Assembly (NCBI RefSeq): GCF_041956535.1
Contig: NW_027192200.1
Coordinates: 329,477 to 393,476, forward strand
From: Calcarisporiella thermophila CBS 279.70
Lineage: Eukaryota > Fungi > Calcarisporiellomycota
DNA length: 64,000 bases
Reading direction: 5' to 3'
This document shows positions 1-64,000 of this stretch, piece by piece. How positions within the stretch are numbered: position 1 is the stretch's first letter; every line of letters begins with the position of its first letter. The notes beneath the pieces are model-generated. The model was not told the origin of the DNA and did not search any database. It saw nothing but the letters and a program-made list of their open reading frames with translations. The position numbers and the translations under genes are program-made.

Positions 1-3000
1 GTCTTAAACTTTGGGGATTGTATAAAATATCGGTAATAACTCTTCTGATAATGGGGTTCTATGCAAATATTTATTTGAACATCCATAGAATGCATTAAAA
101 TTCCTGAACAAGGATTGCGGAGTATGTCATGGTAACATCAGAATATCCTCTATCTTCACCAACAAGGCTGGAGAATGGAAGTTAGGAGGATTTGAGCTAA
201 TGAGTTCTATGCAAGAAGAAAGCCCAGTCATTCTGGTATTTCCATTTGATATACCGTATTCTACGAGAATATTTTTTTATATTCCTATTTTTTTAGACAT
301 ACGGTGGGCTTGTTCCAGAATCGGCAAGATATGCCGCACCAGAAATTGCAAAAGGCGGATGGTCAGGGATTAAAGAGTATATATTATTTACTCTATATAT
401 TTTAACTGGTTTGATTCACGAATCAACTTATTAAACTAGTCACAATATTTCTGCTTATGATGCATGGCAATTCGCATGCCTTATCTATGAAGTATACAAT
501 GGCGTCTTCAGTTCACAGGATCAACTTCGCGCGGTTGGCTCTATTCCTAGTGTACGTAATTCCACCCCGAGCCATCCTAGCTACTTCTGCTAATCTTATA
601 TTTTTTAGAAAATGCATGGTGAATACAAAGCACTTTTAAACCCGAGCCCACGTACCCGCCCTGATGTTACGCGCTTCATTGACTTTGGCTTGCGGCAAAA
701 TGGCTATTTTCAAGACAATCTGATACAAGTAAATCTCTTTTTGGAGAATCTTGCTATGAAAGACACAAAGGAAAAGGAAGCATTTTACAAGTAAATATCT
801 GAAATCTGGTGAAATGTATTGTACCAGTTTGCTAACTTTGTTTAACTGCAGGAAATTAGATGGGATAATTGACAAACTGCCGTCTGAAATTTGTAAATAT
901 AAGATTCTCAACGAACTTATCAATGCTTTCGAATACGGCTCAGGTAACATAAACATTCTATTTTTTTTCATCTGGTACGATAAGAGTATAGCTATTTATT
1001 TAACATAGGTGGGGCTAAAGTTTTAGGACCAATTATGAAGATTGGTGCATCTCTGTCAGATGAGGAATACGAAAAAACAATTGTGAATTCAATAGTCAAA
1101 ATGTTTGCATCTCCTGATCGCGCAATTCGCCTTGGCTTGCTTGAGAACCTTGCTTCGTTTGTGGACCACCTGAGCAATAAAACTGTGAATGATAAGATTT
1201 ATTCCCACGTGGTAAGTAGATATTTCATCCCCACACCAAAGGGCCAAAATCAATGACTGACATGTATTCTTGCATAGGCAACTGGATTTTCGGATACTGT
1301 GCCTCTTATTCGAGAGTGGACTGTGAAGAGCATTTTGTTATTAGCGCCAAAGGTAATTAAGCGGAAATGAATAGACGCTTAATGCTAATTAACCTTATGG
1401 TGATTTTACTTTAATACAGTTAAGTGATAAAAACATCAACTACGACTTACTTCGTCACATGGGTAAATTACAAATGGATGAGGAACCCGGAATTAGAACA
1501 AATACCACTATATGCTTGGGAAAAATTAGCAAATATATGAATGATTCGGTATGTATTTGGTCAGAAAATTCTTGATCTCTGAATCAGATTTTGATTTTTT
1601 GATCGATTTAGACGAAGAAAAAGGTGCTAATTCCTGGATTCACGAGAGGGCTGCGAGACCCATTCCCACATGCACGAGTTGCAAGTTTAATGGCCTTAAG
1701 TGGTAAGTAATTTTCCGTCATATCATTTTTCGTTGCACCTGCCCATTACTAAATCTATACTCTATAATAGCTACTTGTGAATATTATGATGCCGCCGACA
1801 TATCAAGTAAAATCATCCCTTGTATCTCGCTAGCCCTAGTTGACAAAGAAAAGTAAGATAATTTGTTTGGAGTTACTGTTTTTTATCATGGTTTATATTA
1901 AATTGAGCTTCTAAATAGAATTGTGCGGAACCAGGCATTCAAAGCAATTGATATTTTTATTAAGCGTGCTGAGAAACTGGCCGAATCTATGGTAATTTGA
2001 ATTTCCCCCACCCCCCTGCTATACCGCCACTTTCTCTAACCGTTCGATGCTACATAGCCGGAAACTGCTGAGCCCGACCACGGCGCAGCCAATAACCAAA
2101 GCTCTCTGCAATCGAACCAATCTGGAGTGACTTCTTCCACAACTCTTAGTAGTAGTGCAGTTGATCTTGCCGGATGGGCGGTTACCTCACTAACAAAAAA
2201 GTTGGCGGGCGGAGACGATTCACTTCTCGCAACAGCAGCTGCCGTCGCAATTGGCTCTGCCGCTGGTACCATTAATGGAAATGGGCAAGAACAGTTAAAT
2301 TCACAAATTTCTCCGGTAAATGGAAAGTTTTCCCGAGGAATTGCGGATCTACAACCAGCACCCACGCAGGCTAGCACTGTTACCCGCTCGTTCACACATT
2401 TAAGCGCACCACCATCAAACGAGGGTGATGGGTGGGGCGATGACGAAGACCTGTTTGGATTTGGCGATGGAGCAGAGGGTTGGGGTAATCTTTACTTATC
2501 TATTACACTATTTGGAAGTACATTGACAATATTTCTGAATGGACAGAACCAATGGAAGATGAGCCGCCATTTATAGAAGTCCCTGATATTTCCACTTTGC
2601 ATGTCACATCGTCAACGCCATCATATACAAGAAACACTAGTCCCCTCAATAATACCTCTACCACAACTACATCTACAACGAAAACTTCTTCTGCGAAGGC
2701 TTCTAGTGGAATGAAGCTACCATCAAAGAGTGTCAATGGTAACTAAATCTAGGCTTGAACCTCTATTTGCCATTTTTTCATGCGTAATTTTCTTGGTTTA
2801 GCGATCCCCGATGGGTGGGATTTCGAAGATGATGAAATGGGAGGATGGGAAGACACATCACCTAAGCCAACGACTTCTTCGTCTACCCGTTTGAGTAAAG
2901 AAGAGCGTGCGTCAATGCTTCAGCGGAAGCGCGAGGAGCGCCGAGAGGTAAGCACGGTTTTTCTTTTCCCCTACTCAGACCTCAGTTTTTGTTAATATTT

Positions 3001-3079
3001 TTGGTCTCTTTTGCGCCTATAGAAAATGGCAGAATTGCGAGAGCAGAAGAAGAAAGCAAGCGGGGTCGTTAGAAAATAG
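1..3079 (+). CDS. SCYL1: SCY1-like pseudokinase with HEAT repeats (SCYL1/Cex1), multi-exon, 5' end outside window
   Basis: Spliced exons read HGNIRISSIFTNKAGEWKLGGFEL, YAAPE, D-A-W-Q-F-ACLIYEVYN, FASPDRAIRLGLLENL, GFSDTVPLIREWTVKS, QMDEEPGIRTNTTICLGKI, RGLRDPFPHARVA; acidic GWGDD tail; last exon KMAELREQKKKASGVVRK* ends 3079. Confidence 0.9.
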
Positions 3080-3503
3080 CAAAAATTATAAAACATTTAT
3101 ATAAACCCAGTTAATATTTAGTCGAATGCAGTATTACCGACTAGTGTCCCATATCATCTAATAAATAAACGAACTCTTTGAGTCGATCTCTATGGAAGTT
3201 AAAAATTCGATGGTAACAATGTCCTTATTAGGTTTAGATTTGAGTTTTACTTGCTTTTATTCACGAAAAAAAAAAAAGTAAATGTGGAGTGTGAAATAGA
3301 TTGGGCCAGGACCTAATTTCGAACTATTTGCTTTTTGCAAGAAGCAAACTCCGAGCAAACCAGTTGAATAAGCATTCTCCTACTTTCCTATTTATTGTTT
3401 TATTCCAGGGCCTTAATAGAACTATTCTATAGCAGCAGTATATAAACGCTCCTCCTCGTGAAGGTCATCCAATTGCGGGATAGCATGAAATGAGTGCACC
3501 ATT

Positions 3504-5730
3504 ATGTGGACCGCAACTCCGGCAGACACGCACCCTCCCAACAATGAGCGCGGTCCAGCTGCACGAACCCTACTGGAGCTCGACGCCGATATCTTTCCCT
3601 TAATCCTCGACTATCTCGACGCTAGAAGCATAACACATCTCTCTCGCACGAATCGATTTTTTTATGCTGAATGCCGCAAATACCTTGCTTTTCATTCTGC
3701 TCAATGGATCCTCTCCCCATCTGCAACCCACAACTCCCCTCCCGCATTACATGCCCGCGGCGCTGCACTCGTTGGTATGGAGCTGTACGTACCCTTTCTG
3801 ACCACGACCCCTGCTTGCTATATCCTCGACTTGAAGACTATGCAGTGGCGCATAGCTCAGGTGCACATTGATAACGACCTCGAGTTTCGCCCGTTCGTAG
3901 CTCCTGTTGTAAGTGTAGGACGAAAACTTTATCTATTCGGTGGGCGCAAGTTCAGGCCATATCAACTATCAAATGACCTGTATGTGCTTGATACGGAAAC
4001 GATGCATTTACGGCGATTGACCGATATTCACGGCACACCACCAAAACCGCGCCATGAGCACTCATTTGATGTAGTCTTGAACCGATACCTGATCACGTTC
4101 GGGGGGATAGTAAACCGATCTCTAGGTAGGAACAAGTCGAGTGGATTGGAAACTGTGCAAGCTTGAAGAGCTCATTTTCCCTTGATTTATAGAATTTTTT
4201 TTCCAATTATACCCCTTATATTCTTTTATTAATTTCTAATTTTTTCTTGATAATTTTTGCGGGCAAACTTTCATTCAAATATGGAGTAGAATGATAAAAG
4301 TGCTAGCAATAATACCCGATGGATTGACACTATGAAAGTTCGTTTTTGGCTTATTAACTTATGCTATCATTTTTATAGGTGAGAACGATGTATTTGTCTT
4401 CGATATAGACGAGGAGGTTTGGCACGAGCCCATGGTCCAAGGTCAGAAGCCCTATCTGCGATTTGGGCACTCAACAGCTGTAATCGATCAATACCTCTAC
4501 GTATATGGCGGAACTCAGCTTTATAGTCACGATTCGAGCATAGTATTTGATGATTTTTATCGTCTTGACTGCAGTTCTTTTCAGTGGCACAAAATTGATT
4601 GGTACCATGGGGGTAGCGAAGAGCAATCTGTGATTTCGGCCACTGGCCCATCGCCCCTGGAACGTTTCGAGTGCGGAATGGTGGCAGTGGGACAAAAGCT
4701 CTTAATTTTCGGTGGGCGAACATTCACAATGGATAGCAATGACCGTGCAATCTTGGTAGACTACCCGCTGCAAACAGTGGACATCTACCACACCCGCAGC
4801 TCACATTGGTCGCGTCTCATTGTGAACGGGTGTAACGATGGGGCAGAAATGATATGTGCACAGGATCTAACATGCATGGTTGTGCCGCCTATGGGATTTT
4901 CAGATGGACAAGAAAAATATGTTCTAGTGATCGGGCAACAAAAATCCGTCACGTCCAGTAGCTCAGGTGAGAGTCAGATGAGCGAAGGATCCACTGGGGG
5001 ATGGGAGGCGCATTCCCCCCCTGCAGAAGCTTCTGCTTCCCTGTCTTCATCCTCATCGAGCTCTTCCGCAGGAAAGCGATCCGTGTTGTCTCCACAGCTA
5101 TATTCAACCTCTTTACCTTTCTCTTCCCCTAGTTCAGCCACTATCGTGGGTCGCTCCGTCCTCACACCTTCTACTTGCGCTCAACCTCACGAAGGGGTAG
5201 CCAAGCCCTGCCCGGATACTATTTTAGAAGACGTTGAAAAAGAGATTGAAGAGGAAATGGAAGATATGCTATTTTCCGTTGAGCCTTACGAAGTCGACAA
5301 ATCAAGCCCAGTTGGTAACTATTTCGATCCAATCGTCGGGCATGTGAACGAGATATTATATCACGATGATAAAGACGAGGACAATTCTTCCTCTTCGATC
5401 CAGACTCAATTTTTGGCCGAATCCCCTTCTACATACCAATCGCACAATTACCCAACTCCCTCCTTTAATCCCTCCACATCGGGTGTGCAGCAGTCAATAC
5501 CCCAAGCACCTCTATTACCCCTGGCCACGACATCTTCTCTACCTCATGCGCCAGCTTCAAGCTTCCACCAACAGCTTTCTATGTCGCAGCCCCCTTCACA
5601 TCAGCACGCTAATACATCAGGATGCGATTCAAGTGGGTCGGAGGTCTTTTGGCAGGATAAAGACGGCAAATTCACTCTGACGATGTTTTGTTCATTTCTG
5701 AAACTAGATCATTCGATAAACCCTTTATGA
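3504..5730 (+). CDS. F-box plus Kelch-repeat protein with Ser/Pro-rich tail (2 exons, intron ~4126-4378)
   Basis: N-terminal F-box-like LLELDADIFPLILDYLDARSITHLSRTNRFF; kelch motifs KLYLFGG, PKPRHEHS...ITFGG, LRFGHSTAVIDQYLYVYGG, KLLIFGG. Confidence 0.8.
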
Positions 5731-6742
5731 CACTTTATTATAAAACTGCGTCACTTTTGTTTGCTTGCTATATATAGATTCTGGTAATAATATTCCTTTT
5801 TTAAAATGTATTATATTTCTGCATTGAAGGTTGGCAAATAAAAATATTCGAATTACTTAGAGCAATGATGCTTTCATTGTTGATAATATAAACAAATGGG
5901 ATTAAATAATGATTCCTTTTTCTAAGGCTCTTTCCTCGAAGTTTCGCATTTTTAAGATTTGACATTCAATAGTTGTTCAAACCCTATGATTTAGACCTTC
6001 TTGTAACAATTCTTAAATTCATTATTTTATGGCTATAATACTGCATGTGGTCAGATTTTCAACACAATGCCCTCGGTTATATCCTTATTGAATAACTGCG
6101 TTGGTCATAACAATGTGATTGATCAGACACTTTTTCGGAGATGAATCGTAGATTGTTAAGAAAATAGGACAAGCGGTAATGATATCTTTACATAACAAAA
6201 AGATAGATCGAACAAGTCAATCCGAGAGAGGATGCGTTGTTAGAGTTCAGCCTGAATATTCACAAAATAATCTGAGAACTAGACTCTCAAGACATTAGGA
6301 TTAATAATATTTCACAGGTATAAGATCGAAATTAAATGGAAAAAAAGCGTAGATGTAGGCTGAAGAAATAGAGCTGTTAAGTCGAAAACTATTTTTGTGC
6401 AGCTCGTGGCTCAAGTATACATATTTATTCGCAATTTAAAAGTGCGTTGGATAGGGTATTAAGCATCCATTATTACTGAGTTTTATTTTCTTGCGCATAG
6501 AATAATCGCAAATCTACAACTGATAGTGCAAGAGAATACTTAAAAATAAAGTAGATTTTTCTAGCATTCTACACTCTCAGAGGTAGAAACAAGATGATTT
6601 AGGATAAGAACAGTTAAACAACTACAAAAATAGTATATATAGAAATTTTCAACCAATAATATTTTTTCCCTATAAGGGCGCGAGAACCTGCGTCTTGTGT
6701 TTCAGCCAATAAGGCTCCCCGAAAAAGTCTGTAAAAATTGGG

Positions 6743-6838
6743 TTATAAATTGACTTGGCGAATATCCATTTCAAGGAATTGCCTGTGGTGGAGTTGGTAA
6801 TTGTTAGCTCAATAACAACAAAGCCGTGGGTTCAATCC
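6743..6838 (+). promoter_or_regulatory. RNA polymerase III promoter: TATA-like TTATAAAT (6743), A box TGGTGGAGTTGG (6786-6797), B box GGTTCAATCC (6829-6838)
   Basis: Matches to tRNA-type A/B box consensus with tRNA-like spacing, directly upstream of the SRP RNA. Confidence 0.7.
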
Positions 6839-6843
6839 AGTTA

Positions 6844-7131
6844 GTCGGCAACATTCACGAGTTGCTGTGACCAAGTGGGACTAAGGTGGATGGATGCGTG
6901 TGCTGGCGGGCTTAATAACCATAGCTCGGATAGCGACGTTGTCCGCATTGAGTTGGGTGTGTGCATTCTCTCCTTGGCGTAGGCCGATGAGAGGAGGTAC
7001 TTGAATACCGGGGAACCACCAGAGGCCAGAAATGGAGCATGGGAAACTCGGAGCACTCATCGGCAATGGGATAGCAATGTCAAGGCTGTTCGTAAGTTAT
7101 GGTTACCGTTCAACATACACAGACTACCATT
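6844..7131 (+). ncRNA. Signal recognition particle RNA (7SL) with complete Alu domain
   Basis: Alu: GUC-GGCAAC(loop)GUUGC-UGUGA(UGUNR motif)-CC-AAGU-GG-GAC; GUCCGCAUUGAGUU matches metazoan GUCCGCACUAAGUU; helix 6 GGC-GUAG-GCC (GNAR loop, 6979-6982); helix 8 AGG-CCA-GAAA-UGG-AGCA SRP54 site (7023-7039); GGCAAUGGGAUAGC and 3' CAACAUAcacAGAC; ends in T-runs. Confidence 0.9.
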
Positions 7132-7140
7132 TTGTTTTTT
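7130..7140 (+). terminator. Pol III terminator TTTTGTTTTTT
   Basis: T4 and T6 runs immediately after the SRP RNA 3' end. Confidence 0.75.
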
Positions 7141-7309
7141 GACTTATTTTTATTTAAAACGAATTCCTACACTACACTATGATGAAAATAATTTCAATAG
7201 CATCGATATATTATAGCTTTCATTGACAAAAACTTGCGTTAAACCAAAGCTTGATGTAATATAATGCCTATATTCATTACTTTTCTTCCAGCTAATTGTG
7301 ACATAGCAG

Positions 7310-8066
7310 TTAGTTTTGCCTTCTTTTCTGCTTATTCTTGTTTATTGTTTTCTTCATTCCAAATTTCCTTCGGGTTTGCTTTTGCACTTTTGTAGGAGGG
7401 GATACGAAATCGTCCTCATCATTTGGCAGGAGCAGTTGAACAAGTGAACAAGGACGTAACGAGTTGTTTGTAAGCCTTTTCGATACTTTCTTAGACAATA
7501 GAAGAGACTGAGGAGGAGACGTTTCCATTGGTGTAATCTGATTCTGCGTATTTTTACTTTACAAGTAGCAGTATAGCAATAGTAAGAATGCGCATATATT
7601 CAAGATAAAACATAATTCAAATGATGCTTCACCTTCGGATTTTTGCTTCAGGTATTGTCTCTTCTATGAATATAAGCAAAAAACTTGGTTGCGCTTCTAA
7701 GTTCGAATCCTATCTCTTGATGGACCCTGAAAGGATCGCTTGTGATATAATTTCTTTCGCAAGCTAGCGAGTGGTTTCCAGCCTTTTAATAGAAGAGCAC
7801 TAGCTATATATATTTTGGTTTCTTGTAACGTTTTAAACCGATATTTGAACTCGAGTAACCTGGATATCCTTTTTATAATTCTCTGCCTTCTCGAGGAATC
7901 TCTGAAAGCTGTTTTCTCTGATTAAATTTTTTCCCATTATATGCGCGTGCGCATTTATGGTAAACTTGGTGTAATATCTTGCGAAGAATCCAACAAGATT
8001 GGAAAGGCCGGTTTCAGAGAGAAGGGATGCATTTATTGAAACAGGCCTATTTGCTTTTAATAGCAT
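7310..8066 (-). pseudogene. Fragmented coding-like sequence of unknown family
   Basis: Protein-like ORF pieces (7833-8066, 7310-7528) and an apparent intron (~7560-7632), but the linking frames contain shifts and stops. Confidence 0.25.
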
Positions 8067-8286
8067 TCGATCAATTAAGAGCAGTCACGGTAATGTTGCC
8101 GTTCCTATGAATTGAGAATAATTTCTAGATCAATATTTACTTAACATAATTTTATTGCTTGGTAATAAAAAGACAAATCCTAGTGAGAAATAAAATATAT
8201 AATGGCTTTGTGAATTTACAAAAAGAAAAAACAGTTTATAAAGAGAAGGAAAAAAAAAAATATGATTAAAAATTTAACAGTTACAC

Positions 8287-9405
8287 TTATGAAACATAGC
8301 GGGTAAATGTTCCCATTGTAAGATAGTTCCCTTTTTTCTCTTCTTTATCTTTGCGGAATATGGAGCGAATGGCTGCAGATTCTCTCTTTTGTTTGGCCTT
8401 TAGTTCCTCTGTGACTTTAGCTGCAATGGCCGCTGCTCCTAATGGGGCACTATCGAGTGCAATTTTCTTCTCAATTGAAGCATCAGAGCCGCTTCCCGAG
8501 GAGGGCGGGGTTGGAGGTGATTTGCGTTTCACACCTGTCTCCACACCATTAGCTGACACATCAGTGCCTAATTTTTCTTTTTTCTTCGATTTCTTCTTTT
8601 CTTTCTGCGAGAGAGAAAAATCAATCCGTAAGTAAAATATCCATAGCGTGTAAATAAAAATAATTGATATACCTTTGAAGCCATCGCCTTTCTCGTCTCC
8701 ATTGCCAAGCGCATCTTTTCTAGTTCCTCCGGCTTGGGATTAATAACAATAATGTCATCTTCGATAAATTCCTTATTGCACTACAAGAATGTTTGCGAAG
8801 ATATTATTAATGAGTATTCTATCCGCATAATTATTATATATTGCTTACATTTAAACAAAGATTTGAAGGAACCTCCTTCAATGCCTGCTCCGAAAGCACA
8901 CAACCGCAGGTTGCAAAATATATGAACCTGTGATTGCCATTCATTTCTCGTTGAGTCACGGGGCATACAAATTGTGCAGTCATAGTGTGATTGGTAGCAA
9001 TTACCGGTCTACTTGTACTTTTCTCATTGTATGCAGGATTTAGTGTTAAATTCAGTGTAACAACATCTTTAAGAGAGCGTATATGACTGCAAATTTTATC
9101 GGCATCGCCATAGGTACTATTGTCGAGAAGATACTCGATTACGGCATCACGATTGTAGAGTTTTCCTAATCCGCACGATACTACTGGTAGATCAAGAAGT
9201 TTCTATAATGAAAAAAAAATTATTTAAATGAATCATCAATAGAAAACGAAGAAAAGTTGATCAAAGAGATTTGCAAAATTACCTTAGATAATGCGCAGTA
9301 AAACCATTGAGCTATTTGTTGTGCATTTTGATCGGGTCTTTCTTCCTTCTTCTTTTCCTTTACTAACTCGTGGCGTCTAGGGATTGAGCCTCCGTCGTTT
9401 CCCAT
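8287..9405 (-). CDS. RTF2: Replication termination factor 2 (Rtf2/C20orf43), multi-exon
   Basis: Diagnostic N-terminus MGNDGGSIPRRHELVK, WFYCALSK, SCGLGKLYNRDAVIEYLL, RING-like C..C; C-terminus AIRSIF...NYLTMGTFTRYVS*. Confidence 0.93.
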
Positions 9406-9833
9406 GTTAATTTATCTCCAAGATCAAGTTGATCTAAAGTCTGAAGAGGCTTTTATAAGATCAGCTACTGCGCCACCAACCAATCATCTCTCTTTATATG
9501 TACTTATTGTAACAAAGATTTCAAGAGCAAATGCGGACAGTTGTAACCAATGGGACAGCACTTATTGAAATATTCCACTAGAACGCAAACCCTATGATAT
9601 AGGATAAGTTCTCTATTAACACATGCGATTACTAGAATCTAGTTGTCAATACCAGAAAAATTTGGGATATCCAAAGCGAGACATAGGAAACTTCGGAGTT
9701 GAAAATTTAAACTTTAGAGCTATCCCTGAAAGATATATCACCCTCAACCAGTAAAACAAGTCACATTCTGGAGAAATACATCACTATTGACAAAAGTTAA
9801 TTGCCACCCTGGTTTCCTATATGATCGTTAGTC

Positions 9834-11835
9834 ATGGAACAGCATTTATTAAATCTTATCTCAGCATCCAAGAAGGGTTTACACGAAGGAGAAGCTTTCT
9901 GCTCCAAAGCCAACATTTGCGTCGAAGAATGCCGGTCTAACTACAAAGGAGTTGGACGATCATGGCCGAAGCTCAAGTGGCTACACGATCAGCTCTCACA
10001 GCAATTGTTCGTTATTGAGCAGGCGGTTGCCATAGCTTCAACTCAGCGTGATAATTTTAATGCTTATTATAAAGTATATATAACAAAGTCGCAATGGTTC
10101 CCAGCAACTTTTTTAAAATAATTTTTAATAGTTTAAGCAAGACGATTTGGCGAATGCGATAGAAGCAGTAAATTCTATCCTCGAAAAACTGAAAAAAAGA
10201 AAAGTGGACGAAAAGTTTTTGCAGAATCGCATAATTAATAGCAGCGATGGGAAGATTGAATCGCCTAATTCTTCCCGCGAGTCCACCCTCTTCGATTTCG
10301 TTGATGAACATAGTGTTCATGAGCTGCGGGAGCGGACGGTAACGGAATTGAAAGAAATCCATGTAAGCATCGCTGATTTAAACTGTAATCTTTGTTACAA
10401 AGTATCATTATATTTTTTTATTTTTAGAAACTTTCGAATCAGAACGATGCTGTTGCTCAATCACTAATTTTACATCTCGATCAGTTTCGATCCAGTATGG
10501 TTGGAAACTCAATGTCACTTGAAGATTCGGGGTTGAAGTTTGCGAAAGAAAAGATGCTGATGCAAATGCAGGAAACCAATGCTATGGCCGAAGTTCTAAT
10601 GTATTTGACCAAGCACTACGATAAATTGCATGAAGCTTTAAGGTAAATATCTTTTTTTGTGAATAGATTTTTGATTGAAAAGGCAAGTTGCAGTAATACG
10701 GGTTAAATTTAATGAAAAAAATTGATTTATAGGAATATAAAGGTAAATAATTATCACAGTGAGAGGATAGACATCGCAAGTGAGTATCGTTCTCTACGAC
10801 AAACCCATATTTCAAAATCTCATTCTATAATATAAACAGATTTAGAAAGAGGCGTAGATGAGCTTCCGGCCATCATTAAAGAGTTAGAAGAATCACTACG
10901 AATAATCGAGTTAGCAAGGTGGCTACAATTTTGCAACTTAATGTTATCTTTAATTGAATGACTTTATGACGACCTGTTTATCTAGTGAGGATGTGCGAAT
11001 TCGCCGCAATGTCTATGAAGCTTCTCTTAAAGATGCTATCAAATTATTTACACAAGTGGAGAGCTTCTCGCGAGATTTAGAGGAATTTTCCGCCCATCTC
11101 AAGATCATCCAAGTAATAAATCTATTCTAATCATTTTGAACTAGAATGGATTCAATTAACTGACGATGATTAAATTCTTATTAAGGCCAATTTTCTAGAA
11201 CGGCAGCAAATTGTTGAACGCTATATTGAAGAGATGTGGAACCTTGCTGGCTGGTAAGCTTATTTATCTCGCATATACATCCAAGTATATATAAGTTTCT
11301 TATTTAACTATAGGTACGAGGAGTTTGCACTTTCTTACGAACACCTCCTTCTTGAAATCCAACGCCGCCATATAATTCGGCAGCAGCATCAAAAGATGGT
11401 GGAAGACTACAGCAAAAGGTTACAAGAATTATACCTTGGTAAAACCGACTTCTTCCTTTAACCAATTTTTAGGATCATCAATTTAATTTTGTCCATGTAG
11501 GAGAAATTCAGCAACAAAAGAACTTCCTGGAGAGTCATGGGCGATATTTACCAATGGACCTCTGTCCTGCTATAATGGTATGGTTTGCAAATGATATCCT
11601 CTGTTCTTTCAAAGGCGGTAAAAATATATTCACTTTCTGTGCAGGAACCTCCTGCCAAATATGATATTATTGTTCAAATACAGCCTCCACATTTACCCGT
11701 AATAGATCAAGAAAATCTTGACGAGGTAAGACTTCGCCTCTTATGCTTGTTTAGGTTTGCGAATCTCATTCTATTTGTCTCTTCCTGCAGGCACATAATA
11801 CCATATTGAGGTCGCGGCAGCGACCTTCCAACTAG
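9834..11835 (+). CDS. ATG17: Autophagy scaffold Atg17, multi-exon
   Basis: SKKGL..GEAFCSKAN, WPKLKWL, TLFDFVDEHSV, MAEVLMYLTKHYDK, DELPAIIKELEE, WYEEFALSYEHLLLEIQRR, HGRYLPMDLCP. Confidence 0.85.
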
Positions 11836-12049
11836 TATGAAGTCGTCTCCACCTTATCTGGTACACTCTTGTAGTTATACTATCTCGTGCTTTTTATTGT
11901 ATTTATATTGCATCTTGCTGCTGAGTTTCAAATTATAGATTTATTGAGTTATTCAAACATCATACACGGAGCAGTGAACACATTCGCTCCCAAACGTTGG
12001 CTATATACAAATGCACCTCGCCATTCAAACCACGCAAATAAATAAATTA

Positions 12050-15000
12050 TCATTTCAGCAAAAATTCCTCTCTCTCCTCAATGCTTTGCCGTAACACACC
12101 TGTCAATATAATCTCTGAACTATAAATTGGCAGAGGGGGGTTATGCCCGGTAAAATCTCGCCAACGGCCACGATCTTCTTCGCACGAAATAATAATTAGG
12201 TTATCAGGGGACCATTGCCGACGAGGAGGCAGCCGTGTTAATAACTTTCCACCTGCGCATTCAATAACACTCTTCATCAATTCTGGCTTGGGTTCTGCAC
12301 TAGGTGTCATGTAGATTTCAAGGCCAGCCAGAAGTTTATGTGTGCGTGCTTTAGCAAGGCTTGCCCTGAGTGAAAACTTGTAATTGCGCTCAGCAGCCTT
12401 GTCTTTTAGGAGATAGCTTTCTTCATCTATATTAAAATCAGAGTGACGTTGTATGTCATTCATCGCATTAATATCTTAGTTATCTAGTAGGGAGCTTACC
12501 AACTAGTCGCCCGTGCGATATGGAGTCCTTTACCCAATCATCCGAGAGGATGAAATGAGCAACTGACATCGCACATAAAAATTTTTCAGTACGCGCGACA
12601 TGATGGGCAATTAGATGAGTGCACTCATGGGGTACTTTTGCCATTTTTGCGCCAAGAGCTTTGAGTCCCTAATAACCACGTGTCAGAAATGCCTACAAAA
12701 AATATATCTATTTCATCCCTACGTTGATTTGAGCATTGGTGGGCTTGCATCCTGTCCACAGCACCTTCACGTACTGCCTGTTTGTTCGCGAAGGAGAAAT
12801 TCCCTGCGATGACGCGTCTCCAGTAGCAACCCGAATGGATCGTGAGGTGCGGGTTGGAGTAGATTCCCTATGTAAAATAAATGTAAATGTATTGTTATGC
12901 ACATTCCAGACGTGCAATAAGTTTGTTTGAACTGTAGGATTAAACGCTTACCTCTCTGCTGTTATCTTCGTCTTCTTGCTCAAATCCTTACTGGGGGATT
13001 CGTCCCAACTCTGCTCCACAGCCCTGCGTTTCCTTTTCGTCTGAACTGATTTTTCTAATCCATTTCCTTCTTGCTCGCTTATTCCAGAATTCGGAGGTAA
13101 TGCCCCAAAAGGTGATATTCCTTTGTTTTTTCCTCGGGAACTCATGATATTGTTATCGGGAGTTTGTTCTCTATTTGGAGTTCGACGTGAGATTGAAGGA
13201 CTCTTGCGCTTCTGTGCCCGCATTTCGCTCTCAAATGCATTCATATCCGGCATTACCGTGTTGTGCAGTGCTTCTATAGCCGCAGAAGCCGCCTGTCTTC
13301 TGCGATAATCAATTGTTACTATTGCGCCTTCGCTGTTAGGGTGGATAGGTGCCATCCAGGTCAACTCAGCTGGAGTTTTCACATCCATAGTGTGCGGGAT
13401 TTTCTCTATTGTACCAAATACAGCCTTTTTCTTTGTTGGCGTATGATACCGTTCATCCGTTCTGATCGCATTAGCCGTTGTGTTTTCTAAATTGTTTTTG
13501 GAATACGCAACCGTCCCTGGCAAGTTTGCGAACCACTGCGCGGCAATCTCACTTGGGATGTTGGTAGTACCAACAATATCACATAGGCCATTACCAAGCG
13601 GAAAGGTGGTATAGCGCTCTTTTGATATACTCTGACAAGCCCACTGCTGAAAAGACTCTTCGAGCCAAAGATGATTGACGACATTTACATTCCAATCTTG
13701 TGCCTTTTTGAATTTTTCTCCATTTTGACTAGTCATATAAACAAAAAGTGGCATAGATGAAACTAAGCTCTGGAAGCAAAACTCCTTGGTCAATTCAAAT
13801 TAGAAGACTACAATTATATTTACCTGGCACATACAAGATGGGTGTTCTTTATTGTCATGTGAGGAGTATAAGTAGCACCTATCATTGCTATCATCTTCTT
13901 GAGATATTCTCGTGCAGGGCCAAAATAATTAGAAACAGTGATAATCTAATATCAAACAGAGATAATCATCAATAGAAATGGTATTCCATTCTAGTGAAAC
14001 GGTACTTACGTAATTGCTGAACTCAGGACATGGGTCCGTGGGGATAGGATAATTTAATAGCTGTAACTTAGGCGACACCAATTTCTCTCTCGTCAAGATG
14101 TGAACTACCCAGTGTAGCGAGCCAACAAGTTTTCCATCCCTTGATGCCTGTACATATTCTGATCCGGATCTATACTTACAGACCAAACAGTCGACGGAGT
14201 CCCGTTCATATCCGGCTTCAGCTGGGACGATGATGGCACCTGCCTTTTCAAGAGCAGTCTCAAAACTGCGGCGCATATCGGCACTAATACGAAGGCTACT
14301 TGATAGAAGGAAACGCACGTCTTTAAGAAAATTTTCTTTGGGAACAGGAAGCTGGATGTTTTGGTTAGCAAGTGGAGTAAGGACAGAAGATTTCTGTCCT
14401 GCCGCAGAAGTGGACTTTTGGTTGGATCCGCTCGTATTCTGCTGATCCAGTCCAAAGCCAACTTGCAATACAGGTGGATCGGGAAAGAGATAAGGAGTAT
14501 CAGGAAGTAGACGATGAAGCCGAAAGCAGTCATTAAACCAGTGCGGTAGGATGATTTTGATTAAGGAATCAGAATGTGCTTTTGCCCTGTCATATTTTTC
14601 CTAGTGAATGGACATCATCAATGAGAATAAACACATCAAAATCTATTCGACTCAATCGCATACTCCGTCCGGAGCCAATACTATAAGGTGGGTAACATCG
14701 CTTGTTAAACTTGTGCGCCATTGTCCTCCAAGCGCCTCTATACCTCCGAATATTTTCTCCACGTCGCCTTGGGGGATCTAAAATTTTAATAAATATGTTA
14801 TAGTTGACAGAGTGCGTATAGGTCGGAAATTCTCATACCCCAGATGTTGTAACGACTATCCCAGAGAAAATTTTCTCCTGTTCTGGCGAATAACACTCGG
14901 GTCTGGTTGTTAAATTAATATAATAATTAGAATCAGAGATGATGAAGATCAATGTTGAAGATTACTTGGGAAGCGACTTGTGCTTGACGGCATTTTCCAC

Positions 15001-15397
15001 CCATAAAGGCTTTTTGTAAGCAATACAACAAATATATCATCAATCTTTATAATGCTGCTTGGATAATGGCTTACCGTAACGATCGACACATTTACAGCTT
15101 TTGCTTTTTCCGCCATCGGGAAATCCATGTCATTTGCCACGATATGGGTAGTTAGTGCAAGATCCGGGAGATTATCGACTTGTAATGGCGCAGGTTTGGC
15201 ACCATTTGCATCAAGTAGTTGAGCCAGCTATTTTAGGTGTCGATAAGAGAATGCAATTTAGAGGTTTAATAATCAGACTTTAAACATACTCGATGTTTTT
15301 CAATGTTTCCCAGACGCGGATGCAAAAAGTATGAAACATGGAAAAAAAGCGGTGAATCCGTATCCTTGTCGGCCCTTTCACCTTTTATTTGGTCCAT
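12050..15397 (-). CDS. Multi-BRCT DNA damage scaffold (Brc1/Rtt107/PTIP-like), multi-exon
   Basis: About six BRCT repeats: FSGIVVTTSG, GIEALGGQW...VTHLI, GSLHWV, VVNHLWLEESF, CTHLIAHHVARTEKFLCAMS..ILSDDWVKDS, LLAGLEIYMTP...SVIECAGG. Confidence 0.85.
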
Positions 15398-15969
15398 TCT
15401 TGAATTTAATGGAGAGAAGGCTGAACACTTCTCTTGTCACGTCAAAAACTATAACCTCGTATGAACGAATTCACGAAAATACGCGTTCATCATAAATTAA
15501 AATGTGGCTTCAGTATCTTGGTGGCTTGTATTTGGCTGAATTTTAAGGGTGACTTAGAGTATATACTCGAATTAATAATCAATTAAAAAAATTAAGCTCA
15601 ACCACTCTATTGTCATTTTGACTTATTCAATCTTTCCTCCTGCTATTTTTATTTTCGATATTGGGGACACGATCGAATATGTTCCAAATCAACGTTGATT
15701 TCAGGCTGAAAATCAGAAATGTCGCATTAGTCTAAATTAAATCGATCTTTTAGTTTACGTGTTTTATCTTTTCAATTCTTTTTCTTTTGTTTTTATTCTC
15801 CTGTGATGCTATAATATTCAGTGGAATTTACTCTCTTTATTAATAATGTCGCATTAACACTTTTAATCCACTCATTTCGTTTTGGATTTCCTTGTTCCAA
15901 CTTATTTTTTTATTTATATAACCTCTTCCTAATCGATATAATTGTTTCAATCTTTACTGGCACCATCTG

Positions 15970-18900
15970 ATGCAAACAAGCATTCCCCACCCACTTCGAA
16001 AGCAACTTCCACCACAAGGGCCAGTTAATATGCCCATGCAAGCAGCAGTAAGGTTTAATGCTTATTAGATTGTAATATAGAGTTCTAAATTTTCTTGATG
16101 ATAGCCGAGGATTCCACCAATACAGATAGGGCCATTAATGTTAGATGAATCGATGAGAATAGATGCCAAGGTAATTGTCCACAAACATATTTGAAAACTG
16201 AATCAGCATCTACGTCAAGTACTAATTTAAAAATCATTTTAGTCATCGGGTCCAAGCTCATATCCCCTTTTAACGCGGGAGCAGTCGATCCCCAATCCAA
16301 TGAATAAGCCTCCTTACTCGAGTGCCAATGTTTCAACTATCTCAAAAGATGCACGTGGCGTAAATGTATTAAACGGTGATACCCCACCTGGAGGTCCCCA
16401 GTGGGTGAATCCGCTCATGGAATTAATTGAATTGGAACAGCAATATGTCCGGGAACTTTCTCTAATCAACGAAGTACTTGTTCTCTTTTTAAACCAAATT
16501 TACGATTGCTGTGTAATACTATTCTCCAACTTCTACATAGATATCCGACCTCTCGGGTGCATACGAACAAAAGCCATTAGAGCTGGATGTGATGTTGAAG
16601 AATTTTCAAGAGATATTTAAAGTCAATAAGCAATTTTGCGAGGTATGCACCCGCTGGTTCTCTCGATTGAATGGATTCCCATTAACAAGCTCTTGATTCG
16701 TAGAATCTTGCAAGAATCGGTCCGAACCCAGTCTCTCCTCGTGAACTTGGTGACTTATTGATGCAATGGGTATTTTAAGATTATATATTAAACATGTTGG
16801 AGGAAGTCTGACTATTTTTCAAAATGTCAGGTGGATGAAATGGAATATCCATATACAAAATATTGCAAGGAGTTCTCTCGGGGTTTGGATATGATGGATC
16901 AAGTGATTAATAATTCAAAATTACAACAAAAGCTAAAGGTAGCCACCGGTGACCGGGCCTTACAAACTCTTGACTAATATTTTTTTTCAGGCAATATCAT
17001 CTCAGAAATTCCATGAGGTTACCTTGGATTATCTCTTTAATTTGCCGCTGGAAAGACTCTACGAATACAAAAATCTATACAGTGTAAGAAAGAGGATTGT
17101 CTTATTTATATTATGTTTGCGGCTAATTATAGATATTCCTTCTGATAGCGGCTATATCAAAGCAGTCAACCAGGTCGTACAGATCATGATCTTCTCTTTA
17201 AAGCCAACCAACGATTGGATTCTGTACTAAGATTAGCGAACATGGCTCGAGAAAAGAGGCCGGCTAATCCCTCAGGGGGAAAATCCCCTGAGATGTATTT
17301 CCCAAACGGGAATGGACATCCTCCCCCGTCCCCGATGAGTGCCTATAGCGCGAATGAATCGACCCTCTCCTCTCCATCAAGAAGTCCAGCAGTATCGCCC
17401 TTGCCTTCGCCAATGAGAATGGATTTCCACCATGGAGAGGAAGCTGATCCTATTGTGGCTTTTGAGCGGACCATCAACTGTTCTTACGTTAGAGATCTCT
17501 TCACACTACAACCAAAAGTAATTTCTATCAATTTTTTCCGCCAAAACATACATTATCAAATGACTTTTTTTATTTAGAAATGTAAACTGCAACTCTGTCC
17601 TCCAGGAATGTCTGTACGGCGCCACATTATTATGCGCGGTGATCTCCTTGTTAATATTGATAAGAAGTTTGAACCGGCTACTGGAGCTCCTGTCAATCAT
17701 CGAGGTCACGTCGTTCTGTTGAATGATCTCCTATTAATTTGTCGTCGAGCCACCGCCCCAGAGTTGAGCGAGATGGCAGGGGTGGAGCTCTTTCTTCTCT
17801 ATCCTCCACTAGCCGTGCGGCATATATACTTTGCTCCAATGGATGTTTCACCTGAAGGTTTCTATATAACATTCATTATTCACGCCCATAATTGGACTGA
17901 GGCATTGACGGCTTCTTCATTATATCTCTAAAATAGATATGCGATTTGAAGTGGTCGTGATGAAAAAAGAGCGCTTCATAATGAGCGCGGCTTCCCGTGA
18001 TTCTAGGAATCAATGGCTCCTAGAAGCAGAACGCTGCGGATTAATACTTGAAAGTGATGGGATGACTTCATTTCAGCGTATGCTAAATAATCGCCAAACT
18101 GGACCTACAACCGGTATTAAGAAGCCACTGATGCCTACCCAAGTTCAAGCCCAGGCTCGACAACAAACGAAACCAACATCGGGATTTAAAACAGCCCCTG
18201 AAGGATATTATGCCCCCCCCCCCTAAATCGCTACCCTTGGGGACCGGAAGACAACCAGAACTGCGGGTCGATACCAGCCATTTACCAAGGGAACTCTCAA
18301 ACCCAAACAATCGCTCTCCCATCCTTCATACTGGCCGTTCTCCGCCCCAATATGGTTATCCTCTTCAAAAAACGCTAGGTCATCCCCCTCCCCCCTCATC
18401 ACATACATCTCGTAGCATTTCTCCTCAACACTCACCAGGATTATCCCCAATGTTATCCCCAGGGATGCCACCGTCTTCTCCCGGAAGTGCACATTCATCT
18501 CCGCATAGTTTGCTGCCGACACCAATGTCGGCCGATTTCCTAACCGTTGATCCAGAGAGATCTATGTTGCGACAAGGGCGATCCGTCTCAATGGCCTCAG
18601 TAGCCTCAACCGCGACTGTGCGAGATATCTTGTTACGAACGGGATCTTGTGACGTGTCAAGGCGTAAAGAGGGCGAATGGGCTATTCTCCAAGAGGATTG
18701 CATTGTTGAGATTCGCTTAACTTCTGCAGACAAGGGCTGCATAGCGATTCTTCTTGAGGAGAAAGGCCACATGCTTCTGAATGCGTGGATATTGCCCACT
18801 ACCCATGCAGCGCTTCGATCCCAAACCGAGTTAGAGCTGGTGTGCGGGGTGGGCGGAAAACAGGAAGAATATTTGCTACACTTTGATATTCCACAGGATG

Positions 18901-19364
18901 CAGAAGCAGTGTACGGAATGTTGTGGAGATTAAAAAACCACGCGGGGGCGGGTGGAGCCGGTGTCGACGACGGTCAGTTTGTGTCGCGATCTGCAAGTTT
19001 GGCCGCCGACGAGGAAGCGCATGCAAAACAAACTTTACACCCGATATTACAGGCGCGATGCAAGGTCTATCTACAGAACGAGTATGCAAGCTGGATGAAT
19101 CTCGGGACGGGTAAGATGTGGCTCTCCACCCAAATGCCATCCCAGAAATTCCACGTGCGACTTGAGAATGACAAAAATAGGATGTGTCTGCTCAATGCGG
19201 TGATCGTTCCCGAATGGGTTGAGCGACTTGCGGCGCGTAGACTGACAGTTATGGTGCAAAATGCTAAAGGATTATCGACGGTGTACATGGTGCAATTCAA
19301 AGATGAGGGAACAACCAATGCCATTTTCGAGCATTTTAGACGAAAACGAAGCGGCGTGAGTTAA
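15970..19364 (+). CDS. RhoGEF (DH-PH) protein with Pro-rich linker and two C-terminal PH-like domains; apparent 1-nt frameshift in a C11 run at 18213-18223
   Basis: DH: LMELIELEQQYVRELSLI, YPYTKYCKEF, TLDYLFNLPLERLYEYK; PH: RHIIMRGDL, HVVLLNDLLLICR, SRNQWL; C-terminal CKVYLQNEYASWMNLGTG. Confidence 0.75.
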
Positions 19365-19726
19365 CACCTTGTTAAATGTGACCCTTGCGTTGCTTTTATT
19401 AATTTTTTTTAATCACATACATATCTCTATATTTTTTTCTTGAGTCTTTCCCCAAACTATATATGTTGTAAAGGATTGGGAGCAAAACAGATCAGTCGAC
19501 CACTTTTCTTTCTCTTTCCTAATTACTTATCTACTCTGTCTTCTATTCGTATATTTGGAATTTCTTGTATCTTATATTTTTATGAATACTATTGCTTCTT
19601 GCTACTAGCAAGAGGCTAGTCGGTTTGAGGACATCTACTTCTAGGTTCCCGAAAAAAAACAAATGTTTATCAAAACTTATTAATAATATAGAATCTTATT
19701 ACAGTAAGGCAAAGCGAATGCGAGGG

Positions 19727-20181
19727 TTAGGCCGCGGACATGGCGGTTTCTGACGGAATCGGATCCTTTGGATGTTTGGCTTCCATATGATTCACCACGA
19801 GTTTATAGTTCGCTATAGGTGTCTAAAATAAGTATATCTCTTTGAGTTGGAATTCGATCAGGCAACCAAAATACAGCTACTTTACTTTACAAACCGGGCA
19901 TTTCATTTGAAGACCAGCTTTACGAGCATCGAGCTGTGATTGACCACCTTTCTTGGACTCGGCTAGCTTGCGTGCCTTTTCTCTGTGGGTAATCGCATAG
20001 AATGAGATGGGTGAAGGAATTCTATAAACACATAATTGAAACAAAAAGATTATTTGCTCCATTACCTGGCTTGTTCCTAAAGAAAATAACCAAAGGGCAA
20101 TAGGGAAAATAGAGAGATCAACATATGGAAAGTGAAAGAATTATTGAGGATATACACAACCTTTTGCTTACCACGGGTCAT
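19727..20181 (-). CDS. ZNF706: Small 4F5/ZNF706-family zinc-finger protein (4 exons, including an 11-nt micro-exon at 20066-20076)
   Basis: Spliced: MTRGKQK-EQAR-EKARKLAESKKGGQSQLDARKAGLQMKCPVCK-TPIANYKLVVNHMEAKHPKDPIPSETAMSAA*. Confidence 0.85.
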
Positions 20182-20478
20182 ATTGAATTCAGTTGTAATG
20201 CCTTACTTGTTCTAGCTATCGATACCTTTAATAGTCAATAGCTCCAAATCGAAGCCACGATATATCTCGACTTTTTGACCGCCAATTTTCTCGAACAAAG
20301 AGAATCCGGCTTTACTATAAGGATGAGATAGAGGCTGATACTGAGTTGGCTTGAGAGAATATGGTGTATTAACTTCTTTTTATATATAACTTTAAGTCCG
20401 GTCTTGAATCGACTCCTTGTATCCATCATAAGGTTGTGGAGCACACTTGTTTAGCTTTTTAAGATCATTACTCTGGAG

Positions 20479-20522
20479 AATTTTATCCAAACTCGCACAA
20501 GTGTGCGAGTTTGGATAAAATT
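20479..20522. repeat. Perfect inverted repeat, 21-bp arms with a 2-nt spacer
   Basis: AATTTTATCCAAACTCGCACA-ag-TGTGCGAGTTTGGATAAAATT. Confidence 0.95.
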
Positions 20523-20816
20523 TCAATATAATTGCCTTTTAATTGTTGCGATATGTCCTTGGAAACCCCGAAGGATATAAACTGCGGATATCACTATCGA
20601 AAACAAGCTTTAACCCAAGGGCCAGGATCGCTAAATCGAATTTCTCTCCATTCACATATTGGTAAGTATTTTTACATCTACACTTGCTATGCTGTTATTG
20701 AGGGAAGAAAGAAGTAAAACCCGAATCATTTTATTTTGGAAAGCAGCCCAATCATGAAAATTAAACATTTATTGTAAAGATACTCCTTATAATTGCTATG
20801 AATTGAATATAAACCT

Positions 20817-21059
20817 TTAATCATTCATACATGTATTGCCATAGGCCGGGTTAAGCACTCCTACAGCGTTGACAGTAAGGCCACATGCATTGACTGGTAT
20901 ATGAATTGGGGCCTTGATATTATTGCCGCTTACAACACCTGGTGAATCCCATGCATCCCCAGCACTAACAGCACCTACTCTACCAACTCTAACAGAAACT
21001 CCTTTAGATTGCGCAGCAAAAATAGAAAACAGACCAACAAATTCTGGTGTGTATTTCAT
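20817..21059 (-). CDS. Secreted short chaplin (ChpA-C/DUF320 domain), Streptomyces-like
   Basis: Signal-like N-terminus MKYTPEFVGLFSIFAAQSKG, then A.G.A..SPGVVSGNNIKAPIHIPVNACGLTVNAVGVLNPAYGNTCMND, which follows the chaplin consensus SPGVLSGNVVQVPVHVPVNVCGNTVNVIGLLNPAFGNTCVN with both Cys. Confidence 0.9.
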   Translation of the reverse strand: MKYTPEFVGLFSIFAAQSKGVSVRVGRVGAVSAGDAWDSPGVVSGNNIKAPIHIPVNACGLTVNAVGVLNPAYGNTCMND

Positions 21060-22518
21060 ATTGCAAGAGTATATAATGACTAGATTTAGTCAAGTAGTAT
21101 CGGGCTGAATAGCTGATGTTTTGAAATGATAAAAAAAAGTGAAATTTGTGTATAACTATAATGATTCGGGTAGGGTTGGCCCTAACTATACTGAATACTG
21201 GAAAAGTGCTGTATTAAATGGAGGAAAGTTGAGGTTTAGAATAGGCATATTTATATGGGATATGCACACTAGCTTTGGACGGATCGGGTATTCCTTTGCG
21301 GTTTAAGTAATAATAGAAGCATGTACATCGCTAATCATATAATTGAGAACTGCCATTGATTACAGAAATGGTTGCAGTATTGACAAATGCTATCATGAAA
21401 ATTGCGACTAAGAAAAATGGATTTCATGCTTATCGAAGTAGCTTGGATATTATTGGTGTTATACTGACATTTGAAAAGAACTGATTATAAAAAATGTTTG
21501 AGAAAAATGTGGTGTCATTTATATAAGGTATACATACTAGCCGTTAAGTGTTTGGTGTGTTTTCGCTGTAACTTAATCTATTACCCCGGCGAAGGAGGCT
21601 TGCAGAACAACCAAAATGAAGAATTTATAATTCCATTTAAAGAATTATGAAAAAGCCAAACATTGTAGTGGAGCAAATGGCTAGTAGGGTGAGTAACTTT
21701 AGTGGTGAAAGCATCATATTCACCTATTTTGAAAAATTAGGCATATTATTACGAAACCTACATACTATATCATCATGCAGGAGTTGTCCCCATTGGTATC
21801 TGATTTGTCTGCCTACCTGCAATAGACCCTGTACGAAGTAATATTTGCTCTAATGGATATACATGAATGTATGAAGAGGTGGAATCATGTTCAGTGATGA
21901 TTCGCTTGCTAATTTCAGAATGGCCAATCAACTTTGGGATATTCATAAGGATTCGAGTGAATTTGAGCATGCAGCTTTAATACAGCTTAGATCAACTTTG
22001 CTGATGTGTTTGCTGAAGATTTTTACCGGTGGAGCCGAATGATCGAGATCCTAGATAAAACGGCTAACAACGAAAAAGAGCTTTATGACAGAGTTGCGCG
22101 AATGCCTTCTGGGAAAATGGAAAGCCTACAGACGAGGATTGCGGCCGCTGATAGTAATAAAGAGGGAAACTAATCAAGCAAATAGGCGTATCCGTTAAAG
22201 TTTAGCAAAGGTTTGACATCACTCAGCTCCTGCAAGCACCGTCAATAGAGTCGAGCATACCCTCTCGAGTCGACCTGCCTTTCGCGGTATTGCAGCGACT
22301 TTGCAGCAATTCTATTGGCCGATGCATTGAATAGTTTAACAGCACTCCCCAATAACTCGAGCTGCATGGCCGATCATGGCTTTGTTTGGCAGCAGGCGGC
22401 ATCAAAGACGGGTTGGCATGAAGTTGTCGAAATTGCAGGCATGGGCGGGGCCTCCACCCCGTATAAAGAGGAAGAGCCTTCGGCCATCGTCGAATCTTAC
22501 TCAGCCGACCATTTCAAT

Positions 22519-23122
22519 ATGAAGTTTCCCCCGCTCCTTGCGGCTGCCTTGTTGGCCTCCCTCTCCACTTTTGCTGAAGGTGGCAGAATCATTCCTGTCA
22601 AATGTGATGCACGTGCGCGATACCTGGCCACGAGTAATAAGTAAGATTCCCCATTTACTCCTCCCAGTGCTAGGAACTCATGTCGGGCTCTACAGGCACT
22701 AACCAAAATTTTTTTCCTGCTTACTCTTGTTAACTTGTAGCGCAGATATAGTGCCTTACCCCCCAGTGGCTGGCCAAGATGTCACCTTCACTTTAGATGT
22801 TCATCTAGATCAAGCTGTGGACGGTGGAACTATCAAATATTTAGCTATAATTGGTCCTGTTACGATGCCTGAAGAACGCAGCCTCTGCGCTATGGTCGGT
22901 CAGCCTCCTTCTTGCCGACTTCAGAAAGGGGATCTCAGATTGACGTTTAAGCACAAGGTTCCTCTACCAGCGGTAAGGAGAGAATTTAAACGGAAAAAAC
23001 TCAAATATTGATAAATGCAATTGTACTTGTAGAAAGGTAGAAATATGGAACACGAGCTACGGGCTTTCGATAACGCCAGACGTGAAATTTTTTGCTATAA
23101 AGGCAATACCAAAGTTGTTTAA
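22519..23122 (+). CDS. Secreted ML (MD-2-related lipid-recognition, NPC2-like) protein 1, 3 exons
   Basis: Signal peptide MKFPPLLAAALLASLSTFAEG; Cys pattern C...IVPYPPVAGQDVTF...SLC...SCRLQKG...REIFC; TATAAA at ~22462. Confidence 0.8.
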
Positions 23123-24652
23123 GTTAAGAATCAAGCATTAACGTATGTAATGTGCACACACTTTCTGAGTTAGCTTTGCGCTTCTTCATACTATTTGTCG
23201 TTTGAAATGAATGCCAATCTTGGTTTGAATAAAATAGCTAAAAATATACTACTTAAGAGCACTACAATTGAATAATTCAATATTGAAGAACTCAATTATT
23301 GAGTTCTTCGATCAGATCGAATACAAAAATGGGATTGAGTAGCATGATCCAGCATGAAAAGGCGGAGCTTCTCTCGCCGCTCAAAGATTATTGCTACCAA
23401 AAAGGAATCTCTCCTGCTACACGGACTATTATATCTCCCGCACTTCTTTCCTATACTATAGATAACCGAGACTGCAGTTTTTCTCTTGATACCTAATTCT
23501 ATCCATATTATTTTTAGTTTATGAAAAACATAAAGAAATTAACGTACTGAAATCAAAATAGCCAAGAGAAGTAGTGTTTATTCACCTTGGGCTGGGGTTT
23601 TATTGGCTCAAAGAAGGGCTAACATGACTTCACTAAAGCTTTAGAATTTCTTTCCCGCATCCAAGTACGGCAATTTTGCTTAAAGTATTTTAATACTGAC
23701 CAAATGTTCTTTGTATGCAACAAGGGATGCGGTATCCGCTGAAGCTCGCCTGGGTACTCTGCTGTGACAAGGTTGGCAAGCAAAAAGATTCAAAACAGGT
23801 AAGTGAATAGTGTTGACATGGCATATATAAATGCAAAGTATTTTGTCTACAGAGGCTGGTTTATTTAGTACAACTTATATCCAATTGAATGTAAAGCTGC
23901 AACACGTAGAAGAGTATTCAGGAATAATGGCTCTAAATGATGACTCTCAGAAGGAGATAGGAATAGGTTGAATCATGTATGTTTTAATTATAGCTAATTT
24001 CTGTATGGCCTGTTGGTTTCGGGTTCACTATAAGGTTTCAAATGGATGTAAATTTTATATAGAATTCTATTTCGTATTAGCTCATATCAAGAAAATTCTT
24101 TCTGCTGTGCTCTCATGATTCCTGTCCTTGGAGTTGAATGAGAACAATCTGCACTTCTCTTATCAGTTGATTTATATGGAAGGTCTGATTAGAGTTGTGA
24201 AGGCGAGAGATGATGTCATTTACCGAAACCATGAAAGATTACACTTGAGAGTTAGAGTAGACGATGTCAATAAAGAGTGGGAAAACCGATTTCGCAAAAA
24301 TGTGTATCTGGGTAGGTTGAACTACTGTGAGCATTAATTACATAATATAGCACCTATAGTTTACGAAATCCTCTGGGTATTTAGACAAACACTTGCTCTC
24401 AAGCCGATATTCGTTTCACGGTATTCCAGCCACTCTGCGAGAAGCATTATTGGCCGATCCATCGAATCAATTACCAACCTTCAACAAATGCTCAATGCGT
24501 CTGGTCGATCATGGATTTTTATTGGCATTCAGGTGCATCAACAGCAGATTGACAAGGAATTTTTCGCATGAAGTTCTCCACTCAAGCTTATAAAACAAAA
24601 AGGCTCTTATCTATAGTCAAATCCTCTCCCCTATTCTTCCAAACATATCGAT

Positions 24653-25255
24653 ATGAAGACTGCCTTAGTCTTTGTGGGGGCTTTGTTACCCATCCTCTCT
24701 ATTGCAGCTGAAAAAATCCATTACGAACCATGTGGAAATAGTCAACTTCTTGGAAGGTTAATATCCTTTTTCTTTCTTATCCCAGTGCTAGAAACTCTTT
24801 TTCAATTCTCAATCCATCTTTTTATTTGCTTTCTTGCCCACTTTGGCTTAACATGATAGACAATCCATCATACAAGTTACTCCTGATCCTCCAAAAGCTG
24901 GCGAATCCATCAGTATAGTCGTCACAGTCGTTCTTGATACACTAGTGGCAGGTGGAACGAGTACTCTATCATCCTCTGTTGGTGCCCTAAGTCTCGCGGA
25001 TCACTTCAATCTTTGCGAAATCGCTGCGTCGGGAGGTGATCGTTGCCCTCTCCAACCAGGTCGCCACCACTTTAAACTTGTCCACAATGTTCCTGCACTC
25101 GCGGTAAGAAGAGAATTTAAATAGGAAGTAACCAAATATTTATATTTGCAATTTTATTATAGGCAAATCAAAGGTTGGATTTCAAGTTTGATGCGAAAAC
25201 TGACGACAGTCGCATGCTATTTTGCTTCAGTGGATATGCAGATGTCGTTCAGTAA
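24653..25255 (+). CDS. Secreted ML (NPC2-like) protein 2, 3 exons; tandem paralogue
   Basis: MKTALVFVGALLPILSIAAE..YEPC..VTPDPPKAGESISI..NLCEI..RCPLQPG..RMLFCFSG; TATAAA at ~24589. Confidence 0.8.
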
Positions 25256-26716
25256 CATATATAATGCACTGCTCACTTTCTGCATTAGCATTATATTTTG
25301 ACTTTTGAAAACGCAATATAGTGATATACAATAACTGATCTGAACTGGCGCAATATTGCCTACCCAAGCGGATTTTGTCGATCACTTTGCACTCAACCGC
25401 CACGATGATGGGGCATTCTTTTGTCTCATTTTTCGCTTATCAGTAATTCCGATTATTTGGCGAGAGGACAAATTCGAAAATTGCTTATGGTAGACCACCA
25501 AAATGGAGAGCAGACAGTGTTCTTGACATTTTCGCAAGAAATTGAAGCCGCAACTAGCGAGGTATCCCACGATTGCAATGTCCATAGAAATTCAATAATG
25601 CCAAAGTAGATGCAACTAGACTTTTGGAAGTAAGAGCAGTTGTATGTTTGCCGAAAGTTGTTGTCTATGTTTCACTTCTGTGAGATATATGATAATTTTA
25701 TTTCTCGATAACTGCTTAATATGCCAATAATATTATTAATAATTTCCCATTAAAAACTTTCATTAATTTGCTGTTCAGATTACCATTGCCCTTTCAATGA
25801 ATAAAGTCAATTTCAGGCAATGAGAACAGTTCTTTGGGGAAAACTTAATCTTTGATGGACAAGAGAGATAGCTTTTACTTTGCGTTCTTGATTGAATAAT
25901 ATATGTTGTTATTAGAGAAATATAATCAGAGGAAAGCTAAGATTACGGAAGCAAAGCTATGAAATAGAATGATAGAATGCTACGTCGATTTAAATATTGT
26001 GCATAACGCCTTTGAACACTACAGTTGTAGTCAACCCCGGAATATTGTGATGTCAGAGCCCTTTTCCATTGCAAGAAATTCACGCTCGGCTCAAATGTCT
26101 TTTAATTTCTTTGCTTAACTACACATTTTAATTTTGATAGAGAACCTGTGGTGAATAATAACGGGATCCTCCAGCATCCAGCGGAGCTTTCAATTTGTGC
26201 TTCGCAGCCTATTTTGATAAAACTGGGATCAGCGGTAGTATTACAACTACTACACATGGTGTTATTCGAATAGTTACGATTTTCGCAAATTCGACGGGGA
26301 CAGTGGTGAGCGTCCCCTCAAACCGGGCCAGCCCAAGTTCCGCATAATGAAAGAGCTTACCGAAGACTCGGTAAGGAGAAAAGTTTACTAAAAAAAACCA
26401 AATACATTCATATTTAAATTTAACTTACGGTGAAGTCCGTACAGAAAACTAGATTGAAACGTTTGACAACAGCGGTGGCTGGATTTTTTGAATGAGATTC
26501 GAAATGACACGGTTTAGTAGCTTGTAGAGTACACAGCCTTTTGTTTTTAGAATAGAACGCAATCAACCAATAGAACAGGCAATTGCTAAGCAGGATAGAG
26601 GGCACATAAGCACATATAATTACACAAAAACAAACTTTCTATGCCTGCTATTGAGCCGTGGGTTTGAAAGCTGCCAGTTGATGCACATGCTTTGCCCAAG
26701 TGATTTGATTATAGAA

Positions 26717-27837
26717 TTACTTCATTGCCAAAGCAATTTTCCCTCGCACTCCTTTCTCCGACTCTTCCTGTGCCCTCGCTCCTTCAGCTAGCGCATATGT
26801 CTGCGTCACCACTCCCTTAAATTTGTCTCCTGCCTCCTCAATAAACTGCATCATCTCCCCAAAATCCTTTACAGGAAGGGAGGAAATAAATTTATATTTT
26901 CCATCGAAAATCATTTTCAATCCGACATTGGTAACCGCTTTGGCAAGGCTCAAAACACCAAGGCGTTCAGCCCCAATATGACTGATGGGACCGACGGCTG
27001 TGACGTACCGTCCAGTCTTTTTGAGCAAAGGTTTGGCTCGGTAATAATAGTCATCGCCTCCAACCAGATCAAGGACCACATCAAACTGCTCTTCGGCAGC
27101 GAGCTCTTTCTCGAATGCTTGCTTGGTGTAATCTATGACACGGTCCGCGCCCATCTCTTTGACGTATTCTTCATTTTTCCCCGAACACACTCCCACAACG
27201 TAGGCGCCTGCTAGTTTCGCAAATTGTGTTGCAAATACTCCGACACCTCCCGAAGCACCTAAGATGAGTACACGCCTAGAGCCAGGCGGTGTGACAGAGC
27301 GGGGAAGAAGACCGAGATTGAAGAGTCCACTGAAAGCCGTAAGACCGGAAGTTCCAGCAGCTGCGGCCTCCTCAGAGGGAAGCTTCGAGGGACGTTTGGC
27401 GACACGCTCTTTAGTTGGATTGACGGCGATATACCTATCAAAAGATTTTAGCTCGATTAGTCTTCCGCCCGCGATTTTCAGCTGCAAGTGTGCAGATGTA
27501 AACATGACACCTACTCCGCGTACGTGCCCGATTCATATCCCGGTAATACCACTCCACAAACTTGGTCTCCTACACCGTATCCTTCAACGTCTTTGCCTAC
27601 TTCCACTACTTCTCCAGCGAAATCATTTCCAATAATGGCAGGGAGATTTAAACGAATCATAGGAAGATTGCCCTTTCGAATCTTCCATTCCACCGGATTA
27701 ATGGAGGAATGGCGAATTCGCACTAGAATTTGGTCGTTCGCGGGCCGTGGGGCTGGGACGGTGACCAGTTGAAGTACCGAAGGGTCGCCATGGGCCGTTA
27801 GCTGGAGGGCTTGCATTTGAGTAGATTCGGTCGTCAT
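26717..27837 (-). CDS. Zinc-independent MDR oxidoreductase (quinone/alkenal reductase, RTN4IP1-like), 2 exons
   Basis: SSINPVEWKIRKG, IIGNDFAGEV, GTYAEY, VLILGASGGVGVFATQFAK, GADRVIDY, RGKI. Confidence 0.9.
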
Positions 27838-28211
27838 TCTGATTATAATTTCGAAGAATGGAGCTAGTTGTGTTTAGAACAATATTTCCGAGCCATTTTC
27901 CCTGGATATTTAAGTATTCGGGGAAAATTAAAGTTGCGCTATTGCCTATTCTGTACTCGTTAGGGTTTTATGTAGAAAAAAACCCTGAGTAAAAGATATT
28001 AAATTGAGTATGAAAAAATGCCTAAATTTCATATATGAACAACGGAGCCTAATACATATATTATTGGTGATTAGAGATACATTTCGAGATTAACAGAATT
28101 ATATACAACAATAGATGAATCAATAGGGAAAAGAACAAAAGCGTAATACATTTCAATCAACAGTATTATCAACTATCCTACACATGAAATGATAATAGGT
28201 AATAGTAAAGA

Positions 28212-28469
28212 TTAACAATTGCACACATCTCTGCAATTGCATCCGATGCCGCTCCCTCGACATATACATGACGATGAATGGCTCCAAAAAACGCGATGCC
28301 GATTTTTGAAATCAGGAGAGCATGGTGGCGAACTAGAAAATGAGCGCGATGTTAGAGATGCCTCAGAAGGACGCCGCTGATTTTGAATGGGAACGGGAAC
28401 GGGAACAGGAGCGGTAGTCGGGTTGGGTGGCCGTTGATGGCTAGGCACAGGATTTTCCTGTTGAGACAT
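28212..28469 (-). CDS. Small Pro-rich protein with Cys-rich C-terminus (CxC-CxC-CxC)
   Basis: Intact 85-aa ATG ORF ending SCICRGSGIGCNCRDVCNC* within AT-rich flanks. Confidence 0.55.
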   Translation of the reverse strand: MSQQENPVPSHQRPPNPTTAPVPVPVPIQNQRRPSEASLTSRSFSSSPPCSPDFKNRHRVFWSHSSSCICRGSGIGCNCRDVCNC

Positions 28470-29268
28470 GCGTGGAAGTTAAAAATAAGAGCAAGAGAAA
28501 AAAAAGGGGGAGGGTGGAAAGGGATTTTGTTTTGTTGCGTGTGAGAATTGTGGAATGGAAATAGAAGTCTATGGCAGAGAGGCGGTTTTAATAACCAGTC
28601 TTATTTCTTATGGAGAATTAGGTGACTTGGCGCCTTCCGAGATTTTCCAAATCATGTCTCAATTCTCCCAGTAAACCTTAGATTATGATATCACTAGCCA
28701 TTTGCAGACAACAGCAGTTCTAAAATGCAAGTCACGCCGAAAAGATGAAAGCAGATCTCAAGTCAGAACTTAGTTTATCGTAGAGTCGGCTAATCTCTCT
28801 CAGGAAACTGTTCCCTTGCTCCATACGCCCATGAACATAATGCTGACACTAACTTTCTTGGCCGCATGACAGTTAATACGCATGTGCCCTGATAAACAGA
28901 GGATCTTGTCACCATATTTGTACTAGAAATTAAGATCGGTACTGCCAAGAGGGCACGGATCTTAATTTTTTTCGATCCTTCGTCCCTCTTTAAGGATCGT
29001 CAAGATGGGAATTCCATTACAAATGGAAGAAAATGATAAGGGTATGCGAGTCAAACTTTCAGAAATGACCATTTGATTTACAGTCCTAAGAGGATATGAG
29101 CGTATGTACTTTGTGTATTCTTTTAAAAATACAACTTAAACGACATTAAAGTCAAAAAGAAATTTCGTAAGTTTCCCAATCCTATCCACAATTAACGGAC
29201 TGGTTTAATTGTTTGGTTACAGGGAGACAGGTTGTAGAGAATGGCCGGATCAATCTCATAGTGTCTCT

Positions 29269-30707
<1,439 letters not shown>

Positions 30708-31868
30708 TGGGTAGCTGCTGGGAGATTTTCGGGAAATGAACGTATCGAAAGAGAAATGGCTCCAAAGTGGACGCGACCTTTATATTTTATTTTATTGTTC
30801 TTCGGATTTCTAAACAGTCACAAATGAAGCCTCACTTGTCGAGAATTAAACAAGTATATCAGAGACATTAAAATTTAAGCTTTGAGAAAGTGATGGAAAA
30901 ATGGAAGGCGAAGTCTGACCCTATATCTTATCAGTACTTATAGAATGGAGAAACAATATACACATGTCTCAATATCGCACGCAAATTAAAAACTTTCCTC
31001 GATTGTAACGATATGCGTACATACGAACATCATTATATCCACTGTATAACAGATTATTATGGTTTGTCTTCTCGACCTTTCAATTTCGCTGCCACTACCA
31101 GTGGGCTACAAGTATTCCACATAGTCTATTTATATATTCTTGCTCTACCTAATCTTTGAATATTCCCAAAATGCTCACCCTATTTGGCATATCGATTGTG
31201 TTGACATCTTCAAAGGTGAAGATCAATTTTGAAATACCAATGTTGCAGCTAACAAACTCTTTTGATCAAGAAGAAACTACGAAAGGATAGCTTCGATCTT
31301 ATTCTTTATTCATTTAAAAGGCTTGGTAGAAAAGTTCCAATATCAAAATAGAAAATTTCAGGTCTTTCTACCATTTAAAAGATATTTATTTAGTCAATAA
31401 ATGGGTGCTCAAGGAATATCATCTAGTTTGGATTAAATACAGTTACAATTGACATATACAACTGGTTCAAAATAAAAAAATAATCATGGTAGGCATTCTC
31501 CTGGCACCTCTGAGATGTTGGAGATACCTCCACGCCAGCCTCATTCATTTTTCTCTATAGAACTATATATAAGTATATGGTGGTGATAGAATATATGTAA
31601 CAATCTCATTCAACCGTCAATTTTACAGCTTAGCATTTCCAATAACTTGAAGAAGAATAGGGTCTTGGGAAAGATATCCCATTATAAAGTAATTTTGACC
31701 TTGTGTAGTGGTGGCAAAATACCGAGAGCCAACGTCACAAGGTTAGTCAACAGAAATTCGGTTGGGCAGTCACGACGTATTCCTGTGCATTTTCAAATGT
31801 CATTTTGAGAAGTATTGCTTAGGAATTAAAGCATTGATAGGTTTGTTCTTGGTGGTGAGAAGTTGGAA

Positions 31869-32907
31869 ATGCCACGATCATTAACGGGACATCCCGATCT
31901 GGTTTGTACACCAACAAGCTTTTGTTTTACCGCAATTTTGAATTTCCATTACTAATTGCTTACTTAGGATCAAGGTATCGCAGGTTTCGGGGCGGGTGCA
32001 ATATCCACCATTTTACTACATCCACTGGATCTAATTAAAACCCGGTTTCAAGGTAATTTACACATAGGCATCTGCTGGCAATCTGTGTTCCTAAACCAAG
32101 ATTGATACATTAGTGGAAGAATCTCGCCGTGGAGTCAAGAGAGCAAAAATTGGTGGAACTTTTCGTGCATTTCGTTCCATTCTGAAAGAGGAGGGATTCC
32201 AGAAAGGGCTATATCGAGGACTCTCTCCCAACTTCGCGGGTGCTACGACGAGCTGGGGGCTCTATTTCCTATTTTACAGTAGCATCAAGCGTCGAATGCG
32301 TTCCTCTGACAGTGAAAAATTGAATGCGGGGCAACACCTTCTTGCCGCCGCTGGGGCCGGTATCGTCACCCAATTTTGTACGAACCCAATCTGGGTCGTC
32401 AAAACACGCATGTGCGCAACCGCCCAGAAGGAGACCGGGGCGTACCGGGGCCTATTGGACGGATTGTATCAAATAGCGCGCTATGAAGGAATCCGCGGTC
32501 TGTACAAGGGCATGGTTCCAGCGATATTTGGAACATCTCATGGAGCGATCCAGTTCATGGCTTATGAGGAAATGAAAAAATGGCGCGCCAGCCTTCGTCC
32601 CCATAAAGACCCACAACTCGATAACACCGAATATCTGGCCATGGCTGCATCCTCCAAAATGTTCGCCATTATTGTCACCTACCCCTATCAGGTTATCCGG
32701 GCACGCCTCCAGTTCCAACGGCTGGAGCGAAAATACGAGGGCATTGGTGATCTGATCCGCAAAATGTATCGCATCGAGGGGACGGGATCGTTCTATCGCG
32801 GTTTAGCCCCCAATCTACTGAGGACCCTCCCGGGAACGTGTGTTACTTTTTTAGCCTACGAGAATTTATTGAGAATATTCCGTGCGTGGGGAACGGTAGA
32901 GATTTAA
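31869..32907 (+). CDS. FLX1: Mitochondrial FAD/folate carrier (SLC25A32), 3 exons
   Basis: AGFGAGAISTILLHPLDLIKTRFQ, SWGLYFLFY, TNPIWVVKTRM, SHGAIQFMAYEE, TYPYQVIRARLQ. Confidence 0.9.
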
Positions 32908-33177
32908 AAATGATTATCATTTTGGATTTTATTTAGACTATATATGTTTTTTTATCTGCTTTGTTCTATTTCTTTTGCTCTGTAATCTCTTTTGCATTAA
33001 TACCCCATAGATAAAAAAATCTATAGAGCTGTGTTCATGCGCAACTATTTATATATGTATTTAAACGGGAAATATAGGGAAAAGTAGTCAAGAGAAATAA
33101 AAATTAAAACAAAATGTACAAGAGGACCATGAAAAAAAAAGTTCTCGAAAATCTAAAAAAGGGCCGCACGTACCGTG

Positions 33178-35137
33178 CTACATATGCTTTCCGACTTGAC
33201 TTGGTAAGAAGAAGGCATTCCTCCCTTCACCGTCTCCATCCCTTGCCCCAGATGACCCCACCGAGGCCACATCATCTCCTCCACCCGGTCCTGCCTTCCC
33301 GCTCGTGAATTTCTCCACAGTGTCCCCGGGTCGATTTCGTGTCCAAAATCGGGTCGTGCAATCACTAGACCCTGACACGAGAATATGTCCCAGTGGATGC
33401 CAATCTAGTGCCCACACGTTGTTCTCGTGCGCATTCTCTTGACAGCCCACATTCGTTTCCTCCCCTACCAGCCAAAATGTGAGGGAACCCTCGGAACCGC
33501 CGGTGGCAAGCAAGCGCTCATGCACTGGGTGCCACGCCAAGGCTAAAAGTGGAGCATATTAAAAGGTTAACTTTTCAAATGTTTATGCGTTGCAATCACC
33601 TAAACAGATAATTACAAGTTATGTCCCGTTTATGTCCTTTAAATGTGAACATTTCGCGCATCATCCTGATATCGTATATTTTAATTTGCTGATCCCTACC
33701 CCCCGTAGCTAACCAATTCCCGTTCTTATTCCACTCCAAACCTTGGATGGTGTTCTTGTGGCCGTGTAATGTCGTGAGCGTTTTCCCTGTTTTTGGATCC
33801 CACAGCTTGACGAGATTGTCTTTACTCCCTGATGCCAGAAGCCCCTTGTAGGGGTGCCAGTCTACACATTTTACGTCCCAGCCGTGACCTTGGATGGTGG
33901 AAAGGTTAGTTACTGGCCAGCATCGTGAGTAAACCTTAGCAAAAGCAAACGCCATTTTACCTGTCAAGGTCCTTTCCTCAATGCCTTCGTTGAAATTCCA
34001 AATTTTAATGGTTCCATCATCAGAACAAGATGCAAACCGCGCATCCGAAGGTGAGAATCTGTCATCGATCCCCCCAAATCATGTCAAGGTTAGTTCTAGT
34101 CGCAATTACTTTAATCAAAAACCAACTCACGTAATATCCCGCACAGGTTCGCGATGCCCCTGGATTACTTTTAGATTGTTCATGTTCGATTGCCAGTATT
34201 TAATGAAGCCACCGTGGTCTCCGGTCACCATCCACGTGTCATTGTGGCTCCAGCGCATTGCGCGCACTGCTGAGTCGTGAGCCTGCAGGATAGTTTCAAA
34301 ATTGAATGTGAGGCCGTTCCAGAGTGTAAATTCGCCGCTGAAGGAGCCTGTCACGAGACGACGACCTTCGGGTGTCCACTATCAAGGATAAGTGTAAAGA
34401 AAATATTTCTAAGCATTGAAAGGGCGATATATAACCCCAGAACCGAAACTTACTCGTGCCACATTGACTGCAAAACGCTGCTTGTTAGTTGAAGTATGCA
34501 CCCATTTGGTTGTGATGGCATTCATAGGGTTATCGAGGTAAGCGCAAGGAGATAATAACTAGAGAAATATATGTAATTCATTATTAATAAAATGCAAGCA
34601 AAGCATCAACCTCCATAAGTTCAATGGAGAGGAAAAAGGGCAAAAGAAAATTGAAACAAGAAAAAATAAAATACTCACATCAATAACATATGCAGGATCG
34701 GGTCTTAGCCGCTTTCGATCTCTGTGATCTCTTGTAAAAACCATATCCTAGTAGCATTAAACATCATAGCCATGGTTCTTTTACTTTTCTTTCATGGAGA
34801 AGTGTGAAAATGCAATCTTTACCTGCAAATATCGTCCCACGCTGCTCGCATAATTAACAGTTCTTCGCTCTACTCTCTTTCTCATCTGTTTTCCATCATA
34901 GTTTTGTGTTTTCATACCACCACCTTGCGACTGCATCTGCATTTGCATTTGGAGTAGTACATCAGGGGGGATCTGTGGAATATCTTGTTGCTGCTGTTGC
35001 TGTTGTTGTTGCGGGTGTGAGTGTTGTTGCTGGTGCGATTGATAGGGCCGTTTCTGTCGCCGCTGGTTATTTTGAGGTAAAGAATAAGAGTCGTAGCCCG
35101 ATGGAGTCGGGTGCTGGGATGCCTGATACTGGTACAT
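33178..35137 (-). CDS. PFS2: Polyadenylation factor subunit 2 (WDR33), WD40, multi-exon
   Basis: [89 protein letters not shown]. Confidence 0.95.
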
Positions 35138-35309
35138 GATGGTTTGGGATTAATTAATATTCAGGATCACGATTCCCTAGCTAAGTTAGGATTTCTTTAA
35201 AAGAGGTGGTAATGAGGCGCAGCACTATAAGTTTAAACTCTTACCTCCCAACTCACGGGCTGCCAAATAATTCTATTCTCGATTACTGTTGGAAACAGGT
35301 CGCATAATC

Positions 35310-35924
35310 ATGGGGACAACCGATCCTACCCTCTCGACCCCTTTAATCTTTTCCGATTCTCCTTCTCCCTCCTCCATCCCGTCTCGGCCTATTCTCTCGC
35401 GAATCGCGAGTCCAAATCAGCGACCAGAAACCTATGGATCCCGAACGATGACTCTGCATCCGGAAGAGCTGGAAGAAAATGGTCAAGGTAGCGAAGAGGG
35501 AACTCCGCAACCTCCTGAGGAAGTAGGCACACTCCGTCTAAGTGGCGCCCCTGCCAATTCAGGGCGGAAAGTAAAATGGAGTGAAGATGTGGTTGACAAC
35601 GAACATTTGGGCAAAAAAAAGTCAAAGAGTATGTAGAGTTCCATTAGCTTCTTTTTCGGCGCCATGATTATGCTGGCTCTTATCACTAATCACATGGGTT
35701 GTCGGATAGTATGCTGTATCTACCGACGTCCTCATGCGTTTGATGAATCTTCTGAAGACGAGAGCTCGGGATCAGATTCCGATCATGATTGTGACGGCCA
35801 CGGCCACGGCCACCATCACAATCATAAACGTACACCGCGCTCTAGCAGCCCTAACGCGTACGAGCGGCAGCCCCGATACAGTAAAGACAAGAAAGGCAAA
35901 ACTCCAGCAAATCAGAACACATAG
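35310..35924 (+). CDS. YPI1: PP1 inhibitor-3 (Ypi1/PPP1R11), 2 exons
   Basis: [29 protein letters not shown]...DESS, SPNAYERQP. Confidence 0.93.
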
Positions 35925-37979
35925 GCAACATCGTTCCGTTTTTCCCCTCAATGGTTGTCTCCATACCTTTGTATTTTATTCTACTGTTACTGCATTTCTT
36001 TTCTCTGCTTTTGCTGCCCTTCTTTTTTGTTTACTTGTGTAGAAACTAAACTCATATTTAATAGATATCTCGGTTTCCTTTTTTTTTCAATACAACATCT
36101 TGGAATATCACTTATCTTCGATTCTGCCCCAAGTCTAAGTCTCGAGAAATTCATTTATTCCCGACCTTTTTTACGAAGTGTTTCCTGAGTTGTTAGTGAG
36201 ATAGAAAAGACTTTCACATCCTAGTCAACGCTCCTGGCGTAACCTGCTGTGGTTGGCCAGTGTGTAGGGGATAATTAAGATTTTGAAATCTAGCACGAAT
36301 TTAGATGGGGTGCTTACTAGATAGAAGAATGTACTTGATTTCCTTGTATTTTCAATACTAAACGCTCCGAAAAGAGTAAGAGGGCTGAAAAAAGGACTCA
36401 CTACCCATATCCTGGATGACAGCATAGATCTATGATCCAGTTTGACCGCTGAGGAAGCTAAATGTCTGATTGCTCACCGTTGAAGAGTATTCAAGTCAGT
36501 ATCGAATGGACTAAGCATTATGTTTTTTATAGTTATCGTTTCTCATGGATATACTGCAGCCATTGGTTTGCATATCCGGCCTCCTCGATTCAGTTTTCGA
36601 CTGCCAGGCGCTCAGATATTGTCTGGAAATCGAGTTTGCCAACTCTTGATACCTGGAACAAATGATGCCATATAAACGATTTTGGCATAGTGCCTCGTTG
36701 GCATTTTGAGAATCCATCACTTCATATCCAAACATGAAGGCTTTGACCAAAATTTGAAAACCATATTAACAGATTGCTCTTACAAGTTCCTAGGGGCTTT
36801 TTTTTTACATTTGTTTGACTATGATTTTGATTGACTCAATTGTCAGGATCTGAATTTAGGAAAGACGGGTCTCTCTTGTCTCCAATGTTGGAGAGCACGA
36901 CTCTCCCTTCATCCATTCTTTTTGTTCAATGTCGAATATTACTATATTCATGAATTAGAGTGATATAATATGCATTAACTAATTTATCTTTTGTACTCTG
37001 CGGGTGATCACCCGTGTCTTCATAGCTGTTCAGTACTCTGCACTTTCCTAACAGGCCCTTTGCAAAGTGCTGCTCGTAGCTTCTCGACCTGTACAGAATA
37101 AACTTGTGGAAAATATTTGATAGGGGACGCGTAGATAAATCGCAATCTTGGTTCATGATAGTATCGAATGCCAAGGTAAGCAGCTCAACCCCTCTACGCG
37201 AACTTGGAATGGTTCCTGTCTTGAGGTTTTAGGCTTCAGCTGGAGTGCAAGTCGAGTTTCAGGGCGTAATATGGCCTTGAGCAAGCATGCATTCGGATGA
37301 AACCACGTAAAGCCCCGGCTTCTTCGGCATATTATCGCCGGATGCATCTGCAAATGGGAGAGCGGGCAGTGTCCAAAAGCTTTTGACATAAGCATTGCTT
37401 CTGCATCGAACCGGCCTGCGAGACCTCGCCACAAAACCAGTGGAGATGCGGCCCAGTGTTGGTGCCCTGGCGCTCAAAAGGGCGATTCGGCCTTAGCCGG
37501 ACGATTCAGCGGCTAGCAGGGCCAATTTGTCCCTTAGCTGGGTGGTGATACAGTGTCGACTGGCAGAGGTGTGCATTGCACACCTCGTGAGCCTAAGCCG
37601 AATTGGCGCGATTTTCCACGACGGTTAAAGAAGGAAGTTATTGACTGGCCCTGGTGTTGGCCAAGTGTTGGCCCGTTGGCTTTTAAGGAAAGAAACACCG
37701 CCCCACTACGACTCCACAAAAGTGATCTTCGCAATAAAACTGGAAAATGGCTCCAAGCCACGCGTTTCATGATTGGAACCTTAAAACGCTCTAAGCTGAC
37801 TTTTTTCACTCTTACTGAATTTAAAGTAATGCGTGCCTCTTTAATTTAATACTGAGAACATTACATCCCGGGTTCCCTCCCACCCCCCTACTGCCACCCC
37901 CTCTAATACCTTTTTTTTTTCCTCTTTCTCTCCTACAAAGCACATTTTACTTGCCCTTCTTTTCCCCATTTTTCCCCCC

Positions 37980-39428
37980 ATGCCTGGTCTTATTTCTCAT
38001 ATATCCACTTTAGTTTCACTCCGACGCTCCGGCTCTACCTCTGCCTCCATCATCACGAAAACTTCTGACCTCTCCGCCCCCAAATCCTGGCGAAGATGGC
38101 GCTCTGTACACGAGAAACGCAGAAAGCGTACCTCTTTCCTAAACCGATGTCAGAAGATTCTTGATGGCATGGGGCGTAGGTCGGAGGAGAGGTTCGACGA
38201 AGGGTATGATCAGCAAACCGTAGGCACCCGACGAATAGGTAACCAGAGGATATCTCCGAGATTCTGATTGGCATCCTCGCTCACCGCAGCCAATTGTGCT
38301 TTTCCCTTCTCAGACTTCTTAGGAAGCCTACCCTATGAACTTATCTTACATATTCAGAGCTTCATGGATGCCAAATCGGTGGCTCGCGCGTCGCTTGTCT
38401 CGAAGGAATGGAATCGCATGATGAATGATCCCAATCTATGGCGTACGTTCTATCTTGTCGAGTATCATCACTATGCTGTTCCGTTCCCCCTCAGCCCCTC
38501 CCACTGGAAGCAAATATATATTCTGCGGACAAGACTCGAGGCTCGGTGGCGCAAGGGCGACTGCACCACCCGCAGTGTGCTCGCCCACGGCGACAGCATC
38601 TACTGCTTGCAATATGATGACCAGAAAATTGTCACGGGGTCCCGCGATCGTACCATCAAGATCTGGGACTCGAATACCCTCAAGCTTTCGCGTACCCTCG
38701 AGGGAGCCCACACGGGGAGCATTCTATGTTTGCAGTATGACGATGAGCTGATGATATCCGGATCCAGCGATTCCACGTGTGTCCTGTGGTCGATGAAGAC
38801 TCTGAAGCCGCTTCAGCGCCTCACCGGCCACACCGGCGGCGTCCTCGATCTCTGCATGAATGAAAGGTGGATTGCCACGAGCTCGAAAGACGGCACAGTG
38901 CGCGTGTGGGACCGGGTGGAGAAGGTGTGCCTTAGGGTGTTGAGGGGCCATTCACGCCCCGTCAATGCGGTGCGAATGCATGGAAATCGAATTGTGTCGG
39001 CCTCAGGCGATGGCATCGCCAAACTCTGGTGCTTGGAGTCTGGGAAGACCCTCGCCACCTTCCGTGGGCACTCGCGGGGACTCGCTTGCGTGCTATTCGA
39101 TGGGCAGCGCATCATCACCGGCGGCAACGATCGATGTGTGAAGATATGGTCGGTGGATGGAAGCTGTCTGTTGACCCTCGAGGGACACACCGATCTCGTC
39201 CGCTCAATGCATCTCTACGGGCGCTATCTGGTGACGGGCTCCTACGACCAGACCATCCGAGTGTGGGATTTGGAGTGGGGCATGTGCGTGCTGTGCTTTG
39301 AAGACATTCATACTAGCTGGGTGTTTGACGTGAAATGCGATGCTCGCCGGATCATCAGCGCCAGCCAAGATCGCAAGCTTATCATGCTTGACTTTGGGCA
39401 TGGGATCGAAGCCTCTCCATTGGTCTGA
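37980..39428 (+). CDS. F-box/WD40 protein (beta-TrCP/Pof11/FWD-1-like); intron from ~38239 to 38289 or 38313
   Basis: DFLGSLPYELILHIQSFMD...VSKEW...LWR; HWKQIY..RLEARWRKG; seven WD40 repeats (HGDSIYCLQYDDQKIVTGSRDRTIKIWD). Confidence 0.9.
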
Positions 39429-39627
39429 GGAACAGTTTATGTGAGGCGATTTCATTGTTATCTTCACGATCTTTTATTAACCTACTTTTACCACGATAAG
39501 AAACCTATTTATGTAATTTATATGTTGAAACAATATTGCTTGCTTTGATCACTGTGTTGCATTTTTTTTTTTTGCTATGATTAATGTAATTTGTCTCTTG
39601 ATATCACCAACTAGTCGTCACCAACGC

Positions 39628-39738
39628 GAAAACTCCTGACTTCTCAGCTCCCATATCATGGTGAAGACTGCATTTGTACACGAGAAAACGCATAAATTAT
39701 ACCTCTTTCCTAAATCCAATATAAAAGATGATTGATGT
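39628..39738 (+). repeat. Degenerate direct copy of part of the F-box/WD40 first exon (38057-38167)
   Basis: gaaaactcctgacttctc...tgtacacgagaaaacgca...tacctctttcctaaa aligns by eye with gaaaacttctgacctctc...tgtacacgagaaacgca...tacctctttcctaaa. Confidence 0.85.
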
Positions 39739-39959
39739 CGACAACATCGTTAACTCACTAAATGGTGGGCATAAATAGACGCAATAAAATAAGTGCAAAA
39801 GAAATTTATTGAGTTATGGATTAGAGTATTCCTAAAGTCAGTTCTTTAACGTTAATCGTAAGTATATTCCATCCAAGATTTCAATACTGCACTTTCAGGG
39901 GAGCAATTGTACGGTACAATCGTAAATAATTGCCATTCGTAATACCAAAAAACCAAATC

Positions 39960-41120
39960 TCACGCAAGCACTTTTCCATAGTTAATACTTTTCAAATAAG
40001 CCTCCAGTTCCACCCATTCGATTCCCAGCTCTTTTCTCGATTCAGCGAGGTCGGATAGCTCTTCTCCACTCAGAGTACTATTGAAAAACTCAAATACTTC
40101 AAGATTTACGGGAAGGTCATCGGGGTTAACATCTTCGGGTGGAAGAAAGTGGTAAACGTGCTCAATGCCGGAAACTAGAGAAATAGTGTGAACTCGACAT
40201 GAACATAAAAAAGACCTTTTAGAAGCTAAATGGACACATATCTTTGGTTGCTATCTCGGCAAATTCGGGAAAAGTGTAGCTTTTAGCGGTTAGATGCAGA
40301 TGCTTGCCAATAAATTTTTCCCTGTTGGAGAGAATGGCAACCACAGCTTTCTGTAAAAGTTCATCGGCAATTATCGGGATAAGTCTATGTGAATAGTTGT
40401 AGAACGAAGGGGTTGATTGCTTACCCCAGTGACGATACTGGCTGCTAGCATTCCCACTTTATGTTCAGGTTTGATAAAGTGTTTGATATATACCTTGTCA
40501 CCTTTTTCAGCGGTCGAAATGCTCTTATTTTGGTAACTAAACCCGTGTATAATGGTTTCATAATAAAACCCGAGATTGACAAAGGTGGCTGGGAGACCGA
40601 TCTCTTTTACGTACTCCTCTTCACGCGCCTTGTCATCAAACTGCTCTACTTTGGCTTTTCCCCCAGACGCTTTCTCTATACTCATCAATGTGCTCCAAAT
40701 GAAATGTTGAACACAATTGGCAAGGGCAGCGTCCGCCATACTTTTTCCTTGGCGGAACTCCTCTCCTGGTTTCCTATTATTAGGGCCATAGGGATTTGTA
40801 ACTGCATAGACAGCATACGCTCCTGTAAAGCAACGCTTCATGTCATCTTCGCTCGATAAATTTCCTTTAACCACTTCGGCTCCTAGCGCAGCCAGCAATC
40901 TGGCTTTTTCGGAATCGGGGTTACGAGTGATAGCCCGCACGTGATACTTCCCTGATTGCAGGAGAGCTTTTGCTACAGAACCGCCTAATAATTATAATAA
41001 TATCATTTGAATAGAGTTCACATTAAGTTGAAGTAGTTTTCTCAATAAGAGAGTTACCCTGAGCACCTGTAGCAAATAACTCCGATATTACCAAAGCGGA
41101 TAGTGTTCCCACACTGGGGC
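39960..41120 (-). CDS. NmrA-like atypical SDR, N-terminus apparently damaged (possible pseudogene)
   Basis: ATGAQG-GSVAKALLQSGKYHVRAITRNPDSEKA, QGKSMADAA, HFIWSTL, FDDKAREEEYVKEIGLPATFV; stop at 39960; no clean start and an apparent frameshift just before ATGAQG. Confidence 0.7.
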
Positions 41121-41846
41121 CTATGAATTAGAGAGAATGCCAAAAGGTAGTTTATAGCAAGAGAATATCCTTCTTGTTCTGTTCCCTTAATATTGCCACC
41201 GGGGTGGATTAAAATGTAAAGTTCAGATGTAAAGCTCAAATGTAAAGTTCGGTGAAGGTCGAGAAATCTGACAGGGTTAATAAACACTAATATATTATCG
41301 CAGCTTATACTCTATTAATCCCAGTTTAATGTTTTTTATTATTACAGTATTTAATTATCCCAAGTCAACTAGCAATGCTATTTGAGCAATGTCGCATAAG
41401 TATGTGCCGTAATAGCAAACTCATTTTGTTCTTCATAACCCATTGAATTCTTAAGGGCCTCAGGTGAGGAACTATCAGGTGAAATCAAGAGAAGGCTAAG
41501 GTTTCTGAGTGTTTAGAGAACTGGTACACGCTATAATGCCTATATTAATTCTTGACTTTGCGATATACAATGCCAATGGTTTGTAATGCTCCCCACAAGA
41601 TATGCATCGGGGATGATTGCTTGATTTGGTTACTTTAATTGCTTTTGAAATATATGTAGTATCGATACGCCTTATTCATATGCTTTTATCGAGCAGGAGG
41701 AGAAAAATATTTATAAAAAAAGGATGAAAAGGTCTTCTATAGACAACCTTTGATAGTTAAAAGACAACAAAAACCCCTACAAAAGAAAATAGGATCCGTT
41801 TCAAGCAAAATAAATACCGCACACCTATAATACAATAAATATGAGT

Positions 41847-43513
41847 CTATTGGGCTTTAAGGCGGAAGGCGTCCACACATATGGTGATGACTCCGATGAC
41901 GATTTCAAAAAAAATCAGGATGATGACAATCCATTCCAATTGTTCGCCTATCCAAATGTACAGAGGGGTTTTCGGGTAAGACTCTGCTATAAGTCACGGA
42001 CCAGCCAAAGTAGAACCGATTTGCTTACCGTGGGTACTCGTCAAATGTTCCTTTAACATATCCAATAGGTCAGAAATGACCGCCATGCGCTGATTCAGCA
42101 ACTCGACTCGCTGCGAAATTTCCAGATATTTGCGGGTGGATTGGTATAGAGGCTCGAGCTTGAAAATAGAGAGGAAAAAAAACAAGTCAGGTCCATCCTA
42201 GGTGGTTTCCTGCATAAACCACACGGATTGCTATGAAATAATTACCTGTGGTTCAGACCAAAAAATTTCAGGCGTGTCCAACACATTTGACACAAGATTG
42301 ATGTTGATGCGCATAATAAATAATCGACCTATCATTTTTGTGATTCCAGTCCTAGGACAAGGTAGGAGCGGTTAGAGCAGCGATGGAGGGAAGAGAACGA
42401 CAATGCTAAGAGCAAATTCGACTTACCTAGAAAGGTGCACTTTTCCGCTTTGAGCCATGGTCTGTGGAATATGCTTGGTGCTTTCTATTGTGTCGTCAAC
42501 GAGTCCTTCGAAAAGGGTTAATTTTGTAGACTGCGCAATACCATGGGCAATGGCTAGTTTAACCATGTAGTTTCCAGGGTGACGCAAGGTTATGATATCG
42601 TTATATATTCTGTTCGGAAAAAAAGAGGATTTAATAGTGAAGCGAAACGACCATGGTGGGAGTCAACGTGTCCTACTTTGGCTGTGCAGATGCATCGTAG
42701 CAATACAATAACTCTTCGGTCTCCACGTCCTTGGCATCTTTTTTTTTTCCAATTAGAAAACTCTCTTCCATTTTTCAATGAGCAAATAGTCAAGGAAGTA
42801 ATACCTAGTTTTTCCTCTTCGAATTTCGAGAGTTCGGACAGGAGTTGTCGCTCTTGCTGCACAGTCATACCCCAAAACACAACGACTCCATAGTCAAAAA
42901 AGAAGATTTGAGAGTCGGGTTCATATTTACCATTCGGGGCGTCCTCCTCTATGCGGATGAGGTCCTGTGCAGTGTGGAAGTTGAATGAAAAGGGGGTGAA
43001 GATGCTAGAGAAAGTGGAATTCAATGTCAGTCTCTCGCCAACTTTGGTTGAAGAAGATCACTTACACCTCATCGAAACGCTTTGGCGAAGTTGCATTGGT
43101 GGATTTGAGCGATTGGAGATATGCCATCAGCTCCTTCATTTTGTAGGAACTTGCGGTGCAGTAGGCAGTTACCCGTGGCAGCAAATCCACGGGCCGAGGC
43201 TGAGAATCTTCAAAGGGTGCACCCTCAACTCCATCTTCTAGGGGAAAGAGGGCTAATTTCTGACTGGTTTTCGTTGTTCCTATCCATTTAATGATAAAAA
43301 TGTAAGCATTGAATTCCGATTCGCCTGAAGAGAAAGACAGAGAAGGAGGAGGGGATTACGATTTGGCTGCTTGGGCTTGTTACGGGTGTTCGCGGCCGCG
43401 TTGGCGTTCGAGGACTGGAATGAGACGGTGAGAGCTGGCTTCGACTGTTCCTCGGCGGACGCATTGCGCCGTTTGTTCGGAGACGATTTTTTTGGCCAGT
43501 TTGTGGTATTCAT
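41847..43513 (-). CDS. RMD1: DUF155 Rmd1/Sif2-family protein, multi-exon
   Basis: RVTAYCTASSYKM, FFFDYGVVVFWGMT, IYNDIITL, KLAIAHGIAQSTKL, RININLVSNVLDTPEIFW, YLEISQRVELLNQR, EQLEWIVIILI. Confidence 0.9.
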
Positions 43514-44574
43514 GCTGGATTCGACAACAAAGGGCCGATATGCGTGAAGGGATCAGGAGTGAGAATCTTTAAAGAAAAAAAAGAATATGCAACGAAATTT
43601 AGCTGTCAAATTCGATGAACTCTGTTTCCGAGCCACCTTCAAAATCAGTAACCCAATGCATGTATGGTAAAACGGAATAGCAATAATCGGAACATCAATG
43701 TCGCTTACTACTTTGACAGATAATATTGGTATGTCAATTAATACGAGGAGAAAAGACAGGTCCTGTCGCCCGTTTAACGTGCTTTTAGGTCGCATAATAA
43801 TGTATTCAAAAGCAACAATGAAAATAGACGCCTTCACACCTAGTTATCCCACGGATAAACATAACAAACCTTTTAATTTTTAAAATTAAAGTATTTTCCG
43901 TAAAGACCCTCGAAAAGAAACGAGCCAGTTCCAAGCCAATTCAAGAGAGGTTATGACGATAGGCCGTACTTAGCTGGTCTCGTCAGAGACGAGAGCTTCC
44001 TGAGGGATCCCAGCTCAGTTAGAGATTTGAAGTAAATAATACCATAGTCAAGAGCTATTCCCAATATTGCCAGCAACCAATTCGCTGAAGTAAAAAGCCA
44101 GAGTATGGTCTTTGCAGAGGAATTTGTGGGCGGACCCTATTCCAGAATTCTATCAGGCCCATTGCGCGGTCTATGGACGATCTGTGTGCATCCTCCCAAG
44201 AGATTCGTTCTGCCGTATTGTTAATCCACCATCCATCATAGCAGGATTTTAAGCTAATATAACTCGACACATAGGTTGAGATTGAGAATCGGCAAGTCAG
44301 AGAAAAGCGGCAGCATGAATGACAGTAGAGGACTCGTTCATGCCTGCTGTCTGTCCATGGATACATCAGAGTAGTCATAGTGTAAAGCGCATGAGCAAAA
44401 TTGACGAGCGACAACCATGAGATACCATGCGGTTCCCAGAAAAGCAGTCACGTGTTCGTGGCGGGTTCTTTTTCCCTATGCTTCGAGCAGCTATCGACTA
44501 GTTCTTAATTCTCCTGGGTACCCCCCTTTTTATTCTCTTCCCATTTCTACCGAATTCTACTCAAGGTTCAGACC

Positions 44575-46166
44575 ATGCTAAGTAGTAGACCCTTTGTATC
44601 TCTCGCCCTTCGCCCGCTCCCCTCCCTCACCGCCCGTAATTTGGTCCGCGCTTTCGCCACCGACTCGCGGCCCTCCTCGCTCCAGTCCACGGAGTCAAGC
44701 GGGGTGCGACCGCGACGTGCGCTATTCTACAGTAAGTCAGGATCTATTATCGTACATTGCTATTTCATTCCAAACGAAATACTCTTCCTTCTCGTTTGAT
44801 TATTGATTTATGAATCATCCTTTTTTTTTCGTTAGTTCCTGGGAGTGACGAGCGTAAACTTAAATCTTCACTGAAATCGAATGCCGACTGTCTGGTTTAC
44901 GATCTCGAAGACGGGGTTGCATTCAATCGCAAGGGTGCAGCGCGTGGGATGATATTGGATGCTCTCGAGGTTAATTTCAAGCTTTTATATCCCCATTAGA
45001 AGTGGGAAAAGTAAAAACTAAATCCATTGACATCTCGTGTCGTTTAGGCTGTGAAAGATAGAAGAGAACGAGCAGTAAGGATCAATGCAGTGGGTTCGGG
45101 GCTTGAGCTGGATGACTTGAATGTGGTGGTAAGTTTTGCATGAATATTGCTGAATTTCAAAATGGGTTCAAGGTGATTTATTATGTATTGTGTTGGTCTC
45201 CTTTTTCTCCTTCCATGATCCCCTTAATAGCTACACTCGAAATCGCTTCAGGCTATTGTTATTCCCAAGGTCCAGTCGGCTAAGGATGTGCAGTTTGTAA
45301 GCCAGATGATTGACACAGTGGCGCCCGAGGTTACGTATGTAGAGCGCCCTCATCTTATAGCTAGTCGGACCCCTGATTCATATTATGCCATGTTATCATA
45401 GGCGGCGTAACATCCGCTTGATTGCAAGTATAGAGAGCGCATTAGCTATTATGAACCTGAAGGAGATTGCTACTTCGGACCCACGGTTAGACGCGTTGAT
45501 TGTGAGCTATTTGTATTCATTTCTTCACCCATTAGAAATTCATTGGTAACCCTCCCACTCATCAAGTTTGCCGCCGAAGACTACTGTGCGGATACCGGAA
45601 TCACGCGTTCACCCCACCGCACAGAGCTTCTTTTTGCACGCGGGGCCGTGGTGAATGCCGCCGTGGCCTTTGGGCTGCAAGCGATTGATCTGGTGTGCTT
45701 TGATTACCAGGACGATGCGATTCTGGAGGAGGAATGCCGGGAAGGCCGAGGCATGGGCTTCTCCGGGAAACAAGCCATCCACCCACGACAAATTGATACC
45801 ATTCAGAAGATGTTCCTCCCGGATCAAGCCGGTAATGGCATAATCCTCTCCCCCTGTTGAGGCTCATTTTCTCATTCTCTATTTATCCATCTTCCCCTCT
45901 CCTCCTCAATGTGTATTGTAGATTTGGAGAGAGCGGTCCGAATCGTGGAGGGCTATGAGCAGCACTCGGTGAAGGGAATTGGCGCGTTTGCGCTCGACGG
46001 AAAAGTGGTGGATCTTCCGGTGGTGAAGTGGGCAGAGCGACTGATTGCCAAGGCAAAAGCCGCGGAGATGCCCATCGCTTCCTCCTCCTCCTCCTCCACC
46101 GCCTCAGCCTCCCCGTCCTCATCTAACCCTTCTGCCAGCTCTGACACCTCTGCTTCCAAGAAATAA
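44575..46166 (+). CDS. CLYBL: Citrate lyase beta-like protein (CitE/CLYBL, HpcH/HpaI family) with mitochondrial presequence, multi-exon
   Basis: RPRRALFY-VPGSDERKL, YDLEDGV, RAVRINAVGSG, IVIPKV, IASIESA, FAAEDYCAD, AFGLQAIDLV, GFSGKQAIHPRQI, GAFALDGKVVDLPV. Confidence 0.92.
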
Positions 46167-46290
46167 TGGTAAACAGGGGGATATATTATATTGGCTTTAT
46201 ACAACTACAAAATCCAATAAAGAATATGATTGTCTTCCACATCCGCCCATCCCAGCCCTCCAAAGCATGCATAATGCAAAATAAAACACG

Positions 46291-46926
46291 CTACTGCAAG
46301 ACCCTCTGGTTCAAAAGGTGCCGAATGGCCATCTCCTTGTACGCCTCTAATCCCGGGGTCGAGAGCCCGACGACCTTGGCGCGGTCGTCCCACAGCCGAA
46401 GTTGGACCTTTTCGCGGAAAAGGGGATCGGCCTCGAAGCTTTTCACCTGTTCAGGGGTGAACGGGCCGCCCTGGTACTTGAGCGAGGCCTTGCTGGCATC
46501 GCTCAGCGCGTCGTAGTAGGCTTGGTCGGTGGCGGTCAGATAGCGTTTTGCGATTACGTGCGCCTCCGTGAGCTGGGCCACCTTCTCGCTAAAGCCGAGG
46601 CGTCGCAGATACTGGCCCCCGATAAACTCGTGGCCCTTGACCCCGACCTTCACGGTCTCGGCCGAAGGGGATGCGTTCTTCAGTTCGGCGGCCTCGGCGA
46701 TGATGGCGGTGGCGGTGGCCCCGTCGCAGAATTGGCCGATGTCATGGAGCAGAGCGGCCAGGATGGTGTCGTCGTCGGCGTTGGCGTCAGCGGCCTGTTT
46801 AGCGGTCTGCAGCGAGTGCTCGAGCTGCGAGATGGCCTCTCCTAGATACTCTTTTCTGCTTCCCTCCTCGAGCAAGGCGAAGAGGCTCTCCACGGTGTGT
46901 TGTGCGAGTTGGCGCGCTTCCTGCAT
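46291..46926 (-). CDS. phnZ: PhnZ-like HD-domain diiron oxygenase (1-hydroxyalkylphosphonate C-P cleavage), intronless, 211 aa
   Basis: EYLGEAISQLEHSLQ, ALLHDIGQ, GHEFIG, AHVIAKRYL, YYDALSDASKASLKYQGGPF, LRLWDDRAK: the PhnZ/TmpB motif set. Confidence 0.88.
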   Translation of the reverse strand: MQEARQLAQHTVESLFALLEEGSRKEYLGEAISQLEHSLQTAKQAADANADDDTILAALLHDIGQFCDGATATAIIAEAAELKNASPSAETVKVGVKGHEFIGGQYLRRLGFSEKVAQLTEAHVIAKRYLTATDQAYYDALSDASKASLKYQGGPFTPEQVKSFEADPLFREKVQLRLWDDRAKVVGLSTPGLEAYKEMAIRHLLNQRVLQ

Positions 46927-47055
46927 GGGAGAGAGGGGGCCTACGTAGAGCGGGGGAGGGGAGGATCGAGGGGCAAAGCTGCACGGGGCCCAAGGCCGCT
47001 TTTGAAACTCTAAGGCCCAGCTGCGGGCGGGAGGCGGTGCAGAAGCTTGTGATCG

Positions 47056-47471
47056 CACGTGCTTTCTGGGCCCGCGCGGCCTGATGGCCCGATAGAGGAA
47101 GGCGAGGGGGCCGAATAGGGGTAAAGTTGCGAGATTATTGCGTTAAGCTTTGAGGGGATTTCTGATCCCCCGCCCGATTTGGAACCCAAAATCCGTTTTC
47201 CCTCTCAGCTTAAAAAGTTGCCCCGGGCCCGGCGGGTTCCCAAGGAGGGGGAGCACACGTGCGCCAGCTCTCTTGGTGACAGGGCGGCGGCGGTGGGCAG
47301 AGCGCACATGCAGTGCAGCCCATGCGGCCGAATCCCCTTCTCCTTGCGGAAGGCCTCTCCACACTTATAGTATTCCCGGATTCCGCTTCCTTCGCAGCCA
47401 TCGATTTCTCCCTTTCGGAAGGGACGCTGCCCATTTTAGGAAATCTTCTCCAAATTAAACTTCGGCACGTT
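47056..47471. promoter_or_regulatory. Bidirectional promoter with bHLH (Pho4/NUC-1-type) E-boxes
   Basis: GCACGTGC (core 47056-47061), ACACGTGC (47256-47261), GCACGTT (47466-47471); TATAAA at ~47614 before phnY. Confidence 0.55.
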
Positions 47472-47675
47472 CCCATCTTATCTTCTGAGCGCTCTGGTTT
47501 AGTAGCGCCAATGAATCACCTTTCTCACAAGAAGCCTGGTAGCAAGGCACATTTTATCTTGGGGATATAGGTGCATATATAGCCATATGTTTATATAGGG
47601 GTGCGTAGGCACTTATAAAATACCAACACACTCTAAACCACGATTTATTATTTCGGTGCTTGACAAACAACAAAG

Positions 47676-48601
47676 ATGGCCTCCACGCAAGGACGCTGTA
47701 CCGGCGACTATTCTTTGACCAAAGAGCAAGTCGAAGCCTACCATCGCGAGGGGTTCCTTCTCATCGAGGATTTTTTCACGCCCGAGGAGCACCGCGAACT
47801 TGTCGAGATCTGCGCGGATATCCGCAACTGGCCCGATACCAAGAATAAGTGGATGCAGTACTACGAGCGAAACACCGTCACCGGCGAGAAGCAGCTGTGC
47901 CGCTCCGAGAACTTCACACCCTTCCATGAGCGGATGCGCGAGTATGTGTTCGGAAGGCGCATCCTCGGGGTTCTGGCGAAGCTCAATGACGACATGGAGT
48001 ATGTGCTGTTCAAGGAGAAGATCAACTACAAGCTGCCTGGTGGGGGTGGTAAGCTTTTGGTTGCACTGATAGTCCACTAGCAATCGGTGCCATTCCTTTC
48101 CTCTCCTAATGCCGGCCATTCATCCCATTTCTTCTTCATCGCTTAGGCTTTCCCGCGCATCAGGATGCCCCGGCATTCATCCAGTTCGGGCAGGTGACGC
48201 ACACCACGGTCATGTTCACAATCGACCCGACCACTACTGAGAATGGGTGCCTCGAGGTGGTGCCAGGCTCGCACACCCTGGGCGTCCTCTCCCAGGAGAA
48301 GAAGGATGGCTCCATCAATGGCGAGTGGTGCGCTCAGCAGAAATGGATCCCCGTCGAAACGCGGCCGGGATGCGTGCTCATTTTCGGCGCGTATCTCGCC
48401 CATCGCTCTGGGGACAACAGGACGGCCAATCCGCGCACGGCCGTCTACCTGACCTACAACCAGGCCAAAGAGGGCAATCTCCGGGACCATTACTACGAGG
48501 AAAAGCGGCGGCTCTTCCCGCCCGCTTCCGATCGAGTGAAGGGCAAGGACTATTCGCAAGGCGCAGCCATCTACAATATAGCCACTCCCATTACAGAGTG
48601 A
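47676..48601 (+). CDS. phnY: PhnY-like Fe(II)/2-oxoglutarate phosphonate dioxygenase (PhyH family), 2 exons (intron 48049-48146), 275 aa
   Basis: YHREGFLLIEDFF, WMQYYE, LCRSENFTPFH, LFKEKINYKLPGGG-GFPAHQD (HxD), ENGCLEVVPGSH, LAHRSGDN..NPR.AVYLTYN, YYEEKRRLFPP. Confidence 0.88.
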
Positions 48602-49457
48602 AGAAACGTTTCTATTTTTGTTTTTTGTAGCTGTATTTGTCCGTTATCTTTGTTTTGCTTGTACTTTCCCTATCCTCTTTCGTCATCAGAAAAAAAAAAT
48701 CTCATGGTCGTGCTTTTTTCCTGGATGGTGCAAAACTGGAAATTTTAGTGATCAGAAAAAAAAAAAATAGGAGATTCGATGTTATCTGAGCGTGGTAAGA
48801 TGTGAAGATCTCGCTTCCGGAGGAGAGGGAGATTTGGGATTGTACAACAACAACAAAGCGCGCGAGTTTTTTGCTAAATAGATTTTTTCCTCTTTTTTTC
48901 CATTTCTCTTTTTCATAAGAAGAAGCCCAGCGACGTAAAGCCCTTCCCCCTTCCTCTTCTGCTTGCTCTGCCCTATAGGCCCTCGCCTTCTTCTTCGCCG
49001 CCTTCTTCTCTCTGCTCTCCCTCCCTCTCTCGCTGACGCCTCCCACACTAGCTTCTCCGTTCTTTCTCTGCTCGTTATTTAATCACGCTTATCAATATTA
49101 TATCATCACCAATATAAGCCCTAGTATATCACCCTATTTTATTTATTAATACACATCGCGTGGATTTTCATCTACTTAGTACCTCTCCCAGAATCGATAG
49201 GAACAACCCGAATTTTCAAAAGATCGCAATTGAAATTACTGTCTCAAGGTACGTTCGAGACGTGGACCCTCCAACTTTGGCCGCTATTTTCTACATCCTC
49301 ATCTCTCTCCCCTTTCTCATTTTTGTTTCCTCCCTCCCTCCTTCCTCTCGCCCCGCATCCACCCTTACTAACACAGATTTCATTAACATTGGATGTTTTC
49401 ATTCTAGCTTTCAAAAATCACATTCTTACACTCGTCATTGAAGAGCAACCGCACAGA

Positions 49458-51233
49458 ATGAGAGAATCAAACTTCTCGTTTCCCGTCACAAATCGCGCGT
49501 GTATATGCGTTGCATCTGCATTATATGATCGCCGGGCACTCGACTGCACCGCCGATCTCCCCCTCATCAACTCCTTAACCCACCTTGTATACCTGACCTC
49601 TACGTCGGCCCGAATCCGCGAGATTCTCACCATGGATGGCGGACTAGAGCGCCTGGTCCGAGTGCTCAAGACCACATCCGGGACCGACAAGCTGAGCACA
49701 TGGAAGTGGTCGCTCGCATTCCAGTGCGTGGCCAACATCGGAATCCGCGGCACGGAGCAGATCAGAACCCGCGTGGTGGAGGCCGGCGTAGTGAAGGTAC
49801 TAGAGGGGGTGTTTGAGCGGTTTCTACAGATGCTTGAGGTGGTGCGTGCAGAGAAGGAGCGACAGCGGGTCATGTCCCTGCCCCCCGTCATGCAGCTTCC
49901 TCAGGCACACCACCCCATGACGCAACCCCTGCACCCGCAGCACCAGCACCAACCACTCCCACACCATCAGCAACAGCAACCACAACCACCATCACAACCA
50001 CAGCAGCCATATCAACAGCAATACCAGCACCAAGCACAACAGCAGCAGCAGCAGCAGCAACAGCAACTACTCTTGCAGCGACATAGGCAAGCAGCCCTGG
50101 GGACCCTGGCCATGAGAGGGGAAGAGGAGTCGGTGGTAGGCACGCTCAACCTCCGCGCCCGCACAAGAGTGCCCACCACGCCCACGCCGGGTCATCCGGA
50201 GGCGACGCGGAATGCCCCGCGGGACCCCACCATTATTCAGCCGCGCCCAGACGCGCTCTTTGAGTTCGATCTGCCAGCGCGCACGCCCACGGCCGCCGGG
50301 CCTGTGGCCGAGGACGCCTTCGACATCCCCAACCTCACCCGTCCTACCCAGCTCCATCGTCCGCTGACCACCCGCGCACCGGCGGCCGCCGTCGCCGCCA
50401 CGCAGCCCCAGCCCCCGCGCTCTCCCCACATGCCGGAGCTCGTCGTTCCTGATGGCGCTCAGACCGCCCCTTCGGAGGAGCCCGATGACGGCGTCCGCCC
50501 CACCTTCGACCCCGACAATCTCGTGCGGGAGGAGGACGTGCTGCTTGCCCTCCAGCTTCTGGCCTACTTGAGCAAGTATCCACACCTGCGGGCCCACCTG
50601 TGGGGGGGCCTTGCCTTCACGCTCGCCGAGCGCTTCACACCCCGCCTCCACCCTCCCGAGGTGCAGTACTGGGCCGGCGTGATCATGCGGAACGCTTGCC
50701 GCAAGGACCACGGCGGCCTCCGCCGGTGCATGTCCTGCGGCAAGGAGGAGAAGCGCGTCAGGGAGTTCGCCAAATGCCAGCGGTGTGGCAAGGCAAGATA
50801 CTGCTCGAGGGACTGCCAGTTCAAGAGCTGGGGGGCCGGCCATCGTTGGTGGTGTGTGGAGCGAGAGGCCCCGAGCTCTCCCGCCTCCTCGTCCAGCTCC
50901 GTGTCCTCAGGCGGCTCCCATCATTCGGGGCGCGTTTCGATGGGCGCCCAGGCCAACCCCGCCGTGGCCGCGGTGTCCGCGGCCGGTCACCCCAATGCAC
51001 AGGCGGGGGGCGTGGATGTGGCGCGGGAACGGGGAGGGAGTCAGCCTCCATTTTCTTTCGCAACCGCGACCACGGCCAACGCCACCTCGGCCATGCGGGC
51101 CTCCGCCCATGCCCCTGCCTCGCGCAGAACCGGAGCGACCTCAACGGGCCGAGAGGGGGAGTCGTCCACCTCGCCCGGGCAACCTCCGGAAACTCAACGC
51201 TCCGATCGAACACCGAGGGGTAGACGGGTGTAG
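49458..51233 (+). CDS. MUB1: MYND zinc-finger protein SamB/Mub1
   Basis: MRESNFSFP..NRACICVASALYDRRALDCT, INSLTHLVYLTSTSARIREIL, AFQCVANIGIRG, LQLLAYLSKY, QYWAGVIMRNACRKD, MYND C..C...C..C...YCSRDCQ...W..HRWWC. Confidence 0.93.
   Translation: MRESNFSFPVTNRACICVASALYDRRALDCTADLPLINSLTHLVYLTSTSARIREILTMDGGLERLVRVLKTTSGTDKLSTWKWSLAFQCVANIGIRGTEQIRTRVVEAGVVKVLEGVFERFLQMLEVVRAEKERQRVMSLPPVMQLPQAHHPMTQPLHPQHQHQPLPHHQQQQPQPPSQPQQPYQQQYQHQAQQQQQQQQQQLLLQRHRQAALGTLAMRGEEESVVGTLNLRARTRVPTTPTPGHPEATRNAPRDPTIIQPRPDALFEFDLPARTPTAAGPVAEDAFDIPNLTRPTQLHRPLTTRAPAAAVAATQPQPPRSPHMPELVVPDGAQTAPSEEPDDGVRPTFDPDNLVREEDVLLALQLLAYLSKYPHLRAHLWGGLAFTLAERFTPRLHPPEVQYWAGVIMRNACRKDHGGLRRCMSCGKEEKRVREFAKCQRCGKARYCSRDCQFKSWGAGHRWWCVEREAPSSPASSSSSVSSGGSHHSGRVSMGAQANPAVAAVSAAGHPNAQAGGVDVARERGGSQPPFSFATATTANATSAMRASAHAPASRRTGATSTGREGESSTSPGQPPETQRSDRTPRGRRV
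50038..50067 (+). repeat. CAG/CAA trinucleotide repeat (polyQ) in MUB1
   Basis: caacagcagcagcagcagcagcaacagcaa. Confidence 0.85.
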
Positions 51234-51684
51234 CCAGGGTCATCCAACCGCGCGCAGGCCTTTTCTCTTTCTAGGATACCCTACTACTGGTTACCAGGCG
51301 CGCTTTCGTTTCTTTTGGCTTCGCTTTACTTCGCTGCTTCGTGTTGTTGTAATATTGTAATTCCTTTTTGCGTCCTTTTTCCTCTGCTTCTTCTTTATCT
51401 CCTATTTCTATTTCTATTTTTTTTTTTTCTAGACCTGTTTTTACCTATAGTTTATGCCTTCATTATTTATTGTTTCTCTTTTCCTTTTCCTCCTTTCTTC
51501 TTCCTATTGTTAGTTTAGCCTTTTTTTTTTTATCGGCCATCAAAAGCACCTTACACTTTATTATCTCTCGTTTCCTCTATACTATTTCACTTGACTATGT
51601 ATTTGTTTCTTTTTCTCTTTTTTTTTTGCCCCCACTATCGTGTATTTGAAATATAAACTATCGCCTATTATGCCTATCCTCCCA

Positions 51685-53181
51685 CTAAAAGTTGGTCATG
51701 ATACTCTTGACGTTGACATACTCGTGCAAACACTCGGGCCCCAAGTCCTTGCCGAAGCCGCTCTGCTTGTACCCGCCGAACGGCAGCCCCACGGGGGTGT
51801 AGTTGTAGCAGTTGACCCACACAGTGCCGGCCTGCAGCCGGGGCACGAGGTAGGCGGCCTGCGCCCGGTCGCGGGTGAAGACCCCCGCCCCCAGGCCGAA
51901 GGGGCTTGCGTTAGCGCGGTCGATCGCCTCGTCGAGCGTGTCGAAGGCCGGCAGCACGCTGAGCACAGGCCCGAACACCTCCTCTCGCGCCACCGTGCTC
52001 TCGTCCGACCGCACCCGGATCAGGGTGGGGTGGACGAAGTAGCCCTCGCGCGCCACCGGGCCGCCGCCCACCAGGATCTCGTCGCCCTCTGCGCGCGCCG
52101 TGTCGAGGAACCGCTGGACCCGCGCGAACTGCGCCTCGTCGATCAGCGGCCCGATCCGCAGCCCCTCTCGCCGCCGCTCCTCCTCGCTCTCCTCCTCCGG
52201 GCCCACCACCCGGATCCGCCGCATCTCGTCCTGCACCGCCGCCAGCACCCGGTCGAACGCCCCGCGCTGCACCAGCAGGCGCGTGCCTGCGCAGCAGTTC
52301 TGCCCCGTGTTCGTGAAGCAGGCGCCCACCACCTCCCGCGCGACCTCGACGGGGTCCGTCTCCTCCGTCACGATCATGGCGCTCTTGCCGCCGAGCTCCA
52401 GCGTCGGCCGCTTGAGGTTGGAGTCCGCGCTCGACCGCAGGATCGCCCGGCCGACCGCGGTGGAGCCCGTGAAGCTGATGCGGTCCACGTCGGGGTGCTC
52501 TGCCAGCGCGCGCCCCACGTCGGCGCCCCCCGGCAGCACGGAGAGGACGCCGGGCGGGAGCGGGTGGGGCGCGAGGGTGAAGAGGTGCGCCAGGTAGAGG
52601 GCGGTGAGTGGGGTTTGCGCCGCGGGCTTGAGGATGATGCAGTTGCCCGTGGCCAGGGCCGGGGCTACCTTCCACGCCGCGAGCGAGAGCGGGTAGTTGA
52701 AGCTGAGGATCTGCGCGCAAACGCCGGCCGGCTCCTTGACCGTGTAGCCGCGCTTGCCCCCCGACAGGCTCACCTCCGCGCCCTCGCTCGTCTGCTCCAG
52801 CCACCCGGCCTGCTCGGCAAAGTACTGGAAGCAGCCCGCCACGTACTCGACATCATCGCGGGCATCGCCCAGCGGCTTGCCGGCATTGTGCGCCTCCAGC
52901 TCGGCGAGCTCTGCGGCATGCTCGCGGATCTTGGCCGCGGCCTGCAGGAGAATGTCGCGGCGCTGCGCGGCGGTGGAGTGGAGCCCCCAGGTCGTGGCGA
53001 GGGCGGCGCGCGCGTGCTTCACCGATTCATCGACCAGGGCCGGGGTGGCATCGGTCACATGCGCCCACGGCTGCCCGGTGGCTGGGTGGATCAGGGGGCG
53101 AGGGGAGGAGGAGGGCTCGAGGAATTTATTCTGCAGAAAGGGAGTAGCAAATCGCACGATGGGGGTGCGCATCTTTTGCAT
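51685..53181 (-). CDS. Aldehyde dehydrogenase, intronless, very GC-rich
   Basis: FNYPL, WKVAPALATGN, KPAAQTP, ISFTGST, LELGGKS (catalytic Glu), GQNCCAG (catalytic Cys), EEVFGPV, PFGGYKQSGFG. Confidence 0.95.
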   Translation of the reverse strand: MQKMRTPIVRFATPFLQNKFLEPSSSPRPLIHPATGQPWAHVTDATPALVDESVKHARAALATTWGLHSTAAQRRDILLQAAAKIREHAAELAELEAHNAGKPLGDARDDVEYVAGCFQYFAEQAGWLEQTSEGAEVSLSGGKRGYTVKEPAGVCAQILSFNYPLSLAAWKVAPALATGNCIILKPAAQTPLTALYLAHLFTLAPHPLPPGVLSVLPGGADVGRALAEHPDVDRISFTGSTAVGRAILRSSADSNLKRPTLELGGKSAMIVTEETDPVEVAREVVGACFTNTGQNCCAGTRLLVQRGAFDRVLAAVQDEMRRIRVVGPEEESEEERRREGLRIGPLIDEAQFARVQRFLDTARAEGDEILVGGGPVAREGYFVHPTLIRVRSDESTVAREEVFGPVLSVLPAFDTLDEAIDRANASPFGLGAGVFTRDRAQAAYLVPRLQAGTVWVNCYNYTPVGLPFGGYKQSGFGKDLGPECLHEYVNVKSIMTNF

Positions 53182-53532
53182 TTTGGTTCAATGACTAGCC
53201 AGGGGAGAGGAATGGAGACGGAAAAGCGAGACTTGTGGGTGGGAAACGCGAGGAACGCGGGCTCTTTTTTCGCTATTTTGCCTTCTACTCTTTTCCAACT
53301 TTAAGAGAAACCAATTTTTGGCTTTGGCTTGCATGACAGTGGACATTAAGCAATTTAAGCGAAATCCTAAAGCGAGAGAGGGCACCCGATCACGCCCAAC
53401 TTAATTCCTTCGTTTTTTTTTTCTCACCCCACACTTTTATCTTCCTCTTTTTCTAGGGGCTTTCCTCTCCCTCTCTCCCCCCCCCCCCTTCCCCTTCTCC
53501 CTCTCTTCCTTCCCCCTCCCCCTTCTCCTACG

Positions 53533-54480
53533 ATGGAGACTACTCTACGTGCAACCAACTGCATTGACTACCTCTCCCATGACAATGGCTGGAGCCCGAG
53601 CTCCATCCACCGGTGCTATCTCGGGGTCTCTCGTGCTCTGCGCTCCCCTCTCCCTCCCTCCGAATACTCCCACTATACCCGCCTCCACAATGCGATTTGG
53701 CGGAGGTATGCGCGCCTCTTCCCCGCGCTCGGCGGCCACAACCGGCTAATCAACCCAAGGTATATAAACTGGCAGAAGGACCACGACGTCACCTGGCTTT
53801 TGGGTCCCTTCTACGAGACGCTCTCCCGCGACGAGGGTGAGAGGAGCAGGCCCGGCCCCTCCGCGTCCATCTCCGTCCCCCCCACGGAGCCGTCGGCAAA
53901 GGAGGAGGTCCGGAGGTCGGTGTGTAAGACGGTGCGTGACCAAGAGACAAAGCGACTGAGGCAAGCTTCGGAGCGCTTAGGGCACCTGCTCTTTCCTGGC
54001 GAGCCGCGCAAGCTGCGATTCAGCAGCGAGGTTGCCTGTATTTCGTATGCCCCGACCTCTCCGACTCGCGAAGTCTCCATTCTTTTGGGGCGCGATGTGG
54101 CGGCCGTGGCGAATGGCCAAGGGGACTCGAGGAAATCCAGAGAGAAGCTAACGATCGACAAAAGAGCAGTAGAAGAGATAGTGGTGGTGGAAGAGGGAGA
54201 AGAAGAAGAAGAAGAAGAAGAAGAAAACAAAGAGGAGGAGGAGGAGGATCGTGAAACAGAGGAGAGTTGGAGTAGCGACGAGGAGAGTGATGACGGCGAA
54301 TGGCGCCATGTAAACGTGGTGCGGCGGGTACGACGGCGGAAGCAGTGGTACAAAGTGGAGCGCGAGGAGATGGGCGTGGGGGAGCAATGGGACCGCGTGC
54401 GGGATTCGCGTGGCATTGTGCGCAATATAGGCGAGGTCTTGATGTGGTGCGGGACCGTACTGTATTACACCATGCTTTAA
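53533..54480 (+). CDS. DUF1752 / Reg1-like protein, putative PP1-interacting
   Basis: IDYLSH, RLHNAIWRRY, INWQKDHDVTWLLGPFY (Reg1/DUF1752 N-terminal motifs); KLRFSSEV RVxF-like motif; acidic GAA-repeat tract. Confidence 0.75.
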   Translation: METTLRATNCIDYLSHDNGWSPSSIHRCYLGVSRALRSPLPPSEYSHYTRLHNAIWRRYARLFPALGGHNRLINPRYINWQKDHDVTWLLGPFYETLSRDEGERSRPGPSASISVPPTEPSAKEEVRRSVCKTVRDQETKRLRQASERLGHLLFPGEPRKLRFSSEVACISYAPTSPTREVSILLGRDVAAVANGQGDSRKSREKLTIDKRAVEEIVVVEEGEEEEEEEEENKEEEEEDRETEESWSSDEESDDGEWRHVNVVRRVRRRKQWYKVEREEMGVGEQWDRVRDSRGIVRNIGEVLMWCGTVLYYTML

Positions 54481-55520
54481 TAATAGCGTATCGTATTATA
54501 CATAATAACATTTTCCCTTTTTCTATTCTTGACTGATTCCATTTGTTTTTTTTGGAGACCCCCTTCCCCTCTGTCTCTTCCACCCTATCTACCCAATGTA
54601 AAATATTTAGATTATTCTGAGAATATTCTTTGATTTGTTGTTATTGTTGTATGTAATCTACTCTATATTCTTGTTTCATGTCAGACTGTTTTCAGGACCC
54701 TCCTCATTTCATGTAGTTTTAGTATTCGGTCCTAGAGCAAATAAATCCAATCCAAGTACGCTGTTGCGTGTTCCCCCTTGCCCTTGCAATTTTGAATTTG
54801 AACCGCAAATCGACCACGGCAGAGGGCACTTTGCGGGTTCTAAGTAAAGCGTGGCGCGTTACAAGCGCTCTAAACTAGACGATTCAGTAGGCATTCTGGG
54901 GATGTGGAACATGCGGTTTCCATCCACGGCCAAGTTCCTGGTACACGGCGCGTTTATCACGACCTTCTCTTGCAGGGCGCACTGGCCTCAAACTTTCGGT
55001 TTGAGTTCGTGCACAGTTTTTCGAACTTAGAAGAGTATGTCTATCCAGAACCACTTTTGCCAACAGAGTGTCAGGCGAAGATTCCTGATCCAGCTGTGAC
55101 TCTGGGATGAGCGATATCGCAGGAGGTGCTAAGCTTAACCCTCTCCATCCATGGTTAGAAAAAGACTCGGGATGAATGTATTAAGTATAATGGGGTAAAT
55201 AGTGTATCAAGGAAAAAGAAACATCCGATATCGCCAGGTAAGATGGCTATGGTATTGAACCAAACGGCGCGCTTGGCTTGAGGCCTGGGTACGATGCTCG
55301 CTCCAACGACATATACCGCTCAGGCATTCAAAACCCGCGCCCTCGTTTGCCATACCACACCATCTACAGCGAGATTCAATTGAATGCCAAAAAAAAAAAA
55401 CCACCCTCCTCAACCTATGACCATTAAGTTATCCAAACATTCACTGCAAGGGAATAGATACAAACAACTAGGCACAACAAAGAGACTACTCTATAAATAG
55501 CACGGGGATCCTATACTCTA

Positions 55521-56888
55521 TTACATGATAATCATGGGCTCCGTGATATTCGCGGAGATCGACTTATGGGGCAAGATGTAGCCCCCGTTTATATACACCT
55601 CGTCCTGCACGGCCACGTCGTCGCCGAGGACTGAAACGCCTTCGAGGCGAACCTATGCAAAGGAGGAAGAGAGGGGAGTGAGTGGACTCTTCGGCTCCCT
55701 CTTTACGCCCATACATACCCAGCGTCCCACGGTGGAATTCCACCCGACGATGGAAGACTTCACCCATGCAAAATCCTTGACTCTTACCCCCCGCATCAGG
55801 ACACACCGTTGCAGCCGCACCCCATCGCCGATAACGCACCCCGGTCCAATCACCACATTAGGCCCAATCTTGCAGTTCTTGCCGATGACCGCGGTGGGGT
55901 CGATGAGCACGTTGCCCACAAGGGCGGGCGAGGAGGAGAGGGTCTGCGGGGCGCACTTCGACAGGTGCGAGAGGTAGAGGCAAGTACCGGTGATGAAATC
56001 CTTCGGCTGGCCCACGTCCATCCAGAAGCCCTCGAGGTCAAAGGTATGCAGCTGGCCCTCCTTGGCCATGGACGGGAACACCTCTTTCTCGATGGAGGTG
56101 GGTTTTGGCTAGCGTGGGGAACGAGGGGGATGGATTAGTTTAGATTAGTCCGGCCCATTGAGTGCTACGTGAGACAGCTCGAGATGGAGCCAAAGTTACC
56201 TCAATCCTATCGAGGATGCTCGGCCGGAAGATGTAGATTCCAGCGTTAATTTTATTGCTAATGAACTCCTGCGGCTTCTCAACGAACCGCTCAATCAGGC
56301 TCGAGCCCGCCCTGTTCACGATGACGCCGTACTTGCTCGGCTCCTCCACCTTTGTCACCACGATCGTGCCCTCCCCGCCATGGCCGGCGTGAAATTCACG
56401 CAGTCTCTCAAACGGAAAGTCGCAGATAATGTCCGAGTTGAGCACGAAGAAGGGGGTGTCGTCCTTGGCAAGGATGTCGCGGGCAAGTGCGAGGGGCCCC
56501 GCTGATCAAATGCTATCCATTAGCACTCTATACCAGATGTCGGATGAAATGCATTAGCATACGCACCCGTTCCCAGGGGCTCCGTCTCCACCGAGAATGT
56601 GATGGTGATGTTGTACTCTTGCTCGTATTTCTTCAGCACCGAAACCATGATTTCAGGCCGGTAATTCACAGCCAGGACTATGTCTTTGACCCCGATTTTG
56701 ACGAGGCCTTCAATCTGATGAAGAATCATCGGCTACAGCAGAATCGGATCAGCTATGGTAGAAAGCGGATGAAGCGGGGCACAGGAGGCGCTTACCTTGT
56801 TGCAGAACTCCACCAGGGGCTTCGGGTAGGTGAGAGTGAGCGGGCGGAGGCGGGTCCCGAATCCGCCGACTAGAATGAGAGCCTTCAT
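55521..56888 (-). CDS. PSA1: Mannose-1-phosphate guanylyltransferase (GDP-mannose pyrophosphorylase), multi-exon
   Basis: [68 protein letters not shown], hexapeptide repeats, ILPHKSI. Confidence 0.97.
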
Positions 56889-58519
56889 GATGCGCAGGGG
56901 ATGGGGAGGATGAGCAAGAGGAAAAGGAAGTGAGAAAGCATAATCTTTTTTTAATATTCGTTGGGAGCACGCGTAGGGGGTGATTGGCCGGCATCAAATT
57001 AAAGTTTCCAGGGGGGGTATCGATCAATGGCGGGTCGGAATGTGGCATGGATGCCTGACTACGTCAAGGCTTTCAAGCCTATCTGCAATGCCTTCTAGGA
57101 GCATTCTTCTCCCCGTGCCTAGCCTTTCCGGGCAAATGGCAAGGGGCACGCGACCCTCTATTGGATGCAGCCGCTGGCGGATCCTACTCATATCCGGATA
57201 GCTCGTGAGCCACCTGCTTGCAAAGAAAACAAAGGGCCGGCCATGCGGTCCTTAGAAGTGGCAAGACCTCACCCATAGAACACAGCCAAGGCATGGCTCA
57301 GGAGCGCCGCTCGCTACTCCCCTTGGGCGATCCGTGGACACGCTCCGGCCGTAGGAGAGTGGGAGACAGTTCCTTTGGCGCTAAACCATATAAGAGCCGC
57401 AATTAACTACCGTATCGTCAGCAGCAAAGCACACGAACTTGGAGTTTTCCCGTGGCTCGCGTCGGATGATCTGGATACGTCATGCATTCAGAGGGCATTA
57501 AGAAGCTCCTAAGGAATCGGGGGCCAAGCGTATGTTCTCGTCCCACCATGGCCAAGAGTGGGGCCGGCTGAAGCCTGGTGCCCGTGGTGCTTGGTCAGAA
57601 CGATGCTTGATAAGCGGATTGGGCTAGGCGCCGTTCAGTTTAGCCCAAGAGAGCCAGCGCGGGTCAATGTAGCAAGCGCCCTAGCCATGGCGGGTTGAAC
57701 TTGATGCTTGTGTTCCCTCCGAGATCCAGGCCATCTTCGGAGCTGTTTGGATTCCCTGCCGATCGCTCCAGCGCGCATCCGCGCTGCCTTGTTTGGTCTG
57801 GCCGACTCACCGTGTCCAGAGGGGCTGTGGCCAGGGCCGGCGTATCATAAGCCTGTGCAAGAGGGCGGATATTGGTCCTACTCGAGATCGTCCGTCGGGC
57901 TGTTCTTGGGAGGATGGTTCCTTGGCCTCAGCCCGTTGTACTTTTCGAGTTTAGTCTCAATTAAGCGGAGGGCCAACAGGGTGATGAAGAGCTTATTTGG
58001 GCCCGCCACGCTAGGATATCAAGCGATATATTAATTCAGCTCTTCGGGTGCTCTAGCCCATACTCGAGCCAAGTAGGCTTGGCTCGGCCTGTCACCAAGA
58101 AACGGGAGAGCTGCCGTTCCCATAAAGCGGATCGATTTTCTCGATCGATGCTCTCTCTTAGTGCGCCTATCAGGCTGCCCCTTGGGAGGGGTCCGGCTAG
58201 AGTAGCCGCTAGGAGCAGGCAGCCGTCACCGTCCAAAGAAGCATCTTCGGCCCCGCATAGACAACCTTTTCATGGAGGAAACGGGCCATAGCTTGTGTGG
58301 AGGAACACGGATCAAATACCTGTTTTGCACCTATGCTGGGAACTTTCAAAAAGCATCACATTATACATAACAATAAAAGTATAACTATTAGACAGCGAGA
58401 TTATATCAAAACATTATAACAAGTAAAGAAGAGTGAAGAACACGAAAAACATTTCACATTATTAAAGCAGGGAAGAAAAAGAAAATAAATTCCAAATTAC
58501 CACGGTCCTCCTCCCCCCT

Positions 58520-61500
58520 CTACTGCTGAGATTTTGAAGAGTCGCTCTTCCCCCCCTCCACCTCCATCTCCCCGTCCTCATGCTCCGATTCTTCTATGTT
58601 TTTCGCCGGCGCTGTATCTTTCATCGAAACCGCCTCTCCATTCTCCTCGCCCGTCGGTTGCTCCATTATTTTCTCCTTTAGGTCCTCCTCGTCCTCGCTC
58701 ATCGGCTGCAGCTGCGGAGATCGCGACTCTCCCTCGGCTTTTTGGGTGGCCGTCGTGGCCGGCTCCGCCTTCTCTTCCGTTTTCGGCAGTCCTTTCCCCG
58801 CTTCATCGGCAGGAGTCATGCCTCGTGAGGATGGGGGCGATTCGATCGATGGGCGCGACCGCTTGTTGTTGCCTTCTCTCCCTTCGCTCTCCCCCTCCTC
58901 TTTCCCGTCGGGTTCTTCCGCGCTCAATGAGCGCTTTCTCCCTACCTCCGCGGTTTCGGTGGGGACGCTCTCCTCAGGCTTCGACTCAGCGGCGGAAGGG
59001 ATAGCCTCATTCATCTTCTCCTTCTCCTCCTCCGCTCTCTCCTTTTCTTCCTCTTCGATATCGTAGTCTTCGTCCACAACTCGAGTGGCAGATACTGCGG
59101 CCGCCGGAGGAGGCGTGGCCGCCTTCGTCTCGGCCTCCGCGCCCTCAGGTTTCTCTTCGGCCCTGGGGGGCTCGCTTCTTCTCTCCGGCTCCTGGTCTCG
59201 CTCCGCCACGATGGGGGCGGCTTTGGGTGTGACGGAGGGGGATTTGGCCGTGTCGCCAGGTCTCGCAGGCTCTTCTTCCGACGCCTCCTCCTGTGGCATC
59301 GCATCACGGGCGCGATCGAGCTCAGGCACTTCCTCAGGCCGCTGGGCAGATGCGGGTTGCTCAGCATCGAGGGCGGAGGTAGGCGCAGGCAACGTGGGAC
59401 GATGTTCCGCCGGGGGGGGTTCATCCGACAGTGAGGGCCGTTCTCGCTTGATCGGTGGCGCATCAGTGGGATACGGCTCCTCGGCTCTCGGCGGTTCAAC
59501 CGGGGGCAGGGGCCGGAGTTCCTTGGTCGCTGCTGGGTGCGCCTGTGGGGATGGCTCGAGCTCAGGCGCAGCTGGTTCTGCTTGTTCAGCCCCGGTCGCA
59601 CCCCGCGCAGGGGCTTTCATGAGGGGTGAGCCGCCCCGGGAAGATGCCCGTTGCTGCTGGCCTCGAGATGGAGACGGGGGGGTCACCGTTTTTTTGCTTG
59701 GCGCATCTTGAGCCAGGAGCCCGTCCGGACGCGGGGCCTTTGAATAGGGTGGCCTGGCATTGACTGGAGCTTGAACCGCTTGCTCGATCGGGCGGAGGGT
59801 CTGTGGTTCCTGGGAGAGGTGCGGGGCTGCTCTCCCGTATTCCGCCAGTTTGACATCCTCCCGCGGTGGCCCCTGGTAGGGTGGCGGCGGCGGTAGCGAG
59901 GGAGCATCGTGTGCGTAGGGTCCTCTACTGGGCCGTGGAAGGGGAGATCCCGTCGGACGCATGGCATTCGGCGGTGCATGAGCTGAAGCGGCGTTATGTG
60001 CGAGATTGTTAGCAGCAGGGGCAGGTGGCTCGTAGGGTTGGGACTGCGGGGTGGGATAGCCAGCGGGTGCGTGGGAGGGAGGAGCATGAGAGGGTGGGGG
60101 CGGAGGTGCTGGCGGAGGAGGTCCAGGCATCTGGTGAGGCGGGCCTTGCGCGGGCGGAGGTTGATTGAAGTGGTGGGAGGCCCCATTGGCCATCGCATTC
60201 GCATTTTGATGGTACGCTTGCAGATTGACATCCTGCGGCATTGGCGCAGCCGTCGCAGGTTGCCTAAGGATGGAAAGCGCGTTAGCCCATGGTGAGATAG
60301 AGGCGGGGATTTCCCAGCAGATCTAACTTACCCTCCTTGCTGCAATGCTTGTTTTATCAGGGTGAGACGCTGCTTGATGTGGGGATTCGAAGGGTCGAGC
60401 TCATAAGCTCGCTGATAGGCATCCAAGGCATCCTGGAGCTGATTGTTGCAGGATTCGTAGAGTGTGCCCAGGTCATACCATACCTCACTGATCATCGGGT
60501 TGATGCGGATCGCCCGACTATAGGCATCGAGAGCATCTTGATACTAGAGTTGGGATAGAAAAAGAGTGCACGGGTTACATGGGTGGAAATGAGAGCAGAG
60601 CAAATAAAGAGCAACCAACCTGGTTGATCTGGTAGTAGAGAACTCCAATGGAGCACCAGAAAGTCGGGTTGCGCCCATCTCGGTAAACCGCCTGTTGGTA
60701 GGCCTCGTATGCCTTACTGTAGTTTTGCTGCGCCATGTAGCAGCGCCCAAGGAGATACCACGACTGGGGATCATCTCCGTCTGAAAGAAAAATTGGATAT
60801 GGTTTCCTTTAGTAAGCCAAGCATCACACATACAAAAGGGAAAAAAAAGAGGATAGGAAAGAAGCTCCTCACCAATTTTCAGAGATCGAACTAAGTAATT
60901 AACAGCCATTTCTTGGTTGGCAAAAGCAGCGCCAGGCTGGTCATAGAGCCAACCTAATTGCTGAAGGGCTTTGGCATGGTCCGGGTTCTCCTGTAGCACG
61001 CGTTCGTATGCCTCTTTTGCAAGCGTGTACTATCCAAGTAAGGTAATAGGGAAGTTAAGGAATGAGCACCCTTGAGGGGCTTCGAACGATGAGAAAATGT
61101 TCTGTAGAGTACCTCTTTTTGTTGCTCGTACACGTGCCCAATTTGGAACCATACGTCTATTTCAGTAAGCGGTCGAGGGGGAGAGTTCAAAATATAGCGG
61201 AAGCACTATAGCAACGGAGAACAGCGGAAAAATGAGCATATGAGGATAGCGATCTGCACGACAATAATATCGAGTTCTACCTGTAAGCTCAAGTCGTATT
61301 TCTGTTGTTGCTTGTAGATAATTCCTAGGCGGAAATAGATTTCATTTGCCTTCTCGAACTTGGGCTCCATGCGCATAACCGCGGTGAACGCCTCTTCCGC
61401 ATGCTCAAGTGAACCATAGCGGTCATAGAGAATTCCGATGCCATACCAGAGTTTAGGATCCTATTGATGAGGCACGGGCCCAGTCCTGGGTAAGTAGGTG

Positions 61501-62190
61501 TCGGAGCGGATATGTAGTCCCATACATACCTTTGCATCAGGTAAATGGTATAGCGCCTGCTGATAGGCATGGTACGCTTGCTGTAAATCGTCAATCATAA
61601 GGTAGCAGTGGCCTGATAAAAATAGGATAAAAGGAACGGGACATCCCGATTCGTGTCAATTACATCGCATTATTATATAGAGTGAAACATACGACTCACC
61701 AAGTGCTCCCCATATATCTCCATTGTTCTCCTGGATCCGAAGAATGCGCTGAAAATACTCTATCGCCTACCGGAATTCCAACAAACTGTAAATGCTACTG
61801 TCCATAGGGAACAAAGAAAATTCGGGCAGAGCCTACCTTCGGGAACATCTCACGCCCTCTACATAGCGCAGCTGCATGCTGTAGTGCAGCTATTGAGTAT
61901 GGATTGTGGGAAAGGGCGGCTTCATAGCAGCTAACGGCGCGATCGTATTCCATCATGATCTCCGCGACGATTCCTTAACACGTGAAAACCCATTTTCTCA
62001 CATTAACCAAGACAAAATAAGAATTGTTTATTTTTTTTTGGCGAATTTTACCCATTTGCATCCAAGCTTGCTCGTTCGCCTGGGCTAATTTCTGTAGATT
62101 ATTCATTGGAACTTGCGCATTGGACAACGATGGTGGAGGAGGGGCATTAGTGGACAGAGCCGCAGGGGGTGGATGGCCTGTTGCGGTCAT
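58520..62190 (-). CDS. CYC8: General transcriptional corepressor Cyc8/Ssn6 (TPR repeats plus disordered tail), multi-exon
   Basis: LAQANEQAWMQMG, HCYLMIDDLQQAYHAYQQALYHL, PKLWYGIGILYDRYGS, EIYFRLGIIYKQ, DVWFQIGHVYE, SWYLLGRCYM, NPTFWCSIGVLYYQINQ, EVWYDLGTLYESCNNQ. Confidence 0.95.
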
Positions 62191-62415
62191 TATAACGAAC
62201 GAAGTATTCTTTTTATTTTAATAATTTAAATCTCAAATGTCAAACTTTTGCGTTGAAAAAAAAAAATCCCTCCGTGGACACACGGGTCACCGACTCTCCG
62301 CTTTTTTTTCTTCAACACAAAAAGTGATGACGTCACTAAAATTTTCATAACCCCCCTTGTTCTAGATAATAAACAGAGCTTCATCGTGCGTAGATTGGAG
62401 AGCAGAAACACAACC

Positions 62416-63312
62416 ATGTTCACACTCTCGCGATCCCTCCTAAAGCAATCGCCCGCACTTACGCGGGGCTTGCGAACCACCACACCCGCGCTCTCCGAGA
62501 AACTCTTTGTCGTAATTATTCTATACGGATGGATTCTGCGCACGATTTCGGCCTTTCTAATGCTCATCTCATCGCTCTTCTTTTTTGTTAGCATCGCAAT
62601 ACCCCCGAGAACAATCCCAGTCAAACCTTCGAATTCACCCCCGAGAATCACAAACGCGCTCAAGAAATCCTTAAGAAGTACCCCCCTCAATACAAAAAGG
62701 CGGCCATGATTCCATTGCTCGACCTTGCACAGAGACAACATGGATGGACATCTCTGGCCGTGATGAACGCGGTGGCTAAATACCTCGAGGTTCCTCCGAT
62801 GCGCGTTTATGAAGTGGCCACTTTCTACACCATGTTCAACCGAGAGCCTGTAGGGAAATACTTCCTGCAGCTCTGCACCACGACACCTTGTCAGCTTGGA
62901 GGTTGCGGAAGTACCAAGATCTTGGACACCATCCAGAAGGAGCTTGGCATCAAGGTTGGGGAGACCACGACCGATGGAAAGTTCACCCTTGTGGAGGTGG
63001 AGTGTGCAGGCGCCTGCGTCAATGCACCCGTTCTAGCCGTGAATGACGACTACTATGTAATTCGGACTCTTATTATTTCTTTTCTTCCATGGATGGGCTA
63101 ACATTGATTTACTTTTTCCCCAATCTCTTCTACTTCCTTAGGAGGATCTTACCCCTGAAACCACAGTTAAGCTGATCAATGCCCTTAAAAAGGGAGAGAA
63201 GCTCCCGCCCGGCCCCTTGAACGGCCGTCATTCATGCGAGCCCGAGGGCGGTCGCACGACCCTTCTTGGAGAGCCATACGGCCCTGGTTTCCGAGTTCGG
63301 CCCGATCTTTAG
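62416..63312 (+). CDS. NDUFV2: NADH:ubiquinone oxidoreductase 24-kDa subunit, 3 exons
   Basis: [90 protein letters not shown]. Confidence 0.96.
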
Positions 63313-63768
63313 AGGGTTGCTAATGTACTGAAGTTTTCATTATTTTTTTTTCACGTTTTATTTTACTCTACAAAATAGATTCGACAAAATACATTAAAAC
63401 AGTGGGATAATACTTGTCAAATGTATTTGAATTGATTAATAATCTAAAGAAAATGGCTAACATTTCCTGCCTAGAACAATAGCAAAAACAGACAGTGGAA
63501 AATCTTGAGTGAGAAATTAAAAAGAGAAAGAGAGAAAAGAAATAAAATGAAAGAAATCATACTAAACAGTCATATGAGAAGGGAAAAAAAAAGAATACCG
63601 GAAAAAGAGAAACCAAAAAATAAAAATGCAAGTCAAAAGGTTCAAATAAATAATATAATATAATATAATAAAAAGGGGAGGGAGGAGAGAGGGAGAAAGG
63701 GGTCAATCTAAATGCTTCCCATAAACCTTGAAACTATTAAACATACTGGAAAAAAAAATCTATTGTAC

Positions 63769-64000
63769 TTAGTTGTTAGCAATGACACCCACTCCGTCGC
63801 CCCCGAAAAACGGCCGGATCCCGGCCCCAATGCCACCGCCGCCCAAGCTAATGGTGGCTTTCCTTGCGATCTTCTTGAATTCCCCCTTGCCAACCTTCAC
63901 CCGAAGCGCAACCTCCACCACCCTATCGGGTGCGAGATGGGCGGCAGGAAGATGGCGTAATGCGGCGATCAACTCATCGGACGTCCGGCATTTGAACAGG
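63769..64000 (-). CDS. 3' end of a gene continuing beyond the window (possibly a TBC/Rab-GAP C-terminus)
   Basis: Frame open from the window edge: LFKCRTSDELIAALRHLPAAHLAPDRVVEVAL...NN*; family is only a guess. Confidence 0.45.
   Translation of the reverse strand, partial: LFKCRTSDELIAALRHLPAAHLAPDRVVEVALRVKVGKGEFKKIARKATISLGGGGIGAGIRPFFGGDGVGVIANN

Follow-up and report, generated by a model that had tools for sequence, protein, structure and literature searches.

Convergence of filamentous bacteria with fungi is usually illustrated by chaplins, the amyloid proteins of the water-repellent Streptomyces coat, and hydrophobins. Gene transfer from bacteria into zygomycetes is well known. The closest described systems to the gene reported here are the short chaplins ChpD-H of Streptomyces coelicolor (Pfam PF03777, ChpA-C/DUF320), each composed of a signal peptide and one hydrophobic domain of ~50 residues with two cysteines at the family spacing, yielding a mature peptide of ~60 residues without a sortase tail. 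Each Streptomyces short chaplin is surface-active on its own and forms cross-beta fibrils (PMC3079736). Three GN motifs are given as conserved in chaplins (PMC7766987), and the review literature places the family in actinobacteria only (PMC4255298). The class I hydrophobins of fungi (PF01185) are functional analogues, likewise secreted, amphipathic and amyloid-forming at interfaces, but they belong to another family, with eight cysteines, and are not homologous to chaplins. A first-pass annotation of the DNA studied here mentioned hydrophobins for Dikarya; they have also been published outside that group (PMC6784888; bioRxiv 10.1101/2022.08.19.504535). Canonical hydrophobins are missing from many Mucoromycota (bioRxiv 10.1101/2022.08.19.504535).

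We analyzed a stretch of 64,000 nucleotides, referred to below as the window, from Calcarisporiella thermophila, an early-diverging soil fungus of the Mucoromycota; a mitochondrial carrier encoded in the window is 100% identical to a C. thermophila protein. The minus strand of the window carries an uninterrupted ORF of 80 codons plus stop, which matches PF03777 over residues 28-79 (E 2.4e-22, 78.9 bits; cut-off 21). The profile search thus confirmed the chaplin identity proposed in the first-pass annotation, and the intronless 80-aa ORF with a hydrophobic N-terminus is present as it was described there. The 28-Mb assembly contains exactly three PF03777 loci, all single-domain, on the contigs designated C10 (the window copy), C30 and C1. 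The features of the window locus are as follows.

20817..21059, minus strand: coding sequence of the short chaplin, 80 aa, intronless (ORF and PF03777).
21000..21059, minus strand: putative signal peptide, aa 1-20, with predicted cleavage after G20; its DNA matches the C30 paralogue's at 82% identity, and it does not resemble the signal peptides of Linnemannia and Lentzea.
20823..20978, minus strand: chaplin domain PF03777, aa 28-79, which contains Cys59 and Cys77, retains two of the three GN motifs and has five residues diagnostic of the subtype (D, W, K, L, Y).
21249..21255, minus strand: proximal TATA-like box, a putative promoter element ~190 nt before the ATG; the DNA around it resembles that upstream of the paralogues at ~70%.
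21451..21847, minus strand: distal upstream block that matches the upstream region of C30 at 83% and that of C1 at 76% identity and contains another TATA-like box (21517-21523); it reads as a partial promoter duplication.
20768..20773, minus strand: AATAAA, 44 nt past the stop, found in both paralogues too, 52-53 nt past the stop.
19727..19987, minus strand: the two final exons of a ZNF706/zf-met2-like gene with introns, the downstream neighbour (exon-wise matches below cut-off).
22519..25260, plus strand: two intron-containing secreted ML-domain genes, the upstream neighbours (context only).

The window protein has an architecture like that of ChpD-H: a putative signal peptide, a single domain, a predicted mature peptide of similar length, and two cysteines (Cys59 and Cys77) that align to invariant columns, the ORF stopping 3 residues past the second cysteine without a C-terminal sortase signal. 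It differs from them in its host and putative signal peptide, both eukaryotic, in having two GN motifs instead of three, in five residues (D, W, K, L and Y) that occupy these positions in 0.7-4% of 593 bacterial domains, and in that rodlin and long chaplin partners were not found. In addition, its mature peptide carries no net charge, against a mean of -1.8 over the last 52 residues of short chaplins. The domain had been called nearly textbook, a description that passes over the second (middle) GN motif, which is GL. Since fewer than three GN motifs are also found in 93 of the 593 bacterial domains, the missing motif marks a variant and does not exclude the protein from the family. The SPG and NP motifs, the cysteine pair and the overall hydrophobicity are retained, with a GRAVY of 0.24 for the last 52 residues (0.38 +/- 0.13 in 123 short chaplins) and of 0.32 for the whole mature peptide. 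The hydrophobic stretch at the N-terminus spans 10 residues with a mean Kyte-Doolittle value of 2.33 (2.18-2.62 in chaplin relatives); the putative signal peptide, whose n-region has a net charge of 0 and contains Pro and Glu, is weaker than the paralogue's. Codon usage is AT-rich, as had been noted: GC is 43%, and the GC3 of the gene is 0.26, compared with 0.88 for the Lentzea gene described below and 0.43-0.92 for host ORFs in the window. An AlphaFold2 model was uninformative (pLDDT 42.5), and a PDB search found no sequence relative. The exact protein is absent from a collection of 15 billion sequences, and the ORF may therefore be unannotated or withheld.

The surrounding genes contain introns, as previously described, and the first ML gene matches PF02221. 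The names given to the others rest on sub-cutoff Pfam matches, both for the second ML gene and for the ZNF706-like gene (exon by exon, zf-met2 E 0.005 and SERF-like_N E 0.09). A repeat of ~130 nt (70% identity) lies upstream of each ML-domain gene (window:22262-22391 and 24396-24527). A perfect inverted repeat with 21-bp arms (window:20479-20522) lies ~300 bp downstream of the chaplin; it occurs once in the genome, and we rejected the idea that it represents a mobile-element family.

The two other loci are likewise embedded in fungal DNA. The C30 copy, on a contig of 306 kb, is an intact, canonical-type chaplin of 79 aa with all three GN motifs, near dihydrolipoamide dehydrogenase-like and ubiquitin-conjugating-enzyme-like genes (named from sequence). 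The C1 copy, on a contig of 1.7 Mb, is frameshifted by a 10-nt deletion after the signal region and sits between a TPR-repeat gene and a WD40 gene. Both contigs carry fungal housekeeping genes. Among all three copies, the signal-peptide DNA is 81-91% and an upstream block 76-83% identical (the block over 400 nt), and each copy has a TATA-like box and, 44-53 nt past the stop, an AATAAA. Between the window copy and C30, the net indels preserve the frame. The linker after the signal peptide aligns to the paralogue with 29 matches out of frame and 26 in frame, of 54; we considered a compensated frameshift, for which the difference is these 29 versus 26 matches. We also considered whether the domain had been swapped into a pre-existing cassette of promoter and signal sequence; the gap between signal (82%) and domain (72%) identity does not show this, as it recurs between C30 and C1 (91 versus 81%). 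Oxidoreductase-like paralogues with 75% DNA identity (window:26717-27822 and L162:124-1220) lie 4-6 kb from the C10 and C30 chaplins, on opposite sides, hinting at a shared duplication history. Retrotransposon-like coding fragments are found ~1.4 kb from the C30 chaplin (L162:3070-3680), and beyond them an orphan secreted ORF of 224 codons.

We then compared the window chaplin with its relatives elsewhere. The best single-domain matches were a Logan contig (87%), a Lentzea chaplin (85%), Linnemannia elongata (81%) and L. schmuckeri (77%), followed by Streptomyces (<=77%); all named matches are actinobacterial save the two Linnemannia proteins. Fungal copies beyond C. thermophila were thus found on an L. 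elongata contig and in two more assemblies. The L. elongata gene (KAK3833011.1, "putative chaplin") lies within an F-box gene array on a 948-kb contig, with which the Logan contig SRR5822949 is syntenic; L. schmuckeri KAF9149535.1 completes the set. Read from the DNA, all three are intronless ORFs of 79 aa in a fungal context, and they belong to the same subtype as the window copy, sharing 37-39 of 44 core residues. The window gene is intact and conserved. Unlike the window copy, the Linnemannia-type genes have an unrelated signal peptide, other upstream DNA and neighbours, and a GC3 of 0.56. The only bacterial member found, WP_285748520.1 of Lentzea sp. NBRC 105346, has 37 of the 44 core residues identical but an actinobacterial signal peptide and a GC3 of 0.88. 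In a species-wide scan, it was the only match above 77% among the matches listed. The subtype occurs in 1 of 51 Lentzea genomes and 1 of 401 genomes of the family, and we accordingly rejected this genus, which almost always has no short chaplin, as the source of the gene. The Lentzea genomes (L169-L196) also contain an open frame of ~1000 codons with weak, repeated chaplin-like matches. A search of IMG/VR returned no chaplin, and a plasmid search returned canonical Streptomyces and Embleya types (58-71%) and no carrier of the window subtype. On the soil-metagenome contig Ga0154000_1021298 (L077), which is AT-rich (42% GC), a chaplin at L077:2-160 adjoins a eukaryote-type LRR fragment, and this contig probably represents a further eukaryotic host.

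An unrooted tree of 111 domains (51 columns) places all fungal chaplins among actinobacterial domains. The window copy, the three Linnemannia-type copies and the Lentzea protein form one clade (support 100/98), which groups at 92/89 with Ga0154000_1021298 and Catenulispora-like chaplins, while the C30 paralogue falls among canonical Streptomyces chaplins. The name "Streptomyces-type" given to the gene at first pass thus fits C30 better than the window copy, which belongs to a distinct subtype also found in Linnemannia and a single Lentzea strain. Five residues (D, W, K, L/I, Y), each present in 0.7-4% of the 593 bacterial domains, mark the clade independently. The window protein carries six rare residues, of which no bacterial domain among the 593 has more than two, and nearly fixed bacterial positions are changed in the subtype (Q, 93%, to K; N, 90%, to L or I). 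When all fungal copies and Lentzea were forced into a single clade, the topology was not rejected (p-AU 0.38), and chaplins may therefore have entered fungi once or several times.

Together with the PF03777 match and the GC3, this nesting bears out the earlier proposal of an ameliorated gene of actinobacterial origin in an early-diverging fungus. That origin is well supported by the sequence comparisons, and its combination with residence in the C. thermophila genome is, in our estimate, nearly certain. The gene is nested among donor-lineage sequences, patchily distributed in the host lineage and linked to host genes, the pattern of horizontal acquisition, although the patchiness is only suggestive because short ORFs often go unannotated. 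Compared with the Linnemannia genes, dN is 0.07-0.08 and dS 1.7-3.5, values that average over both lineages and do not prove current function. A dN of ~0.07 against a dS of ~2 indicates purifying selection on the peptide, and since synonymous sites are near saturation (dS about 2-3), the transfer was not recent. Judged from its sequence, the window gene is a genuine chaplin under selection that was acquired horizontally; its subtype is distinct and found for the most part in fungi.

How the subtype reached its present hosts is less clear-cut. The domains of Calcarisporiella and Linnemannia are as similar to each other (37-39 of 44) as the Linnemannia copies are among themselves (38-39 of 44), whereas a host control gene shows 53-54% between the Calcarisporiella and Linnemannia lineages and 86-94% within Mortierellaceae. 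This comparison, of one control gene with a short constrained domain, favours later movement over inheritance from a common ancestor. Of the five subtype members found, four come from fungi, the single bacterial one has no counterpart in its family, and among the closest sequences outside the subtype is one on the AT-rich, eukaryote-like contig Ga0154000_1021298. A tentative and rather doubtful scenario would be that chaplins entered Mucoromycota and became a working amyloid layer beside hydrophobins, and that the D-W-K-L-Y subtype arose in fungi, moved between Calcarisporiella and Linnemannia and then passed back into Lentzea. If true, a functional amyloid would have crossed between kingdoms and returned. 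The data are matched just as well by an unsampled actinobacterium from which all three lineages received the subtype.

The first-pass annotation had suggested that the gene brought a bacterial hydrophobic-coat system, possibly standing in for hydrophobins. Counting both families in the genome gave, besides the three chaplin loci (one frameshifted), three intact ORFs for class I hydrophobins that exceed the Pfam cut-off of 23 bits: one at C25:89122-89352 (80 bits) and a tandem pair at C18:373349-375051 (30 and 25 bits). One of the three is already annotated in C. thermophila. A class II search of the genome, run without a positive control, gave no match. In this fungus, the chaplin thus exists alongside hydrophobins and does not replace them. 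The word "system" was also an overstatement: rodlin was not found in the genome with a single query (verified as NF041022), and none of the three loci encodes a two-domain, sortase-anchored long chaplin of the kind present in the Streptomyces chaplin-rodlin sheath. Upstream of both the C25 hydrophobin and a secreted protein carrying a bacterial SH3 domain (PF08239, E 4e-13; L164:94-396, L164:4542-4868) lies a common stretch of 52 nt (85% identity).

Most likely, the window gene encodes a secreted, self-assembling surfactant or adhesion peptide; we put the probability of this predicted surfactant or amyloid role at about 0.6. On this reading, a short-chaplin domain from actinobacteria has been domesticated in C. 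thermophila, with a putative fungal promoter, signal peptide and polyadenylation signal and with host-like codon use, and has been duplicated to three loci. The window copy would be expressed, secreted through the ER and cleaved to a peptide of ~6 kDa with a Cys59-Cys77 disulfide; before disulfide formation, the predicted mature masses are ~5.98 kDa for the window copy and ~5.71 kDa for C30. Like Streptomyces ChpD-H, the mature peptide may assemble by itself into an amphipathic cross-beta film where air meets water or the wall, reducing surface tension or promoting attachment, as an accessory to the fungus's own hydrophobins and without rodlins or wall-anchored long chaplins. Because each Streptomyces short chaplin is self-sufficient (PMC3079736), the missing partners do not exclude assembly. 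The frameshifted C1 paralogue, the weaker signal peptide, the GN-to-GL change and the hydrophobins that already supply the function speak against this reading.

Were the hydrophobins missing, the chaplin could serve as the principal hydrophobic coat, given that the two families are analogues and that many Mucoromycota have no canonical hydrophobins (bioRxiv 10.1101/2022.08.19.504535). Such replacement could hold in Linnemannia, yet the three hydrophobin ORFs make it highly improbable in C. thermophila. It is unlikely that the window copy, a remnant of a transfer that was once useful, has recently come under relaxed selection or fallen silent, following the C1 copy with its 10-nt deletion. The rearranged upstream region with its partly duplicated promoter and the slightly better out-of-frame alignment of the linker would fit such decay. 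The ORF is nevertheless intact, with frame-preserving net indels relative to C30 and retained TATA-like and AATAAA elements, and 37-39 of 44 residues are the same as in Linnemannia and Lentzea despite near-saturated synonymous sites.

A functional peptide may also have been repurposed, the D-W-K-L-Y subtype acting outside the fungus's own coat, for example in substrate adhesion or by interfering or co-assembling with the chaplin layer of neighbouring actinomycetes. The changes at near-fixed bacterial positions, the occurrence of the subtype where rodlin was not found and in a genus that almost always has no short chaplin, and the attachment role of chaplins (PMC4255298) are consistent with this idea. 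The retained cysteine pair, SPG and NP motifs and overall hydrophobicity speak against it, and we regard repurposing as unlikely. Bacterial contamination is very unlikely as the source of the loci, since three copies, all among fungal genes, share upstream and signal-peptide DNA. For the window copy, a contaminant or a chimeric join with actinobacterial DNA has a negligible probability and is effectively refuted by this common flanking DNA, by the GC and GC3 values, and by a closest DNA match (77-79% over 145 nt) that comes from Linnemannia and not from a bacterium.

DUF320 annotations are present in other zygomycete proteomes. NCBI automatic annotation already labels one Linnemannia protein "putative chaplin", which is a database label only. 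A literature search, conducted mostly outside subscription journals, found no paper on chaplins in fungi, and the C. thermophila genome paper does not mention them. A fungus with both chaplins and hydrophobins allows a direct test of whether a bacterial amyloid can work on a fungal wall when sortase anchors and rodlins are missing, and a chaplin from a thermophilic fungus is a candidate biosurfactant. Fungal chaplins may also help explain water-repellent surfaces in hydrophobin-poor Mucoromycota. They may be commoner than databases show, because genes of 80 codons are easily missed or mis-spliced. Both deposited Linnemannia models, for example, are mis-ended (L004:8001-8350; L161:5946-6183), one by a spurious intron that drops the second cysteine and the other as a partial model, while the ORFs in the DNA are intact.
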